IMG/VR virus record: IMGVR_UViG_3300046744_000223 | Span: 1 to 64,000 of that record | Source: a virus | Direction: 5' to 3' (one strand) | Length of the DNA stretch: 64,000 nt | Shown here: positions 1-64,000 of the stretch, piece after piece | How the letters are laid out: each line of letters begins with the position of its first letter | Numbering within the stretch: the first letter of the stretch is position 1 | Position numbers and translations under genes: made by a program | The notes under the pieces: model-generated | Told to the model about the DNA's origin: nothing | Database searches by the model: none | The model's input: the letters and a program-made list of their open reading frames with translations, nothing else

Positions 1-2197
1 CAGTTACACCTTGAGGACCTTTATCACCTTGTGGGCCAGTAGCACCTTGTGGACCAGCAACACCTTGGGGGCCATCAGCACCTTGAGGACCAGTTTGACC
101 TTTTTGACCTTTATCACCTTGTGGGCCAGTTACACCTTGAGCACCTTGTGCACCTTGTGGGCCAGTTCCACCTGTTAAACCTTGAGCACCTTGGTCGCCC
201 TTTTGACCTTTATCACCATCTGCGCCTGTTCCACCTTTTTGACCTTTATCACCTTGTGGGCCAGTTACACCTTGAGGACCTTTATCACCTTGTGGGCCAG
301 TAGCACCTTGAGGGCCATCAGCACCTTGAGGGCCTGTTGCGCCAGTTCCACCTTGTGAGCCGGTAGCTCCCTTTTGACCTTTTGGTTGAGTTGGACCGGT
401 TGGGCCTACCGCACCTTGTGGGCCGGTATCACCTTGAGGACCTGTTGCGCCAGTTCCACCTTGTGAGCCAGTAGCTCCCTTTTGACCTTTAGGGCCTGTT
501 GGGCCAGTAGCACCTTGTGGGCCTGTCCCACCTTGAGGACCTGTTTGACCTTGCGGACCTACTACACCTTGAGGACCTGTTGAACCAGTTCCACCTTTTT
601 GACCTTTTCCACCTTGTGGGCCAGTAGCACCTTGAGGGCCTTTAGCACCTTGTGGGCCAGTAGCACCTTGAGGGCCAGTTGAGCCAGTAGAACCTTTTCC
701 ACCTTGAGCACCAGTTCCACCTTGTGAGCCAGTAGCTCCTTTTTGACCTTTAGGGCCAGGATTTCCTTGAGCACCTTGAGGGCCAGTTAAACCAGTAGGT
801 CCGTTTATACCCTTATCACCTTGTCCACCTTGAGCACCAGTTCCACCTTTTTGACCTTTATCACCTTGTGGGCCAGTAGCACCTTGTGGGCCTTTAGCAC
901 CTTGCGGGCCAGTAGCACCTTGAGGTCCATCTGCGCCAGTAGGACCTGTTGCGCCAGTTCCACCTTGTGAGCCAGTAGCTCCTTTTTGACCTTTTGGTTG
1001 TGTAGGGCCCGTTGGACCAGTAGCACCTTGGGGACCGGTTACACCTTGAGGACCTGTTGCGCCAGTTCCACCTTGTGAGCCGGTAGCTCCTTTTTGACCT
1101 TTAGGACCGGTTGGGCCAGTAGCACCTTGTGGGCCAGTAGCACCTTGTGGGCCTGCTCCACCTTGAGGACCTACCCCACCTTGAGGACCGGTTGAACCAG
1201 TTCCACCTTTTTGACCTTTTCCACCTTGTGGGCCAGTAGCACCTTGAGGGCCTTTAGCACCTTGTGGGCCAGTAGCACCTTGAGGGCCAGTTGAGCCAGT
1301 AGAACCTTTTCCACCTGTTGCACCAGTTGGGCCTGTTGAACCAGTAGCTCCTTTTTGACCTTTAGGGCCAGGATTTCCTTGAGCACCTTGAGGGCCAGTT
1401 AAACCAGTAGGTCCGTTTACACCTTTAGCACCTTGTGAACCTGTTCCACCTTGTGAGCCGGTAGCTCCTTTTTGACCCTTTCCACCTTGTGGGCCAGTAG
1501 CACCTTGAGGACCCGTAGAACCTTTTGGACCATCAGCACCTTGGGGACCGGTTGCACCAGTAGGACCTGTTGCGCCAGTTGGGCCTGTTGAACCAGTAGC
1601 TCCTTTTTGACCTTTAGGGCCTGTTGGGCCAGTTCCACCTTGTGGGCCAGTAGCACCTTGTGGGCCTGCTCCACCCTGTGGACCTACTCCACCTTGAGGG
1701 CCTGTTGAGCCAGTTCCACCTTTTTGACCTTTATCACCCTGTGGGCCAGTAGCACCTTGTGGGCCTTTAGCACCTTGAGGACCATCAGCACCTTGTGGTC
1801 CTTTTGAACCAGTGGAACCCTTTCCACCTGTTGCACCAGTTGGGCCTGTTGAGCCAGTAGCTCCTTTTTGACCTTTAGGGCCAGGATTTCCTTGAGCACC
1901 TTGAGGGCCAGTTAAACCAGTAGGTCCGTTTACACCTTTAGCACCTTGAGGGCCTGTTCCACCTTGAGGGCCTGTTGAACCTTTGGGGCCGGTTGGGCCA
2001 GTTGCACCTTTAGGACCAGTTGCACCATTGTTACCAGTTGGGCCTTGAGGTCCGGTTGGGCCGGTAGAACCACCAGGTCCTTGTGAACCAGTAGCTCCCT
2101 TTTGACCCTGTGCACCTTGAGGTCCTTGAGATCCAGTAACACCTTTATTACCAGCCGTACCCTTTTGACCTTTAGCACCAGTTGGACCAGTTGGGCC
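1..2197 (-). repeat. Collagen Gly-X-Y coding repeat array with higher-order duplications
   Basis: 9-nt periodicity (accttgtgg / gccagtagc). The block encoding [23 protein letters not shown] recurs, with taggtccgtt at 796, 1408 and 1921. Confidence 0.95.
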
Positions 2198-2602
2198 GGT
2201 ATTATGGAAGAGTAATTGACCTACATAATAATTGTGGTCAGGTTCTACTTCTATACTTACTATATCTAACGATTCTTCTACATATTCTAATGATGTGATG
2301 TGTAGGTCGTTGTGTAATTCTTTTTGTTTGTTGAATGCATTTATTGGTGAAACCCACTCACCCATTAGGGTTAAGATTTTAGCATCAACTGATGATTTTA
2401 GTTTAGACCCATCTGAAAGAGTGAATTCTAAATAGGAATCTATGGACCGCGTTCTTACCGAAACAACTTTGTTATCCCTAACACCTACTCCATGTATATC
2501 AAAACCTTTTACTACATCACCAACTTTAATGTCACCAAGTGTTTGGAAACTCCCATTGATGTCTATTAAGGTATCTTTATGTAAACCGTGTATTAATTCC
2601 AT
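1..2602 (-). CDS. Hint (intein-like) domain-collagen triple-helix fibre protein; 3' end outside window, absent from the ORF track
   Basis: Manual translation from ATG 2602 gives [33 protein letters not shown]...[21 protein letters not shown]|[14 protein letters not shown]..., then Gly-X-Y in the same frame to position 2 (about 867 codons visible). AAGGGA lies upstream of the start. Confidence 0.9.
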
Positions 2603-2615
2603 ATCACTTTATCCC

Positions 2616-3395
2616 TTAACTTGTTAACCTAAGTACAATCATCATATTGTACAATTCAGAAGTATTAGTTTTTTTATCAAATTCAAGACTCAATCTATCT
2701 CCGCTACTAAATGAGTAATTTGAAGCCCCAAAGTTAAAGGTTATATTAGTACCTGCACTTTGTAAAGTTTCCGTATTTGTAGTGGATTGTTGCGCACCAC
2801 CATTATATAGTGAAATATCACAATCGTCCGGAACTGAATTAGTTTGTTCGGGTGATACAATTATATCTTCGATGTAACCAGTACATGGTGCTATAAAGGT
2901 AGTGAATGCTCTATTAGGGAGTGATTGTATATCAGATAATCCTGAAAATGCGACATAACCAAAAGGTGAATTTTTCGTATCTATTGTCAATTGTATTGGG
3001 TGGATTTCATTACCAATAGCTACAGCACCTATATCAGAACGAACTTCAGTACCAGTTCTAAAATCTACATTACTATTTGAGTCTAATACTAAGAACTTAT
3101 CAGTATCAGTACCTGCATTACTTAATCCAGTTAATTTTATATCCGGTGTAGTAATTTGTTGAGTTACATCCATTGACCCGGTAAATCCATGGGTATCATT
3201 AGAAGTATCACCAAATTGGGTTGACCCACTACTAAATGTGGTAGTCTTATGTGTTACCGATGAACTTACTATATAAGACTCAGCCGTTAGTGTTCCAGTT
3301 ACTACTAATGAACCTGTAATAGATAAATCACCAGTGGTGTTTATACCACCTGATTGTACCTGAAGTCCATTCTTTATTACAAATTTATTTGACAT
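2616..3395 (-). CDS. Virion fibre-associated structural protein
   Basis: Ser/Thr/Gly-rich. Contains ITGSLVVTGTLTAE, SSGSTQFGD and a TDTDKFLVLDS motif shared with the adjacent gene. Confidence 0.6.
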   Translation of the reverse strand: MSNKFVIKNGLQVQSGGINTTGDLSITGSLVVTGTLTAESYIVSSSVTHKTTTFSSGSTQFGDTSNDTHGFTGSMDVTQQITTPDIKLTGLSNAGTDTDKFLVLDSNSNVDFRTGTEVRSDIGAVAIGNEIHPIQLTIDTKNSPFGYVAFSGLSDIQSLPNRAFTTFIAPCTGYIEDIIVSPEQTNSVPDDCDISLYNGGAQQSTTNTETLQSAGTNITFNFGASNYSFSSGDRLSLEFDKKTNTSELYNMMIVLRLTS

Positions 3396-3443
3396 TTTAT
3401 TTCCTCGTGTTTTTCACTTTCCAAACTTAGGATTTAATTTATT

Positions 3444-5351
3444 TTATATACTATACATACGTTCTACGTTAAACAAAATAGTCCCACCACCGGCGGATGT
3501 TATCGATAATGTTAACACACCGCTAGATGCTGTTGCTGAGAATTGAGCTGGACTTGTACTTCCAGTTCCAATATCAGTTGTACTATATTCGGTCATCGCT
3601 ACCTCGTTACCACTAACAACAATAGTTAATTGTCCAGAACGTATTGCACTACCCTCTGAAATATTGTAATGTATATGGAAAGACGAACCCACTTTTTGAT
3701 AAATTACATGAGTGCCTACTCCATACTGATGACCTTCAGCTGTTTTTTCTACTGAGTTTGATGTAGTTCCGTGATTTGTATGAATTGTGAGAGACGCTGT
3801 AAATGGTGCTGGAGTTCCAGGGATATTATCTCCAAGTTCCAAACCATTCCCTTTGAAGGCTGGTGATTTAAGTGTATCAACTTGGTTACCACCCCATTGG
3901 TCAAATTGAAAACCTTGACCATATTTATTTTCGAGGATTTTAAAAGCAGAATCACCTTTAATTCGGGCAGTATTAGACCAAATAGCTAATCTATTAGATG
4001 ATGCTCCAGTATCATTTATAACGTAATTACCACTAGCAGCATCAAGCCCAGCAATATCACTTGCAATTGATGATGATAGTGAAGTAACACCTATATCATC
4101 ATATAATTGCGTACCACTTCTATATTTAAGTTGGTCACCATCCAATACAACAAACTTGTCAGTATCACTTGTTGCTTGTACTTGCGTATCTGTTTTAATA
4201 TTAACCGAACCACTAAATTGTGCTGGTCCGATATTTTTTAATGTATTAGAACCTGATATAGTTAATGATCCAGTTATAGAAAGACCACCTTCAGCAATAA
4301 TAGCTGGTTTTATTCTAAGAGTATTTGCACCATATGGGTTTGTTAGTCTACCAATCGAATAAGCATCACTAACATCAGTTCTCATTTTAATTTGAGCTGA
4401 TGTTGGTGTTGTACCATGTGCTCTAAGACCTACTATGGTAGCACTTTCTTGTTCCATTGATAGGAACGAATCATATTGTGGATTTGAAACATCACCACTT
4501 GAACCAGAACCCACAATAATTTGCATTGCAGCTGTTCCCGAAACACTTGGGTCATTGATTACATTAAACTGACCATGGTGTACTAACACATCACCGGTAG
4601 TTATATTTTTATTTAACTTTAACCGAACTGAACTCGTTATAGCACTTGTTGAACTAAAGAATGGAATCTCAGTTGCTGCACCACTAAGGTTAGAAGCGCC
4701 ACTACCACCAATATCTGAAAGAACCTCAGTGCCGGTACGATAGTCTACGTCACCATTAGAGTCTAATACCAAAAACTTGTCAGTATCAGTTGTTGCGTGG
4801 TTTACGTTACCAATGTTAAGAGTTGCGGATGTATGTAGGTCATCGTCAAATTGAAATCTACCATTGGTACTAGACCACTGTAAAGACACATCAGCCCCAT
4901 CAATATAAATACCTGAACCATTAGCGGCCGTAGGATTAGCTGACCCACTTGCTATTTTTATAAGTTTATCTTGAACATTAAGCTCAGCTACTTGTAGGTC
5001 TACTTTACTACCTAATACTGTAAGGTCACCTGTTAATGTTAAACTATCAAATGTAGGTGAATCTGCGGATTGTAAGCCAGTATCTACATCAGAATTAACA
5101 CCATTTATGGTAGCTCTAACAGTACCTTGAGATGGTGATGAGAATGTAGACCCACTAAGTACACCTTCAGTATTTAATTTGAGTTTGACATCAGAATCAC
5201 CATAGGTTAATGTATCCAATGATGCTAATGAAGCTGATACGCTTCCCCAATCATTGATTGTAATATCGGTGGAGTTTATTCCACCTGATGATGTAATTTG
5301 ATTTAAAATTGCATCACTACCGGAGGTGATGACTTTTTTCCAATTCGGCAT
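3444..5351 (-). CDS. Tail fibre-like structural protein
   Basis: N-terminus MPNWKKVITSGS, fibre-shaft motif LTGDLTVLG...LNVQDKLI, and two DTDKF(L/V)VLD motifs. Confidence 0.65.
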   Translation of the reverse strand: MPNWKKVITSGSDAILNQITSSGGINSTDITINDWGSVSASLASLDTLTYGDSDVKLKLNTEGVLSGSTFSSPSQGTVRATINGVNSDVDTGLQSADSPTFDSLTLTGDLTVLGSKVDLQVAELNVQDKLIKIASGSANPTAANGSGIYIDGADVSLQWSSTNGRFQFDDDLHTSATLNIGNVNHATTDTDKFLVLDSNGDVDYRTGTEVLSDIGGSGASNLSGAATEIPFFSSTSAITSSVRLKLNKNITTGDVLVHHGQFNVINDPSVSGTAAMQIIVGSGSSGDVSNPQYDSFLSMEQESATIVGLRAHGTTPTSAQIKMRTDVSDAYSIGRLTNPYGANTLRIKPAIIAEGGLSITGSLTISGSNTLKNIGPAQFSGSVNIKTDTQVQATSDTDKFVVLDGDQLKYRSGTQLYDDIGVTSLSSSIASDIAGLDAASGNYVINDTGASSNRLAIWSNTARIKGDSAFKILENKYGQGFQFDQWGGNQVDTLKSPAFKGNGLELGDNIPGTPAPFTASLTIHTNHGTTSNSVEKTAEGHQYGVGTHVIYQKVGSSFHIHYNISEGSAIRSGQLTIVVSGNEVAMTEYSTTDIGTGSTSPAQFSATASSGVLTLSITSAGGGTILFNVERMYSI

Positions 5352-5370
5352 ATCCTTTTCCTAATTTGCG

Positions 5371-5410
5371 GTTGGTAACATTTTCATGCCCACTTCTCTT
5401 TCGAGCCAAC
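5371..5410 (-). promoter_or_regulatory. Candidate structured RNA (three-way junction) in 5' leader
   Basis: Minus strand reads GUUGG-CUC GAAA GAG-AAGUG-GGCAU GAAA AUGUU-A-CCAAC. Confidence 0.5.
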
Positions 5411-5506
5411 AACCAGGTTTATGTTTGATTAATCTCTTATAAATAGTTTACTATAAAATAAAAACCACATAGATAATTCAGATTTGATAGTAGATTGGTT
5501 TATAAT

Positions 5507-5536
5507 AAAAAAATCCCCTACTTTTGTAGAGGATTC
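5507..5536 (-). terminator. Rho-independent terminator
   Basis: Minus strand GAATCCTCTAC-AAAA-GTAGGGGATTT followed by a T run, directly after stop 5542. Confidence 0.75.
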
Positions 5537-5541
5537 TTAGA

Positions 5542-5733
5542 TTATTCTTTTGTAATGATGTCACCCTTTTTAGGGCGTTCACTTATGGGTAGTTCTAATA
5601 AGTCAAGTTCCATTTGAACTTTTGCCATTATACCTGTGATTACAGGCGCTTCCTTACCACGAATTTCCATTTTGTTTAATGCAATTTGGACTATCTTCCA
5701 ATCACTTGCATTTAATCCTTCGTAACTTTTCAT
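5542..5733 (-). CDS. Small protein, possible fibre assembly chaperone
   Basis: 63 aa, between fibre genes, resembles the adjacent small ORF. Confidence 0.5.
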   Translation of the reverse strand: MKSYEGLNASDWKIVQIALNKMEIRGKEAPVITGIMAKVQMELDLLELPISERPKKGDIITKE

Positions 5734-5740
5734 AATTAAA

Positions 5741-5935
5741 TTAACTTAATTTTTTAATTTCGTTTTGAATCTTCATAGCTAGTTTGAATACTGACTCAAC
5801 TTGCTTACCTTTAAATGAAGCTTCACCCAATCCGATAAGAAGGGCCTCAAGCTCACCCTTAGTGAGCTTGAGGTTTGCCTCTTCATCATTTTGAGTTTTC
5901 TTGTTGGACAATCCCAACTTTTTATGTAAACTCAT
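5741..5935 (-). CDS. Small protein, possible fibre assembly chaperone (start revised to MSLHKK)
   Basis: ATG at 5935 avoids overlap with the upstream gene. Core LTKGELEALL...FKGKQVE...KIQ. Confidence 0.55.
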   Translation of the reverse strand: MSLHKKLGLSNKKTQNDEEANLKLTKGELEALLIGLGEASFKGKQVESVFKLAMKIQNEIKKLS

Positions 5936-5960
5936 ATATAACCATTTCAACATTAATAAA

Positions 5961-7037
5961 TTACGCTGTTTGAATCCAAATACACTCACCATTATCTACA
6001 GCGATAGTACCCACACCTTGGAATGTTGCTGCGGCCATATTATGAGAACCAGCACCAGCCATTACTTGGATGTTACCTAATTTAGATGCAGCTGTTGCTG
6101 TAACGTCACCCGCTTCAACATCTGCAGCGTAAGAAAATACTGAATCACTATCATCATAGAATATAGCTGAACCAGTATTGATATCAGTAGTGTTAGCACC
6201 ACCGAAAATGATACCGGTATCACCACTAGCTGAACCAGAATTCAATAAAATGAATGCGTCTTCTACGTTCAAGTTTGCTACGTTCAATTCAGTTCTTGTA
6301 CCTTCAACTGTAAGATTACCCGTAAGTCTTAAATCGGCGAATACAGGCGAATCGGTTACTTCAACACCTAAACCGATGTTAGCATTTGAACCAACACTTA
6401 CTTTACCTTGACCCGTTGAAGATGCAGCTACAGTTGTCGCTGTATCAGCATTACCAGTCAAATCACCAGTTACATCACCAGTTACATCACCAGTTAGGTC
6501 ACCAATTATTTCAACAGATGCAGATATGATAGAAGCGGTTACTTCGGTTAGATTGATTTTACTGTCTAAGTTTACAGTTATCTCATTACCTGAACCAGCA
6601 GTAGTAATGTTAGTACCACCTGCAATGTCAAGTGTTTCTGCATTAGTAATACTTAATACACCACCACTATCACCTTGGATATCTAAATCATAAGTTGCAG
6701 CGGTTAGGTTAGCGATATCTACAGCGATAGATGCTGATGTTTCAGTAAGATTTTCTACGTCACCAAATGCTACGTAAGATGCAGTATCAGCAGTACCATT
6801 TACATCACCTTGGAATGATGCAGTTACAGAGTTAAATTGAACATCATCACCTGATGTCAATCCTAAGTCAAGTTCAGTTAGTACACCATTGAATGATGCA
6901 GTAAACTCACCTTGAGCAGTAGAGCTTACAGATGATGCTGATATAATTCCCTCACCTGCGCTTGATAAATAATTTGAGTCATTTTTTAAATCCGAGATAT
7001 TACTACCGGATACAATGACCTTTTTCCATGTTGCCAT
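5961..7037 (-). CDS. Tail fibre-like protein, paralogue of 3444..5351
   Basis: MATWKKVIVSGS start, GDLTGDVTGDVTGDLTGNADTA repeats, LTGNLTVEG...LNVEDAFI. Confidence 0.7.
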   Translation of the reverse strand: MATWKKVIVSGSNISDLKNDSNYLSSAGEGIISASSVSSTAQGEFTASFNGVLTELDLGLTSGDDVQFNSVTASFQGDVNGTADTASYVAFGDVENLTETSASIAVDIANLTAATYDLDIQGDSGGVLSITNAETLDIAGGTNITTAGSGNEITVNLDSKINLTEVTASIISASVEIIGDLTGDVTGDVTGDLTGNADTATTVAASSTGQGKVSVGSNANIGLGVEVTDSPVFADLRLTGNLTVEGTRTELNVANLNVEDAFILLNSGSASGDTGIIFGGANTTDINTGSAIFYDDSDSVFSYAADVEAGDVTATAASKLGNIQVMAGAGSHNMAAATFQGVGTIAVDNGECIWIQTA

Positions 7038-7136
7038 AATTAATTTTCCTTTGTTTTTGTATTAATACAATTAATTGATATATCGATGTAACTTTTTTAA
7101 AATTTATTTTCTTATTATAAGTATGTTTTTATTATT

Positions 7137-7736
7137 TTAAACATCACCAATACCAAAGTAAAAATTAGATGCTGAATATGCCATTGCACCTTCTTCTACA
7201 TTTGGTAGTGTTGTGAACTCCGTTAATTTAAATAACCCATTATTTACAGTTACAGATCCAGTAATTTGAAGATTATTAGTTGTTGTATAATCGGAACCTA
7301 CTTGTGTGAATATTCCACTACCACCACTACCACCAGAACCAAACCCACTTCTTGCAGCAGATGCTGATATGAATGAATCTGAAATAAATGATGCCGTAGC
7401 TACTGACATTGATGAGGTTTGTGATGCTAGAATAAACGAACCCGTATCATCTGCGGTAAGTGCTCCACTTGCTCCGAGTGTTACTTCATTCCAAGTAAAG
7501 GTATCAGTAAATGTAACTGGTGGATTTGCCGCAGTGATTGTTAACGAATAAAATTTTGATACATCTTGGACAAACATCAACTGCCCATCTTCAACATAGT
7601 TAGAGTGAATGTTTCCCAAATCGCTAAAAGTACTTACACCATATAACGCACCTTTTATCAAATCAATATCAGCTAATACAGTATTTGCTGATTGGGCGGC
7701 TGATGATAAGACTAATTTACTTGTAATTGCTGGCAT
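7137..7736 (-). CDS. Virion structural protein
   Basis: Shares ISASAAxSGFG and xIFTxVGxxYxxxxxLxITGS motifs with the 1731-aa protein. Confidence 0.55.
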   Translation of the reverse strand: MPAITSKLVLSSAAQSANTVLADIDLIKGALYGVSTFSDLGNIHSNYVEDGQLMFVQDVSKFYSLTITAANPPVTFTDTFTWNEVTLGASGALTADDTGSFILASQTSSMSVATASFISDSFISASAARSGFGSGGSGGSGIFTQVGSDYTTTNNLQITGSVTVNNGLFKLTEFTTLPNVEEGAMAYSASNFYFGIGDV

Positions 7737-7750
7737 TTAATTATCTCCTA

Positions 7751-10700
7751 TTATGGTGTAGAATTATCAGGTCTAATGTCTAATAATATATTTGATGAAC
7801 CGGCTACTGGATTTACTGTTGATATTATAATATAATCATCAAATCCATTTACTGCTGAATCTAAGGTTATCTTGTGTATATAACTTTGTTCAGTAGTACC
7901 TAATCCACTACCTATATCTGCGTTGTCAACAGCTACCTCTAAGTTAGAATAACCATTTGAATTGTAACCATCACCCATAATTGTAGGTACATTACTCATC
8001 GAAGACCCACTTGGGATAATTATAGCGACACGGTGTCCTGAATTCTTATTCATTCTACCAAAGGATTCGCTAATATCATATAAGTCACTCATTGATTTGG
8101 AATTCAACAAAGTTGCTGTATAAGAACTACCAAAACTATAAGATAGACTTGTTCCACCCAAACTTGATTGTATTATATCAGCAAATCCGAATCCACTATA
8201 TACAGTAGCGGTTGATAGTGTTGAAGGAACTGCGTTTGTTGCGGCTGAATATCCAAGGGTATTATTGTAGTTTGTAGAAGACAACCCAATATCATAAATA
8301 TAAACAATTGGGGATGCTGCTGGAACTGCTCCAATTGATGATGTTCTTGGGGTGTTTACAAAATCCTCACCATATGCATCGTTAACTGAGACCATGTAAT
8401 GTAAATCAGCTTGACTTGTAACTGAATTGTCAGCGGCGTTAATAAAGTATGAAGATGAGTTTACATTTTGTGAGTCCAATGCTACCTTAGATGCGTCTCT
8501 ACCACTAATAGAAGCGCTAAATGGTGTATCGTTTTCAGTATCACTTATAGTAAATGACCCCAACTTAGTACCGGCTGAAACAGGTGCGTTTACAGTTTCA
8601 TTACTAGCAAATGTTACACTTGGGTTTACATTATTTCTAACTTCAATTGTTATAGTCTCTGCCCCTGCGTTTCCATATTGGTCAACCCATGTTATAGGTG
8701 CTGTGAAGTTTGCTCCATTTACGTATGAACCACTTACATTATCTTCAATAGTTAATATACCAGTTGAAGTTACGTGTACAAGCGAACTAACAGTTGCAAA
8801 ATTTTGCTCGGATTGACCCCCATAATCTGGAGAATAATTTACAGATAGTTGTGCGGCTGAACCTATCCCATCGGTATCAGTTGTGATGTTAGAACCACTT
8901 AGTGCGGATTCTATTATGTTAAATGAACTTACAGTTAAACTACCACCACCTGCTTGTGATATGGTAATTGCATCAGAGTATACTCCTTGGTTAAATCCAT
9001 GTACATCTTTAACATTTGCGTTATAATTGTATGTTCCTGCTGCTAATGTTCCGTTTGCACGAATCTCAAATGAGTTACCACCAATATAAGATGACGAAAG
9101 ACTCGATGCGTTAGTACCACTTAAATTAAATGTGTTGATATTTAAAGAATCACTCTCAATATCACCCCATGTTAATGTGGTTAGCAATGCATCATCAATC
9201 GCTAAGTTTGTATTTAAATTAGCAGTGGTTTGTGTATCACTTGTTACACTTGGTGCGTTATTCGGAGTAACACTTATTGTGATTGGTTGTGAATTTGGAT
9301 TACCATATTGGTCTGACCATCCGATGGTCGATGTAATAGTGGAACCATCTACATTACTACTACCACTAATATTATTTCCAACTGTCAGTACACCAGTCGA
9401 TGAACCAACTGAGATAAATGGGTTGTCTGAAGTAAAGTTTTGTGCAACCGGCGACCCATAACTCGGTGAATACGTTACACTCAAAGTTTTAGCAGTACCA
9501 ATACCAGTTGTGGTATTTGTAATACCATCGCCATTTGTAGCAGATTCAATAATAAACAAATTACCAGGAGATGTTAGAGTACCATTGTCAGCTTGTGCGA
9601 TTGTGATGTCATCTTTATAAACACCAGTTCTAAATCCATGTTCATCTTTGATACTTGCTGTGAATGAAATATCTCCCGCCGATTGGTTACCATCTGCATA
9701 TAATCCAAAATTATTAGAACCATCGTATGAACTTGATAAGTTAGAAGCGCCAGTGCCTGTTAAAGTGAATGAAGATACATTCAATGCATCACCTTCAGTA
9801 TCAGTCCACTTTATAGTGGATAATAGATTACCATTAGTTGCCTGATTGGTATTTCTATTTGTAGAAGTAAGTTCTGCGGCTGTAGGGGCGTTATTGATTG
9901 TTAGAGTAATACTAACTGAACCACTACCTATGTTATCAAATTGGTCTCTATAAGTAATATTTGAACTAATTGTTCCTGGATAGTCATCACCACTACCACT
10001 AATGTTAGTCCCAACACTCACATTACCATTACTCGCGACACTAAGTTGTGCGTTCGATGATGTGAATGATGCAACTGCTGCTGAATTATATTGTGGTGAG
10101 TATGTTACTGACAACTTAGCCTGAGTTCCAGTTCTACCATTTGAGTTAGTAACAACATTATCACCAGTTTCAGCCGATTCGATTACATAAAATACACCAT
10201 TTGCACCAGGAGTACCAAGTCCCGCTTCAACGATTGTAAATGAAGAACCCGATGTTGAGATATTACCATAACTATCAGCGATACTTGCAGTAAACTCGTA
10301 AGTAGTAGACCCACTCAAATTGGTTAAAGCACTTACTTCATAAGCATCACTATTTCGTGATGCAGTTAATTGACCACTTGGGTCAGTAAATGAGAATTCA
10401 CTATGGTCAATAGTATCACCAATACCAAATTGAGGTTCCGTGAATGAAATTACACTTAATATATTTGATGGTCTAGCACCATTTGTGTTTAGATTAGCAG
10501 ATGTATCAGTAAATACGATTGAGTATGGCTGATTATCAGTAATCGTTAGAGTATGGTCTCTATATTGTTTTGTAGTTTCAAATGAAGTTTCAGATGCAGT
10601 GATTTGTATAGCCACAGTGTCACTATCTGCGAAGTGTAAGTTACCACTAATAGCAGTATCCACTTCAAGAGTTACACTTGAACCCGTATAACTTGTTGCG

Positions 10701-12946
10701 CTATTTTGTTGGAATCTAACATATCCACTTGGTACACTATTAACTTCCCACATTTGAGATACAGCTGAAGTAAATGTTATATCACCTGAAGCGTATCCAT
10801 TTGAATTGGTTGTTAAATTTTTTCCAGTCAATGCACCTTCGTGGACATAGTAAGTACCACCATTTACACCAATACTTGAAGCAGCATCGTCTGCGATTGG
10901 AATTGTAATCAATGCACTTGCAGAATCTATGTTATAAGCATCTCCGACATTTACTCTATACACATACCTATTTGCGATATCTGAGTTTAAGAGTACTGAA
11001 GACTTACGAGAAACAGCCCCTGCGATGTTCATTTCGAATGGGTCTGAGTTAGGGTCGGTTAGTGATGTACCCCCAAGAGATGACGTGATATTTGGATTTG
11101 AAATGTCACTTCCAGAATGGGCCGATACCAATGTAAAGTCCTTATACAATATTGTATTAGCAGGATTACTATTATCAGTAGCAGTAATACTACCAACAGA
11201 AGTACCATCCGATGAGTTTTCGTTTAAACCTGATAACGATTGATTTTGTATTCCTGGACCTAAGTTATCAACTACCTCTACTCTGAATGGTAGGTGTGTT
11301 ATATTTGCGACATCGTAACCTAATTCGTAATTTGCATCTGATGCAGTGATTATAAATGAGTATGACGTTAAACTCTCGTAATCTAAAGAACTTGTTACTT
11401 GAACAAGGTCTATATATTTTGATACTCCAGTCGTACCAATTGTAAATGAGAAGTGGTCAGTTCCTAAACTACCTGTTCTAATTGTTAGTGTATCACTATC
11501 GGTATCAGTAACATAGACTCTATATTGAGACTTAGTTTCAGCAGATGATGATTCATCTAAAGATGCGGTAAATGCCGTAATTGTATTTCCACTTACACCA
11601 TCAATTCTAAAAGATGGTGCTGAGTTTGGGGTTACACGAATGTATATAGTTTTTTCAACTACATTATTTTGACCATCGGTTACTTTAATTAAGAATGGGT
11701 GTGAACCTGATCCTGGAGTATTATCAGTATTCATAGCTCTACTCGAAGAAACCGTAGCTCTAACTACACCAGTAGTAGATACCTCAAAGAAGTTATCACT
11801 ATACGAGTCTTGAACTGCCCACGTTTGTGTATCACCCGGAGTAACATCGGTTGCTATAAGTTGACCAATAAATGCACTACTGCCAGTAAATTCAGGAATT
11901 GTAAATCCATGTGACGTAATTACAGGTGGGTCACCAAATGAACCACCACCGCCACCACCACTACCAAAGCCACTCGATGCAGCGGATGCTGATACAGCAG
12001 TTCTAAAGAACACAGATGCTGTGTCTAAGAATACAGTAGCGTCACCAGTATTAGCACCACCACCAATTCCATCACCTGCAATAACTGATGTGATATCACC
12101 AGAACCACCACCGGCTCCAAATCCACTTGCAGCAGCAGATGCTGAAATGTATGTATCGTCTATGATTGCTTGTACTTGTGCGGATGAGGATATATTACCA
12201 CTTGCGTTAGCTAACTCTACCCAATTACCACCATGAGCGAAATATGCTTTACCAGTTGCATGAACGTGAGCAAACATACCATGGTAACTTGCAGCATTTG
12301 GTAAGTCAGATAATTGAGAATAAACATTCCCAAAGAGGACTTTATTACCACCCATGTCTAAATCAGCTGATGTGATTTGAGTTGAACTACTAATTAATCC
12401 ACTTGGTACATTTGTTAGTTGTGTAAAATCAGATGTGCCACCACCAGCACCAAACCCACTTTCAACAGCAGAACGAGATACTTCGGTATCAAAGTTTGTG
12501 ATACTTGATGTATCAATCGAACCTGTAAATGAAGTTGCGGTAATAGAGCCAGTTACATCTAAATCTGCACTTACTTTGTATTTACCACCCACAGTAGTCC
12601 ATATGGATGAACCACCTCCACCACCTCCACCGGAAAGTGAGGATAAGTCAACTGTATTACCTTCGGTAATTGTTAACTCATTACTTGCTTGATTAAACGA
12701 AAGAGTTTGAGAATCAGAACCAGTATCATCGGTTAAATTTTCCAATGTATTAATTCTGCTATCGAATGATGCCGAATCATTTGGATATGTTACTTCTCTA
12801 AACCTATTATTAGCGGTTATAGCATTTTTTTGAAATGCTGAAATAGTAGTAGGTTTATTAGTTATTTGTGTATAGCTAACCTGGCTGGATGCTGAAATAA
12901 CTCCATAAAATGAACCACTAAATGAACCTGTGTAGTCAAATGACAT
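7751..12946 (-). CDS. Large virion adhesin/fibre with cadherin/Ig-like repeats
   Basis: 1731 aa with NxAP...TDxEGDxL cadherin-like motifs, about 211-aa tandem units, and a YHGMFAHVHATGKAYFAH motif I recognise from T4-like phage structural proteins. Confidence 0.7.
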   Translation of the reverse strand: MSFDYTGSFSGSFYGVISASSQVSYTQITNKPTTISAFQKNAITANNRFREVTYPNDSASFDSRINTLENLTDDTGSDSQTLSFNQASNELTITEGNTVDLSSLSGGGGGGGSSIWTTVGGKYKVSADLDVTGSITATSFTGSIDTSSITNFDTEVSRSAVESGFGAGGGTSDFTQLTNVPSGLISSSTQITSADLDMGGNKVLFGNVYSQLSDLPNAASYHGMFAHVHATGKAYFAHGGNWVELANASGNISSSAQVQAIIDDTYISASAAASGFGAGGGSGDITSVIAGDGIGGGANTGDATVFLDTASVFFRTAVSASAASSGFGSGGGGGGSFGDPPVITSHGFTIPEFTGSSAFIGQLIATDVTPGDTQTWAVQDSYSDNFFEVSTTGVVRATVSSSRAMNTDNTPGSGSHPFLIKVTDGQNNVVEKTIYIRVTPNSAPSFRIDGVSGNTITAFTASLDESSSAETKSQYRVYVTDTDSDTLTIRTGSLGTDHFSFTIGTTGVSKYIDLVQVTSSLDYESLTSYSFIITASDANYELGYDVANITHLPFRVEVVDNLGPGIQNQSLSGLNENSSDGTSVGSITATDNSNPANTILYKDFTLVSAHSGSDISNPNITSSLGGTSLTDPNSDPFEMNIAGAVSRKSSVLLNSDIANRYVYRVNVGDAYNIDSASALITIPIADDAASSIGVNGGTYYVHEGALTGKNLTTNSNGYASGDITFTSAVSQMWEVNSVPSGYVRFQQNSATSYTGSSVTLEVDTAISGNLHFADSDTVAIQITASETSFETTKQYRDHTLTITDNQPYSIVFTDTSANLNTNGARPSNILSVISFTEPQFGIGDTIDHSEFSFTDPSGQLTASRNSDAYEVSALTNLSGSTTYEFTASIADSYGNISTSGSSFTIVEAGLGTPGANGVFYVIESAETGDNVVTNSNGRTGTQAKLSVTYSPQYNSAAVASFTSSNAQLSVASNGNVSVGTNISGSGDDYPGTISSNITYRDQFDNIGSGSVSITLTINNAPTAAELTSTNRNTNQATNGNLLSTIKWTDTEGDALNVSSFTLTGTGASNLSSSYDGSNNFGLYADGNQSAGDISFTASIKDEHGFRTGVYKDDITIAQADNGTLTSPGNLFIIESATNGDGITNTTTGIGTAKTLSVTYSPSYGSPVAQNFTSDNPFISVGSSTGVLTVGNNISGSSNVDGSTITSTIGWSDQYGNPNSQPITISVTPNNAPSVTSDTQTTANLNTNLAIDDALLTTLTWGDIESDSLNINTFNLSGTNASSLSSSYIGGNSFEIRANGTLAAGTYNYNANVKDVHGFNQGVYSDAITISQAGGGSLTVSSFNIIESALSGSNITTDTDGIGSAAQLSVNYSPDYGGQSEQNFATVSSLVHVTSTGILTIEDNVSGSYVNGANFTAPITWVDQYGNAGAETITIEVRNNVNPSVTFASNETVNAPVSAGTKLGSFTISDTENDTPFSASISGRDASKVALDSQNVNSSSYFINAADNSVTSQADLHYMVSVNDAYGEDFVNTPRTSSIGAVPAASPIVYIYDIGLSSTNYNNTLGYSAATNAVPSTLSTATVYSGFGFADIIQSSLGGTSLSYSFGSSYTATLLNSKSMSDLYDISESFGRMNKNSGHRVAIIIPSGSSMSNVPTIMGDGYNSNGYSNLEVAVDNADIGSGLGTTEQSYIHKITLDSAVNGFDDYIIISTVNPVAGSSNILLDIRPDNSTP

Positions 12947-13005
12947 ATAAATCTCCGATAATTATCCGTTTCCTCAATATATAAATAGTAACAAATTGAT
13001 TAGAA

Positions 13006-13668
13006 CTATTGAATAGAGTATAATAATCTTAAAACCTCATCTAACGATTCGTGTCTATGATTATCTTTCAAGGTAACAGTGTGTACAAATGTAGATTCTT
13101 TTAGTTTTGGTACATCATGAATAGCAGAGTCGTTATTGAATTTTAAATCAATTTGCTGACCATCTCCACATAATATCATTCGAGAGTTTTTACCCAATCT
13201 ACCTAATACCATACCAAGTTGTTGTTTGGTTAAGTTTTGAAACTCATCTACTATAACAATTGAGTTGTCAAATGTTCTACCTCTAAAGTGTGATAGTGAT
13301 ACCAACTCAATACTCTCATCCTTTTCCATCTTTTCTAAAATGGCTGGTTTGTTATACACCTTTCTCATATTGGAACGAATTGGTACTAACCAAGGTTCCA
13401 TCTTTTCTTCGAGTGAACCTGGTAGAAATCCATTATCCTCGTTAGAAACAGTTGGTCGTGTTATTACTATCTTATTTACTTCCCGTTTAAAGAACGAATC
13501 TAAAGCTATTTGAACTGCGACTAATGTTTTACCACTACCAGCCTTTCCTAAAACAAAACTAAATGGGTGTTTTCTAATCTCAGATTTTGTTAACTTTTGT
13601 TCGTCTGATAACGTTATTGAAAATTTTATATTCCCCTTCGGAACTCTCTTTTCTGTATTCTCTGGCAT
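13006..13668 (-). CDS. phoH: PhoH-like ATPase
   Basis: GKAGSGKT Walker A, ITRP, GFLPG, RGRTF, IVDEFQN, GDGQQID. Confidence 0.95.
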   Translation of the reverse strand: MPENTEKRVPKGNIKFSITLSDEQKLTKSEIRKHPFSFVLGKAGSGKTLVAVQIALDSFFKREVNKIVITRPTVSNEDNGFLPGSLEEKMEPWLVPIRSNMRKVYNKPAILEKMEKDESIELVSLSHFRGRTFDNSIVIVDEFQNLTKQQLGMVLGRLGKNSRMILCGDGQQIDLKFNNDSAIHDVPKLKESTFVHTVTLKDNHRHESLDEVLRLLYSIQ

Positions 13669-13725
13669 ACTCGATGTCCTTTACTAATATAACAATTACT
13701 TTAGTATAAGTATGACTTGGGCAAT

Positions 13726-13750
13726 AAAAAAGGGGGACCGAAGTCCCCCT
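13726..13750 (-). terminator. Rho-independent terminator after major capsid gene
   Basis: Minus strand AGGGGGAC-TTCG-GTCCCCCT-TTTTT (UUCG tetraloop). Confidence 0.92.
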
Positions 13751-13779
13751 TAATTTGGTTTTAATTTAAAAACGTACTA

Positions 13780-15378
13780 CTATGCGAGTGTTTCTAAACC
13801 ATTAACGTATACCTTACCGTAGAACTCACCTCTTACCATTTGCTTAGCGTAACGTGTCATTACACCTTTTCTTGGAGTGAAGTTTGTTGGGTCATATACC
13901 AACGGAGTCATGATTAATGGAATGTATGGAGCGTAAACTGCGCCAGTTTCCAAGAATTGAGCACCCTTGAAGCCCATCAATACGACATTAGATGTCAAAT
14001 ATGGGTTTTTGTATACTTGGTAACGATTCGCGAATGAACCTACTTGAGATACACCCATTGCGAATTGCATATCAGCACCAGTACCATTAGCAGCAAATCC
14101 TGGGATTGATTCCAAGATAGTTGCAACGTCAGGAGAAACTACCATAAAGTTAGCTCCACCTCTCATGGTCTTAGCATGAATTTGGTTAGATACTCTCTGA
14201 AGAACAGTACCAAGAGTTTGGAACCATTGTTGTTGAGTGTAACGTTGTACGTCATTTGCTGCAGGTGCAGTAAATGCTGAACCATTCCATGAAGAACCTA
14301 CTTTAGCAGACCAGTGACCTTCAGTCAATGCGTTTTCCATCAACATATCTAAGATTTCGAGGTCGATTTCTTGAGATACGTATTCAGACAACATTGAAGT
14401 CAATTCAGCTTCAGCATCAATACTATGGTAAGCGTTCAAATCTTGAGCGAATTCCGGCGTCCATTGTGCTTTCAACTTACGAGTCTTAGCAACGATTGGC
14501 ACAGAGCGTAGCTCTACGTTCAATTCTGGAATACCTATGTCAGCACCAGTTGTGTCTTCGAAGTCACCACGAGTGATGTCAGTTGGTTGTTTCTGATATT
14601 TAACAGTTACATTACCAAAGTCAGTATCACGAGCAACGAATACGATGTTTTCACCAGCTAAACGAGTGTACTCAGCGTAGTACTCGTCAACACCTTCAAG
14701 TGAGAATGCACGTGCACCTTCACTATCGAAGTTTGCGATAGACGCAGTTTGAATAGCAACAGTTACGAGGTCAGCATCGTGAACAGCCCATACTGATTGA
14801 GAGAATGCTGAATCATAGTTGATATCAGACATACCCAAAGATGCAGTAGCGTAAGCGTTTGCACCAACTGAAGTAGCTAATGCTTGAGCAGCAGACTCAT
14901 CTTCATTGATAGAGTATCCGAAACGACCTGCACCATAAAGACCTTCAGAAACATCACCAGCAACTTCGGTAACACCGAATACTGAGTCAGTTTGTGAATT
15001 TTTACCAGCACCAGTTTCGAAACCTGGCTGAGCAGTACCATACTTGAAGTCAAGATAGAATACAAGACCTGAAGGTAGGTTCATTGGTTGTACTGAGACG
15101 AATTCTTTTGCAGCGATTTCGCTGAAGATACGTCTTACTAATGGAAGAGCGACACCGGCCCACTCTTCAGAGTTTGCAGCAGTACCTGTGCTTGATGCTT
15201 CAGATACTAATTGCTTTGCTTGGTTTTCCAACAATGTAGCAATACTTGCTCTTTCGAAGTCAGCGTCAACGCCTTCCAAAAGACCAGTTTTTTCCCACTT
15301 GGCTACAAGGCCTTTAGCCTCTTCGCTCATTTTTTTGTTGAAACCAGCAGATTCGTTTAATAGAGAATTTGTGTTCAT
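13780..15378 (-). CDS. Major capsid protein (T4 gp23-like)
   Basis: VQPMNLPSGLVFYL, AKTRKLKAQWTPEFAQDLNAYH, YAPYIPL, FTPRKGVMTRY. Confidence 0.97.
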   Translation of the reverse strand: MNTNSLLNESAGFNKKMSEEAKGLVAKWEKTGLLEGVDADFERASIATLLENQAKQLVSEASSTGTAANSEEWAGVALPLVRRIFSEIAAKEFVSVQPMNLPSGLVFYLDFKYGTAQPGFETGAGKNSQTDSVFGVTEVAGDVSEGLYGAGRFGYSINEDESAAQALATSVGANAYATASLGMSDINYDSAFSQSVWAVHDADLVTVAIQTASIANFDSEGARAFSLEGVDEYYAEYTRLAGENIVFVARDTDFGNVTVKYQKQPTDITRGDFEDTTGADIGIPELNVELRSVPIVAKTRKLKAQWTPEFAQDLNAYHSIDAEAELTSMLSEYVSQEIDLEILDMLMENALTEGHWSAKVGSSWNGSAFTAPAANDVQRYTQQQWFQTLGTVLQRVSNQIHAKTMRGGANFMVVSPDVATILESIPGFAANGTGADMQFAMGVSQVGSFANRYQVYKNPYLTSNVVLMGFKGAQFLETGAVYAPYIPLIMTPLVYDPTNFTPRKGVMTRYAKQMVRGEFYGKVYVNGLETLA

Positions 15379-15408
15379 CTTATTAATCCTTTTCTTTTAG
15401 TTTTTTAA

Positions 15409-16449
15409 TTATTTAATTAAACCAGCAAGCTTCTTAAATCTATCAGCAACAGCATTACCTTCAGAAATGATTTCTTTCTTAGGTGCAGTCGATGCCATAG
15501 GCTTAGACGCTAGTGATTCTTTTACAACTGTTTTTGGTTTTCTTGCAACATTCAAGTTTTCACCCAATGTAGCGAATACCAATTTTACTTCTCTCAAAGA
15601 TTCAGCTCTATCGAAGTTTTCGATGACTTTCATCTTCTGACCTTCGTTCAAGTCGAATGTTCTGAACAACTTGTTAGTGTAAAGAAGTTTAGCATTCAAT
15701 AAGTTTACCTCATTGATAGTACCTCTCAACGACTCGATAGTAGCATATGCTTCTTCCAATTCCGTTGATTCTTCTACTTCTTCAACTTCTTCCGATTCGT
15801 AAGTTTCTTCAACTTCTTCTTCTTCAGACATTTCTTTCAAAGTAGAAATGATTTCTTCCAAAGAAAGTTCTTCGTCAAGTTCTTCCGACTCTTCAACTTC
15901 TTCTTCTGATTCCATTACTTCTTCAACTTTTTCAGTTTCTTCAACTTCTTCTTCGTCTAAATCTTCACCTTCCATAGCAGCTTCAAGTTCAGCGATTACT
16001 GATTCAAGGTCGAGTTCATCTTCTTCCTCTTCATCCATCATCTCTTCTACTTCATCTTCTACTTCAGCTTCGTCTTCAGCTTCTTCGTCAGCTTCTTCTT
16101 CAGCTTCTTCTTCAGAATGCATTTCCTCTTCGTGAGAATCGATTTCGTCAGAAGCGATATCAGCTACCTCTTCTTCTTCATCTGATTCTAACTCTTCTTC
16201 CATTTCTTCCTCTTCAGAAACTTCATCTTCCATTTCAGAAACTTCGTCATCCGTTTCGGATTTCATCATTTCTTCCATTTCTTCTTCAACTTCTTCTTCT
16301 TCATCTAACTCTTCAGCTAGTTTATGAGAAAGCATAGATTGGAGTTTTGGAGTAAATGCCTCTTCGAGAGCCATTTTTGCGTTTGCTAATGCAGTTTCTT
16401 TTACGGCTTTAGCATCGGCGATTGCTTCTTTTAACAAATCTGATTTCAT
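15409..16449 (-). CDS. Prohead core/scaffold protein (gp22-like role)
   Basis: Extremely Glu-rich coiled coil immediately upstream of the capsid gene, strong AGGAGGT SD, ends in RFKKLAGL. Confidence 0.8.
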   Translation of the reverse strand: MKSDLLKEAIADAKAVKETALANAKMALEEAFTPKLQSMLSHKLAEELDEEEEVEEEMEEMMKSETDDEVSEMEDEVSEEEEMEEELESDEEEEVADIASDEIDSHEEEMHSEEEAEEEADEEAEDEAEVEDEVEEMMDEEEEDELDLESVIAELEAAMEGEDLDEEEVEETEKVEEVMESEEEVEESEELDEELSLEEIISTLKEMSEEEEVEETYESEEVEEVEESTELEEAYATIESLRGTINEVNLLNAKLLYTNKLFRTFDLNEGQKMKVIENFDRAESLREVKLVFATLGENLNVARKPKTVVKESLASKPMASTAPKKEIISEGNAVADRFKKLAGLIK

Positions 16450-16600
16450 TTGTTACCTCCTAAATTAAACTTTTGGATAATAAGATTATTTTAAATCTTA
16501 ATAGAATATAATAATATAATATGAATCACTCATTAGATTGGAGTGATATTAATTTACAATAAGTATGTAAATTTTACAATAAACGATAAAGTGTTTACTA

Positions 16601-16858
16601 TTATCTTGCTTCTTGTTGTCTACGGACCCAATCAGCTCGTCTAGCATCATTCATTTGTTTACGTTTACGTGTAGTCGGTTTAGTGTATTCCCTATTTTGC
16701 TTGATAAGGTCAATTACACCATTATCTTTCATAATACGTTTCCACTTTCTAAGTGCTGCTTCAATGTTATTATTAATAACCTTTACACCATTAGCATGAC
16801 CATATAGGAATAACTCCTCACGTTCTTTTCTTACTTTTTTTTCTCGTTTGTATGACAT
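16601..16858 (-). CDS. rpsU: Phage-encoded ribosomal protein bS21
   Basis: VKVINNNIEAALRKWKR...IKQNREYTKPTTRKRKQ matches the S21 pattern, with an N-terminal extension of about 20 aa. Confidence 0.88.
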   Translation of the reverse strand: MSYKREKKVRKEREELFLYGHANGVKVINNNIEAALRKWKRIMKDNGVIDLIKQNREYTKPTTRKRKQMNDARRADWVRRQQEAR

Positions 16859-16876
16859 ATATTTTATTTAATAAAC

Positions 16877-16907
16877 AAAAAACACCCATCGAACTAACGA
16901 TAGGTGT
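16877..16907 (-). terminator. Terminator-like hairpin directly upstream of bS21
   Basis: Minus strand ACACCTATCG-TTAGTT-CGATGGGTGT-TTTTT. Confidence 0.65.
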
Positions 16908-16932
16908 CTATAAATAGTGTTTGTAAAGTTAA

Positions 16933-17091
16933 TTAAGACATTTTATCTAAACCATCTTTAAAATCAGATATAAGATTTCCAAATTCTTTTTGTTTATCGG
17001 CTGGTAACCTCTTAATCTTTTTAAGGTTCTTTTTGATAAATGATGAAAAATCAACACTTATTTCTTGAAGTCGTTCTAAATCACGATTCAT
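16933..17091 (-). CDS. Small hypothetical protein (52 aa, not in ORF track)
   Basis: MNRDLERLQEISVDFSSFIKKNLKKIKRLPADKQKEFGNLISDFKDGLDKMS, with TAATG coupling to the upstream gene. Confidence 0.7.
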   Translation of the reverse strand: MNRDLERLQEISVDFSSFIKKNLKKIKRLPADKQKEFGNLISDFKDGLDKMS

Positions 17092-18068
17092 TATTTCTTA
17101 ACCTTACCTTTTTTGATATCTCTTTCAAGTTCTTCTGCAGCTCTTAATACATCTACAACTGATATATTAATTGGTACTTGACGATATTTTGATATTTTAC
17201 GAACTGCCAACATCACAATTCTTTTTTCTTCGCTAGAAGCACCTTCTCCAATAATATCTTCGGTTACTGATTCAAAGTAAAGGTCAGACATCTTATCTTG
17301 AAGTTTAGGGTTTTTAAAATCAAACTGATACTTTTCCATTGCTCTTCTGGCTTTCAATGCCGATTTAGCAGCAACTACAAAGTATCCTTTTTTAGAACCA
17401 CCTAATTTCTTTTGTAGTTTATTTGCTTGGTCTTTAGTACCAATACCCTTTTGGTTTCCCTTTGGGTCTATTATTGAGTATTTGTTTTCACTTAGTATAT
17501 CAGTTAGTTTCATTGACGATTCTTCATTTACAGATTCTTTAGCGAATTCTTTAGCGTTTTCCTTGTCGTCCTTATCAACGTCTTTTACTGGAAATTCTTT
17601 ACCATCTACTTCGAACTCATCATCACCATTAGCAATTGCTTTCGCTCTTGCAGCGCCGAATTCGTTACCTTCTTTGATTTCGTAATACTTACCAAGAACT
17701 TCGCCCATCTCATCGTAACAAGACTCAAGTCTTTGTTGTAGGGTATTTACTTCTTTGATTGTATTAGTAAATACTTTGAATGACTCATTCATAGACTTCA
17801 TGTGTCTACCAACAGTTACCTTGTCAAACCAATCTCCAGTTTCCTCAAGAGTTACCTTGTGTGCAGTCTCTACAATACCTTTAATAGATTCGTATACTTC
17901 TGCCAAATTACCTGAACGGTAGATTGACTCACCGAATTTCTTGTATTCAGAAACAGCTTTAAGGAATTCACGCTTTTCTTCGTTAGTCATTCCCTTTTGG
18001 GTTTCTTCATCGTTTATCTTCATACGTTTGTATGTAGATTCGTTTAGTAGTTCTTTTAAATTTTTCAT
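17091..18068 (-). CDS. Probable internal head protein (modular)
   Basis: MKNLKELLNE leader, ESVNE/ESVTE linkers, next to the prohead protease. Confidence 0.55.
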   Translation of the reverse strand: MKNLKELLNESTYKRMKINDEETQKGMTNEEKREFLKAVSEYKKFGESIYRSGNLAEVYESIKGIVETAHKVTLEETGDWFDKVTVGRHMKSMNESFKVFTNTIKEVNTLQQRLESCYDEMGEVLGKYYEIKEGNEFGAARAKAIANGDDEFEVDGKEFPVKDVDKDDKENAKEFAKESVNEESSMKLTDILSENKYSIIDPKGNQKGIGTKDQANKLQKKLGGSKKGYFVVAAKSALKARRAMEKYQFDFKNPKLQDKMSDLYFESVTEDIIGEGASSEEKRIVMLAVRKISKYRQVPINISVVDVLRAAEELERDIKKGKVKK

Positions 18069-18706
18069 TATACTCCAAAATCACATTCACAATATCCACC
18101 AACCTCACACATGATGTCTCTCATCATATTGTTAGCTTTATTGTATTTATAAGTATTCTTTTTAACAGTAACCGATTCGTTTATCGTACCCTCGTTTGTT
18201 GGTGAAAGAAATGCTCCATGAGTTGATGGGTTAGAAACAAAGTCCCAACATATCAAATCAAAGTCTTGTTCTACTGCGACGGTGTCTTCACCAATTTGTT
18301 TTACGGAACCCATACCTCTTGACGAGATACCAACAGTACACCCAGCTTTTACTAATTCTTGTAAAATCTTTCCAGCTGGTGTATTTAGTATTTCAACTGT
18401 TCCAACAACATCATCACCATTCCATGATACTTCACGGATAATGTGTGATGTGTTCTTTAATTCGACTACACCACTTTCAGGATGGTCCAATTCACCATAA
18501 GCACGATTCTCTTTGATTTCACGTCCTTGGTATTTCTTTACTTCACGTTCTAAGATGTTACGTGGATACACTCTACCATTTTGGTTTTTAGCATCAGCAC
18601 GTTGTAACACACCATTTACTAAGAAACGACCAGTCTGGTCCTTTGCTTCTTGTAACATAGTAGGTGTTACTTCAAATATCATTGTATCTACAAGTAGTTG
18701 TTTCAT
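18068..18706 (-). CDS. Prohead core protease (T4 gp21-like; start revised to MKQLL)
   Basis: NQNGRVYP, GELDHP, SH, GISSRGMGS, DFVSNPS. Confidence 0.95.
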   Translation of the reverse strand: MKQLLVDTMIFEVTPTMLQEAKDQTGRFLVNGVLQRADAKNQNGRVYPRNILEREVKKYQGREIKENRAYGELDHPESGVVELKNTSHIIREVSWNGDDVVGTVEILNTPAGKILQELVKAGCTVGISSRGMGSVKQIGEDTVAVEQDFDLICWDFVSNPSTHGAFLSPTNEGTINESVTVKKNTYKYNKANNMMRDIMCEVGGYCECDFGV

Positions 18707-18707
18707 C

Positions 18708-18848
18708 TTAGTTTTCCCACACCTTTTTCTTACGATATAAATCAAAGAACACTCTTGCAAGTTCTCTACGTATCAATAGTCTGATATCTTCGAGGTCTTG
18801 TACTTCGAGGTCTTCGTTTAATTTATTTTTATTACACCCACACGACAT
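18708..18848 (-). CDS. Small hypothetical protein (46 aa, not in ORF track)
   Basis: MSCGCNKNKLNEDLEVQDLEDIRLLIRRELARVFFDLYRKKKVWEN fills the gap with 1-nt spacers on both sides. Confidence 0.7.
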   Translation of the reverse strand: MSCGCNKNKLNEDLEVQDLEDIRLLIRRELARVFFDLYRKKKVWEN

Positions 18849-18849
18849 A

Positions 18850-19380
18850 CTATGCGCTCAATTCTTTTAGATTACGAGCAACTTTCAACATTCTTTCTGA
18901 AATCTTACCGAATCTTTTTTGTGTAGACTTCCAATATTGTTCATTAGATACACCCATTTCGTTTTTCAACTTAGTGTTCTGATTTACAATCTTTTCAACT
19001 TCGTACATCATTCGATTAATCTCTTTGATAGATTTATTTACTTTTTGATGTGCTTTCATAGAGTCATCTTTTTTGTAATCTCTATAAGTAGCTTCGATTA
19101 TACGTTCTAGCTTATCTTCTAATTTCTTCATAGTTTTAGACTCCGTATTTATCTTTTTAGTTTTCTTTGGCTTCTTGTAACCAAGTACTTCTATGTGGTC
19201 AGTATCTAAATCATCCTCATCTTCACTTTTAGAAAAAGCGTTTGGAGTTTTAGGTGGGCCTGCTCCCCCATCCATATTAGATGTTACATTAGCCTCATCT
19301 ACCTCTTCCTCTTTAAGAGTTTCGATTGACTCCAGCTCTTCAAACTTACCTTCCAATTGTTCTAGTAAGAATTTAGACAT
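18850..19380 (-). CDS. Hypothetical head-module protein (start revised to MSKFLL)
   Basis: GGAGG upstream of ATG 19380. Contains GPPKTPNAF and a coiled-coil C-terminus. Confidence 0.65.
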   Translation of the reverse strand: MSKFLLEQLEGKFEELESIETLKEEEVDEANVTSNMDGGAGPPKTPNAFSKSEDEDDLDTDHIEVLGYKKPKKTKKINTESKTMKKLEDKLERIIEATYRDYKKDDSMKAHQKVNKSIKEINRMMYEVEKIVNQNTKLKNEMGVSNEQYWKSTQKRFGKISERMLKVARNLKELSA

Positions 19381-20218
19381 TCGAAACCCTCCGTAACTCT
19401 TGTAAAAGTTCATGATATCTTAGAAGAGATAAAATCTGATTCTCATTGATTATTTTAGAATTTGTAATGTTATCAATAAGATTTACAGTTTCATTTAGTT
19501 TTATTTGTGCTACTTTATCCGATACATCTACTGCTTTGAAACTTTTCTTTAGTTTCTTAACTTCAGTTATAACAAATGACTTTAATTTAGTTGAATTATC
19601 AACGTTGTTGATATAATTCTTTAAAATCATTTTTTGTTCTTCTGATAAAGTTGTGTACTTTGAGTTAAATGATTCGACCAAGAACTTATAAGCCAACAAC
19701 CTAACTTCTTTAGATTGGTTGTTATACTCAGTATTATCAGATTCAGTTACAATCTCAACATTTGATTTAGTGATTACTTCGAGTATTGTATTTTTACAAG
19801 TAACGTACTCTTTTGGAGATGCCAAACTTGTATTTTCAAACATTTTGTAAACCGATGCCATTTCACGATAATTAGTAACACGATATTTAAAGAAGTCCTC
19901 CATAACAAATGACTCTTTGATTGATTTAATCAAATTATACTTTTGTCTACGAAGAATACCCTCATTTAAACTACCACGTTCTTCCAATACAATATTTAAA
20001 AACTCCTGAGCCTGATATTGGTTATCAAAGTTTTCTTTAGTTAAAGATTGATACAATTTTAACTCTTTGTTTAATTCAGTACCTCGTTTGAAATGTTTCT
20101 TTATTATTTCCAAGGCAAGAGAATCTTTGTTCGCAAGTGTATCGGATGCGATTTGCTTTACGAGTAATTCAAATAGAATACCCGTATTTTTAAACTTGCT
20201 GTGTTTTAATTTGGCCAT
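19373..20218 (-). CDS. Hypothetical protein between portal and protease
   Basis: 281-aa helical ORF starting MAKLKHSKFKNTGILFELL. Confidence 0.75.
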   Translation of the reverse strand: MAKLKHSKFKNTGILFELLVKQIASDTLANKDSLALEIIKKHFKRGTELNKELKLYQSLTKENFDNQYQAQEFLNIVLEERGSLNEGILRRQKYNLIKSIKESFVMEDFFKYRVTNYREMASVYKMFENTSLASPKEYVTCKNTILEVITKSNVEIVTESDNTEYNNQSKEVRLLAYKFLVESFNSKYTTLSEEQKMILKNYINNVDNSTKLKSFVITEVKKLKKSFKAVDVSDKVAQIKLNETVNLIDNITNSKIINENQILSLLRYHELLQELRRVSNV

Positions 20219-20267
20219 TGTAAACCTTATCTATTACTATTCCAATTTATAAATATGTAAAAACTCA

Positions 20268-22118
20268 TCAAATCGTGTCATCGATAAGATTTCTCTCATC
20301 TAATAAACCCGATTCAGCCTTTTCATCTTCTAATAAAGATTCATTTAGAATCTTAGTTGTTTTGCGTTTAACGTTTTTCAAAGATGATTTCAAAGCTTGT
20401 GTTTGCTCGTAAGCAAGTGGTGAATTTTTATACTTATGATATGTTGCGGCTGGTTTAATATCGGTCTTTTGACCAAGTGGGTCTCTACCAAATGCACTAT
20501 CATCCGTTTTATAGTTACCTGATGTTGATGGTCTACCAGCACCATCAAACCCACCTTCAGGAGAACCACCATCATCGTTAGGTGTTTGATGCATTTGTGC
20601 CAAATCGTGTGGTGTACCAAATGACTCGCCAGTTTTAACTGGATCATTACCTTCATCTTCAATTTGAGCTTGTCTAAATCCGAGTTTTAAATCTCCAATA
20701 ACTTTACCTTGTTCAAGAGCCCACTCATCATCACTCATATTGAATATGTTCTTATACATCCATTCTTGAGAAACCATTTTGAGGTCTTTCATATCAGATA
20801 CCAATGATACCTTCTCAGACCACAATGCAGCTTTCTCTTGTTCGTATATGATAGATGGGTTTGTAAGTTCCAACTCAAAGTTAACAAGGTCTTCGTTTTC
20901 GTAACCTTGTGAGTATAAGTGAACGATTGCAATCTTAGTTAATTCAGAAAGAACAATCTTTTGGATTCTCTCAACTGAACGTGCGAATCTGATATCCTCT
21001 TGTGCTAATGTTGCTTTACCTTCAACTGACTCATCGTACCCAATAAATGCTTTTGGTACTTTTAGTGCAGCCATCATTCTATTTCTTAGGTATTCGATAT
21101 CATCAATACCACCGAATTCCATACCACTTAATGTATCTATCTCAGTACCACTCTGACCACCACGAACTGGTAGGTAGTAATCATCTAACATATTCATTAG
21201 ATTAAACTTGAGATTGTAGTCACCAGTATTTTGGTCAAGATATGGTACTTTCTTCATTTGGTCAATGATACCTCTCATGTGGTTATCAACTTCACCAGGT
21301 GGAATGTTACCTACATCAATTTTAAATGTACGTCTTTCAGGTGCTCTCATAATTCTATGAATCATCATAGCATCTTCCATAAGAGTCAACTGCTTCCAAG
21401 TCTTTCTTGCACCTTCTAATAACGAACGACCATATGGAAGGAAGTTTGTATCTGCTAATAAACGGAAATGTGCGATTTGATAGAACTCAAAGTAATCAGC
21501 GTTCTTGTTTACACTTGCACCATGAGCAGCACCCATTGAACCTAATTTAAATCTTACTTCGTATGGGTTTTCGGGATTAAACCCTTCTTCTCTTTCTACT
21601 TCGTATGCTGACATTGGTGATACGTTTACAATACCAACACCTTCTTCAATATCAAGATGTAGGAAGTAGTCACCATATTTATTCATACCACGAATCCAAG
21701 CCCAAAGATTGAACTCAATATTCATTACATCGTAAAATAGGTTGTGAAGAATCTTTTTTACGTTCTCGTCATCAGTTTTAATTCTAAGAACATCACCCAT
21801 GTCATTTTTTAGAGTACACTCATCGGCGTATATATCTAATACTGAGTTTAGAATGGAATCTTTATCCATTGCTTCGTAATCAGTATATAGTTCTAATTTA
21901 TTTGAATGATAATTAAATTGATTGTTATACGTTTCCCAATTTCTACGAGAGGTATGCATTCTACCAAACCTATCGTAATAAGATGAACCACGGAGGTTAC
22001 CCTGAGATTGTAGTCTTTGAGTATCGATAGTTTGGGTACGGCCCTTACCAATCCTACGGACAACAACTTGAGTGTTGAATAATTTTCCTAACCTATTAAA
22101 TAGTGATTTATCTGCCAT
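20268..22118 (-). CDS. Portal protein (T4 gp20-like)
   Basis: LMEDAMMIHRIMRAPERRTFKIDVGN, DDYYLPVRG, GTEIDTLSG. Confidence 0.96.
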   Translation of the reverse strand: MADKSLFNRLGKLFNTQVVVRRIGKGRTQTIDTQRLQSQGNLRGSSYYDRFGRMHTSRRNWETYNNQFNYHSNKLELYTDYEAMDKDSILNSVLDIYADECTLKNDMGDVLRIKTDDENVKKILHNLFYDVMNIEFNLWAWIRGMNKYGDYFLHLDIEEGVGIVNVSPMSAYEVEREEGFNPENPYEVRFKLGSMGAAHGASVNKNADYFEFYQIAHFRLLADTNFLPYGRSLLEGARKTWKQLTLMEDAMMIHRIMRAPERRTFKIDVGNIPPGEVDNHMRGIIDQMKKVPYLDQNTGDYNLKFNLMNMLDDYYLPVRGGQSGTEIDTLSGMEFGGIDDIEYLRNRMMAALKVPKAFIGYDESVEGKATLAQEDIRFARSVERIQKIVLSELTKIAIVHLYSQGYENEDLVNFELELTNPSIIYEQEKAALWSEKVSLVSDMKDLKMVSQEWMYKNIFNMSDDEWALEQGKVIGDLKLGFRQAQIEDEGNDPVKTGESFGTPHDLAQMHQTPNDDGGSPEGGFDGAGRPSTSGNYKTDDSAFGRDPLGQKTDIKPAATYHKYKNSPLAYEQTQALKSSLKNVKRKTTKILNESLLEDEKAESGLLDERNLIDDTI

Positions 22119-22191
22119 AATTTCGTCTCTAACTAAAAGTATATACTTCTACAAGTTATAAATATACAAAAAATAAATTAAAGTACCAAAT

Positions 22192-23766
22192 TTAAAGTAA
22201 CCAAGTTAAATCTTGGTCCTTTCCATGTTGGTCTTTTTGTTTCCATGGGTCTTGGCCGAGGTTACGGTTAGAATAAACACCGGTACTTGACTTACCCATA
22301 TGCCCTAATGTAGTTCTCGTTAAATCCATACCCTGTTGTCTTAATTTTAATGCCGTATCACGTACCCAAAGACCGGTGGAGAATGATATCACCAAGTCAT
22401 CATTATAACCACGTTGTGCTTCAGCTCTACTACCATTCCATATGAATACAAACAATTCGTCTATAAGTCTCTTAGAATGGATTATAGGGGTTCTCTCTCT
22501 CATATACATATCTAACTTAGATATTACTAATGGTCGAGTTCTACTTGTCATAGAAAATCCAGGAACCATATCCTCTTTACGTTTTAAGTCAAAACCTTTT
22601 CTGAGATGTATATCATCATCTATGTAACCTACATCTCTATATGAATAATATAGATTATCATAGTTTCTATCAATTACTTCTTGTATCACTGCCCAACCAA
22701 TATTTGCGTTTTCAATCACCAACATTGCGTTGTTCCATTCTGCCGCTACCGAAGTTAACATTGCACCATATTGTTTAGTATCAATCTTACCTTTGTATTC
22801 TGCTACTTGTTCAACAGTCTCTACATCGAATACATGGAATGCTGAATAATCGGATGAGTCACCTCTTGCGACATCGGCAACTACTACATAATCACGAGAA
22901 TAATTTGGATAGTCCCATAACCAATAGTTACCATCAAACCCACGTTTTTCAATTGGGTCTTTTACATAAGTTTCTTCGTACCATTGTAATGTAGCACCTT
23001 CAACTACCGTATGGCCAGAACTGATAAAGTCACAATCACACTCTTGTGCTGCGCCCTTAGTTCCTAATAATTTCTCCTGTTCATCTCTCCACGATTGATT
23101 TCTCTCAGGATGTACCGTCCAATGTAATTCGGTTGGATTCCACTGGTCTCCTTGTTGACCTTGAACCCAAATCTTGTGAAACCAATTACCCACACCATTT
23201 GGGGTAGATAATACAATAGCACCACCACCGGTAGAAAGTGTAGATTGTGCCGAAGTCCAAATCTCTTCTACATTGTTAATGAATGCAGCCTCATCAATAA
23301 TCAACATCGACAATGCCTCAGAACGACCAGCATCACCTGCAGCAGATGTTGCTTTAATTTGAGAACCATTACGTAATCTTAGAGATAACTTGTTATCCTC
23401 TTCAGTTTGACCTTTTAACCACGTTGGTAAGTTATCGTGCATGAATCTTACCTTAGTAACAAGGTTCTTAGCAACCTCTTGTTTGGTTGCAATTACAAGA
23501 ATGTTTTTGTCTTCGTGAAATAACATCAACCATAGTGAATATCCGGCTGATAGTGTTGAGATACCCAACTGGCGTGACTTGAGGATTACGTTGAATCGTT
23601 CCTCATTTACACTTGTCATTAAGTCTTCTTGAAATGGGTAAAGATTAAATAAAATCTTGCCACGGTGGGGGTGTTGGATATAACAATACTTCTTGAAGAA
23701 ATATACTGGATCCTTAGCACACTTAACCCACTCTTCTCTGATTAGTGTTTTTATATCTTTTGGCAT
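22192..23766 (-). CDS. Terminase large subunit (gp17-like)
   Basis: LYPFQ, KSRQLGIST, IIDEAAF, LSTPNG, ADVARG, GYNDDLV. Confidence 0.96.
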   Translation of the reverse strand: MPKDIKTLIREEWVKCAKDPVYFFKKYCYIQHPHRGKILFNLYPFQEDLMTSVNEERFNVILKSRQLGISTLSAGYSLWLMLFHEDKNILVIATKQEVAKNLVTKVRFMHDNLPTWLKGQTEEDNKLSLRLRNGSQIKATSAAGDAGRSEALSMLIIDEAAFINNVEEIWTSAQSTLSTGGGAIVLSTPNGVGNWFHKIWVQGQQGDQWNPTELHWTVHPERNQSWRDEQEKLLGTKGAAQECDCDFISSGHTVVEGATLQWYEETYVKDPIEKRGFDGNYWLWDYPNYSRDYVVVADVARGDSSDYSAFHVFDVETVEQVAEYKGKIDTKQYGAMLTSVAAEWNNAMLVIENANIGWAVIQEVIDRNYDNLYYSYRDVGYIDDDIHLRKGFDLKRKEDMVPGFSMTSRTRPLVISKLDMYMRERTPIIHSKRLIDELFVFIWNGSRAEAQRGYNDDLVISFSTGLWVRDTALKLRQQGMDLTRTTLGHMGKSSTGVYSNRNLGQDPWKQKDQHGKDQDLTWLL

Positions 23767-23774
23767 ATCACATA

Positions 23775-24356
23775 TTATTTACCAAACTTCCAATACATAC
23801 CGATTGTGTAAACGGGCTTGAAGTCACTATCTACACCTACCCCAATATTATATACATTACGTTTTTTTGTTTTGTATAAAAGATTACCACTCAAGTTATT
23901 TAGTTGAGTTCGGTCACCATTTAACGTAGTACCCACATAGAGTTCACGTTTGTTGATGTAAACAGTATTAGTAATTGTAGTTGTTGGGATGAGTATTTCG
24001 GATTGAACATCTCTAAATGAAATTAGATTACGTGTTATCGTATCGTTAATAGTAACATAACCCAGCGAATCTATCATAATAGTATCAGTATAAAAGTATT
24101 TTGCGTAATAATCTTTTAATACTGATAATGTATCAATTGGTGTAGTAAATGTATCAATATTAACTACTACCTTCTCCACTACCGTTGGGATGTACTTGGT
24201 TTTTTCAATTTGTACAGTATCCCATTTTGTGACTACTTCAGTAATAACTTGCGGTTCGGTAATATCAGACCCGTTCTGACAACCACGTGTCAGAAATATA
24301 ATAACTCCCAATACTACTATCAGAAGGGTCTTGATATCTCCGAAATAATTTCTCAC
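23775..24356 (-). CDS. Membrane-anchored protein (possible lysis/spanin-type)
   Basis: N-terminal hydrophobic helix followed by RGC, DT-rich beta segments and a beta-strand-like C-terminus. Confidence 0.45.
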   Translation of the reverse strand: MRNYFGDIKTLLIVVLGVIIFLTRGCQNGSDITEPQVITEVVTKWDTVQIEKTKYIPTVVEKVVVNIDTFTTPIDTLSVLKDYYAKYFYTDTIMIDSLGYVTINDTITRNLISFRDVQSEILIPTTTITNTVYINKRELYVGTTLNGDRTQLNNLSGNLLYKTKKRNVYNIGVGVDSDFKPVYTIGMYWKFGK

Positions 24357-24359
24357 AAA

Positions 24360-24677
24360 TTACTTGTTGTAAAGTTCGTAAACTTTATTAATTAGATTCG
24401 TCTTGTTTAATTTAGAATCCAAATCAACATTGTGGTCTTTTTTAGCAGCCTCAAGCATTTGTACTTTTGTCATCGAACGAAGTTTACTTTTAGTAACCTT
24501 CCCTTTGATAGCCGACATTACGTCTTTAAGTTCGTCTGCTACATCAGCAAACTCTTCTTTAACTGATTGTAGCTTTTCCTTTGCATCTGATACTGTTTCC
24601 ATGATTTGTTCATCAATGGTAGTTTTGTTCAATAATCTATTCCATAGACCGATGAACCAATTTTTAAGTTTTGTCAT
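24360..24677 (-). CDS. Hypothetical protein with C-terminal HeH/Rho-N-like motif
   Basis: LRSMTKVQMLEAAK...LDSKLNKTNLI. Confidence 0.55.
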   Translation of the reverse strand: MTKLKNWFIGLWNRLLNKTTIDEQIMETVSDAKEKLQSVKEEFADVADELKDVMSAIKGKVTKSKLRSMTKVQMLEAAKKDHNVDLDSKLNKTNLINKVYELYNK

Positions 24678-24738
24678 GATTTTCTTTTTTTGTTAAACTT
24701 ATTGTATTATATAAGTATGTAACTCAAAGTTAATTAAG

Positions 24739-25608
24739 TTACCACTTACGGCAAGACCAATATCTAGCTTTATGTCTTGGTCCTGGATTATCACAATTGT
24801 GTCTTGCTCTAAATGCCTTACGTCTCGCAGGGTCATTCTTTTTGATAGACATAGTTTTACCCTTTGCTGAAGAGCCACCATGTCCAAAGTTTACCTTTAC
24901 AACATTTCCTTTTGGATTCTTTACATACACTTTAAACTTTTTAACATCACCTTGCATTGGCTTACCAAGTTTTACATCACGACCTTGATACTCTGCTTCA
25001 TCAAGTGTTGGGTTTAGTGCGTAGATGTCACTATTCTGCTCTTTATGTAGATTTAACATCTGAGAATATTCTTTCATAAAGTTTATGAAGTCATGTGTTT
25101 CTTCAATACTTTCTACATCATATTCTTCAATCACCTCATCACCTTCGTTTCTTCTCTTCTTAGAGTAGAGGTAGTCTTTATATAGTTCTTCATAATCAAC
25201 ACCATCTTTCTCATAATCTGATAACGCTTCAGTTGATACTGATTCCTTGTACAATTTAAACATCGAATCTCTGAACTTAGTATTACTAAGGTCTGACTGA
25301 TATTTTTTGATAAGTGATTGTGCTTTACTTAGGTTTTTCTTTGATACGATGTAGTGTGTTCCTTTACCTCTATATTTCTCAAAGGAATACCACATATTAC
25401 TTTCAAGACCCTTATCAACGACTTTACCATCTTTGTCAAGTATCATATATAATCCACTTGAATATGTAGCTTCATTTTTAAATGATGATACATATGGGTT
25501 GTCAATTACCTTACCCAGCTCAGTAGTAAAACCATACTTATCTTCCATAAAGCCTTTTACGTTATGGTATTCTTCTCTGATTAATTCCTTGAGTTGTGTT
25601 TTAGTCAT
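24739..25608 (-). CDS. Probable internal head protein with basic C-terminal phage domain
   Basis: MTKTQLKELIREE leader; KKFKVYV...VNFG...RRKAFRARHNC...ARYWSC. Confidence 0.65.
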   Translation of the reverse strand: MTKTQLKELIREEYHNVKGFMEDKYGFTTELGKVIDNPYVSSFKNEATYSSGLYMILDKDGKVVDKGLESNMWYSFEKYRGKGTHYIVSKKNLSKAQSLIKKYQSDLSNTKFRDSMFKLYKESVSTEALSDYEKDGVDYEELYKDYLYSKKRRNEGDEVIEEYDVESIEETHDFINFMKEYSQMLNLHKEQNSDIYALNPTLDEAEYQGRDVKLGKPMQGDVKKFKVYVKNPKGNVVKVNFGHGGSSAKGKTMSIKKNDPARRKAFRARHNCDNPGPRHKARYWSCRKW

Positions 25609-25609
25609 C

Positions 25610-27406
25610 TTACTTTACCTTTTTAGCCAATGAGTAAAAGTCAATGTTGAATCTAAAACCAGCACCATCGTAATCTCTATCCACTTCAACTGGAACTTTA
25701 AGTTGTTTCTCAAGTGTCTTTCTCAATTCTTCTTTCACATCGACATCATTTTCAACTGCACCTTGGAGACCATCTAAGTCATTACCACTTGCAGCGATTA
25801 GGGTCAATCCCTTTGAGTCACCCATAACTTTAAAGTTTACTGAGTCTTTACCCAATCTCACTTTTGCTTCTTTGATGATACCTTCACCGAATTGTTTAAC
25901 CATTTTCTTTTGAACTGGGTTATTAGGTTTACCTGCGATTGCAGATACTAACTTCATTCTATCAGCAAGTTTACCTTTCTTAACGAATTGGTATACTTTC
26001 TCAATGTCTAATTTGTTATCATCAACAAACTTTTGGATAGCATCTTTATTCATGCCAGTCAAACCACCAATTTCCATTGCAGTTCTTGTTGTAGACTCAT
26101 TTACCTTTACACCAACGGGTTTGTTAGATTTTACAATCATACCCTTAGCACCATCTTTCTCAACCGATTTTAAGAATTTCTTAGCATCAGCTTCTTTTGC
26201 ATATACAGCTGATGATGGTTTTATATTTTTGTTAGGTAAATCTTTTTTGTCCTTAAACATCACTACAAATACTTTATCCTTAGCTTCGTTTACTGATTCG
26301 TCTACTTTATACTTGTAGATTACATCACTTCTATCTCTTAACTTAGTTTTGTTATTTTGTAAATCATAGCTAGGGTTTGCAGTAGTTGCTTTAGCAAACT
26401 TACCATTCTTTAAATAAAATGCACCAATACGAGAATTGTTATCATCGGTTACATAGAATACTGCGTTTTTCTTTTTCTTAGATAATGCAACAATATCAGT
26501 AAGGTTTTTAGCTTTGATGAATTTACCATATCCTTCGTTTACTGATTCATTCATATATTTCTTCCAATCTTTGTGTTCAGGCGCGAGTGCAGTACGACCC
26601 ATATTTTTTTTCAAATCTTTGTTCTGCTCTCTATTATCTGGATGTGCAATTCTTGATGCAAATTTGTTTTTCATATCTACATAGAAATGTGCTCCAAAGT
26701 AATCTATGATATAAGCACCCTTCTTACCTTTGATTGTATCATATTCGTTATGAAGTAATACACCAGGAACTTTCAATCCGATTCCTGAGTGACCTGATAC
26801 ATATTTGATTGGAGTATCTCTATACAGCTGATAGTAAGCGTGTCCTCTTTGTGGAGTAATCATACCTTCTTCTACTGATTCACTTTTCCAACCACCACCT
26901 GCTTTTTTGTATTGTTTTGCAGCCCATCCATTTGCGTATGCTGATGGGTATACATCAAACTTCTTCTTTGCTTGTGCTTTATAGTAAGACCATTTAGATG
27001 GGTTAGTTGGTACATTCTTCTCGTCCAATTGTTCACCCTCTTTAACTAATGACTCTTCAATTGATTCTTTTAGTGACATCAATCTATGTCCGAAAGACCC
27101 ACCAATTGACATACTTAGATAAAATGCAAATGCGTCAATTATATCGTGACCATCGTACTTTGCAGCTTTAGCAATAGCAATACCCTTACTTTCAATTACA
27201 TCTTCCATTGGTGTACCAATGAATTTCTTACCTGCTTTTGGAAAGTATTTACCTAATTGCTTTGCTTCACTATGAAAGTTAGCATCAGTTAAGGCGCCTC
27301 TCATAATCAGCATAACCGATTCGTGATGTTCTGGCGAATTCTTTTTCTCATCTTTTAGATAATCATCTAAAAACTTTTTAACTGATTTATTTAGTTTAGT
27401 ATTCAT
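25610..27406 (-). CDS. Modular probable internal head polyprotein
   Basis: About seven Lys-rich modules separated by ES(V/I)(N/E)E-type linkers, including an AKKKFDVYPSAYAN module. Confidence 0.65.
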   Translation of the reverse strand: MNTKLNKSVKKFLDDYLKDEKKNSPEHHESVMLIMRGALTDANFHSEAKQLGKYFPKAGKKFIGTPMEDVIESKGIAIAKAAKYDGHDIIDAFAFYLSMSIGGSFGHRLMSLKESIEESLVKEGEQLDEKNVPTNPSKWSYYKAQAKKKFDVYPSAYANGWAAKQYKKAGGGWKSESVEEGMITPQRGHAYYQLYRDTPIKYVSGHSGIGLKVPGVLLHNEYDTIKGKKGAYIIDYFGAHFYVDMKNKFASRIAHPDNREQNKDLKKNMGRTALAPEHKDWKKYMNESVNEGYGKFIKAKNLTDIVALSKKKKNAVFYVTDDNNSRIGAFYLKNGKFAKATTANPSYDLQNNKTKLRDRSDVIYKYKVDESVNEAKDKVFVVMFKDKKDLPNKNIKPSSAVYAKEADAKKFLKSVEKDGAKGMIVKSNKPVGVKVNESTTRTAMEIGGLTGMNKDAIQKFVDDNKLDIEKVYQFVKKGKLADRMKLVSAIAGKPNNPVQKKMVKQFGEGIIKEAKVRLGKDSVNFKVMGDSKGLTLIAASGNDLDGLQGAVENDVDVKEELRKTLEKQLKVPVEVDRDYDGAGFRFNIDFYSLAKKVK

Positions 27407-27414
27407 AATACTCC

Positions 27415-27714
27415 TTAGTTGATGTATGCGTTTAACTCATAACCCTTCTTCATACCATATACTTGGATTTGAAGAGACTTACGTTGTGGTTTACCACCTT
27501 TAAGCAATCTAACTGTGAACTCAGTAGTTTTACCTTCACTTGGTCTTGAACGTTTGTTACGACCACCCATTACAATCTGAGACTGCCAATCGTCTTCATC
27601 AATTTCAAATCCACGTTTTTCAGCAAGCTTCCTTGCTTCTTCAGATGCCGCGGTAAATGATTTGTGATATATCTTGTAATCACTCTCGTTTAGTAATTGT
27701 TTTAGCTTAATCAT
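27415..27714 (-). CDS. Probable internal head protein (start revised to MIKLKQLLNE)
   Basis: ATG 27714 follows the upstream stop at 27716. Confidence 0.65.
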   Translation of the reverse strand: MIKLKQLLNESDYKIYHKSFTAASEEARKLAEKRGFEIDEDDWQSQIVMGGRNKRSRPSEGKTTEFTVRLLKGGKPQRKSLQIQVYGMKKGYELNAYIN

Positions 27715-27715
27715 A

Positions 27716-28126
27716 TTATGCCCCAGTTTTTGAGTATGTTGGTTTTTTTCCTTTGGTACTATTACCACCTCGTTTAGAGTCACCACTTTTCTTTTGTGCA
27801 GCTCTTTTTCTATTTACGAAAGACGCTCTACCCTTTGGTCCAAGTTTTGCAGCCTTTTCTTTTGATAAACATGCAGCGTATGCACCACCATCTTTACCAT
27901 CACCACACTTACCTAACTTCTTACCATCGGAACTATATCTATCCCATCCACCACCATCTGATGAACCGGTCTTACCTTTACCAAACCACTTACGCAAATC
28001 TTCGGTCATTACACCTTCAGAACATAGTCGTTCGTAAACATCGGAAATGGTATACTCCATAGCTAATGTATGAGGTATACCATCTTCGGTGTAGAATTTA
28101 TATGTTTCTTTAATAAATGTTTTCAA
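27716..28126 (-). CDS. Basic phage hypothetical protein
   Basis: EDLRKWF...GGW...CG...ACL...RKR motif. Confidence 0.7.
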   Translation of the reverse strand: MKTFIKETYKFYTEDGIPHTLAMEYTISDVYERLCSEGVMTEDLRKWFGKGKTGSSDGGGWDRYSSDGKKLGKCGDGKDGGAYAACLSKEKAAKLGPKGRASFVNRKRAAQKKSGDSKRGGNSTKGKKPTYSKTGA

Positions 28127-28127
28127 T

Positions 28128-28706
28128 TTATTTCTCCAATTTTTGGATAAAGGTTTCTTTAAAATTTTGAAACTCAGTTTCTATCTTTTCTTCAATCTCT
28201 TCCCATGAACCACCATCCCAATCTTCAAGTGACCCATCTTCATTCACAAACCTAGCTTTCATAGCTAACTTTATAGTATCCTTTTCCAACTCAGCTTGGG
28301 CTAACCAAGCTTTTGCGTTTTCTAGCTTCTTTTTACGTTCATACTCACTATACGTACCATCAATTTTCATTTGATGTTCCATACTAATAACACAATTTAG
28401 ACACATACCATGAATGGCCTGCATCTTAATATCGTTACGAGTTGGATTCGTATGCGACGTACACGTATCTTTTTTACAATTAGGAAAGTCCTTGAGCGTG
28501 TTTCTCAATTCCGAAAGTTTACCAAGTTTTACTTTGTATCCTTTCTTCTGCTCCCATGTATTTCCATCATCATCAATCCACTGGTCACCAACTTCTCGTT
28601 TGACGAACTCTTTATGTGCATCAAATGCCACCGTGTTCTTTGTTTGTGTTCGGTGGTTTCCAGCAATCATTTCTTTGACTGCCTTGATGTTGTTTAATTT
28701 TGACAT
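28128..28706 (-). CDS. Hypothetical protein with Cys cluster
   Basis: GDQWIDDDGNTWEQKKG, CKKDTC, HGMCLNC. Confidence 0.7.
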   Translation of the reverse strand: MSKLNNIKAVKEMIAGNHRTQTKNTVAFDAHKEFVKREVGDQWIDDDGNTWEQKKGYKVKLGKLSELRNTLKDFPNCKKDTCTSHTNPTRNDIKMQAIHGMCLNCVISMEHQMKIDGTYSEYERKKKLENAKAWLAQAELEKDTIKLAMKARFVNEDGSLEDWDGGSWEEIEEKIETEFQNFKETFIQKLEK

Positions 28707-28742
28707 AACTTTTTATATATAACTTTTATTACTATAAGTATG

Positions 28743-31031
28743 TTAAAAATACATTAAACCAAGGATTTGGTTGAGTGATGCAAATGTACCTGTAAGTTTC
28801 ATGGTGTATCCTTTATATGCGAATACCAATCCCTCATTTGGAACAATCTTATCTCTACCACCTACGGCTTTTAGTCTTTCTAATTCTAATTTTAATTTTT
28901 CAATCTTTTTTGGGTCGCCTGATTTCCTAACGTCTTTGATGGTTTGGTCGAGTCGTTTTTGCATTGCACGAAGAGCTTTGTCTGGATTTACAGTTAAAGC
29001 TGATGACATAAAGGATAATACCTCGGCACCTACACCTAAGAATATATCTTCAAACTTACGTATGTTTTGTTTGGATATTTTAATTTGGTCTATTTTATCA
29101 GTCTTCTTTGCCCAATCTAATGTTTTAGAATCAGAAATGTTTTTCTTATCCAAACGGAATCCCTTATCATAAAATGCCCAACGTTTAACAAGACCCATTT
29201 TGGTTTTGTTGTCTAATGAAGATGGTGAGTTTTTATCAACATACTGTTCCCACCAACGTTGATGGTATTCAGCTACACCATCACTATCTTTAAGTTTAAA
29301 TTCTTTTTGAACTTTAGATAATTGACTAAAGAACTTTGATTTCATTTTTGATAGTTCTTGATTCTTTGGGAGAGTTACAACCGGAGGGCCTTGTATTGTA
29401 TATGCATCTTGTACATCCGCATTTACTTGTTTAATCATACCGGCTAAGATTCTTGCATCAGAGGTGTCTGCTCCAATAGCTTCACCTTTTTCGTTGTATT
29501 CCATAGTTCCATGAAATACTAATAGGGGTTGACCATATGGTACTACGTTTACTGACTCCGGCCAGATGACTTCGATGTTCATAAACTTTGAACCATTCTT
29601 GAAGACTTTTTCTTTTTGTGCTTTTGATAGTTTTGAAATCGCAGATTCCAAATCTCTCATAGCGAAATTATACGCATCGGTCAAACCACCTCTATTAGCA
29701 AATTTATCTGAAACACCCTTAATGTCTAATGCATTAAGTCCTTTATCTTTTAGATGTGATTTATTTCTTGCAGCGATGATACCTTTGTCACTTCTATATG
29801 ATATAGCAAGTGCTTGTCCATCGGTTTTTTCTCGTGTAAATTCTAACTTACCATTTAGAGCGTTATCTATTATTATTTTTAAATCACCAAATGTAAGGCC
29901 TAACTCAATATCAAATGGGTGATTCATATGACCATATGCACCACCTTCATTAAGAATACCTTCTTTTAGATTATTTTTTTTATCTTTAGTTTTTTCATTA
30001 TCAATTTTAGAAGTAAGATTTTCAATATCCTTTGGTTCAGCAAACTTAACGAATTCCATACCCAAACGAAGGGCAACTTTCTTAATATGTTTAGCCCACT
30101 TTTTATATCCTGGTCTGCCGGTTACATCCGTTCCATATCTCGCTTTCTGACCATCCATGGTATCACCACTTGGAAAAAATGATACCGGATATCTACCAGA
30201 CCCATTAGGGTATGATGTATCAAATGACTCCATGGAATCATCATCCATTAGGTATGATATAATTTGCCAACCTAATGTAGAAGTTACATCATTCATCTCT
30301 TTCTTAAAAGTTTTCATATTACCATAGAAAGCGCCAGGACCATCATCTACTATACCCTTACCACTTGGTGGTAATGATGAAGCTTCGGATAACATTTCAT
30401 TAATATCAAATGTTTGTAAGAACGATTCCATTACGGATTCTACTTTTATTAAACGACCTGAAACTAAATCATAAATCTTTTGGTTGAACTTTGGGTATAC
30501 TGACTTGAAAAACTTAATACGAGATTTCTCATCCGAATCAGACATACCTTTACGAACTTGAGTACCAGATATTCCGTTTCCTTGTGATGGGGATACATAA
30601 ACATAACCAGCATCAGCATAACCCTTTTCTACCTTACCCTTATATGGTTCAAAGTATTTACCACCCAATCTACTCTTGTCCTTCTCACCAACTACTGTGA
30701 TAAATGCAGTAGTCTCTTCTGAAAATGATTGTAGAATCTCTTTTGGTGAATATGGGTTTTTTACCTTTACTATTTTATTTTTGGGAATACCAAACATAGT
30801 AGTCATTATCTTAACTTTCTCTTTGAAAGTGAATGGTGACTTTGGTAATTGTACCTTATCAGACGTACCTATATACACATTATCTTTACCAAACTTTTTA
30901 ACTAAGTGTTGGTATGTTGCGTTATGGCCAGAATGGAATGGATGAAACCTACCTACGTAAGTTACCACTGTTTTTTTAATGTCTTCGGTAAGGATTGATT
31001 CCGTTACCCATTCGTTTATTAATTTTCCCAT
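28743..31031 (-). CDS. HxGH nucleotidyltransferase fused to ATP-dependent ligase-like (KxDG) domain
   Basis: N-terminal GRFHPFHSGH...ISGTQVR. C-terminal EKTDG, ARNK, NIEVI, VFHG, EGLVF, MKLT. Confidence 0.7.
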   Translation of the reverse strand: MGKLINEWVTESILTEDIKKTVVTYVGRFHPFHSGHNATYQHLVKKFGKDNVYIGTSDKVQLPKSPFTFKEKVKIMTTMFGIPKNKIVKVKNPYSPKEILQSFSEETTAFITVVGEKDKSRLGGKYFEPYKGKVEKGYADAGYVYVSPSQGNGISGTQVRKGMSDSDEKSRIKFFKSVYPKFNQKIYDLVSGRLIKVESVMESFLQTFDINEMLSEASSLPPSGKGIVDDGPGAFYGNMKTFKKEMNDVTSTLGWQIISYLMDDDSMESFDTSYPNGSGRYPVSFFPSGDTMDGQKARYGTDVTGRPGYKKWAKHIKKVALRLGMEFVKFAEPKDIENLTSKIDNEKTKDKKNNLKEGILNEGGAYGHMNHPFDIELGLTFGDLKIIIDNALNGKLEFTREKTDGQALAISYRSDKGIIAARNKSHLKDKGLNALDIKGVSDKFANRGGLTDAYNFAMRDLESAISKLSKAQKEKVFKNGSKFMNIEVIWPESVNVVPYGQPLLVFHGTMEYNEKGEAIGADTSDARILAGMIKQVNADVQDAYTIQGPPVVTLPKNQELSKMKSKFFSQLSKVQKEFKLKDSDGVAEYHQRWWEQYVDKNSPSSLDNKTKMGLVKRWAFYDKGFRLDKKNISDSKTLDWAKKTDKIDQIKISKQNIRKFEDIFLGVGAEVLSFMSSALTVNPDKALRAMQKRLDQTIKDVRKSGDPKKIEKLKLELERLKAVGGRDKIVPNEGLVFAYKGYTMKLTGTFASLNQILGLMYF

Positions 31032-31066
31032 ACTAATAAGTATCCTAAATTATTTTTAAATTCCAA

Positions 31067-34000
31067 TTATGGAAGACCAAACCCACCATTGTTCGGTTGA
31101 ACTGGAAGTGCCTCAAATGTACTAGCTAATCCACGTGATGTCCAAACTGATATATTTTTTATTTTAACTCTTGAAGTTCCTGTTGTTGTTATGAGGTTCT
31201 GAACATATGGTTCGAGTTCAAGTTTAAATAATTGTGTTTGATATTTTTCGTGATTATATGTACTTAACCCATCGGTGTAATTATCAATTTCAAACGTAAA
31301 AGCGTCAGGACCAATATTCGATTCCGATGCAGAATAGGGTGTATTTGTGCCAGTAGTTCCAAATACAGCCATACCTTGATTAGTACGTAACGATTGCCAA
31401 TTATCATAATAAGTGTCAGCAGAATTATCAGAGCCTGATATTGCAGTGTATAACGAACCTTGAAATCCACCTATCGCTTTTCCACTGCCATGTTTTTCGA
31501 ATAACCCCTGAAATGAAATATTAACACGCGTTTCGTGTCTAAACCCCTGCCATATAATTGTAATTTTATCAGATGATACTGTTTTTCCTGAAGTACTATT
31601 TGAGTTTTGGAGTATATGCTCATCGGAACTCATGTATAGTTGTCTACCAACATTCTTAGCATCAATTATACCCTTAGTGGTGTCAAGGACTTCGTACAGC
31701 TGAGTACCAACTGTTGTGGTTAAACGTACTGCTGATCCTGTAATATGCCCATTATTCTTTAGAATTAATGCTGAATTAGATGATGATATCTGATTACTTC
31801 CTATTTCAAAACCACCGACTATTCCGTTGTTAAATAATACATTAGAGCCGGTAATTTCACCATTCGATTTTAAAACTAAATCGCCATTTGATGATGATAT
31901 AATATTAGACCCCAATTCAAACCCACCAATAGTACCACCATTGAATAACACATTAGAACCAGTAATATCACCAGCAGAATTTACTTTGAAGTTTGTTGAG
32001 TTTAAAGTAAAGTCTTCTACGTCAATCACAACATCACTACCACTTAATAATGCAGCTGAACCGGTTATCTGACCATTACTTCTTAAAATAAGATTATTGT
32101 TTGATGATGATATTGTAGTGGCGTTTATACCAAACCCACCGATTTCACCAAAGGTTGCAATGATACCACCTTGAAGGAATACATTATCAGTAGCTAAACC
32201 AAAACCAGGAGTATTATTACCCAATACCATATTACTACCGGCTAACCCACTAAGGTCACCCAAACGTGCTTTAAGGTCTACATCATATAAACCACTACCC
32301 GTTCTTTCTACAATATCAATATATGGTGTAGATGGGTCATTTGGATTTGCGTTAATTCTAATGTAACCACTTCCAATTTTACCAGTAGATACCAAAACCT
32401 GACCAGTATCGTATTCTTGTGCTACCGATGCAATATCCCCAAGTGAGGCAGTATCTCCGGTCGTACCACTACCATATGAACGTGTAACGTCTAATATACC
32501 TGTTAGGTCGGTATCACTACCACCATCCAATCGTGATGAACTATGTACTCTAACGTACTCAGTTGTAAATCCAGTATTATTTACTTTTTTTAAAGTTAGT
32601 ATTTCACCTTCTGCAAAGCCTGTTACATTTTCTACTATAAATCTACTTGCAGATGGTGATATGTTATCATAAATAAATTGTGTTGTTGTGGATGTACCAG
32701 CGTTTATAGTTCGTGTGTCGGATAACGATTGTGAATATTTACCAGATGCGGCTACAAACGACGCGCTGGTATTTGGTTTATGTGATGATGTGTCTATTCT
32801 TAGTTGTGTATTACTAACACGCTCGAGGATATCGAATGTATGACTACCACCACCATCGTCAAATGTAATCTCCCCATCATCTACAATTGAAGTTGGCCAG
32901 GTTCCAACTTGCTTATGAACAATATTAGTTGCTTGGGCTTCAGTTACACTCGTAGAGTTTGTAAATGATAATGCGAATTCTAAAGTTTGACCACCATAAG
33001 CTCCATTAAATGAAACCCCACTTAAAAGTGTCATCTCAGTTGGAGGGCCTAACGAGGTCAACATAGCGGTGGCTGTATCACTACTATTACTAAATACGAT
33101 TGCCCCATTCACTTCCGTAATGGTACATATTATATTTTGGAAATGGGCTTCTTCACCCGCTGGTGGTGTCGGCGTTTGTACAACAAAGCTAGTGTATTCA
33201 AAGCTACTCTGACCATTACTAACAGGAGTCCGATTTTGGAACGATGCTGAATATGGTATTGTTGTACTTACTGTAACTTCTTCACTTGCCGAGACTTGTG
33301 AACCAAATGCGTTACTTGAACTATAATACAAATATGCAGTACCACCATCTGCGAAGATTGGTGTATCAATAGTAAACTTTGTGGAATCTTCAACAGATAC
33401 TAATTGATATGGAGTAAATTGTGGAAATTCAATCTTATCCGTACTATTATCACCAAACTCAGTTGGTAGTGATGTAGACGATGTTACCCCACTCGAAGGT
33501 ACTGGCGTTATACTTGAACTATATGACCCACTCAAAGTAGTAGAATTAGCAACATATAGCTGACCACCTACTGCGTTTACACTTTCCTTCTCAAAAGTTG
33601 TAGTTGCAAGAGTACCACGAATCTTAACATTAGCGAATTCAGCTATACCAGTCTCGTCAATCAACCACCCCTTAGTGTCTGATATGTAATCTCTCGTTTT
33701 TATCTTACCTGTTGAATTTATCTCTAAATTATCACTAAAGATTGAACCAGTGTCTACATTCCAACCACCAATACTTGCGGATACAAATCGAGCGAATCCA
33801 TCTTGTGTTATAGATGAACTTGCATTTAGGTCGGTGGATTGGTTACCACCAATTGTTGCAGGAGTACGAATATTGTTTGCCGATAAGTCTGCTTCTATAA
33901 TAGCGTCAGCGCCAATTACTAATCGGTCATTCTTGGGGTCTAAGTGAAATAGTGACGAACTGATTTCTATATTAGAATCAGACCCACTTATAAATTGAGT

Positions 34001-35824
34001 GTTGGTTGTACCAATAAAAAACTTATCAGTTTTGACATCCAACAACCCACCATCGGCTGTTGTAAATATTAAGTGTCTATCGTCATTGTCACCAACAAAC
34101 TGCATACCAACACCACGTAGTACATCACTACCCATTTGTAATGCGTTACTACCACTATATAGTATGAACCCACCAGGTCCTTTACCTTCCGATGCCGAAA
34201 TTTGACCATCGTACCCTACTGATTTTAGAAAACCACTGGAATGACCACCTATTTCTAAACCACTACCAATAGCGTTGGATACGAATATAGAACCAGTAAT
34301 TATGGATTCGGACCCACCTATATAAACGTTACCACCCTCAAATATAACACCTTCAATTAGTATTTCAGTATTAGATACATTACCATTCTTATTTAAGAAT
34401 TGAATCTTTAAAGTTTTAGGGTCGTTTAATTGTTCTGTTGGTATTACAACTTTATATGAAATATCAGGTTCGTTTGGAACGTCAGTATTTGATATTATCT
34501 CAAAATCAGAGTTTGGTAACCCTTGTGATTTAATCAAGGTATTTACAGAGCTAATTCTACCCGATACCGGATTTACATTTGATAATGTAATATTTGCAAC
34601 TGCTACTTGATTTTGAGTTGTATTTAACGAACCAGTTGACTGATATCGTATTGTGCCGGTTATGGTGTCGTTGGAATATTCATATGTATGAATTGAACCA
34701 TCACTACGATTATCACTTGATGTTATTGGTAATTTTACTCTAAATATACTATCACTTATAATTTCAGTAATACTTGAAGTAACTTTAGTTGGTTGTAGTT
34801 GACCACCAGTCAGTCGTGGGAATAGAGTGGTAGATGATAAATCTAATTCAAGAGTACCATCCAACATTTCACCATTTATAGTTGTAGATGGTATAAGCGT
34901 AGAGGACGCACTTACAAATTCAAAACTTTGTGGAGATAGTTGTGATACTAATTGGTAACTAATAGTAGAACCATCCACAGATGAGTCTATTGTATACCCA
35001 CTAGCTAATGTAAGTAGGTTAGTATCAAACGTATCTATTAAAGCGGTTCTTAGTAATACACCACCTTGTCTAAATGTCTGAGTGTTTGAATAAATGTAAA
35101 CTGACCCAGTGTTTTCGTAAAAGTTAGGCCATGGTGACGAGTTGTCAATAAGATTTGATGGTGTGAGTGGTATCGTAGTACTACCACCAGTCAATGCATT
35201 CGATGTAAAAGACGCACTAACAGTTGTATTACTTATAGATTCACTCAACCCTACCTCAAACGAAACATCGTCACCATATATAGACTTTTTATATGTAAAC
35301 TCACCATTTACTGAAACCTTTGATAGTACACCATTTGTTTGGGGTAGTTCTGTAAATGAATCAACTGAGGCTGATACATCTCCATTCGGAGTATCTACGA
35401 AAACAATATCAGATATTGATTTTTGATTTTTTACAACATTTACTTCACGAGTGTATCTGATAGGACCTTCCGTGGTATTTGCTACGATTGTTACCGTACA
35501 TATTCCATCAGGAGTATGATACCTATCGTTATCGTCAGAGTAAACCCAAACAGTAATCAGTTGAGATTTATCGTCATCCTTATACTTGGGAGCTTCCCAA
35601 TATATCGTATTACCATTACTATCCAATACCTCAACGTCAATTTGAGTATTAGTAACAATCGAACGTGGTTGTGGTTTTATTCTAAACGAGTTCTTACCCT
35701 CTCCAAAAAATTCTGGAAAGTTTCTGATACCAAATACCCTAACTGCTTCTTTATCATCTAAATCAAGAGCGTTTGATATTTTACTTAAAAATTGCTTAGA
35801 CCTTCGTTTTAGTTCTAATCCCAT
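31067..35824 (-). CDS. Large tail/baseplate-associated fibre protein
   Basis: 1585 aa, AEFANVKIRGTL, three IGGFxIxxxxISSSNxxLxLxSNGxITGS repeats. Confidence 0.6.
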   Translation of the reverse strand: MGLELKRRSKQFLSKISNALDLDDKEAVRVFGIRNFPEFFGEGKNSFRIKPQPRSIVTNTQIDVEVLDSNGNTIYWEAPKYKDDDKSQLITVWVYSDDNDRYHTPDGICTVTIVANTTEGPIRYTREVNVVKNQKSISDIVFVDTPNGDVSASVDSFTELPQTNGVLSKVSVNGEFTYKKSIYGDDVSFEVGLSESISNTTVSASFTSNALTGGSTTIPLTPSNLIDNSSPWPNFYENTGSVYIYSNTQTFRQGGVLLRTALIDTFDTNLLTLASGYTIDSSVDGSTISYQLVSQLSPQSFEFVSASSTLIPSTTINGEMLDGTLELDLSSTTLFPRLTGGQLQPTKVTSSITEIISDSIFRVKLPITSSDNRSDGSIHTYEYSNDTITGTIRYQSTGSLNTTQNQVAVANITLSNVNPVSGRISSVNTLIKSQGLPNSDFEIISNTDVPNEPDISYKVVIPTEQLNDPKTLKIQFLNKNGNVSNTEILIEGVIFEGGNVYIGGSESIITGSIFVSNAIGSGLEIGGHSSGFLKSVGYDGQISASEGKGPGGFILYSGSNALQMGSDVLRGVGMQFVGDNDDRHLIFTTADGGLLDVKTDKFFIGTTNTQFISGSDSNIEISSSLFHLDPKNDRLVIGADAIIEADLSANNIRTPATIGGNQSTDLNASSSITQDGFARFVSASIGGWNVDTGSIFSDNLEINSTGKIKTRDYISDTKGWLIDETGIAEFANVKIRGTLATTTFEKESVNAVGGQLYVANSTTLSGSYSSSITPVPSSGVTSSTSLPTEFGDNSTDKIEFPQFTPYQLVSVEDSTKFTIDTPIFADGGTAYLYYSSSNAFGSQVSASEEVTVSTTIPYSASFQNRTPVSNGQSSFEYTSFVVQTPTPPAGEEAHFQNIICTITEVNGAIVFSNSSDTATAMLTSLGPPTEMTLLSGVSFNGAYGGQTLEFALSFTNSTSVTEAQATNIVHKQVGTWPTSIVDDGEITFDDGGGSHTFDILERVSNTQLRIDTSSHKPNTSASFVAASGKYSQSLSDTRTINAGTSTTTQFIYDNISPSASRFIVENVTGFAEGEILTLKKVNNTGFTTEYVRVHSSSRLDGGSDTDLTGILDVTRSYGSGTTGDTASLGDIASVAQEYDTGQVLVSTGKIGSGYIRINANPNDPSTPYIDIVERTGSGLYDVDLKARLGDLSGLAGSNMVLGNNTPGFGLATDNVFLQGGIIATFGEIGGFGINATTISSSNNNLILRSNGQITGSAALLSGSDVVIDVEDFTLNSTNFKVNSAGDITGSNVLFNGGTIGGFELGSNIISSSNGDLVLKSNGEITGSNVLFNNGIVGGFEIGSNQISSSNSALILKNNGHITGSAVRLTTTVGTQLYEVLDTTKGIIDAKNVGRQLYMSSDEHILQNSNSTSGKTVSSDKITIIWQGFRHETRVNISFQGLFEKHGSGKAIGGFQGSLYTAISGSDNSADTYYDNWQSLRTNQGMAVFGTTGTNTPYSASESNIGPDAFTFEIDNYTDGLSTYNHEKYQTQLFKLELEPYVQNLITTTGTSRVKIKNISVWTSRGLASTFEALPVQPNNGGFGLP

Positions 35825-35844
35825 TAACGGACTCCATTACTTTC

Positions 35845-38800
35845 TTATAAATATGACACCTTAGAGAATCCCCTAACTTTATTGATATCAATTATCTGGT
35901 CAACCATATCTCTGGTCTTATCAATGTGTGATATTGTTATGATAAAATCAAATTGTGTCTTTAGGTAGTCAAATAATAAATATAAAGAATTAAAGTTATC
36001 CGTGTCTAATGAACCAAATCCCTCATCAATAGCGATGAAGTTTGGTCTTGGTAGATTCGATACATTAATCAATGCGGTTCTAATTGCAATTGACGATATG
36101 AACTTTTCCATACCACTTGTAAGTTCTAATGGCCAGTATTCCTCAGTACCATATGCAATGTATGAGTTGATATTCTTACCATCAGTATTTAGTAGTACTT
36201 GAAAGTCTACTATTGGTTGTAGTATGTTGTTAATCTCAACCTCTAACTTAGGTAAGACATCTGAAATAAGATTATATGGTATACCATCTCTCTTTACACA
36301 TTTAAGATAATATTCATAACCATCAAAACGAACTTCCATATCACGAAGTTTATCGATTGACGTATTTACCATATCTATTGTTTTTTCGGCTAACTTAATA
36401 TCCGAATTAACATCCATAATCTCGGTGGTAATATCACGAATCTCATCTTTAAGTTTATCTCGTGTGATTTTAAAAGATTTTACCTTTTCTTGTATTTGAG
36501 CATTATGGGTTACAGCTTCTTGTTGATTTTTAGCACGAGTTACCTTTTCTTTTAAAGATTCCATCTCTAAGGTCATATTATCAACACGAAGAATACACCC
36601 ATCATACTCAGATTCATACTTACTTAACTTACTATGTAACTCTTTAGAATCTAATACTAACTCATTATATACTTTTAATTTGTCCGATACATTGTGGGTA
36701 TCTCGTTCAGTCATTACATCTAACCTACTTGAAACTAACGTTGAGTATTCTTTACCTAATCGTTCTAACCCAACCTCAAGTGTTTGTGCTTGTTTAGCAA
36801 ACGGAGTGTTTTGATTTTTTACACAATGTTCACAAGTTTCATCAAAGGTCAATGACCCAATACCATCTAAGTGTTTTTTTGAATGAACCATTTCTGATTC
36901 TAATTTGGTTAACTCAACACCCATCTGATTAAATTTATTATCGAGTATCTTGTATTGTTTATCTGACTCAATTAATTCACTCTCGTTAAACTTAGATAGT
37001 TTAGACTGAATATTCTTTATATCAGTATTTGTTTTTTTAATAGATACCGATACCCCATCACATGACATTTGTTGTTTGTTAATGTACTCTTGTTGTAGTT
37101 CGAGCTTATCTTCTAAATCAGAAACATCACCTAAATCTTCAACAGGCTTGAGTGCGCCCATTTCAAATTCTATTTTAATGTTTGTGTTATCACATTTTGT
37201 CTCCAACTCCGAACGTCTATCTTGTAAGTCGGTCAATGAGCCAGTAATTGATGTCAGTGTATCTTCTGCCTCTGCAAGTTGTGTTGGTAGGTCTTGGTTT
37301 TTGTAATCTTTTAAAAGAGCTGATAATTCTTTAATCTCCTCACTTGCGATTTGGTATAACCCTTCAAAGACATCCATGTCCAAGAATTGGGCGAGGAGTT
37401 CTTTTCGTTCCTTCTGAGACTTTTCGATGAACCCACTATTGTTCGATTGGGTTGACATGGCTGTAAGGATGAAATCCTCGTATGTTCCAACATATTCTCT
37501 TATATTTACATTTGTATCTCTACGTTGTTCACCATTTAAAGATTCTTTCTGACCATCTATAATTCTATAAAAGTCAGTATTAACCTTCACAGTACCACGC
37601 TTTGGTGATTTTTTTGCGGTACGTTCAATTGTGTAATCAACACCATTTAATTCAAAAGTAAATGAACAATTAAATGACATCTTAGAATAGTTCATAACGT
37701 CTTCTGCTTTAGAAGTACGAGAACATTTATCGAATATACAAAATGAAAGAGCATCCCATAAGGTTGATTTACCACTTGCGTTTGGGGCAAAGATACCATA
37801 TGCTCCTTTCATTTGACTAAAGTCTACAACATTGTTAGGGCCATACGAGAACATATTCGAGAATTCAAACTTCTTTGGTATCCAAGTGGTGTTGGTAATT
37901 GCTCGGTGGATTCCCAACTTTGAGTTGATGTCGTTATTAATACCTTTAACGACTTCAAGTTGTTGTTCGGTGAGGTGTTCGTTTTCATTTAAGAAATCTT
38001 CAATCAATTTATTTTGGAAAGCAGTATCACGTACATTCTGAAGAACAATCTTTTCACTATCACTACCACTTTTACGAGTAATTACTTTTTGTATCGTTAA
38101 TTCTTGAACCTGCCTACCCTTCTTTAACTCTGCTATAATCTTGTTTAGTTCAGATGCCTTAGTATCTTTTACACGAACTCTCATTCGTGGTTTTTGAGGA
38201 ATTGGCATACTTGATACAATCTTACCCTCTTCAATATCAACGGTTACATAACCATAGTCATTTGGAATTCTTACAAACTCACTTGTACGAGTTAGAACAT
38301 CCCAAACTAAAATACCATGGTCTGGATATTTTGCCTCACCATGATTCTGAACTATAAGTGAACCCGCGTACTTTATTGTATCAACACCTTGAACTGCATT
38401 ATTTGGTTTATGGATATCACCCAACATCACCATATCATACCCATCAAAGTTTCCTACGTTGATATTCTTATTCTCTATTGCAAACCCATGTTCAGTCTCA
38501 ATCTTATCAACAGGTCCGTGAAATACACCAATCTTAGTATCACCTTTGTAATCAGCCGATGGTGGAAATCCTGGAGACTTATCCCAAACTGATTGGTGTA
38601 CTATTGTGAGGTCACCCAATGACCAAGCACCTGTATCTTTTAGGTAGAATAGGTTTGGGTGTTTCAATGCGTTAATAATTGGTGACAATGCATCTAACCT
38701 TGACGTGTTGTTTAGATTAGCATCGTGATTACCAGGAATGACAATTGTTGGTAGTAAGTCTGCTAATCGAGTAAAGAACTCTTGAGTCAAGTCTACCACT

Positions 38801-39012
38801 TCGGGTGACATATCAGTCTTAGCATGAACGATATCACCTGCAATGTATATGATGTCATTTTCATCCATTGTGGATAGAATATACCCATAAAGTTGGGAAA
38901 ATACATCACGATACTCTTTGTGTCGCTTGAGGTTTCTTATATGTACATCTGCGATATGATAAACTTTGTTTACCTTTTCTATACCGACTTTAATTTTTTT
39001 GAGTCGTTTCAT
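35845..39012 (-). CDS. Fused SbcD/Mre11 nuclease-SbcC/Rad50 ATPase (gp47-gp46 equivalent)
   Basis: ADVH, AGD, GNHD and GDIH phosphoesterase motifs; PNASGKS Walker A; CEHC zinc hook; SGME signature; IDEGFGSLD; ISH. Confidence 0.93.
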   Translation of the reverse strand: MKRLKKIKVGIEKVNKVYHIADVHIRNLKRHKEYRDVFSQLYGYILSTMDENDIIYIAGDIVHAKTDMSPEVVDLTQEFFTRLADLLPTIVIPGNHDANLNNTSRLDALSPIINALKHPNLFYLKDTGAWSLGDLTIVHQSVWDKSPGFPPSADYKGDTKIGVFHGPVDKIETEHGFAIENKNINVGNFDGYDMVMLGDIHKPNNAVQGVDTIKYAGSLIVQNHGEAKYPDHGILVWDVLTRTSEFVRIPNDYGYVTVDIEEGKIVSSMPIPQKPRMRVRVKDTKASELNKIIAELKKGRQVQELTIQKVITRKSGSDSEKIVLQNVRDTAFQNKLIEDFLNENEHLTEQQLEVVKGINNDINSKLGIHRAITNTTWIPKKFEFSNMFSYGPNNVVDFSQMKGAYGIFAPNASGKSTLWDALSFCIFDKCSRTSKAEDVMNYSKMSFNCSFTFELNGVDYTIERTAKKSPKRGTVKVNTDFYRIIDGQKESLNGEQRRDTNVNIREYVGTYEDFILTAMSTQSNNSGFIEKSQKERKELLAQFLDMDVFEGLYQIASEEIKELSALLKDYKNQDLPTQLAEAEDTLTSITGSLTDLQDRRSELETKCDNTNIKIEFEMGALKPVEDLGDVSDLEDKLELQQEYINKQQMSCDGVSVSIKKTNTDIKNIQSKLSKFNESELIESDKQYKILDNKFNQMGVELTKLESEMVHSKKHLDGIGSLTFDETCEHCVKNQNTPFAKQAQTLEVGLERLGKEYSTLVSSRLDVMTERDTHNVSDKLKVYNELVLDSKELHSKLSKYESEYDGCILRVDNMTLEMESLKEKVTRAKNQQEAVTHNAQIQEKVKSFKITRDKLKDEIRDITTEIMDVNSDIKLAEKTIDMVNTSIDKLRDMEVRFDGYEYYLKCVKRDGIPYNLISDVLPKLEVEINNILQPIVDFQVLLNTDGKNINSYIAYGTEEYWPLELTSGMEKFISSIAIRTALINVSNLPRPNFIAIDEGFGSLDTDNFNSLYLLFDYLKTQFDFIITISHIDKTRDMVDQIIDINKVRGFSKVSYL

Positions 39013-39944
39013 ACTCTATACAATTCATACTCAACCAACTTTCTAAGGTCCATTGGTGGAGTATTATAAATTAATTCATTAACATTTTCATAGCCCATAT
39101 CTGATGGGTCTTGGTCACCTAAGTCTACAAGGTGAGTCTCAATTCCATACGACATAAACTTCTTTGTAAGACGCAGAGCATTCTTTATAGCATCTGAATC
39201 TAATACAATATACAACTTTTTTACGGAATTTCCAATTATTTTCTTCTCTAATTCAGATTGTATAGCTTTACCAAATAATGGTATTGCGTTTCTTCGTATT
39301 GATAATGCATCAAATGCACCTTCACATAACACCAGTGGTGTATCCCAATTGATAAGTAATTCAAAACCCACAATGTCCTTAGATACCTTTGGGTTTTTAT
39401 GTTTGTATTGAGTCTGATAGAATGACCTACCAACAAAGAAGTTTAATTTACCACGTTCATCATACGATGGAATTATAATCTTATCTCTATATTCACCCTC
39501 ATCACAAAACCCAATATTATACTTTACAATGTCTTCAGGCCTAACACCACGACCTAACAAATAGTTTAGTGCGTGTTTCCTTTTGTAAGAGTTTGATGGG
39601 TTATAAAGTGGTTGGAATTCTTTGGGAAGCTCTACTTGCTCTACAACGTCTATATTATCGTATTCACTTCTATAACGATTTACCTTACTGAATATCGAGT
39701 TGTACTCATCCCAAGTTGACTTGGATACGCGAAGTTTCTTGAAGAGTGTCTTGATACTTCTACCCTTCTCATCAGAAATCCAACAATGCCACGGGTTGTT
39801 TCCTTTAGAATTAATCCGTATATTAATCTCTAACTTTGGTTTGTAATGGTCAACAAATGGTGAATAGAATGCATAATTATCCCCACTCGTTTTCTTGGAT
39901 GACCCAAGTACGGACTCTAATAATTCAAGTAGTCTTTCTTCCAT
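39009..39944 (-). CDS. DNA primase (DnaG/gp61-like, TOPRIM)
   Basis: WHCW, IIIP...FFVGR, CEGAFDA, LDSDA, DPSD. Confidence 0.88.
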   Translation of the reverse strand: MEERLLELLESVLGSSKKTSGDNYAFYSPFVDHYKPKLEINIRINSKGNNPWHCWISDEKGRSIKTLFKKLRVSKSTWDEYNSIFSKVNRYRSEYDNIDVVEQVELPKEFQPLYNPSNSYKRKHALNYLLGRGVRPEDIVKYNIGFCDEGEYRDKIIIPSYDERGKLNFFVGRSFYQTQYKHKNPKVSKDIVGFELLINWDTPLVLCEGAFDALSIRRNAIPLFGKAIQSELEKKIIGNSVKKLYIVLDSDAIKNALRLTKKFMSYGIETHLVDLGDQDPSDMGYENVNELIYNTPPMDLRKLVEYELYRV

Positions 39945-39949
39945 AACTA

Positions 39950-39980
39950 CTAATATACGAAATTATTTTGAATAATCAAA
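39950..39980 (-). promoter_or_regulatory. Bacteroidota-type -33/-7 promoter upstream of primase
   Basis: TTTG-N19-TATATTAG on the minus strand. Confidence 0.55.
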
Positions 39981-40394
39981 GAAATCAGCGGAAGGTTTTT
40001 CATCAATCCACTCTTGGGGTATTTCTTTCTTGGCCCATTTGAATCCATTCTTCTCACACCATTGTGCGTAAGTGGTCTTTGAACCTTTGTAAATTTTACC
40101 ATTGGGAGATTGTAAAACGAATCGTAAATCAACGTTAGGATTTTGCTCTTTGATTAAAAGATGTTTCTTCCTATCATCGGGCAAGAACCACCCCTTCGAC
40201 TCTATGAATATACCATTAGGTAATCTAAAGTCTGGTTTGTAAGTATGATTAGTTGCTGGAATTGTATATCCGAATTCATGCTTCTCGTACTCACCATCAA
40301 TACCTTGTAATTTAAGTTGCTCATCTATACGAGTCTCCAAACCACTTTTATGACCCTTCATCTTTTGGATGTGGGACCAATTTCCTTTTGCCAT
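39963..40394 (-). CDS. T7 endonuclease I-like Holliday junction resolvase
   Basis: KSGLE, YKPDFRLPNGIFIESKG, DRKKHLLIKEQ, LRFV, YAQWCEKNGF, IPQEW. Confidence 0.92.
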   Translation of the reverse strand: MAKGNWSHIQKMKGHKSGLETRIDEQLKLQGIDGEYEKHEFGYTIPATNHTYKPDFRLPNGIFIESKGWFLPDDRKKHLLIKEQNPNVDLRFVLQSPNGKIYKGSKTTYAQWCEKNGFKWAKKEIPQEWIDEKPSADFFDYSK

Positions 40395-40400
40395 AACTTT

Positions 40401-41864
40401 TTAGTCTATATCAAATTTAACGTTGATTGTCACGTCAACGTCTTTTCTCTTTTTCAATGGTGAACCTAACTTTGCTATTGCTAATAAATCACCAGTGTCG
40501 TTATATAATCCAAGCTGAGTAATGTATGGTCTAAAGTCTGAACCTGTGACCATATTTATTAATCGGTTATCATCAGCGGTGCCGCCAATTCGAAGCGATG
40601 GGTTTGATGACACATTGTATTCGTTTCTATTTATCTCACATAATACAGAAACTTCTTCGATTGTTTTAGTAGACCTATACTTTAATTCATAATCACGATT
40701 TGTATAATCACCATTGTTATTTCCTAAAAATATATTCTGATATCTATACCTTGGGTCTGACGTAATAATCATACCTTGTTTATAAAATACATAACCCACT
40801 TCTTTTCTTTGTAGAGCAGACCCACTTGGAGAAGTATCTGCTAGCGATATTATATTATCATCAGTTAATGCGGTTTTTGATATTCTAAATTGTGATATAG
40901 AACCACTAAAGTTTGCTTCAGTATTTTCAACATTACGACTACCTATGAGTATATCCCTATCATTGTTTACATTTGTCTTAAACGAATAAGATGCTGATGT
41001 GTCAACAATACCATCAACGTATAAGTAGATGAGGTCGTCTTTTTTATTGAGTACATATTTGTGATGTGTTCCATCAGCGTATGCTGTGGATGAGGAAAAG
41101 TTCATTGTAATATTACCATCTGAGGCTTTTACAAATATATGACCAGGACTTGTTGGGTGGTTTTCTGAGTAGAATGATATGTCAAATGGGTACTGACCAG
41201 ACCCATCGGCTTTTGTGGTCTCTAATCCATCATCACCTATGGTGGATAGTGTATTTCGTTTTTGAACTAAGCTAAACTCTCGTCTACCTGCAATTGATTG
41301 TGATGGTGGGATGGTTGCTCCAAATGAAACTGCCCAATCATCATTTTTATTTAATATATTAAAATGACTTTGATGTTTGATTTGAATACTACGTGTTTGT
41401 TCAAAGTTATATGTGTTACCAATACCAGATACCGGATTTGACGAGATAGCCGAATCACTACCAGCTCCAATAGAATCTCCATCGGATGGTGGGTTTGATG
41501 ATAATGATATTGCACCACCACTTAAAGTTAGGTTTAATGTTACTCCAGGCTCAATTTGGTGAATACCATCAACTCGTATAGACCCATTTACCATAGATAC
41601 TGACAATGATGTATTGCCAGAACTATATACAGAACCATTACTTGCGGCTGTATAACCAGTACCACCAATTGTATAGGTTAAGTCGGTGAAGTTGTCAAAG
41701 TAGTAATCTGAATTTGGGTGAATGTAAAATGTCAGATATAATATAGTACCATTGATACCATTTGATACCTCTTTGGTTACTATCGCAGATGTAAAAGGGC
41801 TTGCTCCAGTTGTAACTTTGGTATTAGCTGAATCATTTGTTATGTTTATTTTAAATACACCCAT
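40401..41864 (-). CDS. Virion protein with LamG/ConA-like domain and tail-collar-like C-terminus
   Basis: LYVDG...FSGSISQFRI LamG pattern; PYITQLGLYNDTGDLLAIAKL. Confidence 0.7.
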   Translation of the reverse strand: MGVFKINITNDSANTKVTTGASPFTSAIVTKEVSNGINGTILYLTFYIHPNSDYYFDNFTDLTYTIGGTGYTAASNGSVYSSGNTSLSVSMVNGSIRVDGIHQIEPGVTLNLTLSGGAISLSSNPPSDGDSIGAGSDSAISSNPVSGIGNTYNFEQTRSIQIKHQSHFNILNKNDDWAVSFGATIPPSQSIAGRREFSLVQKRNTLSTIGDDGLETTKADGSGQYPFDISFYSENHPTSPGHIFVKASDGNITMNFSSSTAYADGTHHKYVLNKKDDLIYLYVDGIVDTSASYSFKTNVNNDRDILIGSRNVENTEANFSGSISQFRISKTALTDDNIISLADTSPSGSALQRKEVGYVFYKQGMIITSDPRYRYQNIFLGNNNGDYTNRDYELKYRSTKTIEEVSVLCEINRNEYNVSSNPSLRIGGTADDNRLINMVTGSDFRPYITQLGLYNDTGDLLAIAKLGSPLKKRKDVDVTINVKFDID

Positions 41865-42430
41865 TACACAATTCTATTTACAAAGTTAGATTTATCACTT
41901 GTGTCTGATTCAAAATCCAAATAAACTAAAGTATCGGTTGATTTAATATATGACGATCCAGTTTGTTCACTTGCGATTAGTAATCCATATTCATCATCAA
42001 CTTTTTGGTCATAAAGTCGTATAGCCGATGCTGGGTAATTTGAGTTGTCAATAATAGAAATAGAACCCGGCTTTATACCATCACCAAATTTATTTTGTGG
42101 AATCGATACTATTGAAGCTGTATCGTATAGTTTAATATCAGTTCTTCTTTTAAAGAATGTGGAGTTTATTGAATTCCATACAATATATTGTGGTATAGAA
42201 TTTAATTCATCAGTTACACCATGAGATGATGTCAAAAATGTATCTACACCAATTTCACCCGACACTGACGTTGATACTTCGGTTAATGTACCATTATCCG
42301 AAATACCCCTAAGTACAGAAATCTCAAAAGATGATGAGTGGTTTACATTCGTAACTTCATATCTTTTATGAGCTTTAAATGGTCTTCTCTGAATACCACC
42401 ATTGAATATTTTTTTTAATGCTATTCCCAT
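41864..42430 (-). CDS. Hypothetical virion protein
   Basis: SIPQNKFGDGIKPGS motif, coupled to the downstream gene by TAATG. Confidence 0.6.
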   Translation of the reverse strand: MGIALKKIFNGGIQRRPFKAHKRYEVTNVNHSSSFEISVLRGISDNGTLTEVSTSVSGEIGVDTFLTSSHGVTDELNSIPQYIVWNSINSTFFKRRTDIKLYDTASIVSIPQNKFGDGIKPGSISIIDNSNYPASAIRLYDQKVDDEYGLLIASEQTGSSYIKSTDTLVYLDFESDTSDKSNFVNRIV

Positions 42431-42442
42431 GAGTGACCATCG

Positions 42443-43681
42443 TTAAAAGTCTAGCTTAACCTTAATAAGAATTTCATTAGAGAATGATTTCAATAAAGGT
42501 TTAGATAACTTTGCAATTGCTAAAAGTTCATTGTCATTGTTATACAACCCAACTGAAGTAATGTATGACTTAGGGTCACCTACAAATGTTTGTTGTCTTA
42601 ACTTACCAACTGAACCCGTAACATACGATGGGTTGTTTGAGTAATTATATTCACCATTTTTAGCTCTAACAAAGAAGAATGTTGATTTAACTTCTTCTTC
42701 ACTTCTAGCTTGGAATCCGTTTGCTGAATTCTCAAATGCAGCTCCACTAATTGCTGTAAACAATTTATTATGGTTTTGTGCATCAGTGTTAGTTGTTCTG
42801 ATAGTACCAAATGATGCTGAAGCGTCTAATGCTGCAGCTGATAATACAATTACACCAAATTGAGGATATACTTCTCCAAAGACCTCATCCTCGGTAAGTA
42901 CACCATCAGTTAAAGAACCCGATACGATGTTGTATTTATTTTTGTTTGAGTTTCCTAATTGATTAGTGTCACCACTATTATCAATAAGTCTAAGGGTCTC
43001 ACCATTAGAACCCGATAATACAAGTTCCCAATTTCCAGGATCTAATTTATCTTTAATTCTGGCTCTATTAATTGTTAGGATGTAAACGTCATCTTGAGTT
43101 ACATCGTTAAATGTAAATCGTGTTTGGTTAGATGGTAACAATACTTGTTGAAATTGTGAGTACATTGCGTTTGATGGTGAATCTTCATTAGAACCATCAT
43201 TAGATGAACCACTACCAGCGTAGTGCCCATATGCAACTGAGAACTGAGATTCTTTCGTTGAATCCGTTGGGTCTCCATTATATATCTCATGGTAGTATTG
43301 TTTTTGAGTATCCGATTGAAACGATGAGGTAGCGAATGTTATTAGTTCACCGACCTTACCACTCCATAAACCACGTGTGATTCTTTGTGTATTTCCCTCT
43401 ACAATGTCTTCGACAGTAAAAGCAGTATATACTTTACCACTACCATAATCATATGCACCTGCAGGGATTACCGGAGTTTGGTTTTCTACTGTATCTATTG
43501 CTTGAATTTGAGCAAGAGTTTCTGCTTGAGCAAGACCAGGAAGATTTCCCCTACTAATAGAAGGTCTTTGAGAACCACCCCTATTACCACCTGATGTACC
43601 GCTTGGGCCAGCAGATGGTCCTTGGTTTCCTCGGTTGCCACCACCTCCACCACCTGTATTACCTATCGATTGTACTGCCAT
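42443..43681 (-). CDS. Baseplate/tail-associated structural protein
   Basis: YITSVGLYNNDNELLAIAKLSKP...VKLDF, paralogous to the C-terminus of 40401..41864. Confidence 0.65.
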   Translation of the reverse strand: MAVQSIGNTGGGGGGNRGNQGPSAGPSGTSGGNRGGSQRPSISRGNLPGLAQAETLAQIQAIDTVENQTPVIPAGAYDYGSGKVYTAFTVEDIVEGNTQRITRGLWSGKVGELITFATSSFQSDTQKQYYHEIYNGDPTDSTKESQFSVAYGHYAGSGSSNDGSNEDSPSNAMYSQFQQVLLPSNQTRFTFNDVTQDDVYILTINRARIKDKLDPGNWELVLSGSNGETLRLIDNSGDTNQLGNSNKNKYNIVSGSLTDGVLTEDEVFGEVYPQFGVIVLSAAALDASASFGTIRTTNTDAQNHNKLFTAISGAAFENSANGFQARSEEEVKSTFFFVRAKNGEYNYSNNPSYVTGSVGKLRQQTFVGDPKSYITSVGLYNNDNELLAIAKLSKPLLKSFSNEILIKVKLDF

Positions 43682-43697
43682 TTTATTATCCTATTTT

Positions 43698-44375
43698 TTA
43701 AGCTAAATTATTATTTACAACCACTACTGCTGTTTGTGCGTCAGTCACCGGATTAACAGTTATGTCAATCTCAGTTCTACCACCAGTTTCATTACCTATG
43801 ATAACTACACGAGTTGAAATTGCGGTATCGTTTGGTAGATTAGCCGCCGATTGGAATGTAAATTGATTTTTACCCACAACAGTTTGTGATTGATTGGTAT
43901 TGTATGTACCAACATTTATGATTGGAGTTATGTTTCCAGGAACACCAGCATTACCACTAATACTACCAGCATCTTTGTTAAGTAGAATTGCTGTATAACC
44001 TAAGTTTTCGTTACCACCATTTTTAGTTACCACCGACATGATAGTATTGTTTACACCTTCATCTAAAGTGATAGTTGATGGTGACACTGATATAAATGGT
44101 AACCTTGTGGTCGTTTTTGGTAATGAAAGTAATTTGTATTTCATTGCATAGTTTTCATCAGTGATTGCCTCTATTACAGGCATATTCTCAATGATGATAC
44201 CGTAGTAGTCAGAACCCAACGAGTGTGCTGGATTCCATAGTTCGTAATCAACCTCATCATCCGCTAATGCGAATTGGGTGATTTGGAACTTGTCACGTCC
44301 CTCTGCTAATAACTCTCTACCCTTTTTGGTCAGAATAGCGTCTACTGTTACTGATGAATTGTCTAAAAATCCCAT
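43698..44375 (-). CDS. Baseplate/tail-associated structural protein
   Basis: DAILTKKGRELLA...FALADDEVDY resembles tail-collar N-terminal motifs. Confidence 0.6.
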   Translation of the reverse strand: MGFLDNSSVTVDAILTKKGRELLAEGRDKFQITQFALADDEVDYELWNPAHSLGSDYYGIIIENMPVIEAITDENYAMKYKLLSLPKTTTRLPFISVSPSTITLDEGVNNTIMSVVTKNGGNENLGYTAILLNKDAGSISGNAGVPGNITPIINVGTYNTNQSQTVVGKNQFTFQSAANLPNDTAISTRVVIIGNETGGRTEIDITVNPVTDAQTAVVVVNNNLA

Positions 44376-44430
44376 GTTCTCTTTCCTATTATTTGTATAT
44401 AAATATGGTTTTTTATTTTATTTAACCATA

Positions 44431-47400
44431 TCATCTCCGATTAAACCTTTTTAGTATACCTTTTAGTAATTTATTTTCTGTATTTTCTTTAAATCTAAAC
44501 TTAGGTTTTGGCAATTTCACTACAAATGGTAGTGGTTTTAACGATTGCCTTTCAAGGTCAGCGGATGGTAATTGTCGTTTTAGTTTATCGTTTTCTTTTT
44601 TAACCGAAATCAATGCGTCAGCCGGCATGATACTAACTAATTTTGGTTTTGTTTTTTGTTCGTTAGCTAACACATCTCCAGTTTGACCAGAGAATACTAT
44701 AACGTTCGGGTCTACTTTTGTTATTTCAACTACCGGCCCACCATCGGGTGTGTCTTGTGAATCAGTGGTTAACGAATCACTACTTACCTTACACCCATTA
44801 TAAAATAGGTTTTCAAATGAAAGTGGTAGCCTAGTATCTTGTACATCCGTATAATGAAACGAAGTTGAATTCGGTGTCATTGTCACAGCGTCTTCATTAG
44901 TAGCGAAGAAGTATTTTGGTTCTAAATATATTTTAGAAGGTCGAGCCTCTAAAATAGTGGAACCGGTTGGGGAGTACTCCCAATAACCATTATATCGTGT
45001 TACGTAGGTATCCCCACTCAAGGTAGCAATGTCAAATTTATAAGTAGATGGTTCGTAATCATATAGACTCACAACCCCATCTGGACGAGATGACCCACTA
45101 CTTAAACCATAATCGTTTCTACTTGCTGTAATTATACCATCACCTACTGATATAGTACCTTCATAATAATGGCTAGATATAGACACACCACGTTCTCTCT
45201 GAAACTTATTACGTTCAAACACATGAGGTTCTATCAATATACCCTTATGCCAATCCACGCGTGCTGGAATTAGTTGTTTTATTTGGTCGAATACAGACAT
45301 ATCATAACGAGATAACATATCCATAATCAAATCTAATGAAGTACCCGTAGTGTATTTTTGGAAATAATTCTTAGCTCTATACTTTAGTAATGGGTAATCC
45401 TCATTATATCTCTTATCAGTATCACCCACCCAATCATCAGCTTCGAAATATCCCTCAGAATTATATATGTCCGAGTTTACAGTGTCGGTTGTTGAGAAGT
45501 AAGTACCTAATAAATTAGAATCAACTGGAGCATAATCGAACTGAGATATCTCATTTGATTTATCTATACTCAATGGACCTTTTAATGAAGATGATTCGAT
45601 TCTAATTTTGTTGTTCATCAGATTTAATGCACCCATTGATGGTATGGTAACATACTGAGTATCAACTTCACCAACTAAATCAGATGGCTTCATATTTACT
45701 AATGATGCTGACAACACTAATCCAGTATCAGATGATGTAAATCTTTGATTTGGGTGTATGGAGCTTATAGAACCACTATTGGTTTTGAATCCACTATCTG
45801 GAAATATTCGATACATCAACTTATCGAATGAAGTATCAATATCTAAATCAGTTGTGTTGTCATCACTAAAATATGCTTCTCTATTCTTAGCGTGTTCGGT
45901 TATGATTTCATTTGAGATAGTATCTCTGAAATATCTAATCTCTTGAATACTTGCGGTCTCATATGAGTTTACATTTGTATCCGTTGTAGGACCAGGTACT
46001 TGAACTGTTCCCGTTGAGGTCCACACACTATTGAATGTTGAGTTACCACCACTTAATGTTGCTGTTGGGTTTGCGAGTAGTTCACCCCAATCATCAACCC
46101 ACGCAGCGTTGATGTCAATTGAACTTGAATTCAAAGATATCGCAACTTCTCTACGTTCTTTATAAGGAACATATGATGATGATATGATATCAGTACTATT
46201 TACACGTAACCTAAGCCTTGCGGTTTCATTTAAGTAGTCCCAAAATAAATCTACATTATCAGAGGTATCACTCAATCGTAAGATATGATAATTACCTTTA
46301 GGCATTTTACCAATAACCTCAATTGAGTTTGGTCTATCAGACTGTATATCATCCCATGGATTTGAAATATATTTAGATGGTGACGCTTGTAGTTTGTTTA
46401 CAAATCGCTCTTGCTCATAAACACTTTTACGAGTGGATATCGTAGGACCACCCCACTCACGAATCTTCAAGAATGCCTGTGGAATTCCGTATGTGGATAG
46501 TAGTGCTTTAATTGAACGAGCAGTCCCCTTCGTCTTGTACAACATGGGAATTGTATTTACAATACGTCTCCAAATCTCATGTGTTATTTGCTCACGTGGC
46601 TTAGATTCCAACGTACCGGTTTGTGATTTAGTTCCATCCGCATTAACACCCAATGCATATTTCCAAAGAGATACGTCTGAATATCCTGTTGACAATTTCC
46701 ACCCAAGAGAGTCTGCTACTGACTTTAGTACCTCATCAGGCATACCATCATTGAAGTGTTCTTCTCGTTCATTTATACTCGTTAATGCGTTGATATATGT
46801 CCACTGAATATCAAAGTGTTGGCCAATCATATCTACGAATGTGATATACTCTGTATTACGAGGGTCTGCTTTTAGGTAAATTGGTATCGAATTTCTAAGA
46901 GAAGCATCATTAAATTCATCAAACAACGATGCGCTAGCGTATGTGTTTTGATACCAAGTTGTACCTTCAACAGATGTAGTTGGTTTTAACACATGAGGAA
47001 ATGTTGATTGTTTAGGGTATGGTTTAATAGTATATATTGATGACGACCAGTGGGTATAGTTACTTTGTTGTTCAGAATAATACAAGTGGTTTTCAAATCC
47101 ATCGAAACCACCAATCAACGTATCTCTTCGGACCATTGATTGAGATATATTGGTTATAGCTTCAGAACCACTAACGTTAAGTAATGTGTTTATTCGTGAA
47201 TCGTAAGCTTCGATTTGTTGTAATTTGTATAAGAAATTATCTACACGTTCAGTTGCGGATGAAAAATGTACATAATTTTTAAAATCAGAATAGTCTATGT
47301 TTAAGTCAATAGAACCCAACGACCCACTAAAATATTTATTTATTAATTGTTGTGACGTTGTTGCGTTTACGTCTAACAACGAGTTCCAATTCTGCCATTC

Positions 47401-48771
47401 TGTACCACCCGCGCTTTTAGCATCAGACATATCTAACTCAAAGTTGGGTTGTGAAAAGTTAGGTCTATTTACATTAGCTATACTTGGAAATATAACTAAC
47501 TTCTCTACCCAACTTTCTTTAATACGTGCATCTAATTCTACTAAATTATTAACAACTATATTATCGGGTAATGGTGATGCTAACTTAACAACAATATCCT
47601 TCACATCAAATGCAAAATCGGTATTATATTTTTTGTATGTTAAATATAGTTTACTTAAATCAGTATTAGTTTTTTTGCCAGTTTCAATAACCCTTACACT
47701 TCGGGCTTGGGTTACTGCCGGTAAATTAGAGTCACCTTGATTGATGTCAAATGTTCTAGCCCCATTCCATTGAAGTTGATTATCGTCATCATAGTATAGT
47801 GAAAATCTTCTCCATCGACCTGTCATACGTCCAGCAGCATTGAATAAATTTCCGTTTTCATCAGTCACCTTGGTTGGTTCACCGATAGCTGGTGTGTATA
47901 TTTCTAAAAATTCAGTAAATACACCTAACTTTTCTGATAGTCTATCGAATGGTACATACGTGGTTGAAATCAAACCACCACCATCGTGGTTATATCTACC
48001 ACCACGATTTGGATATGATTTCTCAGTCAACTCTAACCCTACACGTGCTTGGTCAAAATACACACTTGCAATATCAATTATATTGTTATCACCTAAGTTC
48101 AGTACAAAGTCAGGTCTATTTTGTGTAAAGGTAGAATCAGTGTTTGCTCGCTGGAAGTATAAGTCTTTTAGTGTTTCAAAATCACGAGGAAGTGGATTGG
48201 GGTTGATATTAATAGGTCCGGAGGGTAACTGAAACGCGGTCATGAGTGATTTCGCTGACAATGTATTGGCAACCATCGGATTTCCATTAGAAGTGATAAC
48301 TGGCTTGTTAACACTTGAACCCACACCCCCATTAATGATAGACGCTTCCGAAATTTGGTATGGGTCTTTTACAGTAAGTAATACTTCAGTCCTATCACCA
48401 CCAATAGCTTTAACTTTTACACCATCATTTAATTTATGCATGAAGTTGTAAACTATACTATAAACTCCTTGTAAGTATCCATCATCACGGATATCTTTCT
48501 CAGGCTGTAATGTTATTAGTGGATACGTGTTACCATTTTCAGAATATGGTATTGGTAGTTTGTATGTTGACTTTAATAAGTTTTCACCAGAATATACATG
48601 ACGTTCCATGTTGGGTCTGAGTTTTGATAAAACTCCGGGCGCAAGTGTACCATCAACATCATTTACAGTTAATGGTCTCAGAGTACCATCGACACCATCG
48701 TTAAATGTGTTTCCATAGGTTGGAACGAACCCAACAACTTCTTCTTTATTTTTAAATCTATCCAATGACAT
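44431..48771 (-). CDS. Large baseplate wedge protein (gp7-like)
   Basis: FVDMIGQHFD...LYKTKGTARSIKALLSTYG and IKQLIPAR motifs; lies in the baseplate block. Confidence 0.65.
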   Translation of the reverse strand: MSLDRFKNKEEVVGFVPTYGNTFNDGVDGTLRPLTVNDVDGTLAPGVLSKLRPNMERHVYSGENLLKSTYKLPIPYSENGNTYPLITLQPEKDIRDDGYLQGVYSIVYNFMHKLNDGVKVKAIGGDRTEVLLTVKDPYQISEASIINGGVGSSVNKPVITSNGNPMVANTLSAKSLMTAFQLPSGPININPNPLPRDFETLKDLYFQRANTDSTFTQNRPDFVLNLGDNNIIDIASVYFDQARVGLELTEKSYPNRGGRYNHDGGGLISTTYVPFDRLSEKLGVFTEFLEIYTPAIGEPTKVTDENGNLFNAAGRMTGRWRRFSLYYDDDNQLQWNGARTFDINQGDSNLPAVTQARSVRVIETGKKTNTDLSKLYLTYKKYNTDFAFDVKDIVVKLASPLPDNIVVNNLVELDARIKESWVEKLVIFPSIANVNRPNFSQPNFELDMSDAKSAGGTEWQNWNSLLDVNATTSQQLINKYFSGSLGSIDLNIDYSDFKNYVHFSSATERVDNFLYKLQQIEAYDSRINTLLNVSGSEAITNISQSMVRRDTLIGGFDGFENHLYYSEQQSNYTHWSSSIYTIKPYPKQSTFPHVLKPTTSVEGTTWYQNTYASASLFDEFNDASLRNSIPIYLKADPRNTEYITFVDMIGQHFDIQWTYINALTSINEREEHFNDGMPDEVLKSVADSLGWKLSTGYSDVSLWKYALGVNADGTKSQTGTLESKPREQITHEIWRRIVNTIPMLYKTKGTARSIKALLSTYGIPQAFLKIREWGGPTISTRKSVYEQERFVNKLQASPSKYISNPWDDIQSDRPNSIEVIGKMPKGNYHILRLSDTSDNVDLFWDYLNETARLRLRVNSTDIISSSYVPYKERREVAISLNSSSIDINAAWVDDWGELLANPTATLSGGNSTFNSVWTSTGTVQVPGPTTDTNVNSYETASIQEIRYFRDTISNEIITEHAKNREAYFSDDNTTDLDIDTSFDKLMYRIFPDSGFKTNSGSISSIHPNQRFTSSDTGLVLSASLVNMKPSDLVGEVDTQYVTIPSMGALNLMNNKIRIESSSLKGPLSIDKSNEISQFDYAPVDSNLLGTYFSTTDTVNSDIYNSEGYFEADDWVGDTDKRYNEDYPLLKYRAKNYFQKYTTGTSLDLIMDMLSRYDMSVFDQIKQLIPARVDWHKGILIEPHVFERNKFQRERGVSISSHYYEGTISVGDGIITASRNDYGLSSGSSRPDGVVSLYDYEPSTYKFDIATLSGDTYVTRYNGYWEYSPTGSTILEARPSKIYLEPKYFFATNEDAVTMTPNSTSFHYTDVQDTRLPLSFENLFYNGCKVSSDSLTTDSQDTPDGGPVVEITKVDPNVIVFSGQTGDVLANEQKTKPKLVSIMPADALISVKKENDKLKRQLPSADLERQSLKPLPFVVKLPKPKFRFKENTENKLLKGILKRFNRR

Positions 48772-48774
48772 ATA

Positions 48775-49281
48775 TTATAGTCCGCCTTTAAATCCACCAC
48801 CTGAAGGTCCGCTTGGTGACGGTGTTGGGGATGGTCGGCCTGGACCGGTTGAGCCAAAACCTGTCGTTGGAGTTGTTGAACCAAAACCTGTTGTTGGACC
48901 TGTCGTACCTTGTGGGCCGGTTGGACCTGCCGTTGGGCCTACCGCACCTTGATTTATATTTCTTACTAAAGATTGGAACGTAAATACAGCAAACACATCA
49001 CGTGGTTCCTTAATATCTACTTCATTTATAAACTCATCAGAAAATTCAACATCAGTATACGTTTCATACGAAACAGATATTGGTTGCTGGTCTGAATTAA
49101 AAAATGGCCGACTTGACCTTTGTATCAAGTCATGCTTTATAGTACTACTATAATTATTATCATCCGATGCAAGTGTAACATCACCATATATTTGTGAATC
49201 TACATTAGAATCGGATGCTCCATCAATCTCGTATGAGATTATCTGACCTCTACCATTACGTCTTACGCCACGTTTATTCAT
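48775..49281 (-). CDS. Hypothetical protein with Gly/Pro/Thr-rich tail
   Basis: GPTAGPTGPQGTTGPTTGFGSTTPTTGFGSTGP. Confidence 0.6.
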   Translation of the reverse strand: MNKRGVRRNGRGQIISYEIDGASDSNVDSQIYGDVTLASDDNNYSSTIKHDLIQRSSRPFFNSDQQPISVSYETYTDVEFSDEFINEVDIKEPRDVFAVFTFQSLVRNINQGAVGPTAGPTGPQGTTGPTTGFGSTTPTTGFGSTGPGRPSPTPSPSGPSGGGFKGGL

Positions 49282-51371
49282 TATCTAACCACCTTAAAAT
49301 AGAAGTTATCATCATAATATTTTGTTGTACTATTCTGGTCTACCCTAAATATAAACTTATAGAATCGTTCCGGTTGAAGTCCATTAAACCAAAAGTTAAA
49401 ATAGTTACCTTCGGAGTCACAACCCACCTTAGTATAAGTAGTGTCGAACGGAATAATTACCTGTTCTGTTTCAGCATCAACTACCGAGTAGTATGAGGTA
49501 GCTGGTAGGTATTTAACCAATTTGTAATTTGATGTTGATGAAAATGTACGTGCCGGAAAACGTTCTCTACCATAGACTCTAATCTTGGCTTTGGAACTTT
49601 CTTTATACTCAGTTGACAAATTCTTAACATATAGTATGATATCATCACCACTCAGCGCGGATAGTGCACCCGTATCGAATGAATCACCATCCCATCTTAC
49701 TTCTAATACCGGTGGATATATTGTATTGGTATCTGACGAGAAGAATTTGATTGAACCAAACTTAGTTGTTGATTGTTCATCCGTTTTAGATTTTTTAACA
49801 ATGAAACCATTATTGGCTCGTGTACCATCCAACCAATCATTTACATAATCAGTTACTTCGACATCCAAATTAGACGTGTACTTATCAAAAGATTGGTAGT
49901 AATGTTTACCTGTGTTGAATGATGAAGTAAACCATGTACCACCACCTTGATTAGAAATCCAGTGCGCATCGTATTTAAAATCAGTATAATATGAAGACGT
50001 TAATACATTTGGGGTTTTGAGTGAGAAAGTATCTAAAGACCCACTAAAATCACCACTACCACTACCAAAGAATGTAAATCTAAAGTTGTGATTCCCATCC
50101 TGCTGTGCTTTAAAAAATACCGTGACATCGTTTGATGATGTTAAGTTTGATACATATGAGTTTTGTAAATATTCAGACGAGTCTAAAAGCCTACCATCAG
50201 GTTCTTGAATACTAAATACAATACCGGATGGAGACCCATCAGCTGAACTTGTATGTATTGTTCCTGGATCTATACTAAAACTTGCTGTGTATATTAGTGT
50301 GTCTTGTAATGTTGCTTTACGATTTAATGTAGCACCACCGTAATTTGACGCTGACATTATCAGTACACCATCTTTAATAGTGGTGATTTGTTTAGACTGT
50401 TGTTCACTTAAAATAATGTCATTTACAACATACGTAGATGGTAGGTCACCATCTATATTGAATTGGTCAAGAAATATTACATCATTCTCTACATTACTGT
50501 ATACGAAGAAGTTATCAAGCTGACCATCCGACCCGTTACTACCATTATCATCAAAGAATGTAAATAAGACTTTATGTATCTTATTACCATTTACAGCAGC
50601 CGAGCCTGTGAATGACATCTCATATGATTTACTACCCACTAATGAATCAAAATAACCACTAACTTCACTATCATCATAATATGAACCATCTGGCTTATAT
50701 ACTCTAAAATCAATTCCAGATAACGATAATTGTTTTGCGTCAAATGCTATTGTGTAGACTGTACCTTCATCCAATGATGAGGATAGAGCGGCAGTTCCAC
50801 CACCATAGTTGGATGCCGATAACACCAATGCCCCATCGATTGCTTGTAATGATGGTGAACTACCATCAGTACCAAGTATTGGTTCAATTAACTCAAAGTT
50901 ACCTGCATTTGAATTAAAGTTGTAGTAAGTTTCAAGTGCTGGAATTAATGATGGGTCAACTGGCTTACCAACTGTGGAATTCAATATATCCCACCCTTCT
51001 GATAAACTTCGTGTTACCCAAGTAACATCTGATTCATTGTGTGGCGTGTCAGCTTGAGAACCAAGTCCTTCGGTAAACCCCTCATATAACGGATATACAA
51101 ATAAGTCGTATTCAGATTGAATTTCACGACTTTCAATATTCTCAACTCTCAATCTATATTGTGGTGATGTGATGTCTCCATTGGCTATTGAAGATGATAT
51201 TTCTTTTAAATCAAATTCAATGAGTGCTCTACTATTACCCAACAAAGAGGTGTTATCAGTATCGTAAAACTTACCGATTTCAAGAATCTCATCCTTACCC
51301 GTGTTTTGATTTTTACGAGCGGAGTCTTCGTATATGGTTGCGTCTTTTTTTGGATATATTCTATAAATCAT
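49281..51371 (-). CDS. Virion protein, DNRLRE-like domain with duplicated insert
   Basis: KDATIYE...NTG...RALIEFD and NNGFIVK...FFSSDT...PVLEV flank two copies of a SASNYGG domain. Confidence 0.6.
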   Translation of the reverse strand: MIYRIYPKKDATIYEDSARKNQNTGKDEILEIGKFYDTDNTSLLGNSRALIEFDLKEISSSIANGDITSPQYRLRVENIESREIQSEYDLFVYPLYEGFTEGLGSQADTPHNESDVTWVTRSLSEGWDILNSTVGKPVDPSLIPALETYYNFNSNAGNFELIEPILGTDGSSPSLQAIDGALVLSASNYGGGTAALSSSLDEGTVYTIAFDAKQLSLSGIDFRVYKPDGSYYDDSEVSGYFDSLVGSKSYEMSFTGSAAVNGNKIHKVLFTFFDDNGSNGSDGQLDNFFVYSNVENDVIFLDQFNIDGDLPSTYVVNDIILSEQQSKQITTIKDGVLIMSASNYGGATLNRKATLQDTLIYTASFSIDPGTIHTSSADGSPSGIVFSIQEPDGRLLDSSEYLQNSYVSNLTSSNDVTVFFKAQQDGNHNFRFTFFGSGSGDFSGSLDTFSLKTPNVLTSSYYTDFKYDAHWISNQGGGTWFTSSFNTGKHYYQSFDKYTSNLDVEVTDYVNDWLDGTRANNGFIVKKSKTDEQSTTKFGSIKFFSSDTNTIYPPVLEVRWDGDSFDTGALSALSGDDIILYVKNLSTEYKESSKAKIRVYGRERFPARTFSSTSNYKLVKYLPATSYYSVVDAETEQVIIPFDTTYTKVGCDSEGNYFNFWFNGLQPERFYKFIFRVDQNSTTKYYDDNFYFKVVR

Positions 51372-51381
51372 CTTCTACCTT

Positions 51382-53292
51382 TTAAAATAATGATACAACT
51401 TTACCTACGATGTCTACGTCAGGATATTTTATTTCAAAACAAGTTGGGTCTTTTGGTGGATACACTATACCATTTCTGGTAGCTTCTTTTGTACTATATT
51501 TATTATCAGAATAAGTTCCGCCAAATTTATTTATAATTTGTAACCCACCCTCATCTTCTTTATTAGGTCTGACTACCGATTGAACACCATCAACTCCATC
51601 CAAACTAACATATAAGTCAGTTAGATTTATCGGTTTGTTAATAGCCATACGTTCGATTTTGAATAATTCTTTTAATGTGTTGATACATTTTAAGAGAACC
51701 TCATTTGAATTGTAATTTGGTAATACTATTATTTCGAAGTTGATACCAATATTTACGATGTATGCATTTTTAATATTTACAGCATCAGTTAATATACGAT
51801 AGTAAGATAAATAGTTTTGTAAGTTTTGCTTTGTAGCATTGTTTAACTGAGTAAGCTTTTTGTTAGAATCATATCCTAATGTATAGAAGTTAATTGCTAA
51901 TGGATTTGGAATTGGGTCCGGACCATCATCCAATAAAGTATTGATTTGGAAGTCAGGTGCAGCATATGCTTTTGCTACCGAGCCAAATTGTGGTGGTAAT
52001 GCGTACGCTCTAAGTAAGTAGTCTTCTCTGGTTACGGCTCTATTTTGTGCTCTAAAATATGCAAGAGCGTTGTTACGTACCTGCTCAATCTCTTCTTCAA
52101 ATTGGGCGCCGGTTGCTGCTACTTCGTTCGTTACTGCTATTGAGTTTTTAACTACATTAAAAACATCATCAACCAACCTACTACCATCAGTTTCAATTAC
52201 ACGTTCTACAATCGTTGTTAAATCAGAAGATGGGACGTTATCAGAAACACCATTACCTATTCGGTATGTAACAGTTAATTCGGTATTAGCTGGAGCTACA
52301 CCATATGTTTTAGCGTACATAAAGTTTGATGGGTCAACCCCTTGGTCAAGGTCACCACTTGCAGGATATAGTGCGGAGCCAACGTTATCCGGATTTGGAA
52401 GTATCTCTTCGTCTGAATTTGATGATACCCCTGCTCCAAATTGAATGTCGAGTGTACCATCGTCAGTTATACGTGTAATGTAACGTTTGGGTACTCTTTT
52501 TAGTTTAAGTAATGATGGTGTCTCATTTGCGTAAGCAGCCATGGCTAATGAGTAATCGGTAGTGTTTGGTAATTCTTCAAACACAGTGTCTTGTGCTAGA
52601 TACTCAACCTTAGTCCACTCATCACCATCATCATCCATGATGCTTATTACATCAATCAAACCATCCGCTTCTATTTTTATTTTATCGTAAGGTTTTGGAG
52701 AACCAAAGTTAAATGTAGATGTTTCACTTTTACCACTAACTGCTTTAACATATTTTTTTAATAAATAATAGATAGGTTCGTTTGTTGTTTCGTCAATTTG
52801 ATAAACCGAAACGTCAGTGGGGTCGAATGAAGATGATTGTGCAAATCTTACTTTATTTATAGTAGTGAATTCAACGTTGGGACTTTCAGTTGAACCAATG
52901 ACCATACCTTCTTTTAAGGTTAATGCGTAGTCAAAGTTTGGTTTAACATCATCACCACTACCCATCGCTGGTAATATCTGATACACAGTCATATTGGTTG
53001 TTGCTGGTACATTTAACTTTGGCTTGTACCCAAATGATTGTGCTATTGTAAATACATTAGACTTTTCTTGAGCTTCTTCTAAAACAGATTCTCTTAATTG
53101 AACATCGGTGTAATATGAAAGTACATCACCCACATATGCCGCCATTTCCATAAACATCATACCAGGAGATGATTCATTAAAATCATTATAGGTATTTGGG
53201 AAATATGTTTTAGTAAAGTCAATTAGATTCTTACGGATATCACCGAAGTCTCTACCTATTAAATTTACATCTTTTTTTATTTTATCAGCCAT
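51382..53292 (-). CDS. Baseplate wedge subunit (gp6/baseplate J-like)
   Basis: DFNESSPGMMFMEMAAYVGDVLSYY, IQFGAG, QNRAVTREDY. Confidence 0.92.
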   Translation of the reverse strand: MADKIKKDVNLIGRDFGDIRKNLIDFTKTYFPNTYNDFNESSPGMMFMEMAAYVGDVLSYYTDVQLRESVLEEAQEKSNVFTIAQSFGYKPKLNVPATTNMTVYQILPAMGSGDDVKPNFDYALTLKEGMVIGSTESPNVEFTTINKVRFAQSSSFDPTDVSVYQIDETTNEPIYYLLKKYVKAVSGKSETSTFNFGSPKPYDKIKIEADGLIDVISIMDDDGDEWTKVEYLAQDTVFEELPNTTDYSLAMAAYANETPSLLKLKRVPKRYITRITDDGTLDIQFGAGVSSNSDEEILPNPDNVGSALYPASGDLDQGVDPSNFMYAKTYGVAPANTELTVTYRIGNGVSDNVPSSDLTTIVERVIETDGSRLVDDVFNVVKNSIAVTNEVAATGAQFEEEIEQVRNNALAYFRAQNRAVTREDYLLRAYALPPQFGSVAKAYAAPDFQINTLLDDGPDPIPNPLAINFYTLGYDSNKKLTQLNNATKQNLQNYLSYYRILTDAVNIKNAYIVNIGINFEIIVLPNYNSNEVLLKCINTLKELFKIERMAINKPINLTDLYVSLDGVDGVQSVVRPNKEDEGGLQIINKFGGTYSDNKYSTKEATRNGIVYPPKDPTCFEIKYPDVDIVGKVVSLF

Positions 53293-53301
53293 GTCTTATC
53301 C

Positions 53302-53736
53302 TTAAACAATAGATATATTACCTTGCTCTGAAACAAGAATTGTTATTTTTGTGTTTGCCCCACGGTCAGTTACCTTAACTACTAAATTTATGTTTACTCT
53401 ATTATTATCTTCGTTGGTAATTACTCGTATACTATCTATAATAATATATGGAAGCCAGAATTTAATATCATCTCGTAGTGAACTTTCCAAATCATCTGCT
53501 AAGTCTTCTGTCATTTGTTCAAATAACAATGAGTATACATCGGAACCAAATGTTGGTTGAAGATGACGTTCACCCTTTCTTGTTAAAATCAAGTTTTTAA
53601 GATTAGATATAGCCTGCTCTTCAGTTGTATATGATAGTTTAAATAATGGACTACCACCCAATGGTAACAAAACTCCAACTGCCTTATTCCTTTTTAAGTC
53701 TAAAGGATTGATACTAAATTCATTACGGGATGCCAT
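53302..53736 (-). CDS. Baseplate wedge gp25-like protein
   Basis: NLKNLILTRKGERHLQPTFGS...LLFEQ. Confidence 0.92.
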   Translation of the reverse strand: MASRNEFSINPLDLKRNKAVGVLLPLGGSPLFKLSYTTEEQAISNLKNLILTRKGERHLQPTFGSDVYSLLFEQMTEDLADDLESSLRDDIKFWLPYIIIDSIRVITNEDNNRVNINLVVKVTDRGANTKITILVSEQGNISIV

Positions 53737-54218
53737 TAGCTACCCTTCTTATTATTTATATGTTTCATTAAACCTGAGTAGTCACGTGTTAGTGCGTCAA
53801 CTACCGCTTTACCTGCGTCAGTTTGTTGTAGCTGATTAGTTGGTATTGTTCTACCATCTGCGTTTTGTAACACTTGTGGTTGTTGACCCATACCACCAGC
53901 GAACGCCTGTGCTTGTGATGCATCAAACATACCACCACCAACTCCATTTGAATTAATACTTCTCCACTCACCACTATCAGCGGTTTCGTTTAACATATCA
54001 TTTAACGTTGCGTTGCCGGTAAATGATTTATTTATTTTAGTATTAGATTCAAATACGTGGTCTACATCAAGCGGGTCTTTCTCAACAACGTTTGGCTGTG
54101 ATTGCTTCATCTCTTTTATAATAGAAGCTCGTAAAGACTTCTCACGTTTAGAGACTTCCTTCTTTACCTCTTCTTTAATGATGAGTTGAATTGCCTTAAT
54201 TAGTTTCTTTGTATCCAT
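53736..54218 (-). CDS. Hypothetical protein
   Basis: LIIKEEV and LNDMLNETA motifs; ALTRDYSGLMK near the C-terminus. Confidence 0.7.
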   Translation of the reverse strand: MDTKKLIKAIQLIIKEEVKKEVSKREKSLRASIIKEMKQSQPNVVEKDPLDVDHVFESNTKINKSFTGNATLNDMLNETADSGEWRSINSNGVGGGMFDASQAQAFAGGMGQQPQVLQNADGRTIPTNQLQQTDAGKAVVDALTRDYSGLMKHINNKKGS

Positions 54219-54242
54219 GATAATAAATATGTTTATATATAA

Positions 54243-55241
54243 TTATTGTTTCATTAATGTTAACTGAGTTTTTACTTGAGTAATCGTAGATAACAATTGA
54301 GGACCACCGGCCGTTAGTGATGGGACTGGCCCACCAGTATTGGCAGCCGCAGTTAGTTGGGGTGCTAACTGTAATAGTGCATCGGTGATTGATTCCAACT
54401 GACTGAATATGACATCCATATCAGCTTTCCAATTGGACGTTGATACATTTACCGATTTAGCACCACTGATTAGAACTGAGTCTTTTTTTGAATTTAGAAC
54501 GAGTCGGTCCGAGTTTAATACTATTTGTGGTTTAGTATATAGAGATGTGGGTGTAACTCCTAACGTAAAGTTATTTGACGACTTAATTCCAACCTTTTGT
54601 TTAGAAGCTAAGTATATAGATGAGTCGTCATCATTGATATCTTCTATAACAAATTTATTATACCCATTTGAGTTACCAGCGCCATTACGAATAATAGTGA
54701 TTGGTGATTCGGGTGTAGTTGAGGTCCAAGATGGTTTAATCTTAGAATCTGAATTTTGTGGAGTATACCCAAATCGAATTGATTGGCCAAACCTACCCTC
54801 ATGTATAATATCACCTGAGTATGGTTGTAGTTGTGATAGGTCTGATACTATTTTGAACTCTTTATTCTTAGGGTCGGATTTAGAAGGGCCTGATGTGTTC
54901 GGAACTCCGGCTGAGGTAATATTATAATCACCACCAATCGTACTTCCTTCAAGTCTGGTTGCGTTTTCTAATATATTATTATTTACATTACCTTGTAATG
55001 AAACCGGATGTGAGTAATAAAATACAGTAGCACCACCACCCGTAGCAGATATGAAATCAGAAGGTGCTTTTTGTATACATACATACTCACCAACAACAGG
55101 AATAGTTTTACTAAGTATACTTAATGGCTTAGCTAAAATACGTTTACTTGTATTTGATTCTTTTAGAGAAGCTTGTATTGAGTAGGGTCCGTTGGGGTTA
55201 TCATCATCTAAATATACTTCTAATACTTGTGCATATTTCAT
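54243..55241 (-). CDS. Baseplate hub/spike-like protein (gp5-like)
   Basis: IPVVGEYV OB-fold-like start, GDIIHEGRFGQSIRFG, QIVLNSDRLVLNSK; near the gp25-like gene. Confidence 0.6.
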   Translation of the reverse strand: MKYAQVLEVYLDDDNPNGPYSIQASLKESNTSKRILAKPLSILSKTIPVVGEYVCIQKAPSDFISATGGGATVFYYSHPVSLQGNVNNNILENATRLEGSTIGGDYNITSAGVPNTSGPSKSDPKNKEFKIVSDLSQLQPYSGDIIHEGRFGQSIRFGYTPQNSDSKIKPSWTSTTPESPITIIRNGAGNSNGYNKFVIEDINDDDSSIYLASKQKVGIKSSNNFTLGVTPTSLYTKPQIVLNSDRLVLNSKKDSVLISGAKSVNVSTSNWKADMDVIFSQLESITDALLQLAPQLTAAANTGGPVPSLTAGGPQLLSTITQVKTQLTLMKQ

Positions 55242-55600
55242 TCATCACCCCCATCGTCTTTAGGTAGGTCTTTCTCAACCTCATCAATAGCATCCATCAA
55301 TTGTCTCTTCTCCTCTGGTGATAATAACATACCACCATCTGAGCCTGAATTGTTGTCCTTCATCATACGTTGGACGATTGCTGCTAATTTAATTAAAGCA
55401 TCGTCATTACGAACTGATATATCTAAGTATTCTTTTATCAAAGGTACAACTACTGATGCATCACCCAAACTCTTAACCATTGGTTCGAGTTGAGCAATCA
55501 GTAGTTTGATTTGGCGGTCTTTCTTTTTTTGATTGGAATATATGTCTGACATAATATCCGAGAAAGACTTACCTTTAAATAATTCAGTATCCTTATCCAT
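55238..55600 (-). CDS. Hypothetical helical protein
   Basis: VVPLIKEYLDISVRNDDALIKLAAIVQR. Confidence 0.7.
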   Translation of the reverse strand: MDKDTELFKGKSFSDIMSDIYSNQKKKDRQIKLLIAQLEPMVKSLGDASVVVPLIKEYLDISVRNDDALIKLAAIVQRMMKDNNSGSDGGMLLSPEEKRQLMDAIDEVEKDLPKDDGGDE

Positions 55601-56309
55601 TAAATTCCTCCACTCGATGTGTTACTGGTAATATATCACCTTTCATAAAATCGATATATAGTTCTTTGTATATAACCTTCATCTTACCTACCACACGTGT
55701 GATGTATTGAGTCTGAACTCCAGTTCTCTCCCTAATAAGTATATAGAGAGCCTTTTTATTGTAAGAATATAGGTTATCACGTGTTCTAAATAATTCAGTA
55801 AGCGAATCTGCTATCTTTTGGTCCCGTTCTTTATTGAATATTGTAAGAATATTACTATCCATGTACATTACATAGTAATCCATGAAATCTTTTAGAGCTT
55901 CCATTTGTCGTTTATCGAATACCTCATTTACAATATCACGTGACGAGTCTATGACTTCAACACCATCTCTCATTTTCATACGAGCATAATTAGCATTGTT
56001 TTCATTGAACAAATAGTTACGTGCTATTACAGTAAAGTATGAGAACGCTCTACCATTGTCTCCATTGAACTTATGAATCTTCTCATTTAAGAATGCTACT
56101 ACATTTGCTTTAACATCTTCGTATGGAACTTCAAAATAATAAGTCTTGTAAGTATGTATTACATTCTCTGCAAGTTTATCAAATGGGTAATGAATAAACC
56201 GATTGTATATTTTATTCTTTAGTCGCTGGTCATCACAATTGTTATATGCGTTGATTGCAATCTCATTTATTTTATTAAAATATCTTTTATTCTTCCTCTT
56301 TCGACCCAT
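55593..56309 (-). CDS. Late-transcription sigma factor (T4 gp55-like)
   Basis: KRYF N-terminus; KIHKFNGDNGRAFSYFTVIARNY resembles the sigma region 2 / gp55 FAYFT motif. Confidence 0.7.
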   Translation of the reverse strand: MGRKRKNKRYFNKINEIAINAYNNCDDQRLKNKIYNRFIHYPFDKLAENVIHTYKTYYFEVPYEDVKANVVAFLNEKIHKFNGDNGRAFSYFTVIARNYLFNENNANYARMKMRDGVEVIDSSRDIVNEVFDKRQMEALKDFMDYYVMYMDSNILTIFNKERDQKIADSLTELFRTRDNLYSYNKKALYILIRERTGVQTQYITRVVGKMKVIYKELYIDFMKGDILPVTHRVEEFNG

Positions 56310-56568
56310 AGTACTTTTCTAATTGTTCAATTACTTCATACAAATTCTTAAAGATAAATCCAGTCTCATCATCTGCTTCAAAAGAACCTAACTTATCAAT
56401 CTCTTTCATCTTAGCCATAGAATCATCAATTCTATTTGCGGTGTCTGATATTACTATCTCCTGCTCTTCCACAACATCTTCGTATGCTTCGTTCTTACGA
56501 AGAAGGTTTATCGTACTAAATAAAAATACGATTGTTGTTATTGATAATATAATAATTGTTATAATCAT
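56287..56568 (-). CDS. Small membrane protein
   Basis: N-terminal transmembrane helix; GSFEADDETGFIF. Confidence 0.7.
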   Translation of the reverse strand: MIITIIILSITTIVFLFSTINLLRKNEAYEDVVEEQEIVISDTANRIDDSMAKMKEIDKLGSFEADDETGFIFKNLYEVIEQLEKYYGSKEEE

Positions 56569-56569
56569 A

Positions 56570-57349
56570 TTACTCCTCTATAATTCCTTTAAATGCGTCG
56601 AATACACTTTTAGTATCAGTATTACTATTAGTAAAAGCGTCACCTAAATTCCCCTTCTTAGGTCTACCAATAGTTGACTTCCGTGTAGACTTTATTGGAT
56701 TCATTTCTTTCATCCATCTCTCATTCTCGTATCTTGCAGCGAATAAGTCAGCGGTATGCATTACGTATGGCATCGATGTTTTTAATGCGTCATCTTTATT
56801 GTACTTGATAAAATACTCTTTGTTATTCTCGTCATACAATCCATCAGTAAGTTTAATACCAATCCATTCTTCTTGGGTACATTGAATACCAAAGTAGTTT
56901 AGTAGATAGAATGTTCTATCGTTTAGATTCATCCAATGGATGTCTGAATTTGTTTTATAAATCTTACCTTGATTCTTTATATGCCATTCGGAATCATTCT
57001 TAACATAGTAATCCAACTCAGGCGTACCCAACTTACCAAGGTCGTGGTGTAGTGCTGTGAATATTAGACTCTCTCTACTATAATCACCAACACCACCCAA
57101 CTCAGAATAAAGGTCGTATACTTTTAAAGCATTACGCGTTACCCTAAGAACGTGGTCGATGTATCCACCTGGAAATGCATTGTGGTAATGTTCTACCGAA
57201 GATGCTGGTGTATAAATCATACGTTCTTCGAAGTGGTCGTACATTTTATTAAGTGCTTCTAATCGGTCACCTTCAAATGTTTTGTTAATTAGTTTACGGA
57301 ACTTCTCGTAGTTCTCTACGAGTTCTTCTGCTGTGAAAAAGTCTAACAT
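56570..57349 (-). CDS. HD-domain phosphohydrolase (YhaM-like)
   Basis: PAS...HNAFPGGYIDH, LHHDLGK, HTAD. Confidence 0.85.
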   Translation of the reverse strand: MLDFFTAEELVENYEKFRKLINKTFEGDRLEALNKMYDHFEERMIYTPASSVEHYHNAFPGGYIDHVLRVTRNALKVYDLYSELGGVGDYSRESLIFTALHHDLGKLGTPELDYYVKNDSEWHIKNQGKIYKTNSDIHWMNLNDRTFYLLNYFGIQCTQEEWIGIKLTDGLYDENNKEYFIKYNKDDALKTSMPYVMHTADLFAARYENERWMKEMNPIKSTRKSTIGRPKKGNLGDAFTNSNTDTKSVFDAFKGIIEE

Positions 57350-57355
57350 ATTATT

Positions 57356-57985
57356 TTAAATTATTTTATCGATGATACCACACTCAAGTGCTTTTTCTGC
57401 TGACATAAAGTAGTCTGAAGAAGATATACCTTCCCAATACTCTTTGTCCATTTTAGAATTTTCAGCCATAAGTTGATTACAATCATTCTCTAACTCTTCA
57501 GAGAATCGTGCGTTTGATTTAACATCACTCAACTTACCTACTGCGACTGTTGATAATTGATGTACCATAATCTTAGAGTGTTTAGATGCAGCCCGTAGAC
57601 CAGTACCACAAGTAAGTAGAAGTGCTGCTGCTGACATAGCTGACCCTCTTACAATGATATTAAACTTAATACCTTGAGCTTCTTGAGACTTCATGTAATC
57701 TATCAAAGCTAAAGTTTCGATTACATCCCCACCAGGAGAGTTGAGTAATATATTAATAGTATTGATATCACCATTTATCTTCAGAAGTAATCTGACCTTA
57801 GATACAATGTCAAATGTTAACCCACTTGATATTTCATCTTGTATTAAGATAACATTGTCCGTGGTGTCTATACCATAATCGAATTCACGATAAAAACTTC
57901 TATGGTCATCTTTAGAGTTATCCGTATCATGATAACTTAAACTAACTCCAGCAGAGGTTGGTGTTGTGTTGTATAGTTCATCCAT
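57356..57985 (-). CDS. clpP: ClpP-like serine protease
   Basis: LNSPGGDV, AMSAA (Ser), MVHQ (His), DYFMSAEKALECGIIDKI (Asp). Confidence 0.9.
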   Translation of the reverse strand: MDELYNTTPTSAGVSLSYHDTDNSKDDHRSFYREFDYGIDTTDNVILIQDEISSGLTFDIVSKVRLLLKINGDINTINILLNSPGGDVIETLALIDYMKSQEAQGIKFNIIVRGSAMSAAALLLTCGTGLRAASKHSKIMVHQLSTVAVGKLSDVKSNARFSEELENDCNQLMAENSKMDKEYWEGISSSDYFMSAEKALECGIIDKII

Positions 57986-58010
57986 TAGTTTATAACTTGT
58001 TTATTTATAT

Positions 58011-58042
58011 ACAATATACAAAAAAATATTGACATACACAAA
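58011..58042 (-). promoter_or_regulatory. Bacteroidota-type promoter upstream of clpP
   Basis: TTTG-N20-TATATTGT. Confidence 0.55.
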
Positions 58043-58043
58043 T

Positions 58044-59075
58044 TTATTTAGTAGATGCGTTTTTGTATATATGTTTAGTCTTTGAATTAGATTTACGATT
58101 CTCACCATATAATTTTCTAGCATCATCATCCGTTGGGATAAATGTTACATCTTCCTTTTCAATTGGTTCAGTCTTTGGTACAACTGGTACTTTGGTAAGT
58201 TCTGGCACAATAACATCATCGATAACTTCGTCTGACTCTTCCTCTTCAGAGATTGGTAGTTTTACATCAGTAGGTTTAGATGTTAACTTGTTTAATGCTA
58301 TTACCATTGAAATAGCAAGTGGGTCAAATACAAATACTATAAGTAATGTAAACCAATTAACAATCACATTCATAGGTCGGCCGGTGATTTCGGACATATA
58401 TCTCAATGGCCCAACTTCGGCGGCTACTTCGTTATTAGATTCTAAATCCAATACTTTTAAATCGAGTGATGTAATTGAATCGGTCAATACCTCAATTTTT
58501 ATTGATATACCATCACGTGATTCAACTGCTGATGTTAATTGACGTTCCAAAGCTCTACGTTGAGATGATGACGTTGTTGTTATAATCTGACCAGTTTCTT
58601 TGTCACGATATTGTACTACATTATTAGATAGCCCATTACGTAGTTCCGTAATTGATTCCGATAACTGATTCTTTTCTATATTAAAGTAATCCAATTGTTC
58701 TTGGAATCTTCCCTTCTTTAAATCAATTACTTGAACTTGTTTATCCAACACACCTAATTGGTCAGCAGTCTTTTGATATGCTGATGTTAAGAATCCATAG
58801 ATACCTGCTGAGGTGATTACCATTAATACACCAACTGCTAAGGTAAGATACCACTTCATCCAACCAGCAGTCTTCCAATTGTTATGTAAGTATGATGCTA
58901 TTATAAGTTTAGAAAATTCTAATGAACCAGCCATTATTATTACCTCAGTTCTAGCACCAGCAAACAGTGAACTTAATCCAAATACTGAATAATATGCAGC
59001 TGAAATAGCTAACCCTAATGTACTGATAGTCATTAGGAGTATGAACATATTCTTCCTATTAAAAAGTTTTTTCAT
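58044..59075 (-). CDS. Multi-pass membrane coiled-coil protein
   Basis: Three N-terminal transmembrane segments, a coiled coil, EVGPLRY, then IVFVFDPLAI transmembrane segment. Confidence 0.75.
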   Translation of the reverse strand: MKKLFNRKNMFILLMTISTLGLAISAAYYSVFGLSSLFAGARTEVIIMAGSLEFSKLIIASYLHNNWKTAGWMKWYLTLAVGVLMVITSAGIYGFLTSAYQKTADQLGVLDKQVQVIDLKKGRFQEQLDYFNIEKNQLSESITELRNGLSNNVVQYRDKETGQIITTTSSSQRRALERQLTSAVESRDGISIKIEVLTDSITSLDLKVLDLESNNEVAAEVGPLRYMSEITGRPMNVIVNWFTLLIVFVFDPLAISMVIALNKLTSKPTDVKLPISEEEESDEVIDDVIVPELTKVPVVPKTEPIEKEDVTFIPTDDDARKLYGENRKSNSKTKHIYKNASTK

Positions 59076-59212
59076 TTATTTTTCCACAAATTGGTTTTAC
59101 TAACTTCAGGAGTTGTACTTATTATTAAACTACGTTTTCGCTAAGCAGCTCAAGCCAAGTTAACCACCTGATAGGTATAAATATCAGGAAAATAATTAAT
59201 AAATTAATTAAA

Positions 59213-60142
59213 TCAAGCTTTCCCCATACTATGCCCTTTTGGATGTGTACCAAAATTGGAAAGATAATCTAACACAGTCAACTCCTTCATCTTAGCCTCG
59301 ACCTCAATGTCTAAAGAATGACCATATGTATTGATTTCAGAATAGATAAAATCAGAATGTGCTTGTGCTTTTACACCTTCTTGTTCCAATAGACGTGATT
59401 CAGAGTAATGGACTAAGGGTTTGTAGTCACCCCACGTTGACATAGCTAACTCAAGTGCTTCTTGTTCAGACAACCCACCGGTATTGAATTTGTGGTGGTG
59501 ATAGTCAAACGTAATCGGAATACCAATATGTTCGTGTAGATACATAAGGTCTTTGACTGAGTACATACTTGCTTTGTCATCGTTCTCAACAACCAATCGT
59601 GATTGGACTGACTCAGGCAATCTCTTGAAGTTCTTGATGAATCTATTCATAGCAGACATCTTATCACCATAGACACCATTACAATGGATGTTAATGGGGT
59701 TCTGATGACTTCTCTCTAACCCCATAAGGTCAAAGTGTTCTCCGTGGATTGAAAGGTCTCTAATCGTATTATCTACAACTCTATCGTTAGGTGACACCAA
59801 GACATTGAATGGGCCAGGATGTGAAGTGATACGTTGACCATACGACTTAGCTAAAGTACCTGCACCCTTGAGTACATTACTAAACTTAGTATAGTCTGGC
59901 ATATCTGATAACTTGAACTCACTAGCCCATGGAACTAAGTCAGACGACATACGGAATAGTTTGAAACCATTACGTTCGTTCCATTTGATAATCTCTACAA
60001 GGTCTTTAGCATTTTGTAATGCAAGGTCTGATGACCTACTGATACCTTCTTTAAGGAATGTTTTTTTAATCATACTACGATTGGTAGTAATCTTGTCCTT
60101 ACGAAGGGTCATGTTGATACAGCAATATCCGAGGTTTGTCAT
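59213..60142 (-). CDS. uvsE: UV damage endonuclease (start revised to MTNLGY)
   Basis: LGYCCIN, FRMSSDLVP, HPGPFNVL, LVVENDD, FDYHHH, HYSE, AHSD, EAKMKE. Confidence 0.95.
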   Translation of the reverse strand: MTNLGYCCINMTLRKDKITTNRSMIKKTFLKEGISRSSDLALQNAKDLVEIIKWNERNGFKLFRMSSDLVPWASEFKLSDMPDYTKFSNVLKGAGTLAKSYGQRITSHPGPFNVLVSPNDRVVDNTIRDLSIHGEHFDLMGLERSHQNPINIHCNGVYGDKMSAMNRFIKNFKRLPESVQSRLVVENDDKASMYSVKDLMYLHEHIGIPITFDYHHHKFNTGGLSEQEALELAMSTWGDYKPLVHYSESRLLEQEGVKAQAHSDFIYSEINTYGHSLDIEVEAKMKELTVLDYLSNFGTHPKGHSMGKA

Positions 60143-60161
60143 ATGTTTCTTATTTACTATG

Positions 60162-60193
60162 TAAATGTACAAAAAAAAAGGGGACTATACAAG
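60162..60193 (-). promoter_or_regulatory. Bacteroidota-type promoter upstream of uvsE, overlapping a terminator
   Basis: CTTG-N20-TACATTTA. Confidence 0.45.
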
Positions 60194-60199
60194 CCCCCT
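60171..60199 (-). terminator. Rho-independent terminator
   Basis: Minus strand AGGGGGCT-TGTAT-AGTCCCCT followed by a T run. Confidence 0.8.
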
Positions 60200-60208
60200 A
60201 TGTTAAAT

Positions 60209-60406
60209 TTATGTTAATTCTTCAAAGTCAATTGAAGGAATTTCCTCACAAAACCAATAGTATCCATCTCTTTTTAAAACAGTATCAGCGTTAAGGTGTT
60301 CCTTCCATACATCAATTATCGGATTTCGGTCAATTTTAATCTTTTTAACCACGATGAACAACTTATCATTAAACGTAACTTTTTGCGACCTGAAGAATCT
60401 ATACAC
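60209..60406 (-). CDS. Hypothetical protein
   Basis: 65-aa ORF coupled to the Hsp20 gene. Confidence 0.65.
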   Translation of the reverse strand: MYRFFRSQKVTFNDKLFIVVKKIKIDRNPIIDVWKEHLNADTVLKRDGYYWFCEEIPSIDFEELT

Positions 60407-60750
60407 TATTTAACTTTTACTTTTATCGATTTAGCCTTACGGTCCTCATACTTAGGTATTGATACAATAAGTAACCCATCCTTAGCAACAGCAGATGTTT
60501 TATTTATATCAAACGCATCATGTATCTTGTATCTCTTTTCCAATTTACGATGTTCCTTTTCAGCTTTGATTTCAATCATTCGGTCAGCAACAATAACATC
60601 GATGTCTTCATTGGACAATCCAGGCACTGCGAATTCCATAGTTAGTACATCATCTTTTAAAAAAGCAGTATTTGAATTAAGGCCTGCTTCATTCCCCCAC
60701 TCCCCCAACATAAAGTCGGAGACCATTGTGTTTAGTCTATTAAACGTCAT
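60406..60750 (-). CDS. Small heat shock protein (Hsp20)
   Basis: FAVPGLSNEDIDV...AVAKDGLLIVSIPK. Confidence 0.88.
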   Translation of the reverse strand: MTFNRLNTMVSDFMLGEWGNEAGLNSNTAFLKDDVLTMEFAVPGLSNEDIDVIVADRMIEIKAEKEHRKLEKRYKIHDAFDINKTSAVAKDGLLIVSIPKYEDRKAKSIKVKVK

Positions 60751-60830
60751 ATTATATTCCTTTTATTAATTTATTAATACATTAACAATAGAACAATATG
60801 TAGACCAATTGATTATTTCATGACACGATG

Positions 60831-61190
60831 TCAGTTTACCGATAGTGGTTGTGACATTCCTATACATTTATAGAAATAAGTGTCACCTTTTTTCTTATCA
60901 AACGTCAATATATAACCATCCATTTGAAACGTGCTTATTGTTTTCATAGCTATATCATAGTCATTACACGTTAAAAGAAAATGTGTATCGGTAATAACTA
61001 CATCAATAGACGTAGCTGATGTATGTTCATCGTCAATGTCAAATTCATCGTCAACCTCAAACTCAAAAAGAACGTCATCCGATATATTAAAGTAATCGTA
61101 TACGTATTCTAATTTGGCTACAACCCCAAGTGACATAAAGAAGTTATATTCAGATTCATCCCAATGCCATTCTCCAAAATAATTTTCCAT
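60831..61190 (-). CDS. Acidic hypothetical protein
   Basis: 119-aa ORF in a co-oriented array. Confidence 0.65.
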   Translation of the reverse strand: MENYFGEWHWDESEYNFFMSLGVVAKLEYVYDYFNISDDVLFEFEVDDEFDIDDEHTSATSIDVVITDTHFLLTCNDYDIAMKTISTFQMDGYILTFDKKKGDTYFYKCIGMSQPLSVN

Positions 61191-61222
61191 AATAACACCA
61201 ATATCCCTTCCGTTTACTATAA

Positions 61223-61591
61223 CTATCTATTAATTGAGTTATGTATCTCATTTAATAAAATTAAAGCCTCTCGTGTTATTATATTTTTATCCCTAGCACA
61301 CTCTAAACAAATTTCAACAAATACCAAATCCATTGTTTGGTCCGCTATGTAAGACTCCAATCTAAGTAGACTCTTAATCATTTTGTTAGTGTAATCTACT
61401 GAGGGGGATTCGTCCGCAAAGGTAATGAGTTGTTTTATCTTTTGCTTAGCTATGGTGAAGTAAGGGTCTTTACGTTCCGTTAAGATTGTAGAGACCCCAT
61501 CATCTAAAAATAATGCTAATTCAGAAACATCTCCATGGTCAGTGGTATCCAACGTTGAAGTTAGTATCCTTGAAATTACATCATCACCCAC
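61223..61591 (-). CDS. Hypothetical protein
   Basis: 122-aa ORF with GTG start. Confidence 0.6.
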   Translation of the reverse strand: MGDDVISRILTSTLDTTDHGDVSELALFLDDGVSTILTERKDPYFTIAKQKIKQLITFADESPSVDYTNKMIKSLLRLESYIADQTMDLVFVEICLECARDKNIITREALILLNEIHNSINR

Positions 61592-61600
61592 TTTTAAATT

Positions 61601-61900
61601 TTAGTTTAAAATACCTAACCGATATCGTTGTTGAGTCGAAGATATAGCAGTTTCCAATGTTTGAATAATCTTCGTTGCTTCCGACTTTGTTAATTCAATT
61701 TCATGGTTACCCACTATTAACGACCCAAGCTCCATACGATTTTTTATAGGAAAATCTTCCTTTGTTAAATCAGGATTAAAAGCGAAGTCTATTGAACTAT
61801 AATTTTTACCATAAGCTTTGGCCTGTCGAACGACCTCACTTTCTGTAACTCCATAAGATTGGTTTACAAACCCACGTTGTTTATTGTTGTGCTTTTTCAT
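61601..61900 (-). CDS. Hypothetical protein
   Basis: 99-aa ORF preceded by the TATTTATA motif. Confidence 0.65.
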   Translation of the reverse strand: MKKHNNKQRGFVNQSYGVTESEVVRQAKAYGKNYSSIDFAFNPDLTKEDFPIKNRMELGSLIVGNHEIELTKSEATKIIQTLETAISSTQQRYRLGILN

Positions 61901-61951
61901 TATATAGAAATTGTTTATTTACTATAAATAGTTTTCACAACTTTAATAAAA

Positions 61952-62248
61952 TCACTTTCTGCGATTTCTACGAGAAACTCTATTAAACTTTTTCTCGTTA
62001 AAACTCATAGCACTTCGTATGGGGTGTGTTCTATTAATATTTTGCTTATACCTAACACACTCTGCTGCCCAAAACCATGCCATACTAACACTGTCTTGTG
62101 GTGGTATCATAAACTCTAAACCAATAGAACCACCATTTCCATTTGATATCGTAAAACGACCATCAGTGGTCATTTCAGTTTTAGCGGATGGGTACTTCTT
62201 TAAGACCTTACGTTTTAAAGATTTAAATTTCTTAACATCAATTACCAT
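61952..62248 (-). CDS. Basic hypothetical protein
   Basis: 98-aa ORF. Confidence 0.65.
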   Translation of the reverse strand: MVIDVKKFKSLKRKVLKKYPSAKTEMTTDGRFTISNGNGGSIGLEFMIPPQDSVSMAWFWAAECVRYKQNINRTHPIRSAMSFNEKKFNRVSRRNRRK

Positions 62249-62450
62249 TATTAAATATCTTTGTAAGTGTACGACTTATGTGATACGTTGTCAACTCTTT
62301 GTTAACCGAACATGATTCAAGCGTCTTTCCATTTTCCAAATGTACTGAATAGACCCACCCCTTTTTAAGCTTTTTAGCAATCGTGACGGCACCAACTCGG
62401 TTAGTGCCGTTCACGTTTACTACTACATTATCACCTACTGAGTATATCAT
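62238..62450 (-). CDS. Small SH3/KOW-like hypothetical protein
   Basis: YSVGDNVVV...G.V...YSVHLENG. Confidence 0.55.
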   Translation of the reverse strand: MIYSVGDNVVVNVNGTNRVGAVTIAKKLKKGWVYSVHLENGKTLESCSVNKELTTYHISRTLTKIFNNGN

Positions 62451-62647
62451 TGTATAACACTGATAATTTTAGTGTCAACGACAGCAGTTACCTCGAACTC
62501 TAAATTACTTCCTTCGAATTCAGCAACAACCTTAGTTTCAGCATCCGTTACAGATATGGCTTGAACTAAATATTGTTCAGTTACTTTTTTAACTCTTCCT
62601 TTGTCATCTTCATGATGAACCTTTACTTTTGCAATGTAATAACTCAT
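62447..62647 (-). CDS. DUF4494-like protein
   Basis: KKVTEQYLVQAISVTDAE...FEVTAV...I..V, a pattern I associate with the Bacteroidota family DUF4494. Confidence 0.7.
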   Translation of the reverse strand: MSYYIAKVKVHHEDDKGRVKKVTEQYLVQAISVTDAETKVVAEFEGSNLEFEVTAVVDTKIISVIQ

Positions 62648-62660
62648 AATTTACTTTTAT

Positions 62661-63290
62661 TTAATATTGATTATAATTATTGTTTAACATATCGTAGAGC
62701 TGAACCTCGTCTACTAACTCATACTGACCATTAGGGCCAGGATCATTATAATGAGTGAAAATTGTATGATAGAATTCAACGAACTCTTCACCATCGTGTT
62801 GTCTTCCAGCGGGGATAACAATGAACTCAAAGTTATCTCCATGGTCAACAAATTTTAATGCATCATCAGCACCAGTTACTCTAAATATTTCAGGTGAATA
62901 TTTTAAATCCATAATATAGTCTGTTTGACTATCTTCTCTATAATCCATATGACTTGCCATAGATTGAATATAGTCATTGAGTTCTACACCATCGTCAGTT
63001 GCTTCGTAAGCCAACTTACCATCCGCACGTAATACCATCCGTACCAACCCCTTGTCTGATAATTCAGATAATGCGTTATCAGTCTCCCACATTTCATATG
63101 TCCTAAAAGTTTTCATAAGAACATCGGACAATAAGTCATCGTCATTGGAATTGGACAAGTCATCTCTTAAATACTCAAGGAACTTCTCAATGTGTTCAAT
63201 ATTCATTAAATGAAAAAAATCGTCTTTATATAGTTGCTTTCTAACTTCGGAAAACAAATCTTCGAAGTCACCTTTATTGTCCCAATTCAT
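62661..63290 (-). CDS. Acidic hypothetical protein
   Basis: 209 aa; the LSDKGLV...YEATDDG segment is winged-helix-like. Confidence 0.65.
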   Translation of the reverse strand: MNWDNKGDFEDLFSEVRKQLYKDDFFHLMNIEHIEKFLEYLRDDLSNSNDDDLLSDVLMKTFRTYEMWETDNALSELSDKGLVRMVLRADGKLAYEATDDGVELNDYIQSMASHMDYREDSQTDYIMDLKYSPEIFRVTGADDALKFVDHGDNFEFIVIPAGRQHDGEEFVEFYHTIFTHYNDPGPNGQYELVDEVQLYDMLNNNYNQY

Positions 63291-63456
63291 ACTCTCTTAT
63301 TATAGTTTGTAAATAAGCCATAGCTTCAGAATTACCCATTAACATATCTGCGTTTTTATATCTAAGTACAACCTCTTCAGTTCCATAGTCATAAACCATA
63401 CTCTGAAGTTTCTCCTTACTTGGTAATGTTTTTTTATTAAATCCCATACTAATCAA
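63274..63456 (-). CDS. Hypothetical protein
   Basis: 60-aa ORF overlapping its neighbours. Confidence 0.55.
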   Translation of the reverse strand: MISMGFNKKTLPSKEKLQSMVYDYGTEEVVLRYKNADMLMGNSEAMAYLQTIIREYELGQ

Positions 63457-63775
63457 ACCACTCTGACCTATTAGTCTTTACGTTATCAACGTTGTTATAC
63501 TTAGGGTCACCACCCAATTTAGAAGCGGCCTCAGCAATCTTTTCGTTAACTTCATTGTCACCTAACTGACCAATTTCTTTTGCTCTCTTCAACTCCTTAG
63601 TTGTCAACTTATCACCTTTACTTAATGCTGCATACATCTTAGTATGATACTGACCCAATGGCCGTGTCTTTGTTTTAAGATACTCTGCTTTGGTATCTAA
63701 ATACTCGAAGAATGCATCTTCACTCAATTGAGTTATCTCTTCTTCGGTTAATTCATTATTAGGGTCGTAAATCAT
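63449..63775 (-). CDS. Hypothetical protein
   Basis: 108-aa ORF directly after a consensus promoter. Confidence 0.7.
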   Translation of the reverse strand: MIYDPNNELTEEEITQLSEDAFFEYLDTKAEYLKTKTRPLGQYHTKMYAALSKGDKLTTKELKRAKEIGQLGDNEVNEKIAEAASKLGGDPKYNNVDNVKTNRSEWFD

Positions 63776-63780
63776 ATATA

Positions 63781-63812
63781 CAAATATACAAAAAAAATAT
63801 TAAACATCCAAA
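63781..63812 (-). promoter_or_regulatory. Bacteroidota sigma-A consensus promoter
   Basis: TTTG-N20-TATATTTG is an exact match to TTTG/TAnnTTTG. Confidence 0.7.
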
Positions 63813-64000
63813 CCATTTCGTCTCATTTGTTCGTGACAATAGTAATTATACAACTCCTCAAGGTCCATTGCTTTTTTACTCATCATCTCATCCCACAAAC
63901 AAAATCCAAACTTCTCTCTTAATTCAATCTTCAAATCACGTAATAACTTTTGTTCATCCTTAAACGCTTCTTCGTCAAGCTTCAAAGCCTTTACGTTTTT
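63800..64000 (-). CDS. Hypothetical protein, 5' end outside window
   Basis: Frame is open to the window edge (KNVKALKLDEEAF...). Confidence 0.6.
   Translation of the reverse strand, partial: KNVKALKLDEEAFKDEQKLLRDLKIELREKFGFCLWDEMMSKKAMDLEELYNYYCHEQMRRNGLDV

What the first reader, a model, noticed from the sequence alone, without database searches (positions are those of the whole stretch)
1..2602. Unannotated Hint-collagen fusion: a self-removing intein-like pro-domain on a giant phage collagen fibre
Seen: the ORF from ATG 2602 (missed by the track because it leaves the window) starts with about 134 aa ending [21 protein letters not shown] (H133-N134, Asn codon 2203-2201). T135 follows, then more than 240 Gly-X-Y triplets. 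The start [21 protein letters not shown] fits intein block A. Known: Hint domains need Cys/Ser1 and the block-B TxxH His for N-terminal cleavage, and the block-F His plus terminal His-Asn for C-terminal cleavage by Asn cyclisation. Seen: the Cys1 position is Gly, block B reads SSVDAKIL with no His, and there is almost no N-extein, while the block-F His and HN|T are intact. Inference: this is a domesticated C-cleavage-only Hint that removes itself exactly at the collagen boundary. It could be an N-terminal folding or trimerisation pro-domain, mirroring C-terminal S74 fibre chaperones, or it could expose an N-terminal Thr for attachment to another virion protein. I know of no description of this architecture but cannot confirm novelty.
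Basis: partly seen in the sequence, partly recalled or inferred. Interest (0 to 1): 0.85.

Follow-up and report, generated by a model that had tools for sequence, protein, structure and literature searches.

The report
Self-cutting Hint cap on phage collagen
A marine T4-like phage starts a very long collagen-like fibre protein with an intein-type (Hint) domain that has lost the residues for cutting at its front end but strictly keeps those for cutting at its back end, so it most likely removes itself from the fibre; cleavage has not been tested.

Summary
ORF 2602..2 (minus strand) encodes MELIH, a 129-residue Hint core ending in His133-Asn134, then Thr135 and 244 in-phase Gly-X-Y triplets, and runs off the contig. 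The fold prediction (pLDDT 88) and profile searches place residues 6-134 in the Hint superfamily. The nearest relatives are type-A BIL and PT-HINT autoprocessing domains.

Among 22 distinct orthologues (43-99% identity, uncultured ~170-kb phages), the block F His, the terminal His-Asn and Thr+1 are invariant. Position 1 is Gly or Ala (Ser in three further sequences) and the block B His is never present. dN/dS is 0.13-0.23. Every complete orthologue starts with the Hint, and no Hint-free allele was found.

I read it as a fixed, non-mobile Hint that cleaves only at its C-terminus (confidence 0.65). Why it is removed is unknown.

Two corrections:
- The gene is incomplete in this assembly. The collagen at the other contig end belongs to a second, adjacent collagen gene, so joining the contig ends gives a false 1214-residue ORF.
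- Relatives carry no second Hint or receptor domain at the C-terminus, only a domain of about 40 residues.

This scan has already reported the same family on other genomes. I found no paper describing it.

The parts
2612..2617 (-). SD-like AAGGGA, 9 nt upstream of the ATG; it overlaps the TAA stop (2618-2616) of the upstream 259-aa gene
   Evidence: Read from the sequence
2588..2602 (-). Five-residue leader MELIH, in the place of an N-extein. Ile4 and His5 are invariant in the family
   Evidence: An in-frame stop lies 0-8 codons upstream in most orthologues
2201..2587 (-). Hint core Gly6-Asn134. Gly replaces the position 1 nucleophile, Ala74 sits at the block B His position, and Ser116 at block F:4. 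His123 (F:13), His133 (G:6) and Asn134 (G:7) are intact
   Evidence: AF2 pLDDT 87.9; Foldseek TM 0.76-0.82 to the NpuDnaE intein and E 1e-9 to BIL2 6y75; profile vs PDB E 5e-13; conservation
2198..2203 (-). Predicted scissile junction Asn134|Thr135 (AAT ACC)
   Evidence: HN|TGP is invariant in 22 distinct orthologues while their codons vary
2..2197 (-). Collagen-like region Gly136-Thr867: 244 in-phase triplets, Lys only in the Y position (50 vs 0), Thr 96 times in Y. It runs off the contig start
   Evidence: PF01391 on orthologues
2616..3395 (-). Upstream co-oriented 259-aa fibre-like gene, conserved in synteny and carrying the TDTDKFLVLD motif

Best explanation
Residues 6-134 form a fixed, non-mobile Hint (Hedgehog/intein) domain that can act only at its C-terminal junction. 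It has no nucleophile at position 1 and no block B His, and Ser replaces the block F:4 Asp, so it cannot start splicing or cut at its N-terminus. It keeps His123 (F:13), His133 (G:6) and Asn134 (G:7), the residues that inteins use for Asn cyclisation. The inferred reaction has three parts. The Asn134 side chain attacks its own carbonyl. The Asn134-Thr135 bond breaks. A ~15-kDa Hint carrying a C-terminal succinimide is released, and the collagen chain now begins Thr-Gly-Pro. The domain would therefore be a self-removing N-terminal pro-piece of a head or neck fibre 230-350 nm long. The fibre is probably trimerised by its small C-terminal domain and modified by the neighbouring 2OG oxygenase and glycosyltransferase genes. 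Shown here: the fold, the residue pattern, purifying selection, the fixed N-terminal position and the synteny. Inferred: the cleavage itself, its timing, and the purpose of removal (masking or solubilising the N-terminal end during assembly, or exposing it for docking).
For: The Hint fold is supported by the AF2 model (pLDDT 87.9, pTM 0.81), by Foldseek matches to BIL2 6y75 (E 1e-9) and the NpuDnaE intein (TM 0.76-0.81), and by the family profile against PDB, which finds BIL and mini-intein chains at E 5e-13 to 1e-10.

The conservation pattern fits C-terminal cleavage only. In 22 distinct sequences of 43-99% identity, S116, E118, E120, D122, H123, N124, H133, N134, T135, G136 and P137 are invariant. 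Position 1 is G (18) or A (4), and Ser in L074, P0018 and P0020. The block B:10 position is A/V/S/I/L and never His. Synonymous codons vary at all these residues, and dN/dS is 0.13-0.23.

The domain is fixed rather than mobile. All 22 loci start at the Hint. All 12 ORFs that carry the A-type C-terminal domain and have a complete 5' end begin with the Hint.

There is precedent. The nearest non-phage relatives are PT-HINT and BIL domains, some with Gly at position 1 and a terminal HN, upstream of Ntox toxin modules. HINT in that position is interpreted as an autopeptidase that releases the downstream module (PMC3482391).

The residue roles come from PMC4031507: F:13 His and G:6 His promote Asn cyclisation, and F:4 Asp can hold Asn cyclisation back until the branched intermediate forms.
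Against: No experiment or proteomic datum shows cleavage. In many inteins Asn cyclisation is slow unless earlier splicing steps have occurred, so an intact HN does not guarantee activity. Thr+1, Ile-2 and His-1 are invariant, yet simple Asn cyclisation does not require them; they hint at a further or different function. The paralogous N-domain of the second collagen keeps the terminal HN in 7 of 8 sequences but lacks the block F His, so HN may be retained partly for structural reasons.
Confidence: 0.65

Rival explanations
1. The Hint is a retained pseudo-enzyme. It is not cleaved and acts as a globular adaptor that anchors or caps the N-terminal end of the collagen trimer on the capsid or neck.
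For: The whole domain is under purifying selection. The leader residues Ile4 and His5 and much of block A are invariant, although C-terminal cleavage does not need them. The collagen-B paralogue keeps HN without the block F His. Earlier notes of this scan report conserved dead Hint copies in phage fibre operons (not checked here).
Against: Conservation is strongest on the Asn-cyclisation residues and the +1 junction. The N-terminal catalytic positions are free to vary (G/A/S at position 1; A/V/S/I/L at B:10). A purely structural domain has no evident need for invariant H123, H133, N134 and T135 across 43% identity with varying codons.
Confidence: 0.22
2. Class-2-like protein splicing: Thr135 attacks the His5-Gly6 bond directly, the Hint excises, and MELIH is ligated to TGPTG.
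For: Thr+1 (a possible nucleophile), Ile-2 and His-1 are invariant. Class 2 inteins splice without a position 1 nucleophile (PMC4031507).
Against: The block B His that activates the N-terminal scissile bond is absent in every member, and the F:4 Asp is replaced by Ser. No Hint-free allele exists that would show MELIH-TGP to be the functional product. A 3-7-residue N-extein is an unlikely cargo.
Confidence: 0.05
3. A decaying remnant of a once mobile intein, or an artefactual ORF in repeat DNA.
For: The splicing residues are degenerate. The Pfam matches fall below the gathering cut-off (16.8 vs 35.8 bits).
Against: dN/dS is 0.13-0.23. There are 29 invariant columns. The position is fixed in all orthologues. 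There is no homing endonuclease. Synteny is conserved across phages with 37-89% identical neighbouring genes.
Confidence: 0.02

Closest known systems
Type-A bacterial intein-like (BIL) domains (C. thermocellum BIL, PDB 2lwy; Tetrahymena BUBL BIL2, PDB 6y75/6tmm)
   Same: Same Hint fold, and the best profile and Foldseek matches. C-terminal His-Asn. Fixed and non-mobile, with no endonuclease. Cleavage products dominate over splicing (PMC4031507).
   Different: BIL-A domains keep Cys1 and form an N-terminal thioester, and they lack a +1 nucleophile. Here position 1 is Gly, the block B His is missing and Thr+1 is invariant. BILs sit inside variable bacterial or ciliate proteins, not at the extreme N-terminus of a phage collagen.
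PT-HINT (Pfam PF07591), the HINT autopeptidase of polymorphic toxins
   Same: The nearest sequence relatives outside the phage family. Some have Gly or Gln at position 1 and a terminal HN, and some sit directly after a signal peptide (P0069, P0055, P0060). Their inferred role is autoproteolytic release of whatever lies downstream.
   Different: The downstream cargo is a toxin, not a collagen fibre. The window protein has no PF07591 match, and the orthologue L005 scores 17.6 bits against a cut-off of 27.7. The +1 residue is variable and hydrophobic in those proteins.
Engineered C-terminal-cleaving mini-inteins (Cys1Ala variants used as self-cleaving purification tags; my own knowledge, not checked here)
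   Same: Same logic: abolish the N-terminal nucleophile and keep HN, so the intein cuts only at its C-terminus and releases the target with a defined N-terminus.
   Different: Those are laboratory constructs that keep the block B His. This one is natural, fixed and under selection.
C-terminal intramolecular chaperone domains of phage tailspikes and fibres (peptidase S74; my own knowledge)
   Same: A self-removing terminal domain on a trimeric phage fibre.
   Different: Located at the C-terminus rather than the N-terminus. Ser-Lys dyad chemistry and an unrelated fold. It acts as a trimerisation chaperone, which has not been shown for the Hint.
T4 fibritin (wac) with its foldon, and procollagen or BclA N-terminal processing (my own knowledge)
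   Same: A long trimeric rod with a small C-terminal domain, encoded next to the neck genes (gp15-like, adaptor, sheath). Procollagen and BclA lose an N-terminal piece during maturation.
   Different: Fibritin is a coiled coil with no pro-domain. Procollagen and BclA are cut by separate proteases. The library flags the paper claiming isopeptide attachment of BclA through its new N-terminus as retracted (PMC3104494), so it cannot serve as precedent.

Membership tests
Hint (Hedgehog/intein) superfamily | Hint fold | tested here: met
   AF2 pLDDT 87.9. Foldseek probability 1.00, TM 0.76-0.82 to mini-inteins and BIL domains. Profile E 5e-13.
Inteins (class 1) | Cys/Ser/Thr nucleophile at position 1 | tested here: not met
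   Gly6 in the window. Gly or Ala in the 22 distinct sequences; Ser only in L074, P0018 and P0020.
Inteins (class 1) | Block B TxxH histidine | tested here: not met
   SVDA aligns with TKDH of the DnaE intein. The position is A/V/S/I/L in all members.
Inteins (class 1) | Block F His, terminal His-Asn and a +1 nucleophile | tested here: met
   H123, H133, N134 and T135 are invariant.
Inteins (class 1) | Insertion within a conserved host protein, with intein-free alleles (mobility) | tested here: not met
   The position is terminal, after 2-7 residues. All 12 complete A-type ORFs carry it. There is no endonuclease domain.
Inteins (class 1) | Ligation of the flanking sequences | not testable with these tools
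   Needs protein chemistry.
Type-A BIL domains | N-terminal Cys/Ser that forms a thioester | tested here: not met
   Gly or Ala at position 1.
Type-A BIL domains | C-terminal His-Asn | tested here: met
   Invariant HN.
Type-A BIL domains | No nucleophile at +1 | tested here: not met
   Thr135 is invariant. The definition is taken from PMC4031507.
PT-HINT (PF07591) | Score above the Pfam gathering cut-off | tested here: not met
   The window protein has no PF07591 hit at E<=1. L005 scores 17.6 bits against 27.7. 15 of the 19 members of alignment A1 match at E<=0.1.
PT-HINT (PF07591) | Located directly upstream of a C-terminal toxin module | tested here: not met
   Collagen repeats lie downstream.
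Collagen triple-helix repeat proteins (PF01391) | Long uninterrupted Gly-X-Y repeats | tested here: met
   242 of 244 triplets start with Gly. PF01391 E 4e-78 on orthologues.

The most novel reading that the evidence does not exclude
Cleavage is not constitutive. It acts as an assembly checkpoint: Asn cyclisation fires only when the triple helix, zippering from the C-terminal domain, reaches the three Hint domains, or when the fibre docks on the head or neck. The newly exposed, invariant Thr-Gly-Pro N-terminus is then the element that engages another virion protein. This would explain why Thr+1, Ile-2 and His-1 are invariant although plain Asn cyclisation does not need them.
Probability: 0.15. 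Interest if true: 0.8.

Novelty: new variant of a known kind. Interest (0 to 1): 0.6.

Why it matters
If cleavage is confirmed, this would be a natural, evolutionarily fixed counterpart of the engineered C-terminal-cleaving intein tag. It would also be the first N-terminal self-removing pro-domain described for a phage fibre. N-terminal pro-piece removal would join the neighbouring oxygenase and glycosyltransferase genes, giving a tailed phage a maturation route that resembles procollagen. It would offer a compact, naturally optimised 129-residue module that has no cysteine in this genome and releases a protein with a defined N-terminus. It would also show that Hint domains have been recruited more than once as one-way autopeptidases, once for toxins and once for fibres.

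Tried and rejected
1. I joined the contig ends as a circle to complete the ORF. This gives a 1214-aa frame, which I rejected. The join breaks the Gly-X-Y phase. The repeat types differ on the two sides. The contig-end C-terminal domain (GGYFEW...KLVFKEYGYSSGD) matches the second collagen gene of relatives, not the C-terminus of the Hint-collagen.

2. I searched cultured phages (INPHARED) for the Hint by tblastn and for window DNA by megablast. There was no match. The nearest cultured phages by capsid protein lack the whole module.

3. I folded the N-domain of the second collagen. The model was poor (pLDDT 43) and there was no Pfam hit. Its Hint-likeness rests only on hhalign (77%, E 2e-5).

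4. I considered a frameshift or readthrough fusion with the upstream 259-aa gene. I rejected it because the frames differ, the TAA stop is followed by an SD-like site, and orthologues have in-frame stops 0-8 codons upstream with variable spacing.

5. The first search with the C-terminal domain returned only collagen-B genes, because the query's first row was of the B type. I repeated it with A-type rows.

6. Literature searches for Hint or intein-like domains together with collagen in phages found nothing relevant.

7. The promoter and terminator scan of 2400-7800 was uninformative: promoter-like sites were below the shuffled expectation.

Full report
**Observation**

- It encodes MELIH, then Gly6...His133-Asn134 (codons 2206-2201), then Thr135 (2200-2198).
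- After Thr135 come 244 triplets in one phase. 242 begin with Gly and two are QPK, with the phase kept.
- The ORF leaves the window at base 1, which is also base 1 of a single 172,940-bp contig.
- An SD-like AAGGGA overlaps the stop codon of the upstream 259-aa gene, 9 nt before the ATG.

**What the N-terminal domain is**

Single-sequence searches are weak. Pfam Intein_splicing gives E 0.006, below the gathering cut-off. phmmer against PDB finds a DnaE intein at E 4e-4. That alignment already shows three things:
- SVDA sits opposite block B TKDH, so His is replaced by Ala.
- Ser116 sits opposite the block F:4 Asp.
- DHN sits opposite DHN.

A profile of the family (alignment A1) finds solved BIL domains and mini-inteins at E 5e-13 to 1e-10. 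A1 includes two more distant BIL-like sequences. The AlphaFold model built on A1 is confident (pLDDT 87.9, pTM 0.81). Foldseek matches Tetrahymena BIL2 (E 1e-9), NpuDnaE, Ssp DnaB, gp41-1 and the C. thermocellum BIL with TM 0.7-0.8. Membership of the Hint superfamily is settled.

**The family**

- An exhaustive HMMER search of 1.84 billion cluster representatives gave 14 hits at E<=1e-10. In every hit that holds the start of the domain, the match begins at residues 1-5 of the protein. The next tier consists of ordinary Cys1 BIL and PT-HINT domains inside long bacterial proteins.
- IMG/VR holds 22 orthologous loci, many on contigs of 167-181 kb.
- In all 22 the ORF starts at the Hint. An in-frame stop lies 0-8 codons upstream, except in L020/L021, where 33 ATG-free codons are open.
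- Complete proteins are 942-1363 aa. They consist of a Hint of 134-148 aa, 800-1230 aa of collagen, and a conserved C-terminal domain of about 40 aa (ALGT.I...GF.F....GLL.F.SGS...VVLMY.SGS). There is no second Hint and no recognisable receptor-binding domain.
- One subclade has a CxCxxCxC insert in the loop where inteins carry their endonuclease.

**Pattern of conservation**

Among 22 distinct Hint sequences (43-99% pairwise identity), 29 columns are invariant. They include S116, I117, E118, V119, E120, D122, H123, N124, G128, H133, N134, T135, G136 and P137, and also I4, H5, L7 and L12.
- Position 1 is Gly (18) or Ala (4). It is Ser in the divergent L074 and in two metagenome fragments.
- The block B His position is A/V/S/I/L and never His.
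- Close pairs give dN/dS of 0.13-0.23.
- Every invariant catalytic residue is encoded by varying synonymous codons. Thr+1 uses all four.
- Starting from the other end of the protein, all 12 ORFs that have the A-type C-terminal domain and a complete 5' end begin with the Hint and have HN|TGP.

I found no Hint-free allele, and the domain carries no endonuclease. It is therefore fixed and selected. It is neither a mobile intein nor a decaying remnant.

**Mechanism**

According to the review PMC4031507, His F:13 and His G:6 promote cyclisation of the terminal Asn, and that reaction breaks the C-terminal junction. N-terminal reactions need the position 1 nucleophile. In at least one intein, Asp F:4 restrains Asn cyclisation until the branched intermediate forms.

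This family keeps the residues for Asn cyclisation and has lost those for the N-terminal steps. The best-supported reading is therefore one-way C-terminal autocleavage at Asn134|Thr135. It would release a ~15-kDa Hint and a collagen chain that starts TGPTG. This is inference from residues; nothing here shows the reaction.

Three residues remain unexplained: the invariance of Thr+1, Ile-2 and His-1 is not needed for plain Asn cyclisation. That leaves room for a retained-adaptor role, or for triggered cleavage followed by use of the new N-terminus.

**Precedent**

- Six of the more distant relatives have Gly or Gln at position 1 and a terminal HN (P0021, P0042, P0046, P0060, P0069, P0055). All match Pfam PT-HINT; P0042, P0046, P0069 and P0055 score above its gathering cut-off.
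- Two carry Ntox toxin domains downstream.
- Three have the Hint directly after a signal peptide, followed by a hydrophobic stretch and a C-terminal module.
- HINT domains in that position are interpreted as autopeptidases that release the downstream module (PMC3482391).

The chemistry and logic are therefore those of a known kind. The cargo (a collagen fibre), the host (a tailed phage) and the extreme N-terminal position are new.

**Correction about the gene's end**

- Joining the contig ends gives an apparent 1214-aa ORF. The join shifts the Gly-X-Y phase, and the repeats differ on the two sides.
- Relatives have two adjacent collagen genes, separated by 14 nt where I computed it (L009/L031). 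Collagen A is Hint, collagen, then the A-type C-domain.
- Collagen B has an N-domain of 150-215 aa ending ...VVHN, then a Cys-rich linker of up to about 90 aa (only ~20 residues in one member), then collagen, then a C-domain GGYFEW..KL.FK..GW.SGD..Y.V...SGSF.
- This genome's contig-end C-domain is of the B type. The assembly has therefore lost A's C-terminus and B's N-terminus.
- Many relatives' contigs also break inside the collagen: 10 of 22 and 20 of 32 loci.
- The B N-domain aligns with the Hint profile over 125 columns with the terminal HN in register (hhalign 77%, E 2e-5). It lacks the block F His, folds poorly with eight sequences and has no Pfam hit. I call it only a probable Hint.

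**Context**

The phage is a distant T4-like myovirus. Its capsid protein is 57% identical to that of Microcystis phage Mel-JY01, 55% to Flavobacterium phage immuto and 37% to Rhodothermus phage RM378. Portal, terminase and baseplate wedge genes are recognisable.

The gene order is conserved in relatives (annotations):
1. capsid protein
2. 1731-aa protein
3. several fibre-like proteins
4. collagen A
5. collagen B
6. 2OG-Fe(II) oxygenase
7. GT4 glycosyltransferase fused to a 2OG-oxygenase domain
8. head-tail adaptor
9. gp15-like sheath stabiliser
10. sheath

The cultured relatives lack everything between the capsid gene and the adaptor gene except a few small genes. The position next to the neck genes recalls T4 wac (fibritin; my own knowledge). 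It suggests head or neck fibres rather than baseplate fibres. Lys occurs only in the Y position (50 vs 0). That fits the lysine-modification reading that other notes of this scan give for the neighbouring enzymes. I confirmed only their Pfam assignments.

**Novelty**

The searchable library holds no paper that combines intein-like or Hint domains with collagen-like phage proteins. The ESM Atlas cluster that holds the family is an unnamed viral cluster of 53 members annotated only with PF01391. Source databases give the homologues no names.

This scan has already reported and followed up the same family on several other genomes, with the same conclusion. The present window is therefore a further member with a truncated gene. 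I rate it a new variant of a known kind: a Hint autopeptidase recruited as an N-terminal pro-piece of a phage collagen fibre.

Noticed in passing
window 1-2197 and G000:C1:171898-172938 (L024:11898-12938): The contig starts and ends inside collagen repeats of two different genes. The assembly lacks the C-terminus of the Hint-collagen and the N-terminus of the second collagen, and a circular join creates a false 1214-aa ORF.
   Followed up: yes
L029:1555-2274, L031:2449-3063, L034:3049-3753 and other relatives: The second collagen gene of related phages begins with a 150-215-aa domain ending VVHN, which aligns weakly with the Hint profile (hhalign 77%) but lacks the block F His. A Cys-rich linker of up to ~90 aa (~20 aa in one member) follows before the collagen, and may form a disulfide knot.
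   Followed up: partly
window 2616-3395 and 3444-5351: A ~30-residue motif, TDTDKF[LV]VLD....[YF]R[ST]GT....DIG, occurs three times in the two fibre-like proteins immediately upstream of the Hint-collagen and nowhere else in the genome's ORFs of 80 aa or more.
   Followed up: partly
G000:C1:169561-171862 (L024:9561-11862): Directly downstream of the collagen genes lie a 199-aa 2OG-Fe(II) oxygenase (PF13640) and a 564-aa fusion of a GT4 glycosyltransferase with an OGFOD2-like 2OG-oxygenase domain. In the window's collagen, Lys is found only in the Y position (50 vs 0) and Thr fills 96 Y positions.
   Followed up: partly
L007:5624-6115, L008, L009, L012, L014 (relatives): A subclade of the Hint domains has a 7-14-residue insert with four or more Cys (for example CSCSNCGCG), at the loop where inteins carry their endonuclease. 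It may be a small metal-binding knuckle.
   Followed up: no
P0069, P0055, P0060 (metagenome proteins): Bacterial proteins in which a signal peptide is followed at once by a nucleophile-less (Gly or Gln at position 1) PT-HINT domain ending HN, then a hydrophobic stretch and a C-terminal module. This is the same one-way Hint logic in a secreted-protein setting.
   Followed up: partly
whole genome G000: 174 of 175 ORFs of 80 aa or more that survive overlap filtering lie on the minus strand of the 172,940-bp contig.
   Followed up: no
literature: The paper usually cited for isopeptide attachment of the collagen-like BclA through its processed N-terminus (PMC3104494) is flagged RETRACTED in the library, so it should not be used as precedent for attachment through a new N-terminus.
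   Followed up: no

Follow-up and report, generated by a model that had tools for sequence, protein, structure and literature searches.

The bS21 gene and the phage head module

The window analysed here covers the initial 64 kb of a 172,940-bp IMG/VR virus record from a marine, T4-like phage, with a GC content of 35.7% and nearly all of its genes on the minus strand. A gene for an 85-amino-acid protein (16601..16858, minus strand) matches the bS21 family (Pfam PF01165, Ribosomal_S21, 4.5e-13) and lies within a head block of the T4 type, where the prohead protease gene precedes it and the scaffold and capsid genes follow. The sequence-only reading had placed bS21 in the head module, and both the Pfam match and the protease and capsid neighbours bear this out. 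In the order of transcription the block consists of TerL, portal, three small genes, the protease, two ORFs of 325 and 52 amino acids, bS21, a scaffold-like gene and the capsid gene. TerL, the large terminase (22192-23766, minus strand), and the gp20-like portal protein (20268-22118, minus strand) were identified by synteny and by 52-57% identity to annotated genes of Flavobacterium phage immuto, and neither gene has an SD. For the head-module gene at 18850-19413 (minus strand) the longest ORF opens at 19413, and an ATG at 19380 is preceded by GGAGG; in its orthologues, which carry AAGGAG(G), the protein begins at the position of residue 12 of this ORF, and the real start is probably 19380, which gives a gene at 18850..19380. 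The prohead core serine protease of the T4 gp21 type (18068-18706, minus strand) matches Peptidase_S77 (2.9e-31), and the 325- and 52-amino-acid ORFs upstream of bS21 occupy 16933..18068 on the same strand, the former with a conserved GGAG.

Downstream of bS21, a 346-amino-acid protein (15409-16449, minus strand) that matched no Pfam family was assigned as scaffold-like from its position and acidic make-up, and its gene is orthologous to the immuto gene that adjoins the major capsid protein (MCP) gene of that phage. The protein is extremely acidic, with long runs of Glu and Asp, and the annotation of its immuto orthologue as 'DNA polymerase phi-like' is probably wrong. The Gp23-type MCP itself (13780-15378, minus strand; Pfam Gp23, 1.5e-77) has an upstream AAAGGA that is conserved in relatives. 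Elsewhere in the window are genes for Hsp20 (60406-60750; Pfam, 1.7e-10), also preceded by AAAGGA, and for a ClpP protease (57356-57985, minus strand; Pfam CLP_protease, 7.3e-30) with an SD-less leader. ClpP is present in the bS21-bearing relatives G005, G007 and Mel-JY01 and absent from G006 and immuto.

The bS21 start is immediately preceded by an A/U-rich, SD-less stretch (16859..16879, minus strand; duplex energy +1.0), and the leader lacks an SD in all close relatives and throughout the window's clade. Among 61 unique phage bS21 genes only 10 have even a weak AGGA, versus 42% of neighbouring genes (p=2e-5). Just upstream stands a terminator-like hairpin with a T-run (16880..16909, minus strand), and a pattern of GGTGT plus T-run recurs at this place in relatives. 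The late-type motif CTATTTATA (16909..16917, minus strand), a member of the class TAYTTATA, overlaps the 5' arm of the hairpin; transcripts arriving from upstream of bS21 would end at the hairpin, and those begun at CTATTTATA might lack the full hairpin and continue into bS21. The intergenic region between bS21 and the scaffold-like gene (16462..16600, minus strand) holds two small hairpins and a variant late motif, ATACTTATT, at 16566-16558. It is followed by a perfect SD, AGGAGGT (16455..16461, minus strand), 5 nt before the scaffold ATG and with a duplex energy of -11.6 kcal/mol, just where the first reading had noted one. Relatives with protein identity as low as 62% retain this SD as AGGAG(A/G), and it is absent at the orthologue in the bS21-less immuto.

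Features of the phage bS21 protein

The 85-residue protein scores 49.1 bits against Ribosomal_S21 (cut-off 27), with residues 25-75 covering profile positions 2-53 of 55, and 49.7 bits in a whole-genome profile search; phmmer matched it to 34 solved bS21 chains. Relative to host-type bS21 it carries an N-terminal extension of about 20 residues, such that 30 residues precede the NI(D/E)xAL helix versus 10 in the Flavobacterium johnsoniae chain 7jil_z, and it is therefore not of host length. Further features are a KPTT motif, Trp77 and a basic helix at the C-terminus. Between the KP motif and its end the protein has a net charge of +7, unlike the less basic Bacteroidia-type tail, and the KPTT motif and tail resemble chains of the E. 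coli type. It scores 26 and 22 bits against non-Bacteroidota bS21 and 17.5 bits against that of F. johnsoniae. An AF2 model (mean pLDDT 76) predicts strands at 15-17 and 26-28 and the helices expected of a bS21, at 32-46, 48-56 and 61-84. In this model strand 15-17 pairs with the native N-terminal strand, and a single long helix carries both Arg74 and Trp77. Mitochondrial bS21m proteins make up the seven best Foldseek matches to it, all of them weak (E about 0.2). No close cellular relative of the phage family was found among 185,579 species genomes, so the donor lineage of the gene cannot be named. A search of the phage for homologues of bS18 and bS6 found neither, leaving bS21 as the sole candidate among the proteins of the anti-SD pocket.

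The residue corresponding to Tyr54 of F. johnsoniae bS21 was located with the help of a 38%-identical relative (L028), which aligns to 7jil_z with a Tyr on Tyr54. In both MAFFT and hmmalign alignments Arg74 of the window protein falls in the Tyr54 column, with no gap from the KP motif, which agrees with the earlier claim that Arg has replaced the Tyr. The column is non-aromatic in 44 of the 66 related loci that bear bS21. Trp77, at i+3, is nearly invariant in the window's clade; it was considered as compensation for the lost Tyr and rejected in that role because it accompanies the Tyr and Arg forms alike.

Host, promoters and the distribution of SD motifs

Bacteroidota ribosomes normally ignore SD start signals. 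The C-terminus of a 985-amino-acid phage protein is a T9SS type A sorting domain (TIGR04183, 50 bits; PF18962, 3.5e-15), and the pattern TTTG-N20-TATATTAG occurs 13 times on the coding strand, with no occurrence on the other strand and none expected by chance; its geometry is that of the -33/-7 promoter known from Bacteroidota. The nearest cultured phage without bS21 is immuto, which infects Flavobacterium and whose capsid protein is 55% identical. A Bacteroidota host, as first proposed, is very probable because of the sorting domain and the promoters, and the Flavobacterium-infecting relative points the same way. Megablast of 7 kb against 50,697 phage records gave no match, nor did tblastn of bS21 against the same records, the latter result being explained by the short query and the large database.

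In the window, host-type promoters stand before genes with non-structural products (primase-like, endonuclease I, ClpP and UvdE). One such promoter (39945..39980, minus strand) ends 5 nt before the ATG of the primase-like gene, which has no SD, and another, TATATTTG (63776-63811, minus strand), also ends 5 nt before an ATG. Transcripts from these two promoters would have little or no leader. A second motif, TAYTTATA, has 45 copies on the coding strand versus 12 on the other; 27 of the 45 copies are intergenic in a genome with 6-8% intergenic DNA, and copies precede structural operons, bS21 and the scaffold-like gene. By analogy with T4 we infer that TAYTTATA is a late promoter.

SD 4-mers in this genome peak at -13..-8 from the start codon and are concentrated on late genes. 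An SD core precedes 56-58% of the genes directly behind a late motif versus 6% of those behind host-type promoters (MWU p=3.6e-4), and, when genes are assigned by operon, a pairing energy of dG<=-4.5 is reached by 40% of late versus 15% of host-type genes (Fisher p=0.001), against an internal-ATG background of 18%. The enrichment is real but moderate, and most late SDs are weak (4-6 nt), the only strong one being that of the scaffold-like gene. These figures, which include the comparison of anti-SD pairing energies proposed in the first reading, uphold its suggestion that SDs are concentrated on late genes. Its individual sites also stand: every listed SD is present, including the GGAGG before the internal start at 19380 that orthologues use; the leaders at 39944, 57985, 60142, 63775, 62647 and 57349 and that of bS21 itself are SD-less; and the two exceptions, TerL without an SD and Hsp20 with AAAGGA, are as described.

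Association of bS21 and SD motifs across the lineage

SD use was compared across 123 loci with related capsid genes (50-98% identity) together with cultured phages. For each locus, a six-frame HMM search established whether bS21 was present, the residue at the Tyr54 position was noted, and the leader of every called gene was examined for SD motifs; gene starts were assigned crudely, as the first ATG. The share of genes that have an SD 4-mer averages 0.44 in the 22 bS21 loci with an aromatic residue in the Tyr54 column, 0.42 in the 44 with a non-aromatic residue, and 0.07 in 57 loci (849 genes) in which the protease-to-MCP interval is present and bS21 is not. The comparison of relatives with and without bS21 that the first reading had called for thus covers 66 and 57 loci, respectively. 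When positions are pooled, the profiles of both bS21 classes rise sharply at -13..-9, and that of the loci lacking the gene stays flat at 1%.

Individual genomes follow the same pattern to differing degrees. In the 160 kb of immuto a profile search gave no PF01165 match, and SDs precede none of the 40 genes behind the late motif that it shares with the window phage and 3% of its 215 genes overall. An independent relative of the Arg form (G005, 98% complete) has SDs on 46% of late versus 9% of host-type genes (MWU 1e-4), a complete genome of the Tyr form (G007) shows a weaker late/early split, and in Mel-JY01, of the Lys form, strong SDs precede 50% of the genes behind the late motif versus 6%. 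On the capsid tree the presence of bS21 changes five times, and the bS21-less clade is the lower in SD motifs in all five contrasts; with five transitions the treekit pair test gives p of about 0.25 and the 5-of-5 sign test 0.06. A second scan, around immuto, enlarged one bS21-less clade and added no independent transitions, and one bS21-less clade (L110, L128 and L130) still has 22-31% SD-like motifs. As a correlation over five independent transitions, the coupling of bS21 to SD-led late genes is well supported by these sequence comparisons.

Which feature of the protein accompanies SD use was also considered. Only two bS21 loci are low in SDs (L037, 0.10; L126, 0.13), and they hold the only two complete bS21 genes with host-length N-termini; the N-terminal extension is the feature common to all SD-associated phage bS21s. 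A lead from these observations is that SD use may track phage bS21 with an N-terminal extension, the contrast between minimal and extended forms resting on n=2. Across loci, SD use showed no correlation with extension length (Spearman p=0.10 for the SD 4-mer fraction and p=0.30 for the strong-SD fraction) or with the charge of the C-terminal tail (p=0.33 and p=0.67, respectively). The Tyr54 column likewise gave no separation, since Tyr/Phe and non-aromatic loci have equal SD frequencies and the same positional peak, and four switches between Tyr and non-Tyr forms on the capsid tree bring no consistent difference in SD use. The loss of Tyr54, to which the sequence-only reading had given the explanatory role, is therefore not supported as the cause of SD use. 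The association of bS21 with SDs does not require Arg74 or the basic, E. coli-like tail, although these may strengthen the effect.

Comparison with known systems

The position of phage bS21 beside head genes and the idea that it replaces the host protein are already published. The freshwater Bacteroidetes myophages of Chen et al. (2022; ISME Commun 2:31, PMC9723584) share the head module of TerL, portal, protease, bS21 and MCP, with bS21 two to six genes from the MCP gene and Hsp20 and ClpP nearby, and replacement of the host protein by phage bS21 was proposed for them too. Their bS21 is expressed late, together with late genes (PMC9723584); for the window phage the corresponding observation is the late-type motif upstream of the gene. 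All 61 of the 61 bS21s in that study keep Tyr, His or Phe at position 54, whereas the marine clade described here has Arg and the Mel-JY01 clade Lys, which makes the marine Arg clade a new detail. The analysis of Chen et al. did not extend to SD motifs in their phages, and they concluded that phage bS21 keeps the anti-SD blocked; our literature search found no paper linking phage bS21 to SD motifs on phage genes.

The protein family and the logic of the pocket are those of F. johnsoniae (PMC7797042, PMC9976891), in which Tyr54 of bS21 stacks on A1534 (Jha 2021, PMC7797042) and removal of Tyr54 or of the C-terminal part of bS21 yields ribosomes that favour strong-SD mRNA. Ribosomes with bS21 Y54A or deltaC made 3-5 times more protein from strong-SD mRNA, and weak SDs gained nothing from either change (PMC9976891). 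The switch in F. johnsoniae is the absence of bS21 and autoregulates a single gene, the host rpsU, which carries the strongest SD in its genome, opposite to the SD-poor phage bS21 genes (PMC9976891). In the case proposed here a foreign bS21, encoded by a gene that is itself SD-less, would instead switch many ribosomes to dozens of late genes, most of them with weak SDs.

Two other systems bear on the proposal. Pelagibacter phage HTVC008M (Mizuno et al. 2019, PMC6375957) is likewise a T4-like marine myophage that encodes a bS21, and the protein enters E. coli ribosomes, a result that is also cited in PMC9976891. It differs in that its bS21 has 67 amino acids and is 54% identical to that of its SAR11 host, in that this host is not SD-blind, and in that no SD dichotomy has been described for it. 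In Francisella, according to the accounts in PMC9578407 and PMC12262407, alternative copies of bS21 also change the mRNA preference of the ribosome; these are cellular paralogues, selective for leader features of virulence mRNAs, and as far as those accounts describe them the system involves neither phage takeover nor an SD-blind background.

A proposed late switch in translation and its alternatives

These observations can be accommodated by a translation programme with two modes, in a Bacteroidota host blind to SDs, with phage bS21 as the late switch, an explanation whose chances of being right or wrong we regard as evenly balanced. Early and middle genes behind the host-type -33/-7 promoters would be translated by unmodified host ribosomes from A/U-rich or near-leaderless starts. 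Late transcription from TAYTTATA would then yield an SD-less bS21 mRNA together with virion mRNAs, of which roughly 35-60% carry an SD at canonical spacing. The SD-less leader would allow bS21 to be made by ribosomes not yet converted; the protein would enter host 30S subunits, either displacing host bS21 or occupying vacant sites, and would make the 3' tail of 16S rRNA available for SD pairing, and SD-led late mRNAs would gain over SD-less host mRNAs. Release of the anti-SD by phage bS21 is plausible by analogy with the published Y54A and deltaC ribosomes, and the takeover model in general is plausible because these show that an altered bS21 suffices for SD reading. More specifically, and tentatively, phage bS21 could be a ribosome-conversion factor whose N-terminal extension, aided in this marine clade by Arg74 and the basic tail, makes SD-blind ribosomes SD-reading late in infection. 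A speculative helper in the exchange is the phage ClpP, given the suggestion by McNutt et al. that a phage protease might remove host bS21 (PMC9976891).

Several observations run against this programme. Since bS21 is itself a late gene, any effect would come only after late mRNAs appear; TerL and the portal gene have no SD; and most late SDs are weak 4- or 5-mers, whereas weak SDs did not benefit from the altered bS21 in F. johnsoniae. One bS21-less clade has an intermediate level of SD-like motifs, and stacking by Trp77 instead of the lost Tyr might leave the anti-SD hidden. Differences between hosts could also underlie part of the bS21-SD association, Mel-JY01 having been recorded from Microcystis. 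All of the evidence for takeover is correlative.

The alternative that survives best, although it appears unlikely, is that bS21 and SDs have no functional link: phages with both would have hosts in which highly expressed genes are led by SDs (for example other Bacteroidota lineages, cyanobacteria or proteobacteria), and bS21 would serve ribosome maintenance or counter-defence by replacing degraded host bS21 or countering translational stalling. The recorded host of Mel-JY01 would fit such an account, as would its SDs, which are less restricted to late genes, and the proteobacterial-type KPTT motif and basic tail of the window protein; counter-defence ideas for phage bS21 have, moreover, been published. 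The window phage nevertheless carries a T9SS cargo protein and Bacteroidota-type promoters, and SDs on its early genes are at or below background, which is unexpected in an SD-using host. In the wider lineage, phage bS21s with the Tyr54 that is a Bacteroidia signature also accompany SDs, and sister clades differ in bS21 and SD use together.

It is quite improbable that phage bS21 simply mimics the host protein and leaves the anti-SD sequestered, as in the reading of Chen et al., with any mRNA selectivity arising from other contacts and the motifs being purine-rich enhancers or relics. Many members of the lineage keep Tyr54, and Trp77, which in the model lies at i+3 on the same long helix, could stack on A1534. 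Most of the SD-like motifs are, in addition, as weak as AGGA or GGAG, and upstream adenines are described in PMC13000457 as a known start signal in Bacteroidia. Against this, the motifs are complementary to the anti-SD and peak sharply at SD spacing, they are conserved across 62-98% protein identity, and they vanish in bS21-less relatives that share the late promoter; relic motifs would not be confined to late genes.

A further account, in which the change of Tyr54 to Arg itself frees the anti-SD and only Tyr-less phage bS21s redirect ribosomes to SD mRNAs, must also be considered doubtful. In its favour are Arg74 in the Tyr54 column, the better scores of the window protein against non-Bacteroidota bS21 than against that of F. 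johnsoniae, and the converse finding that the Tyr-bearing L028 scores best against F. johnsoniae 7jil_z and 9i5v_9 (a 63-amino-acid bS21 with the same A-x-Y motif). Y54A alone, moreover, gave 3 times more strong-SD product and raised the output of an AGGAGGU reporter in vivo by 70% (PMC9976891). Strong SDs (dG<=-6) are also more frequent in non-aromatic than in aromatic loci (0.32 vs 0.22), with a naive p of 0.002 that ignores relatedness. These points are outweighed by the matching SD frequency and positional peak of Tyr/Phe loci, by the four tree switches that bring no consistent change, and by a Tyr-form relative (L021) with AAGGAGG on a head gene. What is new from this window is a tested negative for the Tyr54 hypothesis and the documentation of a large Arg/Lys clade.

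Ribosomal protein bS21 is the one most often encoded by phages and has been proposed to hijack ribosomes, and we know of no feature shown so far that would let ribosomes hijacked in this way tell phage from host mRNA. A replacement bS21 combined with SD-led late genes would supply such a discriminator in an SD-blind host, and the coupling of bS21 to SDs gives the phage protein a testable job. If phage bS21 does switch host ribosomes late in infection, this would be a natural example of specialised ribosomes made by a virus and would provide a practical rule for annotating and host-typing Bacteroidota phages. If it acts as a conversion factor, virion mRNAs would have a private translation channel that is closed to host mRNAs, which would explain why bS21 is the ribosomal protein most commonly carried by phages.

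Promoter motifs in two cultured relatives

Two cultured members of the lineage invite separate comment. In immuto (L035 / W01), 27 of 36 copies of TAYTTATA are intergenic, and the pattern TTG-N19-21-TAnnTT(A/T)G has no intergenic copy; its early promoters therefore differ from those of the window phage. Mel-JY01 (L036 / W02, PP395634.1), for which Microcystis is the recorded host, is a member of this lineage with bS21 at the corresponding place, and of its 35 TTG-N19-21-TAnnTT(A/T)G motifs 18 are intergenic; its recorded host may deserve a second look.
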